Positions 1 through 64,000 of a DNA stretch of 64,000 bases are shown here, piece after piece. The notes below the pieces were generated by a model that was not told where the DNA came from, did no database searches, and saw nothing but the letters and a program-made list of their open reading frames with translations. Every line of letters begins with the position of its first letter. The first letter of the stretch is position 1. Source of the DNA: an uncultured delta proteobacterium. Lineage in GTDB: Bacteria; Desulfobacterota; Binatia; Binatales; Binataceae. The stretch lies in assembly GCA_963808235.1 (NCBI GenBank), contig CAWEEQ010000004.1, positions 608,001 to 672,000 on the forward strand, written 5' to 3'. The translations under genes were made by a program, and so were the position numbers.

Positions 1-1
1 C

Positions 2-937
2 CAATACACCGAGTTCCAGGATCCAACCGGATACACCGACTATCCGGCGGTGACTCACGACAACGCGCTCGCGACCGAATACCTGGTGCGCAACTGGAAC
101 GGGCCGGCCGGGACGCTGCGCGTCAGCACCATCACCGGTGCGGTCGGATCGGAAGTGCTGACAACGGGCGTTGCGTTCCCGGCGGTGGCGACCGGATGGC
201 AGGATTATGTTGGCATCACGAACTTCGCGCCGCAGCTCGGCTCGACCTCGGGAATCGACACCGATGACAGCCGGATCGGGAACTGTGTATATCGAAACGG
301 CTTTCTCTGGGGGGCGCAGACTGCGTATCTGCCGCGCTCGGGCGCCGCGACTCGATCCGCCGCGCAGTGGTGGCAGATAAACACGGCGAGCGGGAGTCTT
401 GGCGTGGTGCAGCAATTCGGGCGCAGAGACGATGCGCTCGCGCAGTTCGATTACGCGTACCCGACGCTCGACGTCAACGCGGACAACGACATGATGCTTG
501 GCTACTCGCGATTTGGCGCGTCGCAGTATGCGAGCGCAAACTATTCAATCCGGATGCACAACGATCCGCCGAACACGCTCGAGGCCGACACGGTGTTCAA
601 GGCTGGCGAGGCGCCGTACTACAAGGACTTCGGCACCGGCGACAATCGATGGGGCGACTACAGCAACGTGGCCGTCGATCCGGTCAACGACATCGATCTG
701 TGGACGATCCAGGAGTACGCCGGGACCGGCAACAATTGGCAGACCTGGTGGGGAACCGTCTCGTTCAACAAGAGCACGCCGACGGCGACGCCAACCGCGA
801 CCGCAACGCCAACTCCCACCGCGACGCCGACCGCGACCGGCACCGCGACGCCCACGCCGACTCGCACTCCCACGGTGACGCCGACGCCGGTGTGTCACAA
901 TCACCATATCCGTCATCATCGCCATCGCCGGTGCTGA
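2..937 (+). CDS. Secreted/extracellular protein, 5'-truncated by the window, with C-terminal Pro/Thr linker and basic His/Arg tail
   Basis: Frame open from position 2; RWGDYS..DP...WT.QEY motif; (PTAT)n linker at about 775-890. Confidence 0.75.
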   Translation, partial: QYTEFQDPTGYTDYPAVTHDNALATEYLVRNWNGPAGTLRVSTITGAVGSEVLTTGVAFPAVATGWQDYVGITNFAPQLGSTSGIDTDDSRIGNCVYRNGFLWGAQTAYLPRSGAATRSAAQWWQINTASGSLGVVQQFGRRDDALAQFDYAYPTLDVNADNDMMLGYSRFGASQYASANYSIRMHNDPPNTLEADTVFKAGEAPYYKDFGTGDNRWGDYSNVAVDPVNDIDLWTIQEYAGTGNNWQTWWGTVSFNKSTPTATPTATATPTPTATPTATGTATPTPTRTPTVTPTPVCHNHHIRHHRHRRC

Positions 938-1008
938 GTCGGGGCGTGGTAGACCGGGAATGTTCGCGTCAATAGAATCGCTGCCTCAAGGGGTATGGGG
1001 CCGGGAAA

Positions 1009-3437
1009 GTGAGCGGGCGATTATTGCGGCAAGTGGTTCTGATCGCGGCGGTTCTCTCGGTAGTTTCGGCCGCCGCGGGTATCGTTCAGGCGACCAACGA
1101 GTCGCCGCGCGAGCCGTTGGCGCATCGGCGAAGCCATACGCGGCCAGCGGTTTCAGGATGGCCCGGGACTTTCACTTACCGCAACGATAATTTCAGGACC
1201 GGGCAAAATCTCACCGAAACAACGCTGACTCCCGCGACGGTGCAGCCGGGCCTGTTCGGCCTGCTATTTACCGACGCCGTCGACGGGCAGATTTACGCCG
1301 AGCCGCTGTATGTTCCCGCGGTGCCGATGGCCGACGGCACGCACAACGTCGTGTACGTCGCCACCGAGCTCGACAGCGTGTTCGCGTTTGATGCTGACAC
1401 GCCGGGTCCCCCGCTTTGGCAGGATACTTTCACCGATCCGCCGAACATCACGGCGGTGCCGGCGGCGGATACGATGAGCACCGACATCATGCCGTGGGTT
1501 GGAATCACATCGACGCCGGTGATCGACTCATCGACGGATACGCTGTACGTCCTGACCAAGGTGAAGTCGCTGGCGCCGACGACCACGTATCAGGAGCAGC
1601 TTCACGCGCTTGATATCGCGACCGGGCTTGAGAAGCACACTCCGGTCACGATTGCGGCCAGCGTAGCAGGCACCGGGGCGGGCAGCGTCGATGGGGAAAT
1701 CGCGTTCGATCCGCTAACGCAAAACGATCGCGCGGCGCTGACGGTCGCGGGCGGCGTCGTTTATCTCACCTTCGCCTCGCACGGCGACAACGGGCCATAT
1801 CACGGATGGATTCTTGGATACGATGAGAAGACGCTCGCGCAAGTGGTCGTGTACAACGCGAATCCCAATGGCTCTGATGGCGGGATCTGGCAATCGGGAT
1901 GTGGTCCCGGCGTCGACACCAACGGCGATTTAATCGTGATCACCGGCAACGGAACTTTCGAAACCACATGCCGCGCGTTGATTACGGCGATAGTTTTTTG
2001 CGGCTCACGCCCGATTTGGCCGATGATACCCTGACCCTCTCCAGTTTTTTCACGCCGTCCGACGAAGCAACTCTCAACGCCGACGACCTCGACCTGGGAT
2101 CGGGTGGCAACCTTCTGCTGCCCGATCAGCCGGGGACAAATCCTCATCTGATGATCAGCGCCGGCAAACAAGGCAACATTTATGTCGTCAATCGCGACAG
2201 CATGGGCGGATTCAATTCCGGTTCCGATCAAGTGGTGCAGGAACTGAAAAACGCGATCGGCGGTTTGTTCGGCACGGCCGCGTATTGGCAGGGGATGCGA
2301 AAGGGAAAGCTCCAGAACCTGGTGTACGTCGCCGGTTCATCCGATTATCCTAAGATGTTCGTTATTTCCAACGGCCTGCTCCAGACTCCTGCCGCGTCGA
2401 TGGCCGCGAACCCTTACGCGTTCCCACCGCCGTCGCCGGTCATCTCCGCCAACGGCACCAGCGGCGGGATCATGTGGTTCATCGACAGCACGAAATACGG
2501 GGCTCCCGGGCCGCCGTCGGGACCGGCGGTGCTCCATGCGTTCGATGCGACCGATCTCACTAACGAGCTTTACAACAGCAGTATGTCGTCCGCCGACAAT
2601 CCGGGAAACGCTGTAAAGTTCACCGTCCCGACCGTGGCCAATGGAAAAGTTTACTTGGGAACGCAGACCCAACTCGCCGCGTTCGGGCTGCTGCCAACTC
2701 CGACGCCGACCCCGACCGCGACTCCGACTGCGACGGCGACCACTACCGCGACGCCAACGACGACTCCGACTGCAACTCCGAGCGCGACTGCAACCCCGGT
2801 CGCCAACTCGATCGACCTCAAGCCGAAGTTTATTTCTTTTCCGAACGAAGCTATCGCCGATGACGCCGAGACCAGCAACCCGGTCACTGTGACGGTCACC
2901 AATCAGAGCGGAGTCGGGTTCGTTACATTTCTCGCACCCACTATCAGCGGCGGGTTTAAGGTGACGTCCAATGGATGCGTCGGGCAATTGGCGCCCGGAA
3001 AGAGTTGCGAACTCAAGGTCGCTTACACTCCAACCGCGCTGGGTATGCAGCGCGGAAAGCTGCGCATCAACAGCGACGTCCAAGGTGGTCCGCACTCGGT
3101 CAAGCTCAAGGGGATGGGAATCGCGCCGAAAATCAAGATGCGACCGAAGTCGCTCGACTTCGGCCAGGTGCAGGCCGGCACCACGAGTCCCGCGCAGAGC
3201 GTCACGCTGACCAATTCGAGTGCGGTCTCGGTCACGCTCGCGGTGGCTCCTGCAGCGACTCCGCCGTACAACGTAAGCGCGAACACGTGCGATACGCTCC
3301 CGGCGCACGACGGGACTTGCACCATCTCGGTTGAATTCGATCCCGCCAGTCCGGGCGAATTCAAGGGCAGGCTGGAAATCCGCGACGATGGCGCGAAGAG
3401 CCCGCAGCACGTCCAGCTGCAAGGCATCGCAAAGTAG
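1009..3437 (+). CDS. Secreted PQQ-like beta-propeller protein with PT linker and two C-terminal Ig-like (choice-of-anchor D/ASH-type) domains; frameshift near 1965
   Basis: ORFs 1009..2034 and 1899..3437 join as ..TGNGTFET/MPRVDYGDSFLRL..; signal peptide; TYRNDNFRTGQN, GIWQSG, DLDLGSGG and KFTVPTVANGKVY motifs. Confidence 0.75.
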
Positions 3438-3442
3438 CAGCG

Positions 3443-4774
3443 ATGCGGGCCGTTCATCCAGACAGCTCGGCACAGCAGTCAAAACTAGCCGCGTGGGTCC
3501 CGCGGCCGCGCCGCTACCTGGCCGCGATGTTCGCGATGCTGATGTCGGCGACCATTTTCGAGGGCTACGACATCACGATCTTTCATCTCTGCACGCCCGA
3601 GATCGCGCGCACCTTTCATATGAGCGACGCCGGCGTCGGCTTGATGGCGACGATCGTCCGGTTCGGCGGGATGCTCTCTTTCTTCGTGGTAATCCTCGCC
3701 GATCGTTACGGGCGAAAGCCCATCATCTCGATCACAGTGCTCTGCTACACGGTCCTCACACTCTTCACCGCTATTTCGTCGGGAGTCCCGTCGTTTACGA
3801 TCTTCCAGAGCGGGGCGCAGATCTTCCTGGCCGCGGAATTCGGGGTCGCGGTTACGATGATCAGCGAGGAGTTTCCCGACGCACGCCGCGGGCGCGCGAT
3901 CGCGAGTTTGCACATGGTCGCGTTTTTCGGGGTGACCGCCGCCGCGCTTACCTACGCGTTCATGGTGGAGTCGCGATGGGGATGGCGCGGGATGTATATG
4001 CTCGGCATCGCGCCGCTGCTGCTGATCGCATTTCTTAGAAGAGGGTTGAAAGAGACGGCCCGATTCAACGCGCTCGAACGCGCGCGAATCGCAGCGGGAC
4101 GGGCGCGCGCGGAGTTCTGGACCTCGATTCGCAATTGCCTTACGCCATTTGCCGGCCCATATCGCTCGCGCCTGCTGATCGTTGCGGCGTTGTGGAATTC
4201 GATCGGATTGATTGGCGGACCGACGGTCACATATTTCAGCCTCTACACCCGCCGCGACCATCATTGGAAGGCGCATCAGGTCACCGAGGCGGTGATTCTC
4301 GCCTACTTCATGGGCTCGATCGGCAGCATGCTGAGTGGATTCATGATGGATCGGCTCGGGCGCAAATTTACGACCAGTTTTTTCTACGCTATGTCGGCCG
4401 GCGCGATGTACTTTCTCTTCACCAGCGACAGTCATGCGGGGATTCTTGCAGGCGAAGTCGTTACGATGTTCGCGTACCAGGCCGCACGCACCGCGACCTC
4501 GGCAATTTCCACCGAGTTGTTTCCGACCGCGATTCGCGCGACCGGCTACAACCTCTGCGTGCAGGTGATCGGGCAGGTGTGCTGGATGCTCTCGCCGGTC
4601 GTGATCGGTCTGCTCTCGGTGCCGCTCGGCGGACTCGGCAACGCGTCGTCGATCTTCGCGGCCGGTCCGTTCATCGGAATCGTGATCGTGCTGTTCCTGA
4701 TTCCTGAAACGCGCGGCAAGACGCTCGAGGAACTATCGCCGAGCGTCACCGAATTACCTCCAGCGCAGCACTGA
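3443..4774 (+). CDS. MFS transporter
   Basis: About 12 hydrophobic segments; ADRYGRK and MDRLGRK motif A copies; ELFPT..R and PETRGKTLEE. Confidence 0.92.
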   Translation: MRAVHPDSSAQQSKLAAWVPRPRRYLAAMFAMLMSATIFEGYDITIFHLCTPEIARTFHMSDAGVGLMATIVRFGGMLSFFVVILADRYGRKPIISITVLCYTVLTLFTAISSGVPSFTIFQSGAQIFLAAEFGVAVTMISEEFPDARRGRAIASLHMVAFFGVTAAALTYAFMVESRWGWRGMYMLGIAPLLLIAFLRRGLKETARFNALERARIAAGRARAEFWTSIRNCLTPFAGPYRSRLLIVAALWNSIGLIGGPTVTYFSLYTRRDHHWKAHQVTEAVILAYFMGSIGSMLSGFMMDRLGRKFTTSFFYAMSAGAMYFLFTSDSHAGILAGEVVTMFAYQAARTATSAISTELFPTAIRATGYNLCVQVIGQVCWMLSPVVIGLLSVPLGGLGNASSIFAAGPFIGIVIVLFLIPETRGKTLEELSPSVTELPPAQH

Positions 4775-4789
4775 GTAGCGTCCGACAAT

Positions 4790-5275
4790 TTAACCTCCGA
4801 GTTGCGTCCGGATTGCCTCCACGATCGCTCCAGGAGCCATCGAGATATCCACGACGATCGCATCGTCGGGCTCCTCCAGCGTGTCGAACTGACTTTGCAA
4901 TAGCGACGGATTCATGAAATGGCCGGTGCGGCCGGCAAGCCGCTCAGCGATCACTTGCTGCGATCCTTTCAGGTAGACAATTCTGACCGCCTCACGATCG
5001 ACGACAATCTCGTCGCGATACGACTGCTTCAACGCAGAGCAAGCGACGACGCCATTTCTGCCCGATGACAGCATCGACTGAACAAGACCGCGAACCGCCC
5101 GCAGCCACGGTGCGCGATCGTCGTCGTTGAGCGGCACACCTGCACGCATCTTACGCTTGCTTTCCTCGGTATGAAGATCGTCGCCGTCGTGAAATTCCCA
5201 TCCGAGCGCCGCGGCGAGCGCCCGCCCGGTCGTCGATTTCCCGGCGCCCGATACTCCCATCACGATTACAACCAT
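4790..5275 (-). CDS. gntK: Gluconokinase (GntK/IdnK family)
   Basis: MGVSGAGKST P-loop, DGDDLH, ACSALKQSYR, GHFM..SLLQSQFDTLE. Confidence 0.9.
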   Translation of the reverse strand: MVVIVMGVSGAGKSTTGRALAAALGWEFHDGDDLHTEESKRKMRAGVPLNDDDRAPWLRAVRGLVQSMLSSGRNGVVACSALKQSYRDEIVVDREAVRIVYLKGSQQVIAERLAGRTGHFMNPSLLQSQFDTLEEPDDAIVVDISMAPGAIVEAIRTQLGG

Positions 5276-5290
5276 CGCAGCGTCCTTTCC

Positions 5291-5318
5291 TTGACAGTGG
5301 GCGGAGTCGGTCTAACAT
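5291..5318 (+). promoter_or_regulatory. Candidate sigma70 promoter for the amidohydrolase operon
   Basis: TTGACA-16 nt-TAACAT in the divergent intergenic region. Confidence 0.4.
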
Positions 5319-5381
5319 ACAAATGGAGCATCCGATCGCAAATCGCTCGTTCGCTCGCGACGGACAGCCAGGAGGTCGGCA

Positions 5382-6608
5382 ATGGCAGGCGCAACTATCG
5401 GCGAAATCAACGAACCCAACCGCTGGCGACTCGAGACGCCCGGACATTCCGGATGGAAACGGTCAGCGCGTCCCGACGACCCGAACAAGTTTTTGATGAT
5501 CTCGGCGGATTGCCACTGCGTCGAACCGTCGAATCTCTGGGTGGATCGAATCGATCGCAAATATCGCGATCGCCTGCCGCGAATCGAAGTCGACGAGAAC
5601 GGCGTGCGCTGGGCGGTTTCTGAAGGATGGTCGCGCTCGCGATTGCTCGACAACCGTCTCGAAGGCGAGGATCACCGCCGCTCCAAGGCGGGCGCCGATC
5701 CAGTCGAGCGCCTCAAGGATCTCGACCTCGACGGCGTCGATGCCGAAGTAATCTTCCCGAACAAAGGCCTCACGATGTGGGCGACCTCCGACGCCGACTT
5801 CGCGCAGGCGCAATGCCGCATCTACAACGACTGGGCGTGGGAAACATTTTCCAAATACTATGATCGGATGTCGCCGCTCGCCGCGATCGCGACCGCTGAC
5901 TTGCCGGGATCGATCAAGGAGGTCGAGCGCGTCGCGAAACTCGGCTTCCGCGGCCTGACCTTGCCGTGCAAGCCGATCTTCGGCGCTCACGACCCGCGCC
6001 ATCCCAACTACAACTTCGCGATGTTCGATCCGCTGTGGGCAGCGATCCAGGAAACCGGCCTGCCGATCACGTTCCACGTTTCCACCGGCCGCGATCCGCG
6101 CGCGGCGCGCAAGGACGGCGGCGCTGTCATCAACTACGTTTCACATTCGCTTGTGCCGACCATCGAGCCGGTTGCGAATCTATGCGGCTCGGGCGTGCTC
6201 GAACGCTTTCCCGGAATTCGCTTTGGCGCAATCGAGTCCGGCATCGGATGGGTCGCCTGGGCGCTCAATGCGATGGACGAGGCTTACCACAAACATCACA
6301 TGTGGGCGCTGCCGAGACTCAAGATGCTGCCGAGCGAGTATTTTCGCGCGCACGGATTCGCGTCGTTTCAGGAAGATCCGGTCGGCCTCGATCTCGCGCA
6401 GAAATATAATTTGACCGACAATTTCCTATGGGCCAACGACTATCCTCATCACGAGGGCAGTTGGCCGCATTCGGCCGAAGCGATCGAGCGTCAGATGGGA
6501 CATCTGCCGGAGAACGCGCGCGCGAAAATTCTCGGGCTCAACGCCGCGCGTGTGTTCAATTTCGACGTCGACGCGCTGACGAACCGTCCTCGCGCAACGG
6601 CGAATTGA
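5382..6608 (+). CDS. Amidohydrolase family 2 protein
   Basis: ISADCH, TFHV, WANDYPH motifs; KILGLNAARVF C-terminus. Confidence 0.9.
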   Translation: MAGATIGEINEPNRWRLETPGHSGWKRSARPDDPNKFLMISADCHCVEPSNLWVDRIDRKYRDRLPRIEVDENGVRWAVSEGWSRSRLLDNRLEGEDHRRSKAGADPVERLKDLDLDGVDAEVIFPNKGLTMWATSDADFAQAQCRIYNDWAWETFSKYYDRMSPLAAIATADLPGSIKEVERVAKLGFRGLTLPCKPIFGAHDPRHPNYNFAMFDPLWAAIQETGLPITFHVSTGRDPRAARKDGGAVINYVSHSLVPTIEPVANLCGSGVLERFPGIRFGAIESGIGWVAWALNAMDEAYHKHHMWALPRLKMLPSEYFRAHGFASFQEDPVGLDLAQKYNLTDNFLWANDYPHHEGSWPHSAEAIERQMGHLPENARAKILGLNAARVFNFDVDALTNRPRATAN

Positions 6609-6620
6609 AACGGCTGCTCG

Positions 6621-7481
6621 ATGGAGTGCGCTGATTTTTCGCATCACTACGCCAATCTCAAAGGCGTGCGAATCCATTACGTCACGACAGGGCAGGGCGC
6701 GCCCGTCGTCTTGCTCCACGGATGGCCGCAGACCTGGTACGAGTGGCGGCACATACTGAAGTCGCTCTCCGACAAGTTTGCGTTGGTCGCCCCTGATTTG
6801 CGCGGACTCGGCGATTCCTCACGCCCCAGCTCCGGCTACGATAAGAAAACCGTCGCCAATGACGTTTGGAGTCTCATGCATGATCACCTCGGTCATGCGC
6901 GTTTCGCAGTTGTCGGTCACGATTGGGGCGCGCCGACCGCATTTCGACTCGCCGCTGACCATCCTGCGGAAGTGACGCATCTCGCGATGCTCGATGTTCC
7001 CGTGCCGGGCGATCAGCCCGCCGGTGCCGCGATCGGCGGTTCACCCCGCTGGCATCACACGTTCCATCAGGTCCCCGATTTGCCCGAGGCGCTGACCCAC
7101 GGTCGTGAGCGAACCTATCTCGAATTTTTCTTTATGAACGGATGCGACCAGGCGGGCGCAATCCTCGACGCCGACATCGCGGAATACGTCCGCACCTATT
7201 CGCAGCCCGGCGCGATGCGCGCCGGCTTCAACTTCTACCGCGCGCTCTCGCAGGACGTCGCCGACAATCGCGCGACGCTGGCAACCGGATTCAAACTTCC
7301 GATGCCAACCCTTGGTCTCGGTGGAGGCGGCCCGCGCGGCCGCGGCAACCTGGTCGTCGAGTCGCTCCGCCGCGTCGCAACTCACGCGGAGGGCGGCTCA
7401 ATTCCCGATTGCGGACATTTCATCCCCGAAGAAAAACCCGAAGAGCTAACCCGCATCCTCCGCGAATTCCTCGCGAAGTAA
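6621..7481 (+). CDS. Alpha/beta hydrolase (epoxide hydrolase/haloacetate dehalogenase-like)
   Basis: LHGWPQ, DLRGLGDS, GHDWG (Asp nucleophile), GHFIPEE. Confidence 0.9.
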   Translation: MECADFSHHYANLKGVRIHYVTTGQGAPVVLLHGWPQTWYEWRHILKSLSDKFALVAPDLRGLGDSSRPSSGYDKKTVANDVWSLMHDHLGHARFAVVGHDWGAPTAFRLAADHPAEVTHLAMLDVPVPGDQPAGAAIGGSPRWHHTFHQVPDLPEALTHGRERTYLEFFFMNGCDQAGAILDADIAEYVRTYSQPGAMRAGFNFYRALSQDVADNRATLATGFKLPMPTLGLGGGGPRGRGNLVVESLRRVATHAEGGSIPDCGHFIPEEKPEELTRILREFLAK

Positions 7482-7548
7482 GTGCGAGCCACCTGCACGT
7501 CATCTGAAAGACTTCCGTTCGAATCCGTAGTCTGGTACGCCTCGCTAA

Positions 7549-7562
7549 TGAACGATCGTTCA
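7549..7562. promoter_or_regulatory. Perfect 14-bp palindrome, candidate repressor operator
   Basis: TGAACGATCGTTCA directly before the AAGGAG RBS of the acyl-CoA dehydrogenase. Confidence 0.45.
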
Positions 7563-7575
7563 AGGAGTAGATGCT

Positions 7576-8850
7576 GTGGACTTTACAATTCCGGCTGACA
7601 TCAAGGCTTATCTGGGCGAGCTGGACGCCTTCATCGAGAAGGAAATTAAGCCGCTCGAACGCGAGAACGACAACATTCGATTCTTCGATCATCGGCGCGA
7701 ATGGGCGCGCACCGATTTCGATCGCGGTGGCCTGCCGCGCCACGAGTGGGAAGCGCTGCTCGGCGAGATGCGCCGCCGCGCCGACAAGGCGGGGCATTAT
7801 CGTTACGCGCTGCCAAAGGAATACGGCGGCAAGGACGGCACCAACCTCGCCATGGCGATCATCCGCGAATACCTCGCGGCGAAGGGACTCGGTCTGCACA
7901 ACGATCTGCAGAACGAAAACTCGATCGTCGGCAATCTTCCAACCGTGCTGATGTTTCGCGACTTCGGCACGCCAGAGCAAAAGAAAAAAATCATTCCCGC
8001 CATCCTCGACGGCTCGATGCGCATCGCGTTCGGATTGACCGAGCCCAACCACGGCTCCGACGCAACCTGGATGGAGACGCGCGCCACTCGCGACGGCGAC
8101 AGTTGGCGAATCACTGGCGCAAAAATGTGGAACACCGGTCTCCACGTCGCCACTCACGATTTCATTTTCGCGCGCCACGACGGCAGGGACGGCAGCCCCA
8201 AGGGCATCGGATGCTTCATCGTTCCGGTCAAGAGCCCCGGCTTCAAGATCGAGGAGTATCTGTGGACCTTCAACATGCCGACCGACCATCCGCGCATCTC
8301 GCTGACCGATGTCGTCATTCCCGCCGACGCGATTCTCGGCGAATTGGACAACGGCCTCGCACTGGCGCAGCACTTCGTGCACGAGAATCGCATTCGCCAG
8401 GCGGCATCGTCGCTTGGCGCCGCACAATACTGCATCGATGAAAGCGTGAAGTACGCCAAGGAGCGCAAGCCGTTCGGCAAGCCGCTCGCCAACAACCAGG
8501 CGATTCAATGGCCGCTGGTCGAGTTGCATACCGAAGCGGCGATGATTCGCGGCCTGATCCATAAGACCGCCTGGGAGATGGATCAGATGTCGAAGCCGGA
8601 GGTCGCGCTGAAACTCTCCGACAAGGTCGCGATGTGTAACTACCGCGCCAACCGCCTGGTCTGCGAGGCTGCCGACCGCGCGATGCAGGTGCATGGCGGA
8701 ATTGGCTACTCGCGCCACAAACCGTTCGAGCACATCTACCGGCATCACCGGCGCTATCGAATCACCGAAGGCTCCGAAGAGATCCAGATGCGCCGGGTCG
8801 CGCAGATCATGTTCGGCTTCGGAAGCCGCAAAACTCAGTCCGACGCATGA
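7576..8850 (+). CDS. Acyl-CoA dehydrogenase (LvaC/ACAD10-11-like)
   Basis: FGLTEPNHGSDA, GAKMW, ERKPFGKPL, QVHGGIG, RITEGSEEIQ. Confidence 0.92.
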   Translation: MDFTIPADIKAYLGELDAFIEKEIKPLERENDNIRFFDHRREWARTDFDRGGLPRHEWEALLGEMRRRADKAGHYRYALPKEYGGKDGTNLAMAIIREYLAAKGLGLHNDLQNENSIVGNLPTVLMFRDFGTPEQKKKIIPAILDGSMRIAFGLTEPNHGSDATWMETRATRDGDSWRITGAKMWNTGLHVATHDFIFARHDGRDGSPKGIGCFIVPVKSPGFKIEEYLWTFNMPTDHPRISLTDVVIPADAILGELDNGLALAQHFVHENRIRQAASSLGAAQYCIDESVKYAKERKPFGKPLANNQAIQWPLVELHTEAAMIRGLIHKTAWEMDQMSKPEVALKLSDKVAMCNYRANRLVCEAADRAMQVHGGIGYSRHKPFEHIYRHHRRYRITEGSEEIQMRRVAQIMFGFGSRKTQSDA

Positions 8851-8858
8851 ACTAGCTA

Positions 8859-9863
8859 ATGAGTAGTAATGATTTCGCCAACCGACTGAGTATTGCCGTC
8901 GCGCGGCATATCGGCTCGCCGGGGACCATCCACGATCTTCAGCGCTTGACCGGCGGCGCCAACAAGACGACCTGGTCCTTCGACGCGGAGGTGGACGGCG
9001 CGCGCCGGCCGTTTATTTTGCAGCTCGCGAGCACTCGCGTCATCGACGAGTCGAATCCGATCGCCGGGGTCTCGCCGCATCTGACCGCGGAGGAAGATGC
9101 GCGGTTGATGATCGCCGCGGTAAAAGCGAACGTCCCCGCGCCTCGCGTGCGCGCGATCCTCGATTCGGACGACGGACTCGGCCCCGGCTATGTCACCGAA
9201 CGGGTCGCGGGCGAAACGCTCGCCACCCGCATCCTGCGTGAAGAGCGCTACGCTGCCGCGCGAGCGTCGATGGCGACGCAGTGCGGTACCATCCTCGCCG
9301 CAATCCATCGCATCCCGCTTGCGGAGGTGCCATTTCTCAAACGGCTCGAGCCCGCGGAACACGTTGCCGTTCAGCGCATGATTGCTGACTATCACGGCTT
9401 TCGATTGCCCGCGCTCGAGTTGGGGCTGCGCTGGGCCGCCGAGCACGCACCGAAAAAGGTGCGGCATACAGTGGTGCACGGCGACTTTCGCGCCGGCAAT
9501 TTCATCGTTGGCGAGGAGGGGATCCGCTGCGTTCTCGACTGGGAAATAGGGCAGAGCGGCGACCCGATGCAGGATCTCGGATGGGTATGCGTCAAAACCT
9601 GGCGCTTCGGCGGCAAAAATCCGGTCGGCGGCTTCGGCACGCGCGAGGATCTTTTCGCCGCTTACGAAAAAGCCAGCGGTCATAGCGTCGATCCCGCCCA
9701 CGTGCGCTTTTGGGAGGCGTACGGCAGCGTGAAGTGGGCGATCGGATGCCTCAGCATGGGCACTCGCGGGATCGAAGAGAACGGTATCGAACGATGTGCA
9801 ATCGGCCGGCGGATCGAAGAACCACTCTGGGACTTTCTCAACCTCATCGAAGGCAAAGACTGA
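8859..9863 (+). CDS. APH/choline kinase-family phosphotransferase (LvaA-like)
   Basis: LTGGA, VHGDFRAGN, LDWE, GDPMQDLGW. Confidence 0.9.
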   Translation: MSSNDFANRLSIAVARHIGSPGTIHDLQRLTGGANKTTWSFDAEVDGARRPFILQLASTRVIDESNPIAGVSPHLTAEEDARLMIAAVKANVPAPRVRAILDSDDGLGPGYVTERVAGETLATRILREERYAAARASMATQCGTILAAIHRIPLAEVPFLKRLEPAEHVAVQRMIADYHGFRLPALELGLRWAAEHAPKKVRHTVVHGDFRAGNFIVGEEGIRCVLDWEIGQSGDPMQDLGWVCVKTWRFGGKNPVGGFGTREDLFAAYEKASGHSVDPAHVRFWEAYGSVKWAIGCLSMGTRGIEENGIERCAIGRRIEEPLWDFLNLIEGKD

Positions 9864-9900
9864 CTAATCGGCTGGGTATTCAGTCTGGAGCTTACTGACT

Positions 9901-10257
9901 ATGCCGAAAAGCATGCCGGATGCAGCTACTCTGCTTAAGGCCGCAATCAAGTATCTCGAAGAAGAGCTGATGCCGACGCTGGAGGGTTTCCATCGCTTCC
10001 AGACTCGCGTCACGGTCAACGTGCTTAGCACGATTCGTCGCGAGCTCGAGCTGCGCGAAACGCAGGCGCAGTCCGAGCGCGCACGCCTGGCAACGATCCT
10101 GGGCCACGACGGCGACCTCGAGTCGATGAGCCGCGAGCTCGCGGAGCGCATCCGCTCCGGCGCCATCGCACTCGACGATCCCGCGCTGCGAGCGCATGTC
10201 CGTCAATCACTCGCCGACGCGCTCGCGATCAGTAACCCCAAGTGGCTGACCCGCTAA
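9901..10257 (+). CDS. Small DUF6285/LvaB-like protein
   Basis: Follows the phosphotransferase; F..RV..NVL..I.REL and LAISNPKW motifs. Confidence 0.75.
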   Translation: MPKSMPDAATLLKAAIKYLEEELMPTLEGFHRFQTRVTVNVLSTIRRELELRETQAQSERARLATILGHDGDLESMSRELAERIRSGAIALDDPALRAHVRQSLADALAISNPKWLTR

Positions 10258-10814
10258 ACTCCGGCGGGCGCGCTGGGAACGCTGAGCGCAAGCATCACCT
10301 CGGTCCATCCGTCGAAAATCAGATCGATTCCGATGAACAGGCCGATAACCCATAGCCCCGAAACCGGCCACGAGCTCCAGATACAGAAGCCCAGGAATAG
10401 TGAGATCAAGCCGTTCAGGACCAGCCATCCGCGATGATGCATCGGCGTCGAAAACGCTACAAAGATTCGAAACGTACCGCCTACGATCAGGAGCATCGCG
10501 ATCAGCAACGTCAGCGTGACCGCGGCCACGCCAGGATGCGTGATCATCAGAAGTCCGGTCACCGCATAGAGCGCTCCTCCCATGAGGTTGATGAAAAATC
10601 CGCCCCACGCGCGCCGCGCAATCCCGTGGATAACCTCGAACACTCCGCCGAAGATTAGGAGCCATCCGAGCAACAGCACCGAAACCATCGTCATCAGTTC
10701 CGCGCTGCCTATCGCAAGAGTACCGATGACGATCAGCACCACTCCCATACAGAGAAACCAGGTGCGATGCGCCCGTACTTCGTCGATTCCCAAAATCGGT
10801 ATGCCCATCGCCAT
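10254..10814 (-). CDS. HdeD/DUF308 family membrane protein
   Basis: Six hydrophobic helices; WP.SGLWVIGLFIGIDLIFDG. Confidence 0.88.
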   Translation of the reverse strand: MAMGIPILGIDEVRAHRTWFLCMGVVLIVIGTLAIGSAELMTMVSVLLLGWLLIFGGVFEVIHGIARRAWGGFFINLMGGALYAVTGLLMITHPGVAAVTLTLLIAMLLIVGGTFRIFVAFSTPMHHRGWLVLNGLISLFLGFCIWSSWPVSGLWVIGLFIGIDLIFDGWTEVMLALSVPSAPAGV

Positions 10815-10850
10815 TTCGCTCGCCTCCTTCGTGCAGGATGAACCCGCCGG

Positions 10851-11348
10851 CTAGTGCGATGCCGCGCTACTCGGCGTTGTTTCTCCAGTGAAGTGCACTG
10901 CCGTACCGGCGCATTCAAAGTATCCCTCTTCCGTGTAGGGCTCGAACTCAGCGCCCGAGTCGTCCGCGACGAACCACGCGCGAGTATTTACGATCGCATC
11001 GACCTGGTCGCCATATTTGCGATAAGCCGCCGCTCTCAGGCCGTCGCCATGGATTGCCTGGCCGCCGGTGGAATTCTGTTGATTGAAGCAGTAACCCTGC
11101 GTAGGTCCTAGCACGGTGTACGGATGCGGATTTGATTTGACGACACCGCCCGACACCACCTTGATCTTCTTGATTGCCGCACTAAGCGCATCCTGTTCCT
11201 GATGGAGCTGAGCCACATCCTGATGGAGGCTCTGGTCTTCCTGTTGCACCGCGGAGCACCCCGCGAGCGCGACGATCATCACGGCGAGAAGGAGTAGCCG
11301 CTTCGGGTTTCGATCGATGGTCGACATTTCGTGGCGTCGCTTGCTCAT
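10851..11348 (-). CDS. Putative lipoprotein with short coiled coil
   Basis: GGAGGAG RBS before ATG at 11348; LAGC lipobox; ORF-track start at 11678 is overextended. Confidence 0.7.
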   Translation of the reverse strand: MSKRRHEMSTIDRNPKRLLLLAVMIVALAGCSAVQQEDQSLHQDVAQLHQEQDALSAAIKKIKVVSGGVVKSNPHPYTVLGPTQGYCFNQQNSTGGQAIHGDGLRAAAYRKYGDQVDAIVNTRAWFVADDSGAEFEPYTEEGYFECAGTAVHFTGETTPSSAASH

Positions 11349-11493
11349 CTGCCTTAGCTCCTCCCCTGGCGGGCCCGAACCCGAGCCCAAACCAACGTAT
11401 GGTCGGTTTCCCGTTCGCTGTCCACTCAAAAACTGACTAAGCTCGACGGTCAAACGGATCGGGCGACTTCTGAATAAATCTGGGGAGAACCAA

Positions 11494-11919
11494 ATGGCCG
11501 ACAAAGAGGAAGTGTACAAGGAGCTCGAGCGCAGCAGCAACGCTCTCAAGATCGAGATCGAAGCGGGTAGCCGCGCCGCGCTTTTCACCCGCGCCGCCAC
11601 TGCGCTGTCGCGAATCATGGTCCAGCCGGACGACATCAAGAACGAGCATCGGCGCGAGATCGAAATCGTTGATGACACCGACGACGAGATGATTCACGAC
11701 ATCCTGGGCGCCGCGCTGAACATGTTCCTCCGCGGCTTCATCTGGCGCGATGCCGAGATCGAGGAGCGCGACGGCCCGATCGTCGTGTGGCTCTCAGGCG
11801 AGCAGTACGACCCGGATCGCCATCACCTGCGTACGGAGATCAAAAAGGTCGAGGAGCATCAACTGGTCGTCGAGAACAAAGATGGCAAGTGGCGCAGCCA
11901 GATCGTTTTCGATATCTGA
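11494..11919 (+). CDS. Hypothetical protein
   Basis: GGAGA RBS, typical GC3-rich codon usage, 141 aa. Confidence 0.7.
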   Translation: MADKEEVYKELERSSNALKIEIEAGSRAALFTRAATALSRIMVQPDDIKNEHRREIEIVDDTDDEMIHDILGAALNMFLRGFIWRDAEIEERDGPIVVWLSGEQYDPDRHHLRTEIKKVEEHQLVVENKDGKWRSQIVFDI

Positions 11920-11931
11920 TCGCGCCCAACT

Positions 11932-11959
11932 TGGTGGGCGGTGCAGGTTTCGAACCTGC
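11932..11959 (-). repeat. tRNA-Val 3' fragment 1 (T-arm, acceptor strand, CCA)
   Basis: TGGTGGGCGGTGCAGGTTTCGAACCTGC is identical to 16069-16096. Confidence 0.9.
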
Positions 11960-11994
11960 CGAATGCCTGCTCTAACCGGTCCGGAAGATGCTAC

Positions 11995-12390
11995 TCAGTC
12001 CGCGCTCTCCACCTGCACGCGGAAGGCGGCGTTTCGATCCCGGGTTAACCCGTTGCGCTCCATCCATCGCAAGGTCCAGATGAACGGAAACGCGTACCAG
12101 TACTTGCGCGCGATCATTCCGAAGATACGCTCACGGTCGGTCGGCTCGGTTACCAAATTGGCTTTGCCATGGAATATCTCTTGGCCGATACGCATCGTGA
12201 TCTGACGATTCGCCTGCAGGTTGCGCGGCCACTGAGTGTCCGCGTTTCCGTTCAGACAGATCGCATCGCCATCGACCACGAACCAAATTGTCACCTCGTA
12301 TCGCTTGCCCGATTTGCGCCCCAGATGCGTCAGCAGCATCGTCTGGTAGCTCGCTACTCTCGCCAGCTGCGATGCGATTCCCGATTCCAT
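11995..12390 (-). CDS. Deazaflavin-dependent nitroreductase (DDN/DUF385-like split beta-barrel) family protein
   Basis: LLTHLGRKSGK, W.RNLQAN motifs. Confidence 0.8.
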   Translation of the reverse strand: MESGIASQLARVASYQTMLLTHLGRKSGKRYEVTIWFVVDGDAICLNGNADTQWPRNLQANRQITMRIGQEIFHGKANLVTEPTDRERIFGMIARKYWYAFPFIWTLRWMERNGLTRDRNAAFRVQVESAD

Positions 12391-12437
12391 TGGAGCCTAG
12401 CTGCTCACGATCTTCTGAAACTTAGGGAGCAACCATC

Positions 12438-12580
12438 CGATTCCAACTTCCGTCTGGTTCACTTGGTGCGCGGTGCAGGTTTCGAACCTGCGACCCCCCG
12501 GCTTGTAAGAACGAAATCGGCCATTTCCCACGGAGTCTAACCGACTGCTACTGAATGACAAGGAAGCGAGAAGGCCTCAC
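12438..12580 (-). repeat. About 143-bp att-like repeat copy A, containing the tRNA-Val 3' half from the anticodon loop
   Basis: Near-identical to 14556-14697; tRNA part 12464-12509. Confidence 0.92.
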
Positions 12581-12631
12581 GCAGCCTCGCTCACCGACAA
12601 TGCAGGACTGAACAGTGTTGTGCGCAAGCCG

Positions 12632-14341
12632 CTAGTACGCGTTCGCCGTGTGCAGCTTGCGCGCGACGTTCATCGTGCTGCCACCAAGCGAAGGATCAGT
12701 AGTCAGCGTGAACGTCTCCGTCGCCGGATCGTAGATCTCTGCGGTGTTCAGAGTGTTTCCACTTCCGTCTTCTCCGCCGGTGATAAGTATCTTGCCATTG
12801 GGTAGAGCTGCGGCCGCATGGCCGAACCTCGCGCTATGCATCGATCCGACCGCCGTGAACGTGAACGTGTTCTCGTTGAACACCTCGGCGCTGGCCAGCG
12901 CCTTTCCGGTACTGTCGATGCCCCCCGCGATCAGCAATACCGAGAAACTTCGCCCCTGGATTGGATTACCATTCGTCGTGGCGGTATGCATCGCGCGCGC
13001 CACCGTCATGTTGCTGCCACCGAGATCGGTTGTGAGGGTAAATTTGTTGGTTGATAGGGCGAATATCTCAGCGGTGGCTTGCGCAACTCCGTCAGCTCCT
13101 TCGCCTCCCGCTACCAGGACGCCGCCACCCAGGAACGTCGCGCTATGGAACATGCGCGGTGCGTTCATCTGGCCGCCGCCCAGTGCAGGGTCATCGGTCA
13201 GAGTAAAAGTGCCGAGGGAGGAGTTGAACACTTCCGCGCTTTGCAGCACGTTCATCCCGTCGAAGCCGCCCGTAATCACCGCGTTGGCAGGGGTGCAGGT
13301 GTCTCTCTTAAATGCATCATAGTCCATTTCCTCGGATGCGGCCGCGTTCACGCGCGCCACGTTCATCATCGCCGGTGGAGAGACCTCCGCGGATTTCAGA
13401 ACGTTACCGCTGGCATCCTTACCGCCCGCGATCAAAAAAATGTGCGTGTGGTGCACGCCGACGAGCTCAGTCTCGGTGTGACCCTGCCGGGCGACCGACA
13501 TGCTCCCGGCGGTGAACTGGTTGGTGCTCCTGGAGAAGGTCTCGGTTGTGTCGGTAGCGCCGGTGGCGTCGACTCCGCCGCTTAGCAGGACGGTGGACGG
13601 GGGATTTGGATTGTCGCTCGCAGCGGCGGCGGCGTGCATATAACGTGCATCGTTCATGTTGTTGCCGCCGAGCGCGGGCGCGGTCGTAAGGGTGAAGGTA
13701 TTGGTCTTCCAGTTGAAGATTTCGGCGCTGTTGAGCGGCTTCCCGTCCGATCCTTGACCGCCGGCGATCAAGACCAACCCGGCAGCATACGGGGTGGGCT
13801 CTTCCTGCGGCGTACATGTTGCGGTTGCTGTCACGGTGGGAGTCATCGACCCGGTCGGCGTCGGCGATGTGCTCGGCGTCGGCGTGGCGGTTGCGGTCGG
13901 TGTTGGAGAAGGCGGTATTCCGAATCCTTCAAGCTCGACGTGTTGCGGACTGTTTTTGGCAGAGTCAGCAAATATCACGGCCGTATTATGCTTGGCTTTG
14001 CCGGTCCTGTCGGGATCGAACACGACCGTGACGAGGCAGCTTTGGCCGGCCTCCAGCGGTGTACCCGAGCATCCATCGCTCTGGATCATGAAAGGCGATA
14101 CCGAAGCGATCCTTGTGAAGCTGATCGAAGCTGACCTGGATTTGTTGGTGGCAGTGACCGTCAACGGCGCACTATGCGCAAACTCGGTCACCTGCCCGAA
14201 GTCGTGTTGAATGGGTTTGACGTCCAATTCGCCGGCGCGATGGTCCATCGCGTCGGACTGCGCATTGACTGGATTCGCCGCGACCGCGGCGTTGTATGCG
14301 AGCATCCACGCCGCCGCACTCAACAGCACAACGAGGATCAA
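12632..14341 (-). CDS. Secreted kelch/galactose-oxidase-type beta-propeller with N-terminal Ig-like domain and PT linker
   Basis: Signal peptide; repeated M..AR..H.A and LIAGG...SAE.F kelch motifs. Confidence 0.88.
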   Translation of the reverse strand: MILVVLLSAAAWMLAYNAAVAANPVNAQSDAMDHRAGELDVKPIQHDFGQVTEFAHSAPLTVTATNKSRSASISFTRIASVSPFMIQSDGCSGTPLEAGQSCLVTVVFDPDRTGKAKHNTAVIFADSAKNSPQHVELEGFGIPPSPTPTATATPTPSTSPTPTGSMTPTVTATATCTPQEEPTPYAAGLVLIAGGQGSDGKPLNSAEIFNWKTNTFTLTTAPALGGNNMNDARYMHAAAAASDNPNPPSTVLLSGGVDATGATDTTETFSRSTNQFTAGSMSVARQGHTETELVGVHHTHIFLIAGGKDASGNVLKSAEVSPPAMMNVARVNAAASEEMDYDAFKRDTCTPANAVITGGFDGMNVLQSAEVFNSSLGTFTLTDDPALGGGQMNAPRMFHSATFLGGGVLVAGGEGADGVAQATAEIFALSTNKFTLTTDLGGSNMTVARAMHTATTNGNPIQGRSFSVLLIAGGIDSTGKALASAEVFNENTFTFTAVGSMHSARFGHAAAALPNGKILITGGEDGSGNTLNTAEIYDPATETFTLTTDPSLGGSTMNVARKLHTANAY

Positions 14342-14555
14342 TGCGGAGCGATGGTCTGATCTAACCAGCCGAACGATCCCCCGAAACGCCCAAGGCCCCC
14401 GCTAAGGAACAGCGAACCTACCGCTAACCGACCGGAATATCAAACAGTTTACAGCGCGCCTGACCGTCCGGGGCGCTAAACCGTTTTGCGCATAAGTTCG
14501 CGACCCTCATCGAGCGTACGCTTCATCAAGTCCTCGCCATACAGAGTAGGTAGAT

Positions 14556-14697
14556 CGATTCCAACTTCCGTCTGGTTCACTTGGTGGGCGGTGCAGGTTT
14601 CGAACCTGCGACCCTCCGCTTGTAAGAACGAAATCGGCCATTTCCCACGGAGTCAAACCGACTGCTACCGAATGGCAAGGAAGCGAGAAAGCCCCAC
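14556..14697 (-). repeat. About 142-bp att-like repeat copy B, containing the tRNA-Val 3' half
   Basis: Near-identical to 12438-12580; tRNA part 14582-14626. Confidence 0.92.
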
Positions 14698-14903
14698 ACA
14701 GACGCGGGCTTCATACATTCACAGAGTACAACCGAGCACTAAGCGTTGATACTGGGAAATGACACCGATTTGGCACCAGTATGGCACTAGTTAACGCATG
14801 CCAACGGCGGCCGCTCGATCGTTCGGAACCACCGATCAAGCCGGAACCGATATGAACTGCTCTAACGACGGCAAGCGCGGCGAACAGAGAGGCTTGCATC
14901 TCA

Positions 14904-15699
14904 TCACCACGTAAGCCCAACGGCCTTTCTCATGGCATCTTCGAATGCCTGATCGTCGAGGCTTCTTCGCATGCCCAAAATGATCTCAGCGTCCTGGCCG
15001 ACCGGTACGCGGAAACGGTGTTGCGGGGTCTTCGATTGCATTGGCGATGGCCAATGCGACAACTTCGGGTCCCGTTCGACCAGATGGCCCCGTCATTTTG
15101 GTATTGGCTCCCTCCCACTGCTCCCAAAGTCCGGCGTAGTCGGCTGGTCCCTTATGAGGCTCGATCGGTTTAATGCCGGTAGCGATGGTTCCGGGCTCGA
15201 TCAACACGCAGCGTATTCCAAAGTGGCGGACTTCCAGGTGCAGTGACTCCGTCAAGGCTTCGAGCGCGAACTTGGAGGCGTTGTACGCTGCTGCGAGTGG
15301 CGAGGAGACTCGGCCGTTCACACTCGATACATTCACGATGACGCCGGAACCCCGCTTTCGCCAGGCGGGCAAGACCGCCTGGATTATGCGCAACGCGCCG
15401 AGCGTGTTTGTCTCGAACATCTGCCGGATACGATCAAGTGGATAGCCTTCCACCGGCCCTCCGCCAGATATACCTGCGTTGTTGACGATTGCATCGAGCG
15501 GACCAACCTCTTCAAGGCACCGCGCCACGGAGTCGTCGCTGGTGACATCAAGCACATGTGCCTGGATGCCTTCCGATCCACTCAACGCGGATATGTCGGT
15601 GGCGACGACTGAATGCCCTCGATTGGCAAGTACCTGCGCCGTTGCCATCCCTATGCCGCGTGCCGCGCCCGTAATCAAAACCCTTAGCGTCTTTGACAT
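14904..15699 (-). CDS. SDR oxidoreductase; frameshift near 15012
   Basis: TGAARGIG, NNAG, YNASK; shifted frame continues RVPVGQDAEIILGMRRSLDDQAFEDAMRKAVGLTW to the stop at 14904. Confidence 0.85.
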
Positions 15700-15864
15700 T
15701 CGGAAGTCCTCTTGCGTGTCGTAGTTAGTCTTCTAGGGTTTGTTCGCCAGCCACCGCACAAATCTGCCATATGGATCAACCTCGGCCAACTCTCGCCGTA
15801 CACCTCCGGGCCACAGACGGTGGCTCCCTTTTTCCTCGGAAGAGCCGATCCACTCATTCACCAA

Positions 15865-16047
15865 AACCCGCGCGGGCTTCAGGAACTGCTCGGCCATCGG
15901 GATGGGCGGATGACAGCCTGGTACACGCATCTCTCCGATACCTATCTCAAGGCGGCGGTAAACGGTCTGAATCTGAGACCGAAGCAGCCGACCAGCCCTG
16001 AAAATGGCACTGATTTGGCACCAGCGTCGACGGCTTCGAAACGCTAG
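15865..16047 (+). pseudogene. C-terminal remnant of a tyrosine recombinase/integrase
   Basis: LQELLGHRDGRMTAWYTHLS matches box II with the catalytic Tyr; no N-terminal part; points at the tRNA 3' end. Confidence 0.85.
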
Positions 16048-16068
16048 CGCAAAAAACCTTGATTTCAT

Positions 16069-16143
16069 TGGTGGGCGGTGCAGGTTTCGAACCTGCGACC
16101 CTCGGCTTGTAAGGCCGATGCTCTACCACTGAGCTAACCGCCC
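16069..16143 (-). tRNA. tRNA-Val(TAC)
   Basis: 75-nt cloverleaf GGGCGGTTAGCTCAG...TCGGC CTTACAA GCCGA...TTCGAAA...CCGCCCACCA. Confidence 0.97.
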
Positions 16144-16241
16144 GCGCGCCGTACAACGTGAAAGTGAAAAGTGAAAACGCCCCGCGCTTTCGCGCGAGGC
16201 GAGTCGTCTGTGCGGATTGATCTTTCCTGCGCCCGGCCCGC

Positions 16242-16559
16242 TTAGGTGCCCGCCGGTGCCGACGACGCCGGCGCCGCGCCGACGCCTTCGTTGAGCGAGT
16301 CCTTCAACTGCTTGCCCGGCTTGAACTTCGCCGAACGGCTCGCCGATATCTCGATCGACTCTCCAGTCTTCGGATTGCGCCCGGTGCGAGCCTGCCGCTC
16401 AGAAACCGAGAACGTACCGAAACCCGAGATGTTGACGCGCTCCCCCTGGCGCAGCGCCGCGATCACGTCGTCGAGCATGATGTTAATTGCGCGCTCGGCG
16501 TCAGCCTTGTTCAAGGGAAGCTTGTTCGACAGCGCTTCAATCAATTCGGCCTTGGTCAT
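16242..16559 (-). CDS. hup: HU family DNA-binding protein
   Basis: MTKAELI, GFGTF, RTGRNPKTG, FKPGKQLK; follows lon. Confidence 0.92.
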   Translation of the reverse strand: MTKAELIEALSNKLPLNKADAERAINIMLDDVIAALRQGERVNISGFGTFSVSERQARTGRNPKTGESIEISASRSAKFKPGKQLKDSLNEGVGAAPASSAPAGT

Positions 16560-16663
16560 GTGTGTGCAACCTTCGACGGTCCTTACCGTAAGTTTGCGAC
16601 AAATTCGAGGCGCGGGTCCCCATAACCGCGCGCCCCAATTTGCGGTGTCCCCCGCTCGAAATC

Positions 16664-19145
16664 CTACGACAGGTTCGTGGATACCCCGGAGTCATCGTCA
16701 TCGTCACGCACGATCGGTACCTTCGGTTCCGGCTCCGGCTCGCGCAGAAACGCGAGATCGCCTTCGACCTTGCCCGGCTTGAAAAATGTATCCGGGTCAG
16801 TCAACACCAGCGCGTGCTTCAGCACCTCGTCCATATGATCGACCTGGACCAAAGTGACGTTCTTAAGAATCTGAGGCGCGATCTCCTCGATATCCTTCGC
16901 ATTCTCCTTCGGGATCAGAATCGTCTTGATCCCTCCGCGATGCGCCGCGAGCACTTTCTCCTTGAGTCCGCCAATCGGCAGCACCCGTCCGCGCAGCGTG
17001 ATCTCTCCGGTCATCGCCAGATCGTTGCGAATCGGTGAGCGCGTCAGCGCCGAGACCAGCGCCGTCGCCAGCGTGATTCCCGCCGACGGTCCGTCCTTCG
17101 GGATAGCGCCCTCGGGAATATGAATGTGGATGTCGATTCGATGATAGAAGCCGCGGTCCAGGCCCAGCACTTCCGCGCGCGATCGCACGTAGGACAGCGC
17201 CGCCTGCGCCGATTCCTGCATCACGTCGCCGAGCTGCCCGGTAATAGTCAGCTTGCCCCGGCCCGGCACGATCGTCACCTCGACGCTCAACAGCTCGCCG
17301 CCGAGTTCCGTCCACGCAAGACCCGTCGCGACTCCGACCTGCGGCACCGTCTCCGCCGTTCCGTAGCGGAACTTCGGCACGCCGAGATATTTGCCGAGAC
17401 TCGAGCTCGAAACTTTCACGTGCGCGTTGCGATCGGTCTTGACGACTTCGACCGCGACCTTGCGGCATATCGAGGCGATCTCACGCTCGAGGTTTCTGAC
17501 CCCCGCTTCGCGAGTGTAATGCCGGATGATTCCCTGGATTGCGCCGTCGGATATTTCGATATTCTCCGGCCGCAGCCCGTTGGCCTCCTGCTGCTTCTTC
17601 AGCAGGTACTTCTTGGCGATATTCAGCTTCTCCGATTCCGTGTAGCCCGGGATTCGGATCACTTCCATCCGGTCCTGGAGCGGACGCGGGATACGATCGA
17701 GCGTATTGGCGGTGGTGATAAACATCACCTTCGACAAGTCGTAGTCGCAGTCGAGGTAATGGTCATTGAAGGTGCAGTTCTGCTCCGGGTCGAGCACTTC
17801 GAGCAGCGCCGACGACGGATCGCCGCGGAAGTCCGTGGACATCTTGTCCACTTCGTCGAGCAGCAGCACCGGGTTCGACGACCCCGCCTTGCGCACCGAC
17901 TGGATAACCTTGCCCGGCAGCGCGCCGATATAAGTCCGGCGATGACCCCGAATCTCGGCTTCGTCGCGCACTCCGCCCAGCGACACGCGGACGAACTTGC
18001 GCCCCGTCGCGCGCGCCACCGACTTGCCGAGCGAAGTCTTGCCGACTCCCGGCGGTCCGACCAGGCACAGAATCGGTCCCTTCATCTGGCCGACCAGCGT
18101 CTCCACGGCCAGATATTCCAGGATGCGCTGTTTGACCTTGTCCAGTCCGTAATGATCTTCTTCGAGAACCCGCTCCGCTTCCTTGATGTCGAGCTTGTCT
18201 TCGGTGTACTCGAACCACGGTAGCGCCAGGAACCAGTCCAGGTAATTGCGCACCACGGTCGCCTCGGCCGACATCGGCGACATCATCTTGAGCTTCTTGA
18301 TCTCGCGCTCGCACTTCTCGCGCGCTTCGGCCGGCATCTTTTTCTGCCGGAGCTTTTCTTCCAGCTCCTGGATCTCGTTTTTGAATTCGTCCTTCTCGCC
18401 GAGCTCTTTCTGAATCGCGCGCATCTGCTCGTTGAGGTAGTACTCCTTCGAGGTCTTCTCCATCTGCTTCTTGACGCGGGAGCGGATGCGCTTTTCGACC
18501 TCCAGGATCTCCAGCTCCGACCGCATGTAGCCAAGGATCTTTTCCAAACGCTCGGCCGGATTGGTCGATTCGAGCAGCGCCTGCTTGTCTTCCAGCTTGA
18601 TCCCAAGATGCCCGACCAGCTTGTCGGCGAGGAACGCCGGGATCGTCGACCGCCGCGATCGAGGTCACCATCTCGGGCGGAATCTTCTTGTTGAGCCGCG
18701 CGTAGTTGTCGAAGGTCGAGACCACGGAGCGCATCAGCGCCTCGATCTCGGTGGAGCGATCGTTGACTTCCTCGATCTCCTCCGCCTCGACCTGGAAATA
18801 TTCGTCGTCCGCGACGTAGCGGAGCACCCGCGCGCGCTTCTTCCCTTCGACCAGCGCCTTGACGGTGCCGTCGGGAAGCCGCAGCAACTGCACGACCACG
18901 CCGAGCGTGCCCACCGAATAAAGATCGCCGGCCGCGGGTTCCGTGACCTTCGGATCTTTCTGCGTCACCAGCAGTATCGGCGTCTTCTTCGCCTCGGCGG
19001 CTTCCAGAGCCTTTATCGACTTCTGGCGTCCGACGAAGATCGGATAGACTTCATGCGGAAAAACAATCAGTTCGCGCAGCGGAAAAAGAGGAACGACGTT
19101 GGTCGCTCCATCGCGATTATCTTTTTTGTCATTGCGAAAAAGCAT
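16664..19145 (-). CDS. lon: ATP-dependent Lon protease; single-base frameshift near 18640
   Basis: N-domain [23 protein letters not shown]; removing one base from GGG at 18639-18641 restores [14 protein letters not shown]. Confidence 0.95.
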
Positions 19146-19169
19146 TTATAATAATCAGTCTCCCCGGTC

Positions 19170-20423
19170 TTAAGCGGTTTCGGCGGTCTTTTGATAGACC
19201 AGCAGTGGCTGCTCTTTCTGAGTAACCACTTCTTCCGAGATGAGCACCTCCTTGATATTGGGTTGCGACGGAATCTCGTACATCAGATCGACCATGATAC
19301 TTTCCATGATCGCGCGCAGCCCGCGTGCGCCGGACTTGCGCTTGAGCGCCTCGCGCGATATCGCGCGCAGCGCGCCCTGGGTAAATTTCAGGTGAACGTT
19401 CTCCATGTCGAACAGCTTCTGGTACTGGCGCACCAGCGCGTTCTTCGGTTCGGTCAGGATTCGCACCAGCGCTTCCTCGTCGAGCTCGCCGAGCGTGGCG
19501 ATCACCGGCAATCGTCCGACGAACTCCGGGATCAGCCCGAACTTGAGCAGGTCCTCCGGCTGGACTTCATATAGAAGCTCGGAAACCGTCTTGGGATCGC
19601 GATGCGTCAAGTCGGCGCGGAAGCCCATCGTCTTGCCCGAGATTCGGCGCCGGATAATATCGTCCAGTCCCACGAACGCGCCGCCGCATATGAACAGGAT
19701 GTTGGTCGTGTCGACCTGCAGGAATTCCTGCTGCGGATGCTTCCGCCCGCCCTTGGGCGGCACCGACGCCATCGTCCCCTCGATTATCTTCAGCAGCGCC
19801 TGCTGCACGCCTTCGCCCGATACGTCGCGCGTGATCGACGGGTTGTCGCCCTTGCGCGCGATCTTGTCGATCTCGTCGATATAGACGATCCCGCGCTGGC
19901 ATCGCTCGATGTCGTAATCGGCGTTCTGCAGCAGCGACAGTATGATGTTCTCGACGTCTTCGCCGACGTAGCCGGCCTCGGTCAGCGAGGTCGCGTCGGC
20001 AATCGTGAACGGCACCTGCAAAAATCTCGCGAGCGTCTGCGCGAGCAGCGTCTTGCCGACTCCGGTCGGCCCGATCAGCAGGATATTCGATTTCTGCAGC
20101 TCGACGTCGCCGGTCACCATCTGCGAGTCGATTCGTTTGTAATGATTGTGGACCGCGACCGAGAGAATCTTCTTGGCGCGCTCCTGTCCGATCACGTACT
20201 GGTCGAGCACCCGCTTGATTTCGGCGGGCTTGGGCACCGCGGAGCTCTGGCTGAACGCTTCTTCGCTGTCAGTCTCCTCGGCGATTATGTCGTTACAAAG
20301 ATCGATGCATTCGTCGCAGATATAAACCGTCGGGCCGGCAATCAGCTTGCGAACTTCATCCTGGCTCTTTCCGCAAAAGGAGCAAACCAGGTTGCCCGAT
20401 CGATCGTCATGCTTGGCCATCAC
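19170..20423 (-). CDS. clpX: Clp protease ATP-binding subunit ClpX
   Basis: CSFCGK zinc finger, [22 protein letters not shown]. Confidence 0.98.
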
Positions 20424-20448
20424 TGACTCCCGAAGATCATACCGAAGC

Positions 20449-21045
20449 TCACTTGGAGGTTCCTCGGCTAACGATTACCTCATCAATCAGCCCGTATTCA
20501 ACCGCCTGTTCCGGAGACATGAAATAATCGCGATCGGTATCCTTTTCTATTTTACGCAAGTTCTGTCCCGTATGCTTCATTATGATCGCGTTGATATCCT
20601 CCCGCGCGCGCAAAATTTCCTTCGCGTGGATCTCCAGATCGCTCGCCTGTCCCTGCATCCCGCCCAGCGGCTGATGCAGTATGATTCGCGAATGCGGCAG
20701 CGCATAGCGCCGTCCCTTCGCCCCCGCGAGGAGCAGGATTGCACCCATGCTCCCCGCCTGGCCAAGGCACAGCGTCGAGACCGGCGGCCGGATAAACTCC
20801 ATCGTGTCGTAAATCGCCATCCCCGCCGTCACCGACCCGCCCGGCGAGTTGATATAAAAATTGATCTCTTTTTCGGGATCTTCGGACTCCAGGAACAGGA
20901 ACTGCGCCGTGACCAGGTTGGCCACGTCGTCGTTCACTTCAGTGCCCAGGAAAACGATTCGATCTTTCAGCAGGCGAGAGTAGATGTCGTATGCCCGCTC
21001 ACCGCGGCCAGTCTGTTCTACGACGATCGGTACCAGGTTGCTCAT
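20449..21045 (-). CDS. clpP: Clp protease proteolytic subunit
   Basis: [24 protein letters not shown]. Confidence 0.98.
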
Positions 21046-21207
21046 TAAGGCTCACAGCCGCGACGCCGCCAGCGGGGCAGGAAGGTTTCCCGAGAAAGCC
21101 GCTGACGCATTCAAATTGTAACCACTCGGAAATGGTCGGGCAACCTTGACTGTTCGCGATTACCGCACGGCTTTGAGGGTTTGGAAGATTTTAATGTAGC
21201 GCACGCG

Positions 21208-22530
21208 CTACTTCTGCTCCGCCGGCTCGTCTGCGGGCCCGGAAGAGGCATCTTCGCGTTTTGCGCGGCTCAAAATAAAATCCAGCGCCTTCTCCCGACG
21301 CATCGTCTGCCGCAGCGCCTCCACGTTCTCTTCCTTTCTATAGAACTCCGCCGCCCGATCGCGATTACGCCCGGCCTGCGTCACGATCTCCGCCACTCGA
21401 TTCCCCAGCTCCTCATCATTGATCTCGATCTTTTCCTGCTCCGCCAGCGCGTCGACGATAAGGCCGGTCCGCGCCCGCTTCTCGGCCCGCGACTTCAGAT
21501 CCTCGCCCGCCTGCTTGACCCGCTCGCTGGCGTCCTCATGCGACAGGCCGCCCGCTTCGAGCGTCTGATGCAGTTCGGCTTCCATCGCACTCAACTCCCG
21601 GGCAACCAGAGATTCCGGCAGCTCGACCGGGTTGCGCTCGATCACAAGATCGAGCAGCCCCTGGCGCACCCGCGCATCGGCCTCCTGCTTTGCATGCGCG
21701 ACCAGCTCATTGCGGACCCTGATGCGAAACGCCTCGAGGTTCTCGTCGCCAAGATCCTTGGCGAAGTCGTCATCGACCGTCGGCAGCTCGCGCCGATAAA
21801 TTTCCTTCGGAGTCGCGCGCCATTCGATCGTCTTGCCGGCCAGTTCCTTGTGCGAGTAGTCGGCCGCGTAACTCTTCGAGGCTTTCATCTCCTTGCCGAT
21901 CTCCGCGCCCTTCAGCACTTCGTAAACGCCATGGGCGAGCGCCCGCTCGGAAACCTCGACCAGCCGATCTTCAGTCTTCGCAGTCGAGAGCGGCTTCCCG
22001 TCCTCGTACGCCTCGACCGAGGCGAGCGCGTAATCGCCGTCCGCGACCACGGTGCGATCCTCGACTTTCTTGAGCGTCCCCTGCCGCTCACGGAAACGCT
22101 CGATCGCCTCTTCGACCTGGGCGTCGGTGACCTCGACCTTCGACTCGGGGACCTTCAGGCCCTCGTAGTCCTTCACCTCGATCGTCGGGCGCAAGTCGAA
22201 GGTCGCGATGAACTTGAGCGCGAGCTCCTTCTGCAGGTCGGTCTCTTCGGTAACGATCTCCGGCGCCACCACCGGCTTGAGCGATTTCTCCTCGAGCGCC
22301 TTGTCGGTGTATTCCTTGACCAGCTTCTGCACCACCTCGGTGCGGACCTGCTCGCCGAAAAACCGCTCGAGCAGATTGCGCGGCGCATGCCCGGGGCGAA
22401 AGCCCTTCAGCACCACGCCGCGTTTGAGTTCGTTGAATGCCTTATCCAGCTCGCGCTTGATTTCGTCAGGTTCGACTTCGATCGTGAGCTTGCGCCGGAG
22501 CGTACTTGGTTCTTCTACATTTACATTCAT
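21208..22530 (-). CDS. tig: Trigger factor
   Basis: GFRPGHAP ribosome-binding motif; tig-clpP-clpX-lon synteny. Confidence 0.95.
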   Translation of the reverse strand: MNVNVEEPSTLRRKLTIEVEPDEIKRELDKAFNELKRGVVLKGFRPGHAPRNLLERFFGEQVRTEVVQKLVKEYTDKALEEKSLKPVVAPEIVTEETDLQKELALKFIATFDLRPTIEVKDYEGLKVPESKVEVTDAQVEEAIERFRERQGTLKKVEDRTVVADGDYALASVEAYEDGKPLSTAKTEDRLVEVSERALAHGVYEVLKGAEIGKEMKASKSYAADYSHKELAGKTIEWRATPKEIYRRELPTVDDDFAKDLGDENLEAFRIRVRNELVAHAKQEADARVRQGLLDLVIERNPVELPESLVARELSAMEAELHQTLEAGGLSHEDASERVKQAGEDLKSRAEKRARTGLIVDALAEQEKIEINDEELGNRVAEIVTQAGRNRDRAAEFYRKEENVEALRQTMRREKALDFILSRAKREDASSGPADEPAEQK

Positions 22531-22600
22531 GGCTGATTAATCTTAGCAGATAAACACACCGCGATTAGGGGAATCAACCGAGCGACTCGAAACAACCCTT

Positions 22601-22629
22601 TGTCATTCTGAGCGCAGCGAAGAATCCCG
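22601..22629 (+). repeat. GTCAT-tagged REP-like repeat
   Basis: TGTCATTCTGAGCGCAGCGAAGAATCCCG, same family as 50591-51202. Confidence 0.85.
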
Positions 22630-22659
22630 AATCTTTTTCGATGCGAGAACATCTCGAAT

Positions 22660-22763
22660 ATCTTTCAGGCGGCCGAGAGCAAAATGGCGTTCGCGCTCTG
22701 TGGGCTGCTTTGCGATTGAATGGACACCGGGTGCAGGGGTCACCCCTGCCGCCCCGCGCGCAG
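22660..22763 (+). repeat. About 100-bp direct repeat (partner 24081-24177) containing a GCAGGGGTCACCCCTGC palindrome
   Basis: 45-bp exact core at 22709-22753 and 24122-24166, plus a shared GCGGCCGAGAGCAAAATGGCGTTCG. Confidence 0.88.
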
Positions 22764-22786
22764 CGGTCCGAATCCGATCATCTTAT

Positions 22787-23896
22787 TTATTGAAGCGTCG
22801 GCCCGAACCGTATCGGCCCCGGCGTGAGCAAATTCGTCTTCTTCTTGTTCTGCCCGATAATCACCGACGGCGTCTGGCTTCCCCCACTCGCCAACTGGTC
22901 CGGAGTGAAATCGACGATTTGCTGAGCCGCTTCGCATTCATCGTTGTTCGCACCGACCGATACCCAGAGATCGCCCGAATGATCGAAATCAATTCCGCCC
23001 AGGCATGAACCTCCGAAGACGCGTACCGAACGCGGAAGAAGTAACTATCGTCTCCGCCGCCGGCGAGCTTTCTCCGCTCCCGGCCAGCTCTGACGCCGGG
23101 AACATTTCAAGCGCGTCTCCATGCGAAGTGCCGCCCGCAATCCACAGATTCCCCGACGCGTCGAAGCCGAGGTCCGCAACATTGAGCGCGTCAGGCAAGT
23201 CGATCGTAAGCGACGGATTCGGCGCTCCGCTCGCCGCCCGATCGCCCGGCGCAAACCTGAGCAGTTGCTGCGGGCCTAAGGCGGGCGGGAACTGCACCAG
23301 CCAGAGATTGTCGGCCGAATCGAAGCGCATCACGTTGGGAAGGAAATCCGGGCCGGTGATAGTGATACTGGCCGGCAGCGCACCGCCGTGCGCGATCTGC
23401 TTATGCGTAAACTCGACCAGCCCGTGCACGTCCGCGTCGCCGACCCACAAGTCGCCGGCCGCGTCAAAGCCGATCGTGTGCGGCACGGTGAATACCTCCG
23501 GCTTGTTCTGATTCGGATAACCAATAGTCACTTTGGGCAGCACCGTAAATCCGCTCGCGATCGCGACGATATCCGCGGCACTGATTTCCACCACCGGCGC
23601 CCCGCCGTTGCCGATCGTCGTCCCCGAAAATCCGATCCACAAGTTATTGTGCCGTCGAAAATCATCGACGTCGGATCGAAGATAACCCGGCTCCCGAACG
23701 CGAGCCGCGCGCCCGGAGTCCCGCTCTGCTTGAGCGCCTTGCCCTGAAATTCCGAAAAGAATTTCGTCCCGCCGACCCACAGCCCCCGCTCAATCGTCGC
23801 CGCCGGCTGCGCCGCCGCAATCTGTATCGCAAACCCCACCACCCCCGCCGCCGCTAGAATCAGCGAACGAATCCCAGTCCTATAATTCCGAACCAT
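22787..23896 (-). pseudogene. Secreted NHL/Vgb-like beta-propeller protein with about three frameshifts (pseudogene or read errors)
   Basis: Signal peptide MVRNYRTGIRSLILAAAG; repeated FD..G.LW units across ORFs 23528..23935, 22989..23780 and a further frame ending GPIRFGPTLQ. Confidence 0.65.
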
Positions 23897-23986
23897 TGTC
23901 CCCCCAAAAATTGCTGATCGACCCGAGCGCATCATCTAAACACCGCCCCCCGCCGGGATCAACCAAGACATCTCAAAATCAAATCA

Positions 23987-24177
23987 CCTGCGCGGTGGGC
24001 GGCAGGGGTGACCCCTTGACGCAGTGAAAGCGTGGAAGTCGAGAACGAAAATATGCGCATCGCATATTTTCGAAAAGTAAATCTTTCCAGCGGCCGAGAG
24101 CAAAATGGCGTTCGTCGGCATTTTGCGATTGAATGGACACCGGGTGCAGGGGTCACCCCTGCCGCCAGCCGCGCAGG
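23987..24177. mobile_element. MITE/REPIN-like unit with about 30-bp terminal inverted repeats
   Basis: CCTGCGCGGTGGGCGGCAGGGGTGACCCCT ... AGGGGTCACCCCTGCCGCCAGCCGCGCAGG; related copies at about 29110 and 53376-53432. Confidence 0.65.
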
Positions 24178-24362
24178 CGTGACTAAGATTCCTACGTCCC
24201 TGCTTCCCTCTCGATATCTGGACTTCGTATTCCGGAAAACTTAGACTGCGCCAGATACCCCGAGGGTATTTGCCCGGCATTGGCCCCTGCGATTTTACGA
24301 TTCGCGCCGCCGGCTCAGCCCTCAAAAAATAAACCTCGATCTTTTCAGGAGACCGTACTTAG

Positions 24363-26636
24363 ATGAGCGAAGCGAATATCGTTCTGCCCACCTTAACCAG
24401 CGGACAAGTCATGATCCTGTGGCTCGTCCTCGTCTCGGCCCTGGTCGCCCTCGGCTACGGCGTCCTTCTGATCCGCGTCGTGCTGGCCGCCGACCCCGGC
24501 CCCAAATCGATGACCGACGTGTCCGACGCCATCGAACTCGGCGCGATGGCTTATCTTGGCCGCCAGGTCAAAACCATGATCTGGTTCGTCGCCGCGATCT
24601 TCATAGCCCTCTTCTTCATGTATCGAAATGTCTATCAAGGCCTCTATCTGCCGCTCGGAATCTCCATCGCATTTCTGATGGGCGTCGCCGCGTCGTATGG
24701 CGCCGGTTACGTCGGGATGTGGCTGGCGGTCAAGGGCAACGTCCGCAGCGCCAACGCCGCGCTCACCAGCTTTAAAGATGCGATGGAACTGGCGTTCAAA
24801 GCCGGCGGCGTATCCGGGATGTTCACGGTCGGGCTCGGCCTCCTGGGCGCGACGATAATTTTTCTTGTATTCCGCGAAAATGCGATGAAGGTCCTGGTCG
24901 GCTTCGGCTTCGGCGGCTCGCTCGCCGCACTCTTCATGCGCGTCGGCGGCGGCATCTACACCAAGGCTGCCGACGTCGGCGGCGACTTGGTCGGCAAGAT
25001 CGAGCAGGACCTCCCCGAAGACGACCCACGCAACCCCGCGACGATTGCCGACAACGTCGGCGACAACGTCGGCGATTGTGCTGGGATGGCGGCCAACGTC
25101 TTCGAGTCCTACGAAGTGACTCTCGTCGCCGCGATCATCCTCGCCGCTTACGCGCTCCAGGAGTCCGACTTCATCGCCGCCTACGGCACCTATGCGGGCG
25201 CGTTCGCCGTCAAGTTGATCATGTTCGCGCTCATCCTGCGCGGCGTCGGCGTGTTCTCGTCGATCATCGGAATCATGGCGGTGCGCGTGCCGGCCGGCAA
25301 AATGCTCGATCCGATGCGCCCCATCAACATCGGCTACATGACCTCCGCGATCGCCTCGGTAATCGGATTTTTCGTAGTCAATTATTTCTATCTCGACGAT
25401 CCGCGCACCGGCGCGACCGATTGGCGCTTCGCGTGCTGCGCGTCGCTCGGAATTATTCTCGCCGTAGTAACGCTCTGGCTGACCAACTATTTCACCCACC
25501 CCGACAAAGGCCCCGTGACTGAAACTGCGATGGCGGCGCGCACCGGCCCGGCCACTTTGATTCTTTCCGGTATGGCCGAAGGCCTCGAGTCCTCAGTATG
25601 GGCGCTGCTCGTAATCGCAGCCGCAATCATCGGTGCGATGGCCATCTTCCACGAGAGTTTGGCACTCCAGTTCTACGGAATAGCACTGACCGGCTTAGGC
25701 TTGTTGACCACGACCGGCTTCATCCTCGCGATGGACACCTATGGCCCAATAACCGACAACGCCCACGGCATTTTCGAGATGGGCGGGATCCATCAGGAAG
25801 AAGCCTCAAAGACACTCTCCTGGATGGACGCGATAGGCAACACGACTAAAGCCCTAACCAAGGGCCTGGCAATCGCAACCGCAGTCTTAGCCGCAGTGTC
25901 CCTATTCCGCTCCTTCATCGATGAAGCCCACTTAGGCGCAATCGGCGTCCAGATCAACATGCCCACAGTCTTCGTAGGCCTGATGATCGGCGGCGCAGTC
26001 CCGTTCCTGTTCAGCAGTTTCGCAATAAAAGCAGTAAGCCGCGCAGCCTACCAGATCGTGTTTGAGGTCCGCCGCCAACTACGCGCGCACCCCGGCATCA
26101 TGGAAGGCAAAGAACTCCCCGACTACAGCGCGTGCGTAGACATAGTAACCGCCGCCTCCCAAAAGGAGTTACTAGGCCCCGGCATCTTGGCAATCTTCTC
26201 GCCATTGCTGGTCGGCTTCGGCCTGGGCGCAGGTGCCCTGGGGGGCTTCTTAGGCGGAACAATCCTAACTGGCCAATTGATGGCGGTCTTCATGAGCAAC
26301 GCGGGCGCCAACTGGGACAACGCCAAGAAAAAGGTTGAAGACGGCTTCTTAGGCGGCAAAGGCACCAACGTCCACAAGGCAAGCGTGGTAGGCGACACAG
26401 TAGGCGACCCTTTCAAAGACACCGCCGGCCCCGCGCTCAACCCAATGATAAAGGTGATGAACCTGGTAGCAATCTTAGCCGCCCCCTTCACCACAGCATC
26501 GCTAGGGGGCATAACCCCGCTCCGAGTAGCAGTAGTAGTCCTATCAATCATAGCATTAGCGGTAGCAGTAACCTTCTCAAAGAGAGGCTCAATCGCCGAA
26601 GAAAGCCTGGCAATAGAAACCAAGCAAGCCGCCTAA
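24363..26636 (+). CDS. hppA: Membrane-bound H+-translocating pyrophosphatase, K+-independent type
   Basis: GGIYTKAADVGGDLVGK, EDDPRNPA, DNVGDNVGD, GDTVGDPFKDT; GNTTKA carries the Lys signature of K+-independent enzymes. Confidence 0.95.
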   Translation: MSEANIVLPTLTSGQVMILWLVLVSALVALGYGVLLIRVVLAADPGPKSMTDVSDAIELGAMAYLGRQVKTMIWFVAAIFIALFFMYRNVYQGLYLPLGISIAFLMGVAASYGAGYVGMWLAVKGNVRSANAALTSFKDAMELAFKAGGVSGMFTVGLGLLGATIIFLVFRENAMKVLVGFGFGGSLAALFMRVGGGIYTKAADVGGDLVGKIEQDLPEDDPRNPATIADNVGDNVGDCAGMAANVFESYEVTLVAAIILAAYALQESDFIAAYGTYAGAFAVKLIMFALILRGVGVFSSIIGIMAVRVPAGKMLDPMRPINIGYMTSAIASVIGFFVVNYFYLDDPRTGATDWRFACCASLGIILAVVTLWLTNYFTHPDKGPVTETAMAARTGPATLILSGMAEGLESSVWALLVIAAAIIGAMAIFHESLALQFYGIALTGLGLLTTTGFILAMDTYGPITDNAHGIFEMGGIHQEEASKTLSWMDAIGNTTKALTKGLAIATAVLAAVSLFRSFIDEAHLGAIGVQINMPTVFVGLMIGGAVPFLFSSFAIKAVSRAAYQIVFEVRRQLRAHPGIMEGKELPDYSACVDIVTAASQKELLGPGILAIFSPLLVGFGLGAGALGGFLGGTILTGQLMAVFMSNAGANWDNAKKKVEDGFLGGKGTNVHKASVVGDTVGDPFKDTAGPALNPMIKVMNLVAILAAPFTTASLGGITPLRVAVVVLSIIALAVAVTFSKRGSIAEESLAIETKQAA

Positions 26637-26640
26637 GATC

Positions 26641-27490
26641 CGCCTCTCCCTCGAGAGAGGCCGCGCGTCCGTCGCGGGTGAGGGCGCGCACATCGCGCTC
26701 GATGCCCAGCACGGCACCTCCAACGGATGGCGACGAAAGTCGCCATCCGTTTCTTGGTTGTTTATTTTTGTGTCATCCTGAGCGGAGGCTGCCGGAGTCG
26801 AAGGATCTCCGCGAAGCGATGCTCCCTCCTACCTCGCCCGTGTATTGATGCGCGAGTTTCCTAGTCGCGCCACCACCCTTAACTGCTCAGCAGCCCAAAC
26901 TCAAAGGTACTCCAGAAATCTCCGCCCAGCGTGGCAGCCGAGCGGGCAGCCAACCCAACCAACCCCCGAACACCGCTACCCCCAGCGCCCTCGCATCTTA
27001 TTTTTGTGTCATCCCGAGCGAAGCCGAGGGACCCCGGATCTTTCTCGACGCCGACCGATCGCACCCCCAATCCAATGCTCAATCGATACTCGGAAAACGA
27101 GACCGTCTTTCTTTGTTTCCCCTCGACTTGAGTTTCCCTCGGGTCATCCTGAGCGGCGGCTGCCGGAGTCGAAGGATCTCCGCGAAGCGATTTCTACCAA
27201 GCACAATTCTGGACGCATTAACCAAATGCCAATTCCTTCCCAAGCTCCGAGCACAGCGAAGAATCCCGTCTCCGGATGCGAAACCCACCATGGGTTTCGC
27301 CCTTCCCCTCGTGACGTGCAACTTCTCCGATACCTCGCCCGTTATTTTCACGGGAGACGACGCCGACCGCTCCGCGGTCGGTAGGTGAGGGTTCTGCGAT
27401 CCAAGCAACCCGCCGAACAACACACCTCAGCGTCCGCGCTCTTTGTGTCATTCCGGGCGAAGCCGAGGAACCCCGGATCTTTCTCAACGT
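26641..27490. repeat. Cluster of REP-like repeats from several families
   Basis: GTCAT-type copies at 26771, 27007, 27143 and 27446 (degenerate one at about 27245); CTCTCCC/GTGAGGG type at 26641 and about 27333; GAAACCCA..TGGGTTTC at about 27278. Confidence 0.85.
26722..26755 (+). terminator. Rho-independent terminator of hppA
   Basis: AACGGATGGCGAC-GAAA-GTCGCCATCCGTT followed by T-rich tail. Confidence 0.8.
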
Positions 27491-27624
27491 CATCGACACC
27501 ACACCATGCCACTCACCAACCGATCACCCGAACATAGGTACTCCGCGCTGAACTGCTGAGGTCTCCATAAGACTTCCAGTTGACATAGCGCTTCCAAAAA
27601 GCGAATGGTGAGCTCGGCATTCCA

Positions 27625-28986
27625 ATGTCAAAAAATATAACGCATGTGATCCTCCTGATGCTGGAGAATCGCTCCTTCGATCACATACTCGGATGCTTGC
27701 AGCAGAAGTACCCGACGCTCGATGGTATCGATCCGAAGGCTCCCGCTAAGAACACCTATCAGACCATCGACTATGTCCAATCGCCCGGCGCCGCGCGTTA
27801 TCTGAACTTCGATCCGCGCCATGAGTACGAGCACGTGATGGTTCAGTTGTCGAATGGCAACGGCGGATTCGTCCAGGACTTCTCGCAGGCGTATCCCAAG
27901 GCGACTTCGACCGATCGTGCCGAGGTGATGAAGTATCACGACCTGAACAAGCTGCCCGCGATGCACGCACTGGCGCAGAACTTCACCGTCTGCGACCACT
28001 GGTTTTCATCGGTACCCGGACCGACCTGGTGCAATCGACTGTTCGCACTCAGCGGAACGTCGCTCGGCCGAGTCGCGATGGCCGAAGGAATCATGAACTT
28101 GAACCTTCACTGGTACGATCAACCCACGATCTTCGACCGGCTCAACGAGCAACAGATCTCCTGGAAAATTTATGCCGGTGACGCGCCGTTGTCCTTGCTC
28201 TTCGTCCATCAATGGGAACCACAAAATGCAGCGCGCTATCGCTTGATGACCGAATTTTATCGCAACGTCGCCTCCTTCAAAAAAGGCAGTGGTCCCACGC
28301 CAGGTCTCCCCCAATTCACTTTCATCGAACCAAGTTATTGTCAGCCGGGCGCGAACGACGCTCATCCTCCGCACGATATTCTTGCCGCCGACGCGCTAGT
28401 CGCCAACGTCTACAACGCGATCAGAGCGAACAAGGATCTATGGGATCAAACGCTGTTGGTCGTCGCGTTCGATGAACACGGAGGTTTCTTCGATCACGTA
28501 ACGCCGCCCGCTACGGTGCCTCCGGATTTTCATCAGGAGGAATACACGTTTGATCAATTCGGGGTGCGCGTTCCTGTCATCCTGGTGTCTCCTTGGGTCG
28601 ACAGGGCGATATTCTCCGATCCCATGGACCATACAGGTCTTCTGAAATATCTGCGTGGACTGTGGTCGTTGGGCCCTTTGGGCTACAGGACCGAGGTTAT
28701 TGGTTCATTCGACGCTGCGTTACTCTCGACAATGCGCGACGACAGTGTGCTCCCGAAGATTGTCTCTACGATGCCTGTCGCGGCGACTCAGCAACCGCCG
28801 CGGGTGGATTCGCTCAATACTCATTCCGGAGCGCTCGTCGCCCTGTCGCATGTTCTCGAGTCGATGGCTGAAGAAGACGCGAACGTCGTTGCCGCACGAG
28901 CGCGCCAGGTGCTGAGCGGCCCGCAGAGTCAAATCGATGCCGCAATCGACAGATTTGAAAGCTTCCTGAAAGTTCGACGCAAATAG
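27625..28986 (+). CDS. Phosphoesterase/phospholipase C family protein
   Basis: LMLENRSFDH, SSVPGPTWCNR, FDEHGGFFDHV, GVRVPVILVSPW. Confidence 0.9.
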   Translation: MSKNITHVILLMLENRSFDHILGCLQQKYPTLDGIDPKAPAKNTYQTIDYVQSPGAARYLNFDPRHEYEHVMVQLSNGNGGFVQDFSQAYPKATSTDRAEVMKYHDLNKLPAMHALAQNFTVCDHWFSSVPGPTWCNRLFALSGTSLGRVAMAEGIMNLNLHWYDQPTIFDRLNEQQISWKIYAGDAPLSLLFVHQWEPQNAARYRLMTEFYRNVASFKKGSGPTPGLPQFTFIEPSYCQPGANDAHPPHDILAADALVANVYNAIRANKDLWDQTLLVVAFDEHGGFFDHVTPPATVPPDFHQEEYTFDQFGVRVPVILVSPWVDRAIFSDPMDHTGLLKYLRGLWSLGPLGYRTEVIGSFDAALLSTMRDDSVLPKIVSTMPVAATQQPPRVDSLNTHSGALVALSHVLESMAEEDANVVAARARQVLSGPQSQIDAAIDRFESFLKVRRK

Positions 28987-29358
28987 CCGCCTACTTTCGT
29001 TCGGCTAAACTTGAGAACGTTTCACGCGAAACATTCGCGTCGGAACCCCAGCAAATCCTACCACCCCCTTCGAACAGGCGCTACGCGCCGCATCTTACTC
29101 CTCACTCAGGTGCAGGGGCATGGCCCCTGCCCAAGGAAGCGTGAAACCCACGGTGGGTTTCACTACAATTAAATTCTGCTCTCTCTCGGCCCAGCCCGCG
29201 CTGGCCCACCCGGTTTGCTCCCAAGCTTCTCCTCACCCCATGCGACACCCTCACCCCCGCCTTCTCCCTCAAATGCCCCTATGTCATATTCGCCTACCAG
29301 AACGTAACAATAACTCATCCGGATGCCCCACTCGCGGGAGCAATCATGAGGAGCAATC

Positions 29359-30189
29359 ATGAAGTCCAAAACCTGCCGCCTGGTTTCACTTCTGATAGTC
29401 GCGTTTCTCCTGGTACCGGCCCTTGATGCGCGCGCGGATTCCTGCGACGACGCCAAGGACGCGGCCAATAAGTACACCGACTCCTACGAAGAAATTCGCA
29501 CCATCGACGTCGACGCGCTCAAGCATCTGGTCAAGGCGGTATGCGATGCGGACGCGGGCGAACGGAAGCAGGTTTTTCGCGATGAAGCCGATCGAGTCGA
29601 GAGCCTGGTTCTCGGCGAGAAGAGCAAGCTCGACGGCGAGCGCGACGACGCAAATTCAAAGCTCGACGCCGCCATCGCCGATGACCAATGCCAGGATAAG
29701 AAAGACGATCTCTCGGCTCTTAAAGATAGAATCGGGGAAGTCTCCGGACGCATCGAAAAAATTTCCCAGACCGGCGTCAAGCTCGGCAGTAATCCCGCCT
29801 TCGACAAACTTAGAGAGCTCGGCCAGCAAGCGCACGACGACTACTACTCGCACAATTCCAAATGCGCCGACTATAGAGACTTGAAGGTCGGAGACCTCAA
29901 ACCCGATTGTCTCGATCCCGATAAGTGCATGGTCATCGAGCTCAAGCCCGACAACAGCCGCGCCGCCGACAACGGATGGACCAATGCGCAGGCGTCGCGA
30001 GATCTGCTCAACAGCGACGAAGGATTCGACGCCACCGCGGAAGCGAACTCCAACTTCAAAGACGCCTTTGCGCAATGCAAGGGCAAGTTCAAAGCAAGAG
30101 TCGATTGTTATCACTACTGCCCCGATGTAGACGACGACGGGAACTTGAAGAGCACCAGTCTCGATTGGACCACTTGCAAAAGCGACTAG
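29359..30189 (+). CDS. Secreted Cys-rich protein with helical N-part and C-terminal restriction-endonuclease-fold (Tox-REase-9-like) domain
   Basis: GAGGAG RBS; signal peptide ending ARA; GQQAHDDY, KPD and IELKPDN..A motifs. Confidence 0.6.
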   Translation: MKSKTCRLVSLLIVAFLLVPALDARADSCDDAKDAANKYTDSYEEIRTIDVDALKHLVKAVCDADAGERKQVFRDEADRVESLVLGEKSKLDGERDDANSKLDAAIADDQCQDKKDDLSALKDRIGEVSGRIEKISQTGVKLGSNPAFDKLRELGQQAHDDYYSHNSKCADYRDLKVGDLKPDCLDPDKCMVIELKPDNSRAADNGWTNAQASRDLLNSDEGFDATAEANSNFKDAFAQCKGKFKARVDCYHYCPDVDDDGNLKSTSLDWTTCKSD

Positions 30190-30580
30190 CGCCCTCCCAA
30201 CCCCTTCTGTCCCACCGAATCTGTCAAGGCTGAACAGTTCATCCTTACTCAACCCCAAACAGCATGGCATTCTGACCGATGGTGAACTGGATGCAGCCTT
30301 TAGAAGAACCCGAGCGAGCGATGCGCGCGCTCGCGTCATCGATACATCCCACGACAACCTGTCACAACAATCCTCCCTCGCGATCACACATCGAAGCCGC
30401 TGGCGCACAAGCATTTGCAGCTCCCGCAACCAGCGGCCGCGCAGAAGTGTCAACCAACGGCAAGGTGTCGCAAAAACTCGCGCCAGCCGAATTTTCGCCC
30501 TCTCTTCGCTCCCCCGTCTTCTCGCTATCGCGTCCGATCAATGCGATATATTTCACGATTTCCCGGCAGGAGTTTGCATC

Positions 30581-31363
30581 GTGAAGAACGTGAAGAATCC
30601 ATTTAGTGTCGAAGGTAAAGTTACGATCGTCACCGGCGGCGGTACCGGAATCGGCGAGTCGATCGCCAAGGAGTTCGCGGCAGCCGGAGCGCCCGTCCTG
30701 ATCGCGAGCCGCAAGGTCGAAAACCTCGAGCGCGTCCGCGACGAAATCCGCAAAGCGGGCGGCAAATGCGAGATGACGCCCGTCGACGTCCGCGACGCCG
30801 AGCAATGCGACAAGATGGTCGCCGAGGCCGTCCGCCACTTCGGCCGTATCGACGTGCTGATCAACAATCACGGCGCGAGCATCACGACCCCCTCGATGAA
30901 TCTCTCGCCCAACGGATGGCGCGCGGTGGTTGGAATCAACCTCGACGGCGTGTTCTTCTGCTCGAAATCGGCGGCGCGCCAGTTTATCGAGCAGAAAAGT
31001 CCCGGCTCGATCGTGAACATATCGTCGACGGCGGGCGTGCATGGCTCGCCGACGATGCTCCCCTACGGCGCCGCGAAAGCGGGCGTGATCAATCTGACCG
31101 TGTCGCACGCCGGCGAATGGGGGCGCGCCGGAATCCGCGTTAACTGTATCGCGCCGGGACCGATCGACACCGAAGGCGCGGCGCCGCGCGTATGGCCCAA
31201 TCCGCAAGTCAAAGCGATGGTTGCGCGGTCGCGCGCGCTCGGCCGCTTCGGCCGCGTCGAGGAAATCGCGTACCCGTGCATGTTCCTCGCCTCCGACGCG
31301 TCGAGCTACGTAACCGGCGCACTATTGATAATCGACGGCGGCGAAGGCGGCCGCCTTGAGTGA
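30581..31363 (+). CDS. SDR oxidoreductase (2,4-dienoyl-CoA reductase-like)
   Basis: TGGGTGIG, YGAAK, RVNCIAPG. Confidence 0.9.
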   Translation: MKNVKNPFSVEGKVTIVTGGGTGIGESIAKEFAAAGAPVLIASRKVENLERVRDEIRKAGGKCEMTPVDVRDAEQCDKMVAEAVRHFGRIDVLINNHGASITTPSMNLSPNGWRAVVGINLDGVFFCSKSAARQFIEQKSPGSIVNISSTAGVHGSPTMLPYGAAKAGVINLTVSHAGEWGRAGIRVNCIAPGPIDTEGAAPRVWPNPQVKAMVARSRALGRFGRVEEIAYPCMFLASDASSYVTGALLIIDGGEGGRLE

Positions 31364-47288: not shown

Positions 47289-47322
47289 CAAAAAAAAGGC
47301 GATCCCCAAGGGATCGCCCCAA
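47289..47322 (-). terminator. Terminator after the small zinc-ribbon gene
   Basis: GGCGATCCC/GGGATCGCC hairpin preceded by an A run on the plus strand. Confidence 0.75.
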
Positions 47323-47340
47323 AACGCAACGAAACTTTAA

Positions 47341-47526
47341 TTAGTGCTTCGTCTCGATTCGCCTGCCGTAGGTCACTTCGCCCTTATCGACGCGCAACGA
47401 GAAGCCGCAATCGGGATTCGTGCAGACCCACGCCTTGAAAAGAACCGAAGCGCCTTCCTGTCCATAATCCGAAAGAGGAATCAGCGTACCATTATTGCAT
47501 TTCTGGCACTTCGGCCACTCCATCAT
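47341..47526 (-). CDS. Small zinc-ribbon protein
   Basis: AAGGAGG RBS; CQKC...CTNPDC; 61 aa. Confidence 0.8.
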   Translation of the reverse strand: MMEWPKCQKCNNGTLIPLSDYGQEGASVLFKAWVCTNPDCGFSLRVDKGEVTYGRRIETKH

Positions 47527-47697
47527 CCGCGCCTCCTTACAGCCGACCCGAACCGCATCGTCCGTGCTGAAATTATCCGACCCCCAAATCTAAAGCAACG
47601 TGCCGCGAGCCAATTCCGGCGCCTCGCCGATACCTCTTTTGGGGGACGAAATTCGATATGTGGGCAGGCGCCTGAGCGGAAAGATTGAACGGAAAGG

Positions 47698-49185
47698 TTA
47701 CTTGAGCGCGCGGACCGAGAAGCCGCGGTCGTTGCTGCATAGCAGCGAGCGCTTGCCGTCGAGCACGGTCTCGAGCACGACCTCATGGCCCCACAATCGT
47801 TGCAGATACGCGAGGCTCTTTTCCGCGTATTCCAGATGAAGGTCGCGGGCGTCGTGCTGATGCTTCACATAAAGGGTGCGATTCTGGCCGAAGTCGGCAT
47901 CCTCGACCTTGAGCACTGGAATCGAGTTGGTGCCGACGTTCTTGATCAGCGTTTCCTTGACTTCGCGCCATCCGTCGTCGTCGGCGACTTTGCTCACCAC
48001 CAGTTCCTCGCCGCGCGCTTCGTACTCGAAGATGTCCATCTCGCGCATCAGGTCTTCGGTCAGATAGCGGCGCAGGAACGATGCGTCGCGCTCGACTTCG
48101 CGGGCCTCGAAAATCTTCTCGGTGCCGGTCTTCACCGGCGACCCGTCGCGCTTTATTTCCTCGGCGGTGGGTTCCGTGTAGCGCCGGTAAATGTCTTCCC
48201 AAATTTTGAGTCCGAGATGGTACGGGTTGATTTGGCCCGGAATCGGCCGCACGACCTGGTTGTGACGCACGATGAATTCGAGATGCAGTCCCTGGTCGAG
48301 ATCGAGCGATTCCAGAATCCGCTTGTGCCAGTAGCTGGCCCATCCCTCGTTCATGATCTTGGTTTCCGCCATCGAGACGAAGTACTTCGCTTCTTCGTCC
48401 GCGATAGTCAGCAGATCTTTTTCCCAATCGGCAAGAAACGGATTGTGATCGCGGATAAAGAGCAGCAGATCTTCGTCGGGCTCGAGCGGAACTTTGTGGA
48501 AATCGGGAACTTCGATTTCCTTGCGCGCATGGATCTTCTGAAATGGATCGGGCTGTCCCTGCGCGGCGGTCTCGGCGCGATCCAGTTGCTCGCGCGGGCT
48601 CAGTTTCTTGATCGCGAAATTGCGCCGGCACTGCCACGACAGCGCATGCGCCGCGTCGAGAATTCGCTCCACCTTCTCGACCCCGATCGAAGGATCCTCG
48701 ACGTAGCGGCGGACCCGGAGCGCATGCGCCTTGAAGATCTCGATCGTGTGTTCGGCGCGGGTCGACGATTTGTAGGTAAAATTGTTCTTGAAGAAATCGT
48801 TGTGCCCGTAGACGTGCGCGATCGTCAGGATCTGCAGGAGCATCGTGTTGTCGCGCATCAGGTACGCGATCGCCGGATTCGAATTGATCACCATCTCGTA
48901 GGGCAAGCCGCTGACCCCGTGATCGTAGAGCGTCTTCAGCTTTTCGTACGACTTGCCGTACGACCAATGCGGATAGTGCGAGGGCATCCCGGAGTACGCC
49001 ATGTACCCGAGCATCCCGGAGTGATCGCAAATCTCGAATTCCTGCGGGTAACAGTCGAGCCCGAACTCGGCCACCTTCTCGCGAATTTTTTCGTCCCACT
49101 CGACGAGGTCTTTTAGCTCGTAGGGGGCGATTTTGGCCACCTTGCCGACGCTTGCCGCGTTTGCGATTCCTTCGCCCGAGCTCAT
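47698..49185 (-). CDS. SpoVR/YcgB family protein
   Basis: YPHWSYGK, YEMVINSNP, AHVYGHNDFFKNN, TKIMNEGWASYWH. Confidence 0.95.
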   Translation of the reverse strand: MSSGEGIANAASVGKVAKIAPYELKDLVEWDEKIREKVAEFGLDCYPQEFEICDHSGMLGYMAYSGMPSHYPHWSYGKSYEKLKTLYDHGVSGLPYEMVINSNPAIAYLMRDNTMLLQILTIAHVYGHNDFFKNNFTYKSSTRAEHTIEIFKAHALRVRRYVEDPSIGVEKVERILDAAHALSWQCRRNFAIKKLSPREQLDRAETAAQGQPDPFQKIHARKEIEVPDFHKVPLEPDEDLLLFIRDHNPFLADWEKDLLTIADEEAKYFVSMAETKIMNEGWASYWHKRILESLDLDQGLHLEFIVRHNQVVRPIPGQINPYHLGLKIWEDIYRRYTEPTAEEIKRDGSPVKTGTEKIFEAREVERDASFLRRYLTEDLMREMDIFEYEARGEELVVSKVADDDGWREVKETLIKNVGTNSIPVLKVEDADFGQNRTLYVKHQHDARDLHLEYAEKSLAYLQRLWGHEVVLETVLDGKRSLLCSNDRGFSVRALK

Positions 49186-50525
49186 GATTCCTTTACCCGG
49201 TCCTTGGCCAGGAACGCCTTGAACGACGGCCAGATGTCCTCTTTGCGTTCGATCAGCACGGTGTGGAAGTTGGGCGCCTGGATTCGGCGGAACACGTTGA
49301 GCATCGAAGATTCATAGTAGCGCGAGCCGAGCGGTTTGATTTCGCCGTAGCCGAACAGGTTGCAGATGGTGGCGAGTTCCTCCGCGTCTTTGAGCGCGGC
49401 GGGATTGTCGGAGTCGAAGTTGTCGCCGTCGGAGCAGTGGAACGCGTACACGTTCCACAAGGACGGATGGTAGCGCGCGGCGATGATCTCCAGCGCCTTC
49501 GCGTATCCCGATGAAATGAAAGTGCCGCCCGATTCACCCTTGTGGAAGAACTCTTCCTCGGTGACCTCGCTGGCCTCCGTGTGATGCGCGATGAAAACGA
49601 TTTCGACGTTGCGGTAGCGGGTCGAGATGAACTGGTAGAGGAGAAAGAAGAAGCTGCGCGCGAGATACTTCTTCATCGTGTCCATCGAGCCCGAGGTATC
49701 CATGATGCAAATGACCGCGGCGTTGGACTCTTCCTTGGTGTCGACTTCGACGTGCTTGTAGCGCAAGTCATCCTGATGGAACGGGAAGCGCCGCTTGACG
49801 CGCTGGAACGCGGCGACGGTTGCGGGAGCGAGCGCTTCCTCATCGGGTGTGCCTTGGTCGAGAGTGCCTTCTTCGAGCGCGATTTCATCCAGCGCGCCTT
49901 CAACGTCGGCGTCGGCGCCGATTTCGCGGTCGGCCTTCGACTCGGCCAGGGCGCGCGCGGCCGCATCGTTGCGTTTGTCCGACGCGAGCATCCGCATCAC
50001 GCGCTGCTTGGCGGTGCGCCGCTTGTCGAGCCGGATGCGGATGCCGACCTTGCGGTAGCCTTTGCGCCGCGACGAGTATTCGGACTGGATTTCGCGCAGC
50101 GCGCGGCGTTCGAGGTTGGGCAGCTCGAGATCCTCGAACATGATCTCGATCAGCTCCTCGAGGGTGACGTCGGTCTCGTAGTAGTCGACGCCGGGACGAT
50201 CGCCGGCATGTTCGTCGCCCTTGCCGAGGCCGTCCTTGCCGGTCTTGCCGACGACCTGGCCGGGGCGGGTCTCGCCGTCGCCCTGCGATGCGCCGGGGGC
50301 GTTGTCGCCGTAGACGAAGCGGTATTCCTTGATTCCGCGGAGCGGAACCTTGATGACGCGATCTTTATCTTTGCCGATGATCGATTCTTCGGCGATTATG
50401 TCGGCGATATTTTCGCGGATCGATTCGCGGACTTTCTGGCGATGGCGCAGCCGGTCGCCGGCTGAGCGATCGGAGCGCTCGGCGTCGGAAATCCGGTACT
50501 CGCGGAAGATTGTGTCGCCGCTCAT
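49182..50525 (-). CDS. YeaH/YhbH (DUF444) vWA-like protein
   Basis: MDTSGSM, ESGGT.ISS, HCSDGDN, FGYGEI. Confidence 0.95.
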   Translation of the reverse strand: MSGDTIFREYRISDAERSDRSAGDRLRHRQKVRESIRENIADIIAEESIIGKDKDRVIKVPLRGIKEYRFVYGDNAPGASQGDGETRPGQVVGKTGKDGLGKGDEHAGDRPGVDYYETDVTLEELIEIMFEDLELPNLERRALREIQSEYSSRRKGYRKVGIRIRLDKRRTAKQRVMRMLASDKRNDAAARALAESKADREIGADADVEGALDEIALEEGTLDQGTPDEEALAPATVAAFQRVKRRFPFHQDDLRYKHVEVDTKEESNAAVICIMDTSGSMDTMKKYLARSFFFLLYQFISTRYRNVEIVFIAHHTEASEVTEEEFFHKGESGGTFISSGYAKALEIIAARYHPSLWNVYAFHCSDGDNFDSDNPAALKDAEELATICNLFGYGEIKPLGSRYYESSMLNVFRRIQAPNFHTVLIERKEDIWPSFKAFLAKDRVKES

Positions 50526-50590
50526 AGTTGCATCACAGGGGCTGTTTGCGTCGCGGAACTCAACGCACTGTGATTGCCTTGGGCGCGGCT

Positions 50591-51203
50591 CCGGGTTTCT
50601 TCGCTGCGCTCAGAATGACACAAAAAACAGACTCCACTCGGAAGAACATAAAACATCAACCCTGTGGATCGAACTTTCATTCTGGTTCTTTGTGGGTCTG
50701 CTCTGCGTCCTTGTGTCATTCTGAGCGAAGCGAAGAAACCCGGTCTTCGCTCGACACAGCACTCAAGTCCTGCCACGAGGGGTTTTCTTGTTCAATCAGT
50801 GCAATCTTTTTTGACCGCGTTAGGGACTTAATATGTTTCTCGGCTTCAATCGCTGCGCCGATGTCGTTTGTCTCCTGGAAATAGACTAAACGGTCGATGC
50901 CGTAGCGTTTTGTGAATCCGTCGAGGGTGCCGCTTTTGTGTTCGTACACGCGGCGTTCGAGATCGTTGGTCACGCCAACGTAGAGCGTTCGCGAGATGCT
51001 GCTCATGATGTAGACGAAGTAGGACTTGGGGCTCGATGTTCTTCGCGTGGTCATCCGGGTTTCCTTGCTTCGCTCGGAATGACACAACGATCAGGCACGG
51101 AATTGAGGAAAGGCACGATGTCCTCGCTTCGCCTTGGGTCTTGGAGGGTCGATGTTCTTCGCGTGGTCATCCGGGTTTCCTTGCTTCGCTCGGAATGACA
51201 CAA
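50591..51203. repeat. Four GTCAT-tagged repeats around the GIY-YIG gene
   Basis: Copies at 50591-50622 (-), 50712-50743 (+), 51055-51086 (-), 51171-51202 (-); exact 55-bp duplication 51033-51087 / 51149-51203. Confidence 0.92.
50716..51054 (-). CDS. Small stand-alone GIY-YIG nuclease
   Basis: YFVYIM...TLYVGVTNDLERRVYEHK, GFTKRY, AIEAEKHIK, NPSWQDL. Confidence 0.92.
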   Translation of the reverse strand: MTTRRTSSPKSYFVYIMSSISRTLYVGVTNDLERRVYEHKSGTLDGFTKRYGIDRLVYFQETNDIGAAIEAEKHIKSLTRSKKIALIEQENPSWQDLSAVSSEDRVSSLRSE

Positions 51204-51259
51204 AGACCAGACTCGGCTCAGTCAGATTGGTCGTTTGCTTGTTCCTCGGCGTTATTTGC

Positions 51260-53194
51260 TTAATCCTTCCACAAATTGTTGGCTGCGTACTTCAGGACTA
51301 CGTCTACGCAGGATTCGCAGTAGCCGTTTTCCAGCAGGTTTTTTACCATCGAGCTGTACTTTTCGCCTTGCTCCTCGTCGCGGGTGCGGGCCTTGGTGAT
51401 GATGCGTGAGATGTCGCGGACCGAGGTCATCAGCTTTTTCTCGATCGCTTCCTTGAGCGGCTCGTAGCTCTTGTAGCTGATCTTCTCGTTGCGCCGCGAA
51501 GTGGCCCACAGGTACGCGATCACTTCCTGGCGGAATCCGTCGGCGGCCGAGCCGATTATCGCGATCTGCTCTTCGATCGACTTCAGGAACCCTTCGTCCG
51601 GCGACAGTTCCTCATTGGTATTCCGGTCGCGGACGCGGGTCTTATTGACGTAGGCCTCGGCGTGATCGAGGTAGTTCTGGAACAGCGATTCCGCCTGCTC
51701 CTGGTAGGAGTAAACGAACGCGCGGGTGATCTCTTTTTCGAGCAGGTCGAGATATTCCTTGTGCAGCGTGTCCTGCAGGAACTCGAGGTACTGCTTGCGG
51801 GTATCGTCGGGCAGGTCGCCCTCCTTGGTCATCGAGATGAGCGCCTCGCGCACGTTGATCGGATTGATGCAGTTGCCGGTGACGTTGTCGGAGAGCGCAT
51901 TGTCGAGCGCCTTCATGATGAAGCGGGTCGAGATTCCCGACATCCCTTCGCGCTTGGTGTCCTCTTTCAGTTCCTGCACGTCGATCTTCTTGGTGCGTCC
52001 CTTCTCGACGACTTCCTCGCCGTTGTAGAGCCGCAGCTTGGTCATCAGATCGCATTTTGAGGTCGGCTCGAGCCGCGACAGGATCGCGTACATCGAGGCG
52101 AGCTCGAGCGTGTGCGGCGCCACGTGCGCGCGGAAGTCGGAGTTCCTGATGATCTTCTGATAGATCTTCACTTCTTCCGACAGGCGCAGGTTGTAGGGCA
52201 CCTTGACCACGACGATACGATCGAGGATCGCCTCGTTGGTGTGATCGGCTTTGAACTTCTGCCATTCCGCTTCGTTCGAATGCGCGACGATGCAGGTATC
52301 GACGTAGACCATCCCATGCCGCCCCGGCGCCGGAATGACTTTTTCCTGGGTCGCCGTGATCATCGCGTGCAGGTACTCGGTCTCGTTCTTGAAGACTTCG
52401 ATGAACTCGACGATCCCGCGGTTGCCGACGTTGAGCGCGCCGTTAAGCTCGAGCACGCGGGGGTCGCCTTCCGAATACTGATCGAGTTTCGAGATGTCTT
52501 CCGATCCGATCAGAACCGAGGTGTCCTGGTTATTCGGATCGACCGGCGGAACCACGCCGACACCGACCCGGTTGCGCTTGGAGAAGGCGCGCGCGGAGAT
52601 CGGGAATTCCTCGTAACGGTTGTTGAACTCGGATTTCAGGCGATAGCGGCATACCGGGCAGAGATCGCCCTCGATGTGCACGCCGAGCATCTTCTCGAAC
52701 TCGCGGCGCAGATGGCGCGGGACGAGATGCAGCGGCTCCTCGTTCATCGGGCATCCTTCGATCGCGTAAATCAGGCCGACCTGCTCGAGGCCGCGCTGGA
52801 TGCGCTCGACCAGCGAGCTCTTGCCCGATCCGACCGGTCCCATCAGGTACAGAACCTGACGGCTCTCTTCGCCCTTGAGCGAGGCGGAATGGAAGTAGCG
52901 GACTATCTGCGCGATAGTGCGCTCGATTCCGAAAAATTCCTCGGCGAAGAAGTTGAAGACCTTGATCGGCTCGTCCTTGTAGAGCCGCTTGGTACGGGGA
53001 TCATCGGTGTCGGACAGCGGATGCAAGCCCGACGAGATGATCAGATCGTAGATGCGCGCGTGCGAGAGCTTGGTCATGATCGGGTCGGCCTTGACCAGCT
53101 CGAGGTATTCGAGCAGCGTGCCGCGCCATTGTTTCGACTCGCGCGCGGCGCGGTCTTCCTTGATCACTCGCTCGAAGTGGTTGAGATCCGCCAT
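51260..53194 (-). CDS. prkA: PrkA/YeaG family serine protein kinase/AAA+ ATPase
   Basis: GPVGSGKSS, NRGIVEFIE.FK, AHSNEAEW, GMSGISTRF. Confidence 0.95.
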   Translation of the reverse strand: MADLNHFERVIKEDRAARESKQWRGTLLEYLELVKADPIMTKLSHARIYDLIISSGLHPLSDTDDPRTKRLYKDEPIKVFNFFAEEFFGIERTIAQIVRYFHSASLKGEESRQVLYLMGPVGSGKSSLVERIQRGLEQVGLIYAIEGCPMNEEPLHLVPRHLRREFEKMLGVHIEGDLCPVCRYRLKSEFNNRYEEFPISARAFSKRNRVGVGVVPPVDPNNQDTSVLIGSEDISKLDQYSEGDPRVLELNGALNVGNRGIVEFIEVFKNETEYLHAMITATQEKVIPAPGRHGMVYVDTCIVAHSNEAEWQKFKADHTNEAILDRIVVVKVPYNLRLSEEVKIYQKIIRNSDFRAHVAPHTLELASMYAILSRLEPTSKCDLMTKLRLYNGEEVVEKGRTKKIDVQELKEDTKREGMSGISTRFIMKALDNALSDNVTGNCINPINVREALISMTKEGDLPDDTRKQYLEFLQDTLHKEYLDLLEKEITRAFVYSYQEQAESLFQNYLDHAEAYVNKTRVRDRNTNEELSPDEGFLKSIEEQIAIIGSAADGFRQEVIAYLWATSRRNEKISYKSYEPLKEAIEKKLMTSVRDISRIITKARTRDEEQGEKYSSMVKNLLENGYCESCVDVVLKYAANNLWKD

Positions 53195-53375
53195 CGGCTA
53201 TCTCCTTCGGGTAAAAGTGTTTCGGGGTAAGTTGTATTGAGCAGTTAGACTGCCAGAGGGAGCGGGAAGCGTTCGGGCCGTGCGACTTTTATAGCCCATT
53301 CTGCATCCGAGTATATCGGAGCCGGGCAGGTGCAACAAGCAAGCATCCGAAAAAGCGCATCGAAAGCGAATCTTC

Positions 53376-53432
53376 GGAATCCTAGTCTCGCCTGCGCGGC
53401 TGGCGGCAGGGGTGACCCCTGCACCCAGTGTC
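53376..53432 (-). repeat. Inverted near-identical copy of 24135-24192 (GCAGGGGTGACCCCTGC family)
   Basis: GAATCCTAGTCTCGCCTGCGCGGCTGGCGGCAGGGGTGACCCCTGCACCCAGTGTC. Confidence 0.85.
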
Positions 53433-53617
53433 TACACGGAGCGAAGCGGCCAGTGGCGGCATTTCGCGGTGGTTTTGGGTGTGGGGAGTGCGCGAAACCT
53501 TGCAGGGGGTTTCTTTGATTGAGTTTGGGCACTGAGTGGTGGCACGAGCTGGAAGCTCGCGCATCACCCACGGGCAGGGACGCCCGTGCCACTAGAATTT
53601 TAGGAAAATTGGGAAAA

Positions 53618-54505
53618 TTAGGAAAATTGGAAAAGGTGGTCGGAGACGGGGACTGCTTCGCCGAGGACGATGCGGCCGCGATCGTTTTTGACGCGCGCTG
53701 CGAAGACCGCGTCGTCGTGGGCGAACGACAGCCACCACGCGTTCTTTTCCGCGAGTCCAAGGTAGTGCGCTTTCTGTTCCATCGTGCGGAGTGCGTCGAG
53801 ATCGTAGGCCTGGTTCCATGGACCGCGCAGATGCGAACGGGTTGGGATGATATCGGCCATGTGCATGAAGCATTCGCCGCCGTCGCTCACAATTGCCGCC
53901 TGATGATCGCGAGTATGGCCGCCGGTTACCACGGCGCGCACGCCCGGAACGATGTCGGTGTCGCCGTCGATTGCTTCGAGCATCGTGCGCACCGGCGCCA
54001 GGATTTCGCGGCAGTGGCGATAGGCGGCGTGCAGGCGCTCGTTGCGCGGATTCTCGGCGATCTCGAGTTCGCCGCGCTGCACAAAAATCCGCGCGCGCGG
54101 AAACGCGGGCTCGAGCACCCCTGAATCTCGCCGGCGCACGATTCCTCCGCAGTGATCGAAATGCAGATGCGAAACGATCACGGCTGTGATGTCGTTGGGT
54201 TCCATCCCGAGCGCGCGGATGTGCGAGGGGAGCCATCCGTCGCCGTGATCGAAGATCTGTCGCTCGACGTCGCTCAGGCGGTTGCCGATTCCGGTGTCGA
54301 CCAGGATCGCGTCGGTGCCTTTCATAATGAGCGGACAGGTCAAGTTGAGGCGGATACGATTGCGCTCGTCGGGCGGATGGTTGCGTTTCCAGAGTTCGCG
54401 CGGGACCACGCCGAACATGCATCCGCCGTCGTTGCGCCATAGGCCATCGGCGAGGAACGCGACGGAGAATGCGCCGATTTTGATTTTTGGTGGTAGTGCT
54501 GGCAT
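53618..54505 (-). CDS. MBL-fold metallohydrolase (YtnP-like)
   Basis: DGG.MFGVVP, HLHFDHCGG, GHT..HQ, FAHD. Confidence 0.9.
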   Translation of the reverse strand: MPALPPKIKIGAFSVAFLADGLWRNDGGCMFGVVPRELWKRNHPPDERNRIRLNLTCPLIMKGTDAILVDTGIGNRLSDVERQIFDHGDGWLPSHIRALGMEPNDITAVIVSHLHFDHCGGIVRRRDSGVLEPAFPRARIFVQRGELEIAENPRNERLHAAYRHCREILAPVRTMLEAIDGDTDIVPGVRAVVTGGHTRDHQAAIVSDGGECFMHMADIIPTRSHLRGPWNQAYDLDALRTMEQKAHYLGLAEKNAWWLSFAHDDAVFAARVKNDRGRIVLGEAVPVSDHLFQFS

Positions 54506-54592
54506 CTACCTAACCCCTAACCCCTTCCCCTGGTGGAATCGCCCCCGGCGCGTGGGGAACCAAATCAAAGGCGAGAGCGGCAAGAAATTGGT

Positions 54593-55054
54593 TCAACTTC
54601 CCGTCAACCATAATCCGAGCAGCAGTGCGATACTGCCCATCGCGACGACTGCGGCGTGCGCCTTCACTGTCCGATCAAGAAGGCCCGCGAGCGCATCGCT
54701 CCGTCCGCGTTCGATCACAGCTCTGAAGGTCACGCCGATTCTGATCGAGTAGCGCATCACGGCGATCATCGCGATGAAGAGTGCGATCTTGATCGTGAGT
54801 ACGGTGATGAACGTGATCGAAAAGGTGAATTGCCGCGAAATTCCGGCTTCCACGAAATTGATCAGCCCGGCCAGGAACAGCAGCGCTGCGGCAGCCATCG
54901 CGAGGAGATCGATCTGGGGAGCCGCGTTGACGGCGAAGTGACGCTGCTCGGCGCTTCCCGGCTCGGGTGCGAATCCCGCGATGACGAAGCATGCGCATGC
55001 GCCGATCCACACTGCGCCCGCCGCCGCGTGTATCCATAGAATCGTCGTCGCCAA
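54593..55054 (-). CDS. Four-helix membrane protein (CopD/DUF2269-like)
   Basis: H....AVWIG N-terminal motif; four hydrophobic helices. Confidence 0.65.
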   Translation of the reverse strand: MATTILWIHAAAGAVWIGACACFVIAGFAPEPGSAEQRHFAVNAAPQIDLLAMAAAALLFLAGLINFVEAGISRQFTFSITFITVLTIKIALFIAMIAVMRYSIRIGVTFRAVIERGRSDALAGLLDRTVKAHAAVVAMGSIALLLGLWLTGS

Positions 55055-55154
55055 TGGTCTGGTTCCCCCTGTTCGCGCGATCGGCGAAAAGACTAATCCG
55101 CGACGCGTTTGATTGCATCCCTGATGCGCGCTGGCGGAACGTGAGGGCGCGACG

Positions 55155-55269
55155 GCATCGAGCTGAATGCGCGCGCCCTCACCCGACGCAGCGTCGGCCT
55201 CTCCCGGGGGGAGAGGCGAATCAGGAAATCGCTTGGCGGGAAGCCCCTTCGACTTCGCTCAGGACGACA
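55155..55269. repeat. REP-like repeats: inverted copy of 26641-26706 plus a GTC(A/G)T-type copy
   Basis: GCGCGCCCTCACCCG...CCTCTCCCGGGGGGAGAGGCG; CCCTTCGACTTCGCTCAGGACGACA. Confidence 0.75.
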
Positions 55270-55449
55270 GAAAGGAGGACGACAGAAGGAGGAGGATCCG
55301 GTTGCTTGATGGGTGGCGCATCCGGATCATAGCCGGGCTGTTTCGCGCGAGCGGCGTCGCGAAAAATTGGAGCTTAACTGGCGGCCAAAATACTGACATG
55401 ATGTAGCGGAATTTTCGTTTCGATTTTTTTTGTGGAGGGGAGGACATCA

Positions 55450-56529
55450 ATGAAGTACCGGGGGACAGCGGCGGCGTTGGCGGCTTTTATTTTGGCGATC
55501 GGAATCGGGAGCGCAGCGATGGCGGCCGGTCCGCTCGTCAACTGCAGTCAGACTCTCTTTCAGGCTCGGCCAATCGATCTCGGCGTTTCGGGCGGAAATA
55601 TCCACGCCTTCTTCAATAACCATCGGATTTGCACCAGCGGGACGCTCGGATCGGAGGTGCAGAATACAGGCGGCACTGCGTTCGTCTTGAGCAACAATCA
55701 CGTGCTCGCGGACGTTAACAAGGCCACGCCCGGACAACTCATCGTGCAGCCCGGCTTGGCGGACGAAGGCTGCCAGAAATTCAAGGATGACGCGGTTGCA
55801 AAGTTCTCCAAGGCGGTGCCCATCAATTTCGGCGGCAAAAACACCGTCGACGCGGCGATCGCGCAAGTAATTTCGGGAGACGTGAACTCGGAAATCCTGA
55901 ATATCGGGCCGATAGCAGCGACGACTGTTACCGCTTCCCCGGGATTGGCGGTGCAGAAGATGGGCAGTAATACTTGCCTTACGGCTGGAACTATCACGGC
56001 GGTGGCGATGAAAGGAAAGGTTGGTTACCCCGGGGGAAAAACCGCCAAGTTCGTAGATCAAATCGTGATTGCGGTCCAGGATTTCGGTGGGCCCGGCGAC
56101 TCCGGATCGCTCATCGTAACCCAGGATAGTTGCCCGCAAGCAGTTGGACTGCTGTTCGCCGGAACATCTGACCAGTCGCAGACGATCGCCAATCCGATTT
56201 CCGATGTGCTGACCAAGTTGAAGGTCACAATGGTTGGGGGATGCACTGCCGCGACGGCCGCGCCGCGAGCTTCTGACGAGGCCGGCAATATCGGGATGTC
56301 GAAAGAGGTCGTGGATTCCGCGAAGGCGGTTCGCGACCGGCACGAAGACCAGCTCATGAGTATCCCGGGCGCCGTCGGCACGGCGATTGGAATCGGCGAT
56401 CAACCGGGGCAGGCGTCGATCGAAGTTTATATAAAAAAGGCGACTCCTGAGGCGCAAGCTGCCGCGCCCAAGGATGTCGAAGGCGTTCCGGTAAAACTGA
56501 TCGAGAACGGCGGCTTCGTAGCGTACTGA
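55450..56529 (+). CDS. Secreted trypsin-like serine protease (Nal1-like), paralog 1
   Basis: Signal peptide; SNNHV, VDAA and PGDSGS triad; GTLG. Confidence 0.85.
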   Translation: MKYRGTAAALAAFILAIGIGSAAMAAGPLVNCSQTLFQARPIDLGVSGGNIHAFFNNHRICTSGTLGSEVQNTGGTAFVLSNNHVLADVNKATPGQLIVQPGLADEGCQKFKDDAVAKFSKAVPINFGGKNTVDAAIAQVISGDVNSEILNIGPIAATTVTASPGLAVQKMGSNTCLTAGTITAVAMKGKVGYPGGKTAKFVDQIVIAVQDFGGPGDSGSLIVTQDSCPQAVGLLFAGTSDQSQTIANPISDVLTKLKVTMVGGCTAATAAPRASDEAGNIGMSKEVVDSAKAVRDRHEDQLMSIPGAVGTAIGIGDQPGQASIEVYIKKATPEAQAAAPKDVEGVPVKLIENGGFVAY

Positions 56530-56770
56530 GTGCGGAGCCCGATCGCGCGGCATCGCGCCACCAAATCCCGAGGGTGAACCGGCTCCGAGGCCTGCGATCC
56601 GCGCTTGGCGTTGTGGTCGCTCGGCGGGTGTTAACGCGCGGTTAGCGTGCCGCAGAGCGTTATAGATAGTAAGACACCTATCTTTGGTGTAAACCTTGCT
56701 GGTAACGCGCAATCAAGTGCGGACTTCAATTTTAGGGAGGGGAAAGATGCAGGAAGAGTGGGGGATAACT

Positions 56771-57907
56771 ATGAGTTATAAGAGGAAGGCAGCAACGTTG
56801 GTTGCGTGCATGCTTGCGATCGGTGTTGCGTCGACGCCACAAAACGCGTCCGCCATCTCAACCTGCGAAACCGTACCGCCACCTCAACAAACGGCGTTGG
56901 CGCGTCCGATTCCGCTCGGCATTTCGGGCGGAAATATCCACTCGTTCTTCAGGTCCAAGGCCGGAAAGCTGCTGGGTTGCACCAGCGGGACGCTGGGATC
57001 GATGGTGCAGGACTCAAGCCTCAATCAATACATCCTCAGCAATAATCACGTGCTCGCGGACGAAAATGCAGCTAAACCCGGCGACCGGATCGTGCAGCCC
57101 GGCCTTGTGGACGTAACATGCATCAAGTCGCCGAGCAATGCGGTTGCGACCTTCAACAGCAAGGTCAAAATCAATTTCGCAGGTGGCAATAACACCGTCG
57201 ACGCCGCCCTTGGCGCCGTTGAGCCAGGAATGGTGAGCCCTCAAATCCTCTTTATCGGGGATATCGCAGGATCGGTGGCGACGCCGACGCTCGCGCTGCC
57301 TGTTCAGAAAATGGGCCGTACGACTTGCGTTACGACCGGAAAGATTGCGGGGCTCGACGCCAACATCACGGTAAACTATTCCGAAGTCAAAAAGCCGAAA
57401 TTGGCCAAGTTCATCAACCAGATTCTTGTAACCGGCAGCCCTGCCACCCCTACGTTCGGCGGACCCGGCGACTCAGGATCGCTAATCCTAACCCAGGGCA
57501 GTTGCCCTCAGGCGGTGGCGCTGCTCTTTGCGGGCTCGACTGACGGAACCGTCACGATAGCCAACCCGATTTCCACGGTGCTGAGTGCGCTGAACGTTTC
57601 GATGGTGGGTAGTTGCACGCCTTCGGTGGCATCGGACAGCGTGAACGCAGATGTCCTGGCCGGAAGTATCGGCATGACGAATGAGGACGTGGATTCCGCG
57701 AAGGCGGTTCGCGATGGGCACGAAGACCAGCTCACGAGTATACCGGGCGCAGTCGGCACGGCGATTGGCATCGGCGATGAGCCGGGCCAACCCGCGATTG
57801 AGGTTTATCTAACGAAGCTGACTCCAGAGGCTCAAGCTGCGGCGCCCAAGGATGTCGAAGGTGTTCCGGTGAAGCTGATCGAGAACGGCGGATTCGTCTC
57901 GTACTGA
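56771..57907 (+). CDS. Secreted trypsin-like serine protease (Nal1-like), paralog 2
   Basis: Same triad; KMGRTT; C-terminal domain near-identical to paralog 1. Confidence 0.85.
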   Translation: MSYKRKAATLVACMLAIGVASTPQNASAISTCETVPPPQQTALARPIPLGISGGNIHSFFRSKAGKLLGCTSGTLGSMVQDSSLNQYILSNNHVLADENAAKPGDRIVQPGLVDVTCIKSPSNAVATFNSKVKINFAGGNNTVDAALGAVEPGMVSPQILFIGDIAGSVATPTLALPVQKMGRTTCVTTGKIAGLDANITVNYSEVKKPKLAKFINQILVTGSPATPTFGGPGDSGSLILTQGSCPQAVALLFAGSTDGTVTIANPISTVLSALNVSMVGSCTPSVASDSVNADVLAGSIGMTNEDVDSAKAVRDGHEDQLTSIPGAVGTAIGIGDEPGQPAIEVYLTKLTPEAQAAAPKDVEGVPVKLIENGGFVSY

Positions 57908-57923
57908 GTGCGGAGTCCGTCGT

Positions 57924-58979
57924 CTAGGGTCGCGCTTCCAGCACGAGGTTAAACGGCGTCGCGGTTGCGCGGCGGACGCGGGAAAATCCTCCGGCCGTGA
58001 GCACTTCGCGCAGCCGCTTCTCGCCCGCCGAGTTGCCAAGTCCCAGCGCGACTTCCTGGGCCAGCGATGCGGGCACGCAGATCATCGTCGATGCGGCGTA
58101 GAACGTACGTCCAATCGGGTTGAAGTTTTCCTCGATTCGGTCGCCAGCGAACGGCTCGACAACCATCCAGGTTCCACCCGCTTTGAGCGTCGCCTTCACG
58201 TGCGATGCGGCGCCGACCGGATCGCCCATGTCATGCAGACAGTCGAAGAACGCGACGAGGTCGTAAGTTCCCGGATAGTCCTTCGCCGATGCGCGCTCGA
58301 AGTGGGCGCGATCGGCGACGCCGGCCTCACGCGCCGATTCGCGGGCGCGGACGATTGACGGCTCGTGATAGTCGAAACCAAAGAACTCGGATTTCGGATA
58401 TGCCTTCGCCATCAGGATCACCGATGCACCGTGGCCGCATCCGACATCCGCGACGCGCGCGCCGCGTTTGAGTTTTTCTTCCACGCCTTCGAGAGCGGGT
58501 ATCCATTCCGAAACCAGATGCATCGAGTAGCCGGGGCGAAAGAAGCGCTCGGTGCCGCGGAACAGACATGGGTCGTGCTCGTGCCATCCGACGCCGCCGC
58601 CGTTGCGAAACGCGTTGGCGACCTTGGGCTCATCGCGGATGGTGGCGGCGACAATCTCGAACATGCCGGGAAAGAAGGCGGGGCCGCCTTCGTCGGCGAG
58701 GACGAGGGCTTGCTCCGGCGACATCGAGAATCGTCGAGTTGCGGGATCGTAGTTGATATATCCGGCGGCCGCTTGAGCGGCGCTCCACTCGCGGACGTAT
58801 CGCTCGACGGTGCCGGTGCGCGAGGCCAGTTCGGCCGCGGTCAGAGGACCTGCGGCGGCCAGCGCTTTGTAGAGTCCGAACTTATCGCCAAGCAGTACCA
58901 GCGCAGCACCCATCGCGGCGCCGACGTCGCCGAGCATGCGTCCGAGTAGTTCCTGAAGTTTGTTTTCGTCGATCGCCAT
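57924..58979 (-). CDS. Class I SAM methyltransferase with N-terminal winged helix
   Basis: GDKFGLY, ERYVREW, DVGCGHG, FDCLHDM. Confidence 0.9.
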   Translation of the reverse strand: MAIDENKLQELLGRMLGDVGAAMGAALVLLGDKFGLYKALAAAGPLTAAELASRTGTVERYVREWSAAQAAAGYINYDPATRRFSMSPEQALVLADEGGPAFFPGMFEIVAATIRDEPKVANAFRNGGGVGWHEHDPCLFRGTERFFRPGYSMHLVSEWIPALEGVEEKLKRGARVADVGCGHGASVILMAKAYPKSEFFGFDYHEPSIVRARESAREAGVADRAHFERASAKDYPGTYDLVAFFDCLHDMGDPVGAASHVKATLKAGGTWMVVEPFAGDRIEENFNPIGRTFYAASTMICVPASLAQEVALGLGNSAGEKRLREVLTAGGFSRVRRATATPFNLVLEARP

Positions 58980-59058
58980 AGGCGCTCCTCCCTCATGCTT
59001 CGCTTAAGGGCCGGAACGATGGATGCGTAAGTCGAGCACGTTGCGAGGTCGCGGGTAC

Positions 59059-60210
59059 CTAGACGATTTTGCGGAAGGCGAGGGCGGGGCTGATCTTGAC
59101 GGCCTGCATCACCGGTACGATCGCGCTTAGCAGGCTTACCGTGACGATCGCGAAGAGCCCGGCGAACGCCAGGTCGGGCGTCACCTGCATGTAACCCAGT
59201 CCGCCGATCACCGCGCCCATCGTGACGCCGCGCCCGAATAGCGCCCATGCCAAGCCGGCGCCTGCTGCGCCGCCGATGAGGCCCATCGCGGCGGCCTCCG
59301 CGAAGAGCATCGTCGCGACGTGGACGGGCTCGAAGCCGAGTGCGCGGATAACCGCGACTTCGGAGATTCGCTCGCGCACGTTTATCGCCATCGAGTTTGC
59401 CGCCACCAGCAGCACCGTGATGACCACCACGGCGCAGAGGCTCAGGATTATCGTGCTGAGATCCGCGATCGCGGAGACGCCATTTGCGATCGAATCGCTC
59501 TCCGTGATCGTGCTGGTCTCGTACTCGGAGTTGCGGAACCGGCCGTCGATCTCCTCGATCACCTGCGGGATTTCATTCACGTGCGCGATCCGGACCGCGA
59601 TGAACGACGCGGCATCGGTGATATCGACGCCATAGGTCTGCTTCACCGCTTGATCGAAATAGTCGCGCCGAAAGATGAAGCTGTTCTGGCTCAGCCGCGC
59701 CTTCAGTTCCGCGATTATCAGAAATTGCAGCGTGAGCTTGCTGTCGCCGTTTTTGAGCGTAATCCACTGACCGATATGCCAGTGGTATTTTTCCATGAGC
59801 ATCCTGCCGACCAGCGCGGAACGCCGTTCGCGAAGAAACTCCTTGACCTGATCGGGCGTGAGAGAACTTTCGGGATAGACCTCTTGCACATCGGGGTCGA
59901 TACCGAACGAGACGATCGGCTGGCGATCGTTCTGATAGAGTCCGCCCCACTGGCGCTCGGCAGTGGTGGCCGCGACCCCCGGCATCTTCGCGATCGCGTC
60001 GCGATACCAGATCGGCAACATGTACGCATTCGGGGCGCTGACGATCACGCGGAGGCCCGTGGATACCTCGTCGAGGATCCGGTTGAGCGAGACCGGCACC
60101 GCGATCAGCACAGTCAACAGAAAGGCGGCGACAAATAGAGTCAGCACGCTCAGCGTCGTGCGCAGCATCCGGCGGCGCAGATTGCGGAATATCAGCAATA
60201 CAAGTTTCAT
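59059..60210 (-). CDS. MacB/FtsX-type ABC transporter permease
   Basis: RNLRR...RT, VRERISEVAVIRALGF, 4-TM layout. Confidence 0.9.
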   Translation of the reverse strand: MKLVLLIFRNLRRRMLRTTLSVLTLFVAAFLLTVLIAVPVSLNRILDEVSTGLRVIVSAPNAYMLPIWYRDAIAKMPGVAATTAERQWGGLYQNDRQPIVSFGIDPDVQEVYPESSLTPDQVKEFLRERRSALVGRMLMEKYHWHIGQWITLKNGDSKLTLQFLIIAELKARLSQNSFIFRRDYFDQAVKQTYGVDITDAASFIAVRIAHVNEIPQVIEEIDGRFRNSEYETSTITESDSIANGVSAIADLSTIILSLCAVVVITVLLVAANSMAINVRERISEVAVIRALGFEPVHVATMLFAEAAAMGLIGGAAGAGLAWALFGRGVTMGAVIGGLGYMQVTPDLAFAGLFAIVTVSLLSAIVPVMQAVKISPALAFRKIV

Positions 60211-60254
60211 CGCTCATACTTCGCGAGGATCTGTTTCATTTTTCAGGTCACGGC

Positions 60255-61421
60255 TCACGCCTCGCGTAATACGGCGTTGATGCCGATCGCCGAGGCGCGC
60301 CACGCGGGAAGAAATCCGCCAATCACGCCGATCAGAACGCCGGCGATGAGACCGGCCGCGACCGCTCGTATTCCAAGGTGAAACGAAAATATCAGCAGCC
60401 CGACGTTCATCAGGTTGCTGTTGAGGCCGGTAATGTCGGCGACCAGCATGCCTGCGACTTCGCCGACAATCGCGCCCGCCAAACCGAGCATCGCGCTCTC
60501 CGCGACGAAGCTCACGAGCACGTTGCCCGGTCCGAATCCGAGCGCGCGCAACACGCCGATTTCCCGGCTGCGACGGGCGACCGCCGCGTACATCGTGTTC
60601 ATCCCGCCGAAGACCGCGCCGATCGAGAGGATTGCGGCCAGGATCAATCCGTAGGACTGGAACTGATCGGCGATTTTATTCTGCTCCGAGTAAAATTGCG
60701 TCTCCGATTCGGCGTGAAGCGGCAGGCGCGGATCTTTTTTCAGAGTCTCCTCCAGCGACGACAGCTCTCCGGGCTTGATCACGACGTGCAGCACATTCGC
60801 GATCGCGTTTCCGGTCGTGCGGCGATAGTCAGTGAAGAGATCGTCAACGTCAGCCCATATCTCCGATTCGCGCGCGCTGTCATGGTCGGAGAAACTCCCG
60901 ACGATGTTCCAACTGCGCCGTCCGAAATGGAATTTCGCAGGAGGCGTGAGCGCGGGGAACTTTGCGACGAGCTTGCGCCCGACTACCCATTCTCCGGCGC
61001 CGGGAACCGGCCAATGCCCCGACTCCAGCTTCATGTTCCGATGCACGTTGTAGGCGATCGGCCTTACTCCGCGCAGATAGACGAACATGGTCTTTGCGTG
61101 ACCGGGATTTACGTTGAGCGCCGCGACAATTTCCGGCGAGATAAGCGGCGCGCCGCTGGGGTCGGTCGCGAATTGCGGCATCGCATGCAGCAGCTCGTAC
61201 ATCGGTTTCGCAATGACGCTGTTTGGCTCAGCCTCCGCGCCGGTGGAGAGAAGAATGTAGTTGCCAGGCTGGGCCGCAGTCTGGACCGTCCTTCTCATCC
61301 CGTCGACGAAACCGAACAGGATAAAAAGAATCATCACCACCAGCGCGATGCCGAGGCCGGCCATGATCGACGATGACCATCGCACCACGAGGCTGCGCGC
61401 GTTGTAGCTGAGCGGGATCAA
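60255..61421 (-). CDS. MacB/FtsX-type ABC transporter permease
   Basis: IPLSYN.RSL, NTMYAAVARRSREIGVLRALGF. Confidence 0.9.
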   Translation of the reverse strand: MIPLSYNARSLVVRWSSSIMAGLGIALVVMILFILFGFVDGMRRTVQTAAQPGNYILLSTGAEAEPNSVIAKPMYELLHAMPQFATDPSGAPLISPEIVAALNVNPGHAKTMFVYLRGVRPIAYNVHRNMKLESGHWPVPGAGEWVVGRKLVAKFPALTPPAKFHFGRRSWNIVGSFSDHDSARESEIWADVDDLFTDYRRTTGNAIANVLHVVIKPGELSSLEETLKKDPRLPLHAESETQFYSEQNKIADQFQSYGLILAAILSIGAVFGGMNTMYAAVARRSREIGVLRALGFGPGNVLVSFVAESAMLGLAGAIVGEVAGMLVADITGLNSNLMNVGLLIFSFHLGIRAVAAGLIAGVLIGVIGGFLPAWRASAIGINAVLREA

Positions 61422-61476
61422 TGGCGCCCCCGACTGAGTCAGCGAGTGTAGCGCGAGATATCCGCCTCGGCTAGCT
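61401..61476 (+). repeat. About 75-bp direct repeat (partner 63234-63308) covering the first codons and upstream region of the permease gene
   Basis: First 33 bp GTTGTAGCTGAGCGGGATCAATGGCGCCCCCGA identical; remainder similar. Confidence 0.9.
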
Positions 61477-61833
61477 GAGTCAGAGAGTGGGTAGATCTAG
61501 AATAGAGGATACCGAAACCTTATGCAGGTTTCGGACTTCCCGATTTGATTAAACAGGACGCGCGAAAACCGAGCGTCCTTCTTTGCCAGCGGGCGAGACC
61601 GAAGCCGGCAAGGAACTCCGGATGCCCCAGGCTCGCCATCGTCGAAGGTAACTATCGGACACTGAGCTAAGTCCAATTGTTTGCTCTAGGAATGACGCAT
61701 TGATATGAGTCAGCTTCTGAAAGAGATTTTGGGGGCAGTCTAAACCATTCGTACGAAAACCTCGGAGAATGCTGGGGCGTGATCTCGAGAAACCCGAGCA
61801 TTGCATCCGTCTAGCCAGGTCGGGGGGAAAGCC

Positions 61834-63222
61834 ATGACTAGAGCAGAGAAAAGGTTTGGGGATTATCGGCAGCACCTTGGCGTGACGCGCGTTCAGCAGA
61901 TGGCGATCGTCGTATTTGTGCTTACGCTCGCCACACGAGCCGCTGCGTTTACCTCGGTTCTTCCGCCGTTCACCGGGGCAAGCGACTTCATCACTGGGTT
62001 TCCCACCTGCCTCAACCTCCCGTTTACTACCGAGACTTTAGGTCCCCTAGGTGTGCTCTTTGACGGAGCACACTTCTTTGTCGACGACCCTTGCATCGGC
62101 GGGGGTACGACCTACAGATTCACCGCTGCTGGTGGTGATGCGTCAGCCCCCGATGCCGAAGTGGCAAATGGCCTGTTCGAGGGCCTCACGCTGAAGGGCG
62201 GTGTGTACTATGGCAACGGGGATTCGGCCATGTACCAATTCGAGCCCACAACGCTCAGCACGACCCCAATAGTGAACCTGCCTGTCTTTCCGTTGGGTTT
62301 GGCTGGACAGCCTGGCACTACGAATATCTGGTCGGGGGATCTGGACAATGGGGGCGCCGGGGGATTGTTCCTCATATCAAATCCGACCTCGGCAAGCCCG
62401 TCCGTAACCGAACTAACTAACGCCGTATGTTTTGACGGAATCGCGTTCACTGCCGATGGGACGAAATTTTACGGCGCCATCTGCGGGTCCACCTTTGTCT
62501 TTGGGTTGGACCTCACTACCGGGATAAGTTTCGTGGTGGATACTGCTCATCCGCTCATGGCCTGCGATGCTCTGCAAACCGACTGCACCGATCAGGACAC
62601 AGACGGCATCGCAGTGGCGCTAAACAACACGACGCTTTCGGGCATTGACGTTTCGAACAATGTCTTCGTAAACAGCCACGACGGGACCCTGGTGCGAATC
62701 GACGTAAACAATGGCAACGCAGTTTCGGCAGTGGCGAGCGGCGGATCACGCGGCGATTACACAACCGTAGGACCCGATAATTGCCTCTATGTGACGCAGT
62801 CGGATCGGGTCGAGAAGATGAGTCCCTGTTTCTTCCAAGTCTCCATCGCCAACAAGTGTCCGCTGACTCAGGGTTTCTGGAAGAACAATCCTGCGGATTG
62901 GCCGGTGACATCGCTGCTACTCGGGAGCGAAAGCTACACCCAGTCACAGTTAGAAGTAATTCTTCACACTCCGGCGGGTGGCGATGCGAGTCTGATCCTT
63001 GCAGACCAACTGATAGCAGCCAAATTGAGTATTGCGGGCGACTCCAACCCAGGGCCAATCGCATCAACAATCTCAAATGCGGATAGTCTGCTTGCGGCGC
63101 AGTCGGGCAGACTCCCCTACAAGATTAAGCCTTCCTCCACGGCCGGGCAGGCGATGGTCAACGATGCAGACATCCTGAACAACTACAACAATGACGCTCT
63201 GACCCTGAGCTGCACCCCGTAG
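61834..63222 (+). CDS. Secreted beta-propeller-like protein with C-terminal TQGFWKN domain
   Basis: Signal-like VVFVLTLATRAAA; DGIAF and GPD..LYV blades; codon usage less GC3-rich than neighbours. Confidence 0.75.
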   Translation: MTRAEKRFGDYRQHLGVTRVQQMAIVVFVLTLATRAAAFTSVLPPFTGASDFITGFPTCLNLPFTTETLGPLGVLFDGAHFFVDDPCIGGGTTYRFTAAGGDASAPDAEVANGLFEGLTLKGGVYYGNGDSAMYQFEPTTLSTTPIVNLPVFPLGLAGQPGTTNIWSGDLDNGGAGGLFLISNPTSASPSVTELTNAVCFDGIAFTADGTKFYGAICGSTFVFGLDLTTGISFVVDTAHPLMACDALQTDCTDQDTDGIAVALNNTTLSGIDVSNNVFVNSHDGTLVRIDVNNGNAVSAVASGGSRGDYTTVGPDNCLYVTQSDRVEKMSPCFFQVSIANKCPLTQGFWKNNPADWPVTSLLLGSESYTQSQLEVILHTPAGGDASLILADQLIAAKLSIAGDSNPGPIASTISNADSLLAAQSGRLPYKIKPSSTAGQAMVNDADILNNYNNDALTLSCTP

Positions 63223-63364
63223 CCCAAAGCGCAGTTGTAGCTGAGCGGGATCAATGGCGCCCCCGATGAGTCAGGGAGTGTAACGCGAGATATGCGCCTC
63301 GGCCAGCTTGGGTGCGGGGTGAGGACACTGGCGCGACGGCGACTCGCAGGCGAAATCAAAGAAA

Positions 63365-63700
63365 AGGAAATCGCTTCGCGGAGGTTCCTTCGGCAGGGCT
63401 CAGGACAGGCTCTTCGACTCCAGCAGCTTTCGCTCAGGACGACGGAAAGGAGCGGAGCCCTGCAGGCGATGGCATCGAGGTGGATGCGCGCGCCCTAACC
63501 CGTCGAGTGGGCGCGACGACCTCTCCCGAAGGGAGAGGTTTGCATAACCTCAGCGCGGCTTCGGAGCAGAGCAGAATCTTGAATCGCGCGCCAGAAAACG
63601 CGCGCTGGATAAGGTCCCTCGCCTTCAATCCTCTCCCATCGGGAGAGGGGATGATGCCTCGACTGGTTACGCAAAGGTCTCCGAAGGGAGAGGTGTAGGA
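63365..63700. repeat. Cluster of REP-like repeats
   Basis: TTCGCTCAGGACGACGG (about 63430), GCGCGCCCTAACCCG..CCTCTCCCGAAGGGAGAGG (about 63487-63538), CCTCTCCCATCGGGAGAGG (about 63630). Confidence 0.75.
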
Positions 63701-63727
63701 GCGCGTCGGTCGCCTGCCGGTTTGCGC

Positions 63728-64000
63728 TCATTCGACTACGATTGGGATTCGGAGATCGAATTCGGAGGGGACTGGCGCGCCGGAGCGCATCGCGGGGAAG
63801 AACTGCCATTGCGAGAGCGCGGCTAGCAGCACCTGATTCAGGCGAGGGTTGCTGGTCGGCTTGATAAGGGTGACGGTTACCGTGCCGTCGGGGGCGACGA
63901 CGAAGTGGGCCATCGCTTCGGCATGGATCGCGTCTTCGCGCAGGTCGTCGGGGATCTTTGGCGGCGGGGCGTAAATCGCGCGCGCGCCGGCGCTATCGGT
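63728..64000 (-). CDS. TonB C-terminal domain protein, 5'-truncated by the window
   Basis: F.VAPDGTV, LNQ..L.AL.QWQFFPA...GAPV; frame continues to the window edge. Confidence 0.75.
   Translation of the reverse strand, partial: TDSAGARAIYAPPPKIPDDLREDAIHAEAMAHFVVAPDGTVTVTLIKPTSNPRLNQVLLAALSQWQFFPAMRSGAPVPSEFDLRIPIVVE

What the first reader, a model, noticed from the sequence alone, without database searches (positions are those of the whole stretch)
25450..26636. Steep, strand-specific rise of A at third codon positions in the 3' part of hppA, toward the repeat cluster
Seen (hand count): 29 of the last 58 sense codons (26460-26633) end in A and none ends in T (GTA GCA GTA GTA GTC CTA TCA ATC ATA GCA TTA). 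In 24900-25079 of the same gene only 3 of 60 codons end in A. The protein stays a normal H+-PPase. Acquiring a low-GC allele would raise both A3 and T3, so this looks like a directional N-to-A mutational halo filtered by purifying selection. Inference: repeated nicking and repair or ssDNA exposure at the adjacent repeats (26641-27490), possibly caused by the GIY-YIG nuclease, leaves a polar mutation footprint about 1 kb long.
Basis: partly seen in the sequence, partly recalled or inferred. Interest (0 to 1): 0.8.

Follow-up and report, generated by a model that had tools for sequence, protein, structure and literature searches.

The report
Adenine-ending codon gradient in hppA
The last third of a proton-pumping pyrophosphatase gene in this soil bacterium has switched, without changing the protein, to rare codons ending in A; the pattern is real and recent, but the neighbouring DNA repeats are probably not its cause.

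Summary
In hppA (24363-26636, +) 29 of the last 58 sense codons end in A and none in T, against 3 of 60 in 24900-25079. This is the most extreme such window among about 4000 ORFs of the 4.59 Mb genome. Contigs from other sequencing runs confirm the bases.

The shift is derived. The protein is 92-98% identical across the genus, and the excess consists of synonymous changes to A on this lineage's own branch: 10 in codons 0-360 against 62 in 360-757. Other changes stay flat.

The repeat/nuclease explanation is poorly supported:
- Relatives without the repeats already have A-rich tails of 30-37%.
- A transporter gene has such tails in 15 of 24 species, 12 of them without a repeat.
- Six hppA orthologues with a downstream repeat have none.

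Leu, Ser and Arg codon-family switches, avoidance of GGA, and dependence on the next base all point to an AT-ward pressure filtered at codon level. The cause of the polarity towards the 3' end is unresolved.

Separately, the repeats' orientation tracks extreme local C/G strand skew in this genome. That link replicates only weakly in other genomes.

The parts
24363..26636 (+). hppA, membrane H+-translocating pyrophosphatase, 757 codons plus TAA
   Evidence: ORF. Pfam PF03030 over residues 27-705, E = 3.9e-236. Orthologues 92-98% identical in same-genus genomes.
24363..25577 (+). Baseline segment: A3 0.081; already C3-rich and G3-poor relative to orthologues
   Evidence: change point. G>C is the commonest change on this lineage's branch along the whole gene.
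25578..26522 (+). Intermediate segment: A3 0.238, unique to this genome among the orthologues examined
   Evidence: For a slightly different span (340 codons ending 60 codons before the stop), A3 is 21% here against 3-15% in 77 other loci. 55 to-A changes on the terminal branch in codons 360-720.
26523..26633 (+). Terminal segment: A3 0.595, T3 0; partly shared with sister species
   Evidence: 11 to-A changes are shared with L003 and 7 more are on the terminal branch. Predicted RNA folding energy of the last 150 nt is -33 kcal/mol, against -40 to -66 in five orthologues.
26643..26660 (.). Short palindrome CCTCTCCCTCGAGAGAGG just after the stop codon. It sits where all relatives carry a conserved GGGCCGGaCG...CGTCCGGCCC-T-run terminator.
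   Evidence: Read. Homology with relatives ends at the stop codon.
26722..26751 (+). Terminator-like hairpin (13 pairs) followed by TCTTGGTTGT; different from the genus-wide hppA terminator
   Evidence: This is a consensus scan only.
26772..27489 (+). Four co-oriented copies of the GTCATYCYGRGCG repeat family: 26772-26820, 27003-27050, 27143-27191, 27442-27489
   Evidence: About 71 family copies in the genome; 0-94 copies of the core motif in 47 genomes of the genus. No Rfam match up to E = 1 in 24000-28000.
22602..22660 (+). A further co-oriented copy of the same repeat family, 1.7 kb upstream of hppA
   Evidence: C4:630602, +; up+ 1761.
50806..51021 (-). Nearest GIY-YIG domain gene, flanked by repeat copies at about 50619 (-), 50715 (+), 51083 (-) and 51199 (-); 24 kb from hppA
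   Evidence: PF01541, 54.1 bits.

Best explanation
The 3' part of hppA carries a recent synonymous re-coding, specific to this lineage, towards A-ending codons, which are rare in this genome.

Most likely cause (inferred): a local AT-ward substitution pressure. It comprises G>A and C>A at third positions and C>T at leucine first positions. It acts at the 3' end of the gene, and selection at codon level lets it through only partly. Codons ending in T, and GGA/CGA, are still rejected, and the protein is kept. A therefore rises while T does not.

Timing (shown): the process began at the extreme 3' end before this species split from its sister, when the gene still had the conserved terminator and no repeats. 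On this genome's own branch it then intensified and spread about 1 kb upstream. The same branch lost the terminator and acquired a new 3' flank.

Polarity (open): either the force that normally keeps synonymous sites GC-rich, whether selection or recombination with relatives, weakens next to the recurrent synteny break at the stop codon, or a weakly folded A-rich mRNA 3' end is itself favoured.
For: Derived and directional. On the terminal branch there are 10 to-A third-position changes in codons 0-360 against 62 in 360-757, while all other changes are flat at 57 against 66. The terminal branch is 0.14 substitutions per site in the 5' half and 0.40 in the 3' half, against 0.04 and 0.02 for the sister.

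Predates the repeats. On the shared stem, 12 of the 14 to-A third-position changes past codon 360 lie from codon 540 onward, against 2 in codons 0-360; 23 are shared with the sister over 360-757 when the ambiguous sites set aside in that table are included. A3 in the last 60 codons is 37% in L043, 30% in L038 and 23% in L061. All three keep the conserved terminator and have no repeat core within 4 kb.

Not third-position mutation alone. The 3' half has 13 CTN>TTR, 4 TCG>AGY and 1 CGC>AGA synonymous family switches, against 2 in the 5' half. Sense-strand C>T is therefore also raised wherever it is synonymous, so the lack of T3 looks like a filter.

Codon and context filter:
- Glycine shifts to A in 1 of 35 codons. 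Second-base G gives 3 of 43, against 69 of 217 after a pyrimidine (p = 0.0006).
- A is gained before a purine in 78 of 202 sites and before a pyrimidine in 12 of 92.
- NTC>NTA occurs in 24 of 54 sites, NCC>NCA in 2 of 28.

Not translational optimisation. GTA, CTA, TTA, ATA and TCA make up 2-8% of their families in EF-G, EF-Tu and neighbouring genes.

A general 3'-end tendency. Across 1829 genes A3 rises from 0.11 to 0.16 over the last 10 codons while T3 stays flat. 14 of the 37 top A3-minus-T3 windows lie in the last fifth of their gene. The transporter gene has A-rich, T-poor tails in 15 of 24 species.

Literature. Search listings and the opening lines of abstracts were seen for AT-biased mutation in bacteria (PMC2936535, PMC2936529) and for rare-codon clusters at 3' termini (PMC2833160).
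Against: - T3 does not merely fail to rise. It falls from 10% to 4.6% to 0, and a passive filter explains that only partly.
- C>A transversions after T are as frequent as G>A transitions. This is odd for a plain AT-biased spectrum.
- A strand-specific process, such as error-prone resynthesis of the antisense strand, would also remove G and T and add A and C. It is not excluded.
- In this genome the repeats do associate with strand composition. The unique intermediate segment coincides with the only hppA locus that has four repeats directly downstream.
- No polymorphism data were available to separate mutation from selection.
- A role for recombination or gene conversion in keeping GC high in this organism is assumed, not shown.
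Confidence: 0.45

Rival explanations
1. First reader's model. Repeated nicking or single-strand exposure at the GTCAT repeats, perhaps by the GIY-YIG nuclease, gives a polar, strand-specific mutational halo about 1 kb long in the upstream gene.
For: All figures here are for this genome only, with hppA excluded unless stated.
- Genes with a co-oriented repeat within 600 nt of their 3' end (29, including hppA) have tails with A .172, C .471, G .274, T .082. Genes with an anti-oriented repeat (16) have .102/.265/.425/.208. The remaining 2758 have .139/.370/.336/.155. Mann-Whitney p = 1.9e-6 and 4e-4.
- On the repeat strand, AT skew is raised within about 1 kb and C-over-G skew from about -8 to +3 kb.
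- 35 of 40 clusters have C>G at four-fold sites.
- 18 of the 67 genes with |C/G skew| of 0.4 or more have a repeat within 1.5 kb, in the predicted orientation for 17 of the 18.
- rpoD and sucD of this genome, each with a co-oriented repeat 113 or 50 nt downstream, have the highest C/G skew of their orthologue sets: 0.43 against -0.06 to 0.31 in 28 others, and 0.58 against -0.09 to 0.23 in 26 others.
Against: - A-rich hppA tails occur in relatives without repeats, and shared to-A changes predate the insertion.
- Six hppA orthologues with a co-oriented core 795-3222 nt downstream have tail A3 of 2-12%.
- 12 of the 15 A-rich transporter tails lack a repeat in the flank held.
- rpoD and sucD show the C/G shift but no A3 rise.
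- The G-rich skew of the hydrolase next to an anti-oriented repeat is ancestral: 16 of 18 orthologues are also negative.
- There is no association in five other genomes, at 39 of 74 loci. Only the subfamily with the GGATCTTTCTCG tail shows a trend, at 14 of 19.
- Local skew domains exist in relatives regardless.
- A-richness stops at the stop codon, and the spacer is GC-rich.
- Leu, Ser and Arg family switches and the sparing of glycine do not fit a simple N>A process.
- The nearest GIY-YIG gene is 24 kb away.
Confidence: 0.13
2. Adaptive re-coding. An A-rich, G- and U-poor 3' end is selected. Possible benefits are a weakly folded mRNA end after loss of the intrinsic terminator, or slow decoding of the last transmembrane helices by rare codons.
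For: - Recurrence of A-rich, T-poor tails in two unrelated genes and many species.
- Near-saturation of the sites that can take A in the last 37 codons.
- Two-step serine family switches. These have been argued to need selection (Rogozin et al. 2016; recalled, not seen).
- Predicted folding energy of the last 150 nt is about halved: -33 against -40 to -66 kcal/mol in five orthologues, while a 5' control segment is unchanged at -60 against -58.
- Rare-codon clusters at 3' termini are a described phenomenon (PMC2833160; listing and start of abstract).
Against: - No link between A-rich tails and membrane proteins: 9 of the top 60 against 11% of all genes, Mann-Whitney p = 0.88. No link with tail hydropathy either (rho = 0.003).
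- Folding z-scores are near 0, so the weak folding is only a matter of composition.
- T-ending codons are equally rare yet are avoided, so rarity alone is not what is selected.
- The closest relatives function with 4 A-ending codons in the same 30.
Confidence: 0.22
3. Mosaic allele. The 3' part was imported by homologous recombination from an unsampled relative whose hppA was already A3-rich.
For: - The A3 profile is stepped, with change points at nt 25578 and 26523.
- The flanks are rearranged on both sides.
- Nucleotide identity to 18 orthologues drops from 85-89% to 79-82% in the 3' half.
Against: - Non-A third-position changes and amino-acid changes are not raised in the 3' half.
- The same sister (L003) is recovered for both halves, with 76% and 100% support.
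- None of 77 other loci has an intermediate segment above 15% A3.
- Two metagenome scans found no such allele.
- This model only moves the question to the donor.
Confidence: 0.1
4. Assembly or base-calling artefact.
For: The genome is a metagenome-assembled genome in 4 contigs.
Against: The changes respect codon positions and keep the protein 92-98% identical to relatives. Independent contigs from other runs agree with 0-1 differences.
Confidence: 0.01

Closest known systems
Rare-codon clusters at 3' gene termini (Clarke and Clark 2010, PMC2833160; search listing and start of abstract seen)
   Same: A cluster of the genome's rarest codons (GTA, CTA, TTA, ATA, TCA, AGA) in the last tens of codons. 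A weak version is visible genome-wide and in orthologues.
   Different: Only A-ending rare codons are used, and T-ending ones are depleted. The cluster extends about 350 codons upstream in steps. It is demonstrably derived on one branch within a genus.
AT-biased mutation opposed by selection or gene conversion at synonymous sites of GC-rich bacteria (PMC2936535, PMC2936529; listings and starts of abstracts seen)
   Same: The net direction is GC to AT at synonymous sites. It includes leucine first positions and arginine family switches, with the protein conserved.
   Different: The effect is confined to 1 kb of one gene, polar towards the 3' end, and shows up as A only on the sense strand.
Replication- or transcription-associated strand compositional asymmetry, and the use of gene-level GC skew to infer inversions (PMC6220195; listing and start of abstract seen)
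   Same: Loss of G and T and gain of C and A on one strand is the classical lagging-strand direction. The C/G skew around hppA spans genes of both orientations from 16.6 to 30.2 kb.
   Different: There is no replichore-scale skew, and the domains are only 5-10 genes long. Transcription-associated deamination predicts a rise in T3 on the sense strand, which is the opposite of what is seen.
Strand-coordinated mutation clusters next to DNA breaks or nicks (kataegis-type single-strand damage; recalled, no paper seen)
   Same: G>A occurs preferentially before a purine, which is C>T after a pyrimidine on the other strand.
   Different: One third of the changes are C>A. Codon-family switches are included. 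The tails exist without the repeats. No nuclease activity or cut site is known.

Membership tests
H+-translocating pyrophosphatase (Pfam PF03030) | Full-length match to the family profile above the curated cut-off | tested here: met
   786 bits against a cut-off of 29.7, profile positions 1-644 of 645.
3'-terminal rare-codon cluster | Local excess of the genome's rare codons within the last ~50 codons, relative to the gene body and to genome usage | tested here: met
   A-ending codons make up 2-12% of their families genome-wide but 29 of the last 58 codons here. hppA ranks first of 4001 ORFs.
3'-terminal rare-codon cluster | Position-specific conservation of the cluster across orthologues | tested here: inconclusive
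   A3 in codons 720-750 ranges from 1 to 13 of 30 in relatives. The intermediate segment is unique to this genome.
Replication-associated strand skew | Skew sign constant over a replichore and switching at origin and terminus | tested here: not met
   Mean raw skew is about 0.01 at the Mb scale. Autocorrelation of four-fold-site skew falls to 0 by lag 10 genes.
Transcription-associated (non-template strand) deamination | Excess C>T, and so a T3 rise, on the sense strand of the transcribed gene | tested here: not met
   T3 falls from 39 of 390 to 17 of 367. C>T at third positions is 14 in the 5' half against 10 in the 3' half on the terminal branch.
   Met in this genome only.
   For the A3 tail. 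For C/G skew the result is mixed: derived at rpoD and sucD, ancestral at the hydrolase.
   39 of 74 loci overall. The subfamily with the GGATCTTTCTCG tail gives 14 of 19, p = 0.06.
   Only the presence of six GIY-YIG domain matches in the genome is shown.
Diversity-generating retroelement (adenine-directed change) | Template/variable repeat pair and reverse transcriptase; adenines of the template replaced in the target | not tested
   Considered only. The direction is opposite, since A is gained, and the changes are synonymous. No repeat of the hppA 3' part was reported within 22000-30000.

The most novel reading that the evidence does not exclude
An oriented, GIY-YIG-associated miniature repeat (the subfamily ending in GGATCTTTCTCG) marks, and perhaps creates through strand-specific nicking and error-prone resynthesis, kb-scale domains in which the repeat-bearing strand loses G and T at synonymous sites. 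The hppA A-gradient, next to four copies, would then be its strongest footprint. The patchy 5-10-gene strand-skew domains of Binatus genomes would be the accumulated record of such events.
Probability: 0.13. Interest if true: 0.8.

Novelty: new variant of a known kind. Interest (0 to 1): 0.5.

Why it matters
Synonymous sites are usually treated as locally uniform. Here 1 kb of a strongly conserved gene has been re-coded in one direction within the divergence of a genus. The change can be polarised branch by branch, which makes this a clean natural case for separating mutation bias, codon-level selection and loss of GC-maintaining forces in an uncultured soil lineage.

It also shows that 'A up, T not up' does not by itself prove strand-specific mutagenesis. 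Leucine first positions reveal the missing C>T.

The side observation may matter more. These genomes carry short strand-skew domains that are independent of replication. In one genome the orientation of a mobile repeat predicts their sign. If causal, this would be a new source of local mutational asymmetry in bacteria.

Tried and rejected
- Translational optimisation: rejected. A-ending codons are the least used in EF-G, EF-Tu and neighbouring genes.
- Replication strand or a nearby origin: rejected. The skew switch near 31 kb in the window is one of many local switches.
- Membrane-protein or hydrophobic-tail effect: rejected.
- Effect of a convergent downstream neighbour: weak at best, p = 0.067.
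- Known RNA family in 24000-28000: only three sub-threshold chance-level hits.
- Promoter-like sites in 25400-27700: 1 found, 1.0 expected.
- Antisense ORF 26123-26623: considered and rejected as a gene. It lies in the frame whose third positions coincide with those of hppA and would itself be T3-rich. This is inference only.
- CpG loss through methyl-cytosine deamination: rejected, because NNC|G>NNT|G does not rise and GTG and AAG also change.
- Two metagenome-contig scans for the G000-type tail found nothing. This collection may simply not hold the lineage.
- The search of earlier findings was not open.
- The repeat literature search returned only organelle and eukaryote papers. I found no description of this repeat family with that one search, and supplements were not consulted.
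- Parts of 25400-27600 are without contig cover in the laid runs. This says nothing either way.
Full report
**What is there**

The ORF at 24363-26636 (+) encodes a 757-residue H+-pyrophosphatase (PF03030, E = 3.9e-236). Titles of related public records place the genus in Candidatus Binatus, family Binataceae. The window is C4:608001-672000 of a 4.59 Mb assembly in four contigs.

**Check of the observation**

The hand counts are exact. In 26460-26633 the 58 codons end in A 29, C 21, G 8 and T 0. In 24900-25079 the 60 codons end in A 3, C 44, G 9 and T 4.

A3 per 30 codons runs at about 2 up to codon 360, about 7 from there to codon 720, and then 19 of 30. A three-segment fit puts the steps at nt 25578 and 26523, with A3 of 0.081, 0.238 and 0.595. 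T3 falls from 39 of 390 to 17 of 367 (p = 0.005).

Genome-wide, over 4001 crude ORFs, A3 is 0.127 and T3 is 0.160. No other ORF reaches 29 A in 58 codons, and hppA also ranks first for A3 minus T3.

Contigs assembled from other runs match 25864-26029 and 26439-26537 with no difference. They match 26508-26883, which spans tail, stop codon and first repeat, with one difference. One of these runs may be the source sample.

**The shift is derived and directional**

Nineteen same-genus orthologues of equal length are 96-98% identical in protein.
- Against their consensus, this gene has 108 third-position changes to A, 14 in the first 360 codons and 94 after. It has 21 changes from A and 168 others, split 77 and 91.
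- Maximum-likelihood trees of both halves make L003 (G020) the sister, with 76% and 100% support. The terminal branch here is 0.14 in the 5' half and 0.40 in the 3' half, against 0.04 and 0.02 for the sister.
- Polarised with the sister, the terminal branch has 10 to-A changes in codons 0-360 and 62 in 360-757. Non-A changes number 57 and 66.
- The stem shared with the sister already has 23 to-A changes in 360-757. In the per-window table they begin at codon 540.
- G>C is frequent along the whole gene (25 and 29 changes).

Among 77 further loci of the family, A3 in the last 60 codons is 48% here, then 37% (L043), 30% (L038), 23% (L061) and 2-22% elsewhere. A3 in the 340 codons before that is 21% here and 3-15% elsewhere.

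**What kind of change it is**

A-ending codons are the least used in EF-G, EF-Tu and adjacent genes. GTA is 0.04 of its family, CTA 0.03, TTA 0.02, TCA 0.02 and ACA 0.03. This is not optimisation.

The gain of A depends on context.
- After second-base T it occurs in 36 of 103 sites, after C in 33 of 114, after A in 18 of 34, and after G in only 3 of 43. Glycine shifts in 1 of 35 (p = 0.0006).
- Before G it occurs in 50 of 126 sites and before A in 28 of 76. Before C it occurs in 7 of 49 and before T in 5 of 43.
- NTC>NTA occurs in 24 of 54 sites, NCC>NCA in 2 of 28, and NCG>NCA in 31 of 85.

The 3' half also has 13 CTN>TTR, 4 TCG>AGY and 1 CGC>AGA synonymous switches, against 2 in the 5' half. 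On the terminal branch these appear as 11 C>T, 4 T>A and 4 C>G changes at first and second positions with no amino-acid change.

Sense-strand C>T is therefore raised where it is synonymous. The absence of T3 then looks at least partly like rejection of T-ending codons rather than absence of the mutation. This last step is inference.

**The 3' flank**

All 18 same-length orthologues carry a conserved hairpin-plus-T-run terminator directly after the stop codon. This genome does not. It has a short palindrome, a different terminator-like hairpin (26722-26751) and four co-oriented repeats starting at 26772, 27003, 27143 and 27442. Homology with three relatives ends at the stop codon.

**Test of the repeat hypothesis for the A3 tail**

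- The A-rich tails of L038, L043, L061 and L109 sit next to the conserved terminator, with no repeat core within 4 kb.
- Six orthologues have a co-oriented core 795-3222 nt downstream. Their tail A3 is 2-12%.
- An MFS transporter gene (C4:1100160-1101464) has tails with 28-53% A3 and 0-7% T3 in 15 of 24 species. Only 3 of these have a repeat in the flank held, and two of the flanks are short.
- A-rich tails are not tied to membrane proteins, tail hydropathy or neighbour orientation.

What remains unique to this genome is the intermediate segment.

**Genome-wide behaviour of the repeats**

The family has about 71 copies in 47 clusters here. Small GIY-YIG genes sit inside some clusters, the nearest at 50806-51021.

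With hppA excluded, flanking genes are A+C-rich at third positions on the strand that carries the repeat, whichever way the gene runs.
- At four-fold sites within 1 kb, C is 4770 against G 3021. Of 40 clusters, 35 are positive. AT skew is positive in 25 of 40.
- Of the 67 genes with |C/G skew| of 0.4 or more, 18 have a repeat within 1.5 kb. In 17 of these 18 the orientation is as predicted. The background is about 2%.
- rpoD and sucD, each followed by a co-oriented repeat, have the most extreme skew of their orthologue sets.
- Within the window, every gene from 16.6 to 30.2 kb is C-rich on the + strand, unlike its orthologues in G015.

Against a causal reading:
- The hydrolase next to an anti-oriented repeat has an ancestral skew.
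- Five other genomes show no association overall, at 39 of 74 loci. Only the subfamily with the GGATCTTTCTCG tail shows a trend, at 14 of 19, against 44 of 51 for that subfamily in this genome.
- Short strand-skew domains occur in relatives anyway. Adjacent same-strand genes correlate at r = +0.22 to +0.47 and opposite-strand genes at r = -0.26 to -0.53.
- rpoD and sucD show no A3 rise.

The repeat-skew link is thus real in this genome, its causal direction is open, and it concerns mainly C against G rather than A.

**Consequence for the RNA**

The last 150 nt of the coding sequence fold to -33 kcal/mol here, against -40 to -66 in five orthologues. A 5' control segment gives -60 against -58. 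All z-scores are near 0, so this is composition rather than a specific structure.

**Verdict**

The best reading, with confidence 0.45, is an AT-ward synonymous pressure that is polar towards the 3' end and filtered at codon level. It is older than the repeats and intensified on this lineage together with the replacement of the 3' flank.

Rivals are adaptive selection for an A-rich 3' end (0.22), a repeat- or nick-driven halo (0.13), an imported allele (0.10) and an artefact (0.01).

Claims that include the two genomes flagged as unpublished (G018, G023) are the consensus-based counts, where G023 is 1 of 18 sequences, and single rows. None depends on them.

Papers: only search listings and the opening lines of abstracts were seen. 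Rogozin et al. 2016 is recalled, not seen.

Noticed in passing
whole genome G000; also G020:C18 (377 kb) and G006:C1:1.0-1.4 Mb: C/G skew at four-fold sites forms strand domains of about 5-10 genes that ignore gene orientation. Neighbours on the same strand correlate at r = +0.22 to +0.47 and on opposite strands at r = -0.26 to -0.53, with autocorrelation gone by lag 10 genes. Replichore-scale skew is almost nil. The cause is unknown.
   Followed up: partly
window 16664-30189: Every gene in this stretch (lon, clpX, clpP, an unnamed ORF, hppA and two downstream ORFs) is C-rich on the + strand at four-fold sites, at +0.10 to +0.45, except the phosphoesterase at 0.00. The orthologues of lon, clpX, clpP and hppA in G015 are near 0.
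   Followed up: partly
genus-wide (47 genomes): Copy number of the repeat core GTCATYCYGRGCGNAG ranges from 0 to 94 per genome, with 73 here and 37 in the sister G020. The family is therefore mobile or rapidly turning over.
   Followed up: partly
C4:1749243-1750492 and window 50619-51199: Small GIY-YIG genes (100-124-codon open frames) are flanked by arrays of the repeats that face the gene from both sides, some in tandem with a 175-210 nt period.
   Followed up: no
window 22660-22766 and 24081-24179: Direct repeats of about 100 nt (94-95% identical, spacing 1413-1421 nt) bracket the 1.4 kb just upstream of hppA. An inverted copy lies at 23987-24026. This stretch has no counterpart in G015.
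   Followed up: no
C4:1539490-1540716, C4:1849095-1850132, C4:3654965-3655891: Other genes with strongly A+C-rich, G+T-poor last 60 codons (A .35-.38, C .45-.60, G .05-.20, T 0-.02), not membrane proteins. The first lies downstream of three tandem repeats.
   Followed up: no
C4:1100160-1101464 and orthologues L331-L351: The MFS transporter gene has an A-rich, T-poor 3' tail in most species of the genus (up to 53% A3, with G3 down to 7-8%). One clade (L333-L336, L339) has 5-8% A3.
   Followed up: partly
G004:C5 and G002:C7 (L126/L151, L137/L152): Two near-identical rpoD copies 2-6 kb apart in each of two relatives. This could be a real duplication or an assembly repeat.
   Followed up: no
window 26634-26636 and orthologues: The hppA stop codon varies among close relatives (TAA, TGA, TAG) while the last seven codons are nearly invariant.
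   Followed up: no

Follow-up and report, generated by a model that had tools for sequence, protein, structure and literature searches.

A small GIY-YIG nuclease gene between prkA and yeaH and its dispersed tagged hairpins: a probable further example of the Ssn/SRM system

Between prkA and yeaH of an uncultured soil bacterium lies a gene for a 112-aa GIY-YIG nuclease, enclosed by copies of a hairpin repeat that also occurs elsewhere in the genome. This arrangement raises the question of whether the nuclease is the cognate enzyme of the repeats and whether gene and repeats move together. We analysed the window (the whole 64,000-nt stretch of contig CAWEEQ010000004.1, assembly GCA_963808235.1), the genome from which it comes and related genomes, and found that the pairing of gene and repeats is a new example of the published Ssn/SRM system. 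Very probably, the gene encodes an Ssn-family single-stranded DNA (ssDNA) endonuclease, the TGTCAT-tagged hairpins are its cognate SRM, and the cassette that they form has been gained and lost.

The nuclease gene and the repeats that enclose it

The nuclease gene (50716-51054, minus strand) encodes a single-domain protein of 112 aa counted from the ATG, with an open frame that reaches upstream to a TTG at 51087. Its neighbours on the same strand are the upstream operon gene prkA, a yeaG-type serine protein kinase (51260-53194; PF08298, E 5e-147; PF06798, E 8e-88), the downstream operon gene yeaH (DUF444; 49182-50525; PF04285, E 9e-127) and, third in the operon, a spoVR-like gene (47698-49185; PF04293, E 3e-143). 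The open reading frames and Pfam matches thus confirm the placement of the gene between prkA/yeaG and yeaH given in the initial annotation. Residues 12-83 of the protein match PF01541 (GIY-YIG, E 2.5e-14), its sole Pfam match. NCBIfam returned no model above cut-off for the protein, and TIGR01453 scored 18.5 bits against a cut-off of 56. Sequence matches in the PDB were UPF0213 proteins only (1zg2, E 2.7e-7; 1ywl, E 4.7e-5). A free-standing homing endonuclease of the Seg or I-TevI type was rejected, since the protein has no second, DNA-binding domain. Residues Y15, Y25, R35, H39, E72 and N91 are invariant in the protein and its relatives (alignment A1, 12 sequences), and the catalytic Tyr, Tyr and Glu are kept, their correspondence to the numbering of Neisseria SsnA being drawn from residue spacing and not from an alignment.

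With up to two mismatches, the 20-mer TGTCATTCYGAGCGMAGCRA matches the window five times (22601+, 50601-, 50714+, 51065- and 51181-); the chance expectation is 0.01, and none of 100 shuffles gave five matches. Inverted-repeat arms at 50591-50623, 50711-50743, 51055-51090 and 51171-51207 show a mutual complementarity of 89-97%. Together these results confirm that four repeat copies enclose the nuclease gene. All four lie within 160 nt of the nuclease ORF and are inverted across the gene, which is within the 500 bp used for Ssn genes. The copy directly upstream of the ATG (51055-51090, minus strand; SRM of the TTCC/GGAA subtype) faces the gene, and the repeat at 51055-51084 stops 1 nt short of the start codon. 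On the other side, a copy of the TTCT/AGAA subtype (50711-50743, plus strand, 0 mismatches) is opposite in orientation to the upstream copies, serves as the right inverted repeat of the cassette and encodes the final six codons of the gene (SSLRSE) together with its TGA stop. Both placements had been proposed in the initial annotation and are borne out by the sequence. The fourth copy (50591-50623, minus strand, 0 mismatches), oriented like the upstream ones, lies 65 nt before the start of yeaH and is 97% complementary to the copy at 50711-50743.

One feature of the locus had escaped the earlier description. At 51146-51216 (minus strand) lies a truncated duplicate of the left end of the cassette, a direct repeat (D1) that is 93% identical to 51030-51100. 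It comprises a repeat (51171-51207) and ~24 nt from the start of the nuclease gene, arranged in tandem with a 116-nt period.

Further members of the family occur elsewhere in the window. A solo hairpin repeat of the TTCT subtype at 22600-22628 (plus strand) is followed by the conserved tail CCCGAATCTTTTTCG. Four same-strand repeats of three subtypes, starting at 26772, 27008, 27143 and 27447, form a cluster at 26771-27476 (plus strand) that fills part of a 990-nt gap between long ORFs, each with one mismatch to the 13-mer core. Degenerate, GTCGT-tagged variants of the long TCCT subtype are present at 55224-55268 and 63405-63443 (both minus strand), where the matches to the core at 55256 and 63431 have two mismatches. 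The core has 17 matches in the window, compared with 5.84 expected. These additional copies had been described as always intergenic; all of them exist and lie between ORFs of at least 130 aa, but a putative 179-aa ORF (26845-27384) overlaps the group at 26772-27447. A literature search with the repeat 13-mers returned only chance occurrences in unrelated papers.

The source assembly (4.59 Mb, four contigs, 93% complete) contains 96 matches to the pattern GTCATYCN{1,2}GAGCG compared with one for the backwards control, and a hairpin-aware filter gave ~100 repeat copies. The outer stems are of the subtypes TTCT/AGAA, TCCC/GGGA, TTCC/GGAA and TCCT/AGGA, each self-complementary. PF01541 was found in six genes of this genome, four of them small GIY-YIG genes and two of the UvrC type. 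Inverted tagged hairpins enclose each of the four small genes. A 339-aa GIY-YIG frame at C4:1301448, considered as a fifth Ssn, was rejected as UvrC-like. At C4:1.75 Mb, three tandem units of a repeat plus the 5' end of the gene are found, as well as three units of the 3' end of the gene plus a repeat. A search for RAYT (PF01797) gave 0 matches in this 93%-complete genome, in agreement with the earlier description of a unit without a RAYT. A true REPtron, with PF01797 between the repeats, was rejected because of this result and because the gene in that position encodes a GIY-YIG protein.

The repeat TGTCATTCYGAGCGMAGCGAAGAAWCCCGG has a TGTCAT-type tag, a palindrome beginning at the A of the tag, and a C thereafter. 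The stem is broken by GA/GA mismatches flanking a GCGNAGC apex, which we take to be a classic, very stable mini-hairpin of the DNA type. In a set of 85 repeats the TGTC tag is invariant, the stem opens with A-T in 77, and its second pair is T-A in 81 and C-G in 4. Four of the seven pairs in this set are forced by sequence selection and the others are free. Free pair 1 is G-C in 71 repeats, A-T in 13, C-G in one and unpaired in none, and free pair 2 is C-G in 58, T-A in 8, T-G in 6 and another combination in 13. Nearest-neighbour DNA folding of six local copies gave Z-scores of -0.97 to +1.28, which are not significant and do not favour the hairpin, and the predicted minimum-free-energy fold was the expected hairpin in one of the six copies only (22600-22628). 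As the covariation is strong, we do not hold these weak folding energies against the hairpin.

Association of tagged hairpins with Ssn-type nucleases

The closest counterpart of this arrangement is the Ssn system (Chenal et al., Nat Commun 2025, PMC11893778). There, the SsnA protein of N. meningitidis is reported as a 94-aa single-domain GIY-YIG protein (cd10448) that binds the NTS hairpin CGTCATTCCCGCGMAVGCGGGAATCYRG solely as ssDNA and cuts a few nucleotides upstream; binding to the RNA form of NTS was not seen, and mutations of Y6, Y17 and E64 abolished cutting. According to the same report, 71% of Ssn homolog genes lie close to one or more SRM and 42% are flanked by an SRM on each side, and membership is assigned by cd10448 as the top CDD match or by blastp with E < 1e-10 and 75% cover to CAX49033.1 (PMC11893778). 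The 112-aa protein fits the size range of the family (150 aa or less, single-domain GIY-YIG), and we liken it to Neisseria SsnA by the published description and by residue spacing, not by direct sequence comparison.

Homologs of the protein were collected by scanning one genome per species, which gave 80 loci from many phyla with proteins 51-75% identical; the reversed sequence of the loci served as the control. A tagged hairpin facing the gene was present within 300 nt upstream at 64 of the 80 loci (6 in the control), and an inverted tagged hairpin downstream at 65 (5 in the control). Hairpins were found on both sides at 55 loci compared with one in the control, and on either side at 74 compared with 10. 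An earlier detector that required perfect 6-nt arms had scored only 21, 22 and 8 of the 80 loci, with 9, 12 and 2 for the control, and was replaced because it is blind to outer stems of 4-5 bp. The excess of 74/80 over 10/80 agrees with the enrichment of GTCAT hairpins near homologs that the initial annotation had proposed to look for. It also rejects both a chance association of gene and hairpins and a plain housekeeping role of the UPF0213 kind.

A second expectation, that repeat subtype should follow nuclease clade, held in a tree of 41 nucleases, in which five starred clades each have their own repeat subtype. One of these clades (L034, L109 and L113) has near-canonical NTS hairpins, and its members L109 and L113 are 56-57% and L034 is 42% identical to the 112-aa protein.

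The published SRM search string, HGTCWYN(0-2)YYVSBRHN(0-5)WNVSBRGN(0-2)RNCYNB (PMC11893778), had 26 matches in the source genome, of which only one (C4:635446) is a copy of the repeat family. The string misses the family because the GA/GA interruption breaks it. Among the 82 short hairpins (25 nt) collected at the 80 homolog loci, which span many phyla, this GA-bulged type is in the majority. The published association figures of 71% and 42% are therefore likely underestimates.

The initial annotation had proposed the nuclease as the cognate enzyme or mobiliser of the GTCAT repeats. The cognate part was correct but already published, since it matches the Ssn/SRM system (PMC11893778); the mobiliser part is still conjectural and is taken up below. 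From the behaviour of the four Ssn enzymes assayed in that work, the 112-aa protein is predicted to cleave ssDNA. Its substrate would be the top strand of the repeat in single-stranded form, which it would bind once the hairpin has folded; the predicted cut lies a few nucleotides to the 5' side of the GTCAT tag, on that strand only, and duplex DNA and RNA would be left untouched. Repeat, gene and inverted repeat behave as one cassette that is gained and lost: it occupies the prkA-yeaH spacer in roughly half the genus, and a sister copy has been newly inserted at hemH-hemY in the source genome. The ~100 solo and paired repeats elsewhere would be gene-less copies of the cassette ends, and the cuts made by the nuclease might start the copying or movement of both.

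A different view of the repeats is that they act mainly as RNA elements, for instance as terminators or stabilisers of mRNA, with the nuclease gene merely among them. Their intergenic positions, often directly after stop codons, would suit such a function, and many REPs have been suggested to be transcribed and to act as RNA (Di Nocera, De Gregorio and Rocco, BMC Genomics 2013, PMC3733652). However, Rfam gave no match at the locus, either for the whole window at gathering thresholds or for 50400-51400 at E values up to 10. The GCGNAGC apex with its GA/GA flanks presumably points to DNA as the folded form. SsnA of the Ssn report does not bind its repeat as RNA (PMC11893778), and an RNA function would leave the association of nuclease and hairpin at 74 of the 80 loci unexplained. 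We consider this view highly improbable.

Filled and empty sites in the genus

In a survey of 25 prkA-yeaH junctions from 24 genomes of the genus, ssn was present at 13, in the same position and orientation at each, with 10 copies intact and three degraded (L013, L016 and L020). Six junctions have a bare spacer of 17-24 bp, one of which (L005) comes from an unpublished genome (G023), leaving five without it. At four junctions there are repeats without ssn (in one, two, two and three copies), and the remaining two have a different spacer. The assumption that prkA and yeaH are normally adjacent thus holds for six of the 25 junctions, the bare ones. The smallest cassette, in L029, runs from tgtGTCAT to ATGACaca and takes up nearly the whole prkA-yeaH spacer. 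Filled and empty states are scattered over the yeaH tree, whose starred branches force at least four changes of the ssn label; its resolution does not suffice to separate gain from loss at this site.

The second site is more direct. The hemH-hemY spacer of the source genome is 1264 bp long and contains ssn and at least seven repeats. In all 24 other genus genomes with both flanks (23 of 23 without the unpublished G018), this spacer has neither ssn nor a repeat and measures 0-67 bp, with the exception of L160, where 191 bp lie between partial flank matches. The genomes with an empty site include the closest relative, whose hemY is 90% identical. The cassette at hemH-hemY is therefore an insertion in the lineage of the source genome. 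Its nuclease groups in one starred clade with the copies at the prkA site and with one copy from a different site in G006.

As the prkA-yeaH site is found empty, with repeats only or occupied, and as the hemH-hemY copy is missing from all 24 relatives, the repeat-ssn-repeat cassette has been gained and lost. The empty sites that the initial annotation had suggested seeking in relatives thus exist at both junctions. Terminal inverted repeats and filled and empty sites, two of the features by which insertion sequences are recognised, are both present for the cassette.

Repeat number and nuclease were also expected to go together across genomes. Matches to GTCATYCN{1,2}GAGCG occur in all 25 genus genomes (13-192 each), and a match to the 112-aa protein was found in 19 of the 24 relatives; three of the five relatives without such a match have another small GIY-YIG ORF. 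No small GIY-YIG ORF was found in G013 (66 repeats, 82% complete) or G019 (39 repeats, 87% complete). Of 16 genomes from outside the genus, 14 have at most 10 matches, and the other two have 43 and 48, both with a GIY-YIG match. The tracking is thus only a loose one, because G013 and G019 are rich in repeats with no small GIY-YIG ORF found and because L036, the GIY-YIG locus in one of the two repeat-rich genomes outside the genus, has no flanking repeats.

Gain and loss of the cassette can be read more specifically as the work of an autonomous, insertion-sequence-like transposon, in which the GIY-YIG nuclease would act as transposase or nickase on ssDNA and the solo and paired repeats would be non-autonomous, as an analogue of REPtrons and REPINs. 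This reading would sharpen the explanation given above and does not contradict it. The cassette has the terminal inverted repeats TGTGTCAT...ATGACACA, but no target-site duplication was recognised at the junctions read, where the spacers are poorly conserved. Arguments for mobility are the insertion specific to this lineage at hemH-hemY, which 24 of 24 relatives lack, the occurrence of clade A copies at three or more sites (prkA-yeaH, hemH-hemY in G000, and a further one in G006), and homologs 51-75% identical across many phyla; such insertions could, however, also arise by recombination between repeats or by transfer and repair, with no dedicated transposase. No circle junction was found, and assembled soil contigs from public runs, which were available as contigs only and hold at most 0.33 of the sampled words, showed no sign of excision. 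The sole joint in these contigs, in one X1 contig, connects 50525 to 51258 via 16 other letters at ~88% identity, and is taken as the empty site of a relative and not as excision because it is only ~88% alike.

The ends of the copies are suggestive as well. About 20 solo copies that were examined consist of a repeat and ~75 nt identical to the 5' leader of the nuclease gene, and several cassettes are bounded on the right by a truncated left end made up of repeat, leader and 12-45 nt of ssn. Short TCTTTGTGTCA stutter arrays are found directly 5' of several repeats at the paralog loci of the source genome, which is where the published Ssn enzymes cut (PMC11893778). The strand counts of the repeats in three segments of the chromosome, where GC skew is weak, are 22+/15-, 37+/17- and 2+/3-. 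Against mobility, no GIY-YIG enzyme is known to join DNA strands. The Discussion of the Ssn report likens the NTS-ssnA-NTS layout to insertion sequences and REP/RAYT and treats mobility merely as a hypothesis (PMC11893778), and in the later literature we found no report demonstrating Ssn mobility. On balance, an autonomous element of this kind appears rather unlikely, and we propose only tentatively that nicks made by the nuclease set off the copying or the movement of both cassette and gene-less repeats. If the cassette does mobilise itself, the truncated left ends and the TCTTTGTGTCA arrays at the predicted cut site would be its footprints, the ~100 solo and paired hairpins its non-autonomous offspring, and the hemH-hemY insertion and the prkA-yeaH mosaic direct records of its activity. 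It might then be, with a probability that we put well below even, a bacterial transposon of ~450 bp with a 100-aa GIY-YIG single-strand nickase as its sole protein, a kind not yet demonstrated.

Alternatively, nuclease and repeats may be a domesticated host system that cuts incoming or exposed ssDNA and tunes recombination, with the repeats spread by other means. Deletion of ssnA in Neisseria raised transformation 5-fold, for NTS-bearing DNA only (PMC11893778), and by analogy a host role here in limiting the recombination of repeat-bearing single strands would be equally possible. The catalytic residues are conserved, and the prkA-yeaH copy keeps its position and orientation at 13 junctions and is intact at 10 of them; yet the other three copies are degraded, ssn copy number ranges from 0 to 5 per genome, and the frequent gains and losses are more like those of a selfish element. 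Domestication is a possibility that we would not favour. The reading that we prefer is that of an Ssn-family nuclease with its cognate SRM in a cassette that is gained and lost, whichever of these two roles it may have.

Comparison with known systems

For the most part, the present finding confirms the Ssn discovery of 2025 in a new, uncultured soil lineage. Added here are the filled and empty sites, the GA-bulged hairpin variant missed by the published string, the association across phyla of this nuclease with tagged hairpins, and the match between nuclease clade and repeat subtype. The four paralogs with matching repeat subtypes in one genome are predicted to offer a ready panel of orthogonal ssDNA cutters, and the use of Ssn enzymes for building tools has been proposed by the authors of the Ssn report (PMC11893778). 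The filled and empty sites, above all hemH-hemY, provide material for asking whether Ssn cassettes move themselves.

Several other systems share part of this organisation. In REPtrons, too, a small nuclease gene stands between inverted copies of a hairpin repeat that is dispersed in the genome, singlets and doublets without a gene are numerous, and the enzyme is specific for single-stranded hairpin DNA (a specificity that the present protein would share, judging from its homologs), but REPtrons differ in fold (HUH Y1 there, GIY-YIG here) and in tag (GTAG there, GTCAT here). The IS200/IS605 elements are similar in their small size, in subterminal hairpins that are recognised as ssDNA and in the lack of long flat terminal repeats. 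In contrast to them, the cassette has neither TnpA nor TnpB, strand transfer is not known for GIY-YIG enzymes, and no lagging-strand bias could be made out from the strand counts of the repeats. The small GIY-YIG proteins of the UPF0213/YhbQ type (1zg2, 1ywl) have the same fold and size and are the sole solved relatives by sequence. The similarity of the 112-aa protein to them is, however, far weaker than to the repeat-flanked homologs, and the two UPF0213-like relatives examined, L035 and L036, lack flanking tagged hairpins, unlike the gene studied here.

Among repeats, the REPs tagged CGTC or TGTC were named by Di Nocera, De Gregorio and Rocco (PMC3733652), who stated that CGTC-tagged REPs seem to have no dedicated transposase. 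They resemble the present family in being short palindromes with a CGTC or TGTC tag at one end and a stem opening with A-T, and they often form head-to-head dimers, as here; the class includes the dRS3 repeats of Neisseria (PMC3733652). Their tail is CCA and that of the present repeats CCCGG, and the parts of that paper used here list neither the host phylum of our locus nor the GA-bulged form (PMC3733652).

The Ssn/SRM system matches in each of the following features: a single-domain GIY-YIG protein of ~100 aa; a gene placed between inverted hairpin repeats; repeats with a 5' (C/T)GTCAT tag, a palindrome starting from its A and a C after it; dispersal of the repeat through the genome, mainly between genes; and nuclease variants paired with repeat variants. 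It differs in that the hairpin of the present family is interrupted by GA/GA around GCGNAGC and is not matched by the published string, in that the host here is an uncultured soil lineage, and in that a single genome here carries four paralogs, each with repeat subtypes of its own.

Homologs of the GIY-YIG nuclease and other genes

Homologs of the nuclease encoded by ssn were found at 80 loci (L051-L130) in Chloroflexota, Acidobacteriota, Verrucomicrobiota, Ignavibacteriota, Cyanobacteria, Planctomycetota, CPR, and Firmicutes MAGs, sharing 51-75% protein sequence identity. Since this identity is unusually high for proteins from different phyla, the sequence comparison suggests horizontal spread of the nuclease gene. 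In separate clades, both the C-terminal tail and the stop codon of several nuclease open reading frames are supplied by the repeat. These frames continue into the inverted repeat lying downstream, where they terminate in ...SSLRSE* (L040-L042, L045, L046, and positions 50716-50736 of the window).

Two other GIY-YIG frames are of the UvrC type or UvrC-like, including one of 674 aa (G000, contig C4:2302447) and a second frame open over 339 aa (C4:1301448-1302467). A solo repeat precedes the latter frame by approximately 450 nt, a proximity which is probably coincidental. The window also contains a complete rRNA operon (37736-43299; 16S, two tRNAs, 23S, 5S) with ordinary Rfam matches.

The prkA-yeaH spacers of relatives

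Most ssn-occupied relatives share a conserved segment of ~150 nt (…ttctgacggaacgaagctaccgatggtagt…ccaccacctatggtatg…) between the final repeat and yeaH (L002, L007, L008, L009, L012-L014, L016, L020). This segment is absent from the window's own prkA-yeaH spacer and from L029, the smallest cassette at this position, and the repeat-only spacer L015 shows a weak resemblance to it. In the spacer L007 (G021), the left end of the cassette is present in truncated form and is followed by a second copy of the terminal ~35 nt of prkA, which terminates in the same stop as prkA itself. This arrangement resembles an illegitimate junction, with the 5′ region of ssn joined to the 3′ end of prkA.

Repeat arrays in the host genome

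The genome holding the window (G000) is rich in multiple repeat classes. Further dispersed families adjoin the hairpins at many sites, including window positions 22720-22750, and are exemplified by GGGTGCAGGGGTCACCCCTGCC palindromes and CTCTCCCT-ACAGGGAGAGG...GGGTGAGGGTCC units. Regular repeat arrays at C4:1002101-1002827 and 1538833-1539211, one with alternating orientation and a 283-nt period and another with a single orientation and a 189-nt period, resemble BIME-like clusters.

Two loci of this genome contain tandem triplications (L032 and L033; C4, about 1,749,000-1,750,700 and 1,803,400-1,805,000), in which the repeat with the gene 5′ end is triplicated with a period of 210 nt, and the gene 3′ end with the repeat with a period of 175 nt. 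Stutter arrays of ~17-nt TCTTTGTGTCA(GCA) units are located 5′ of the repeats at these loci, a position similar to that cut by the published Ssn enzymes.
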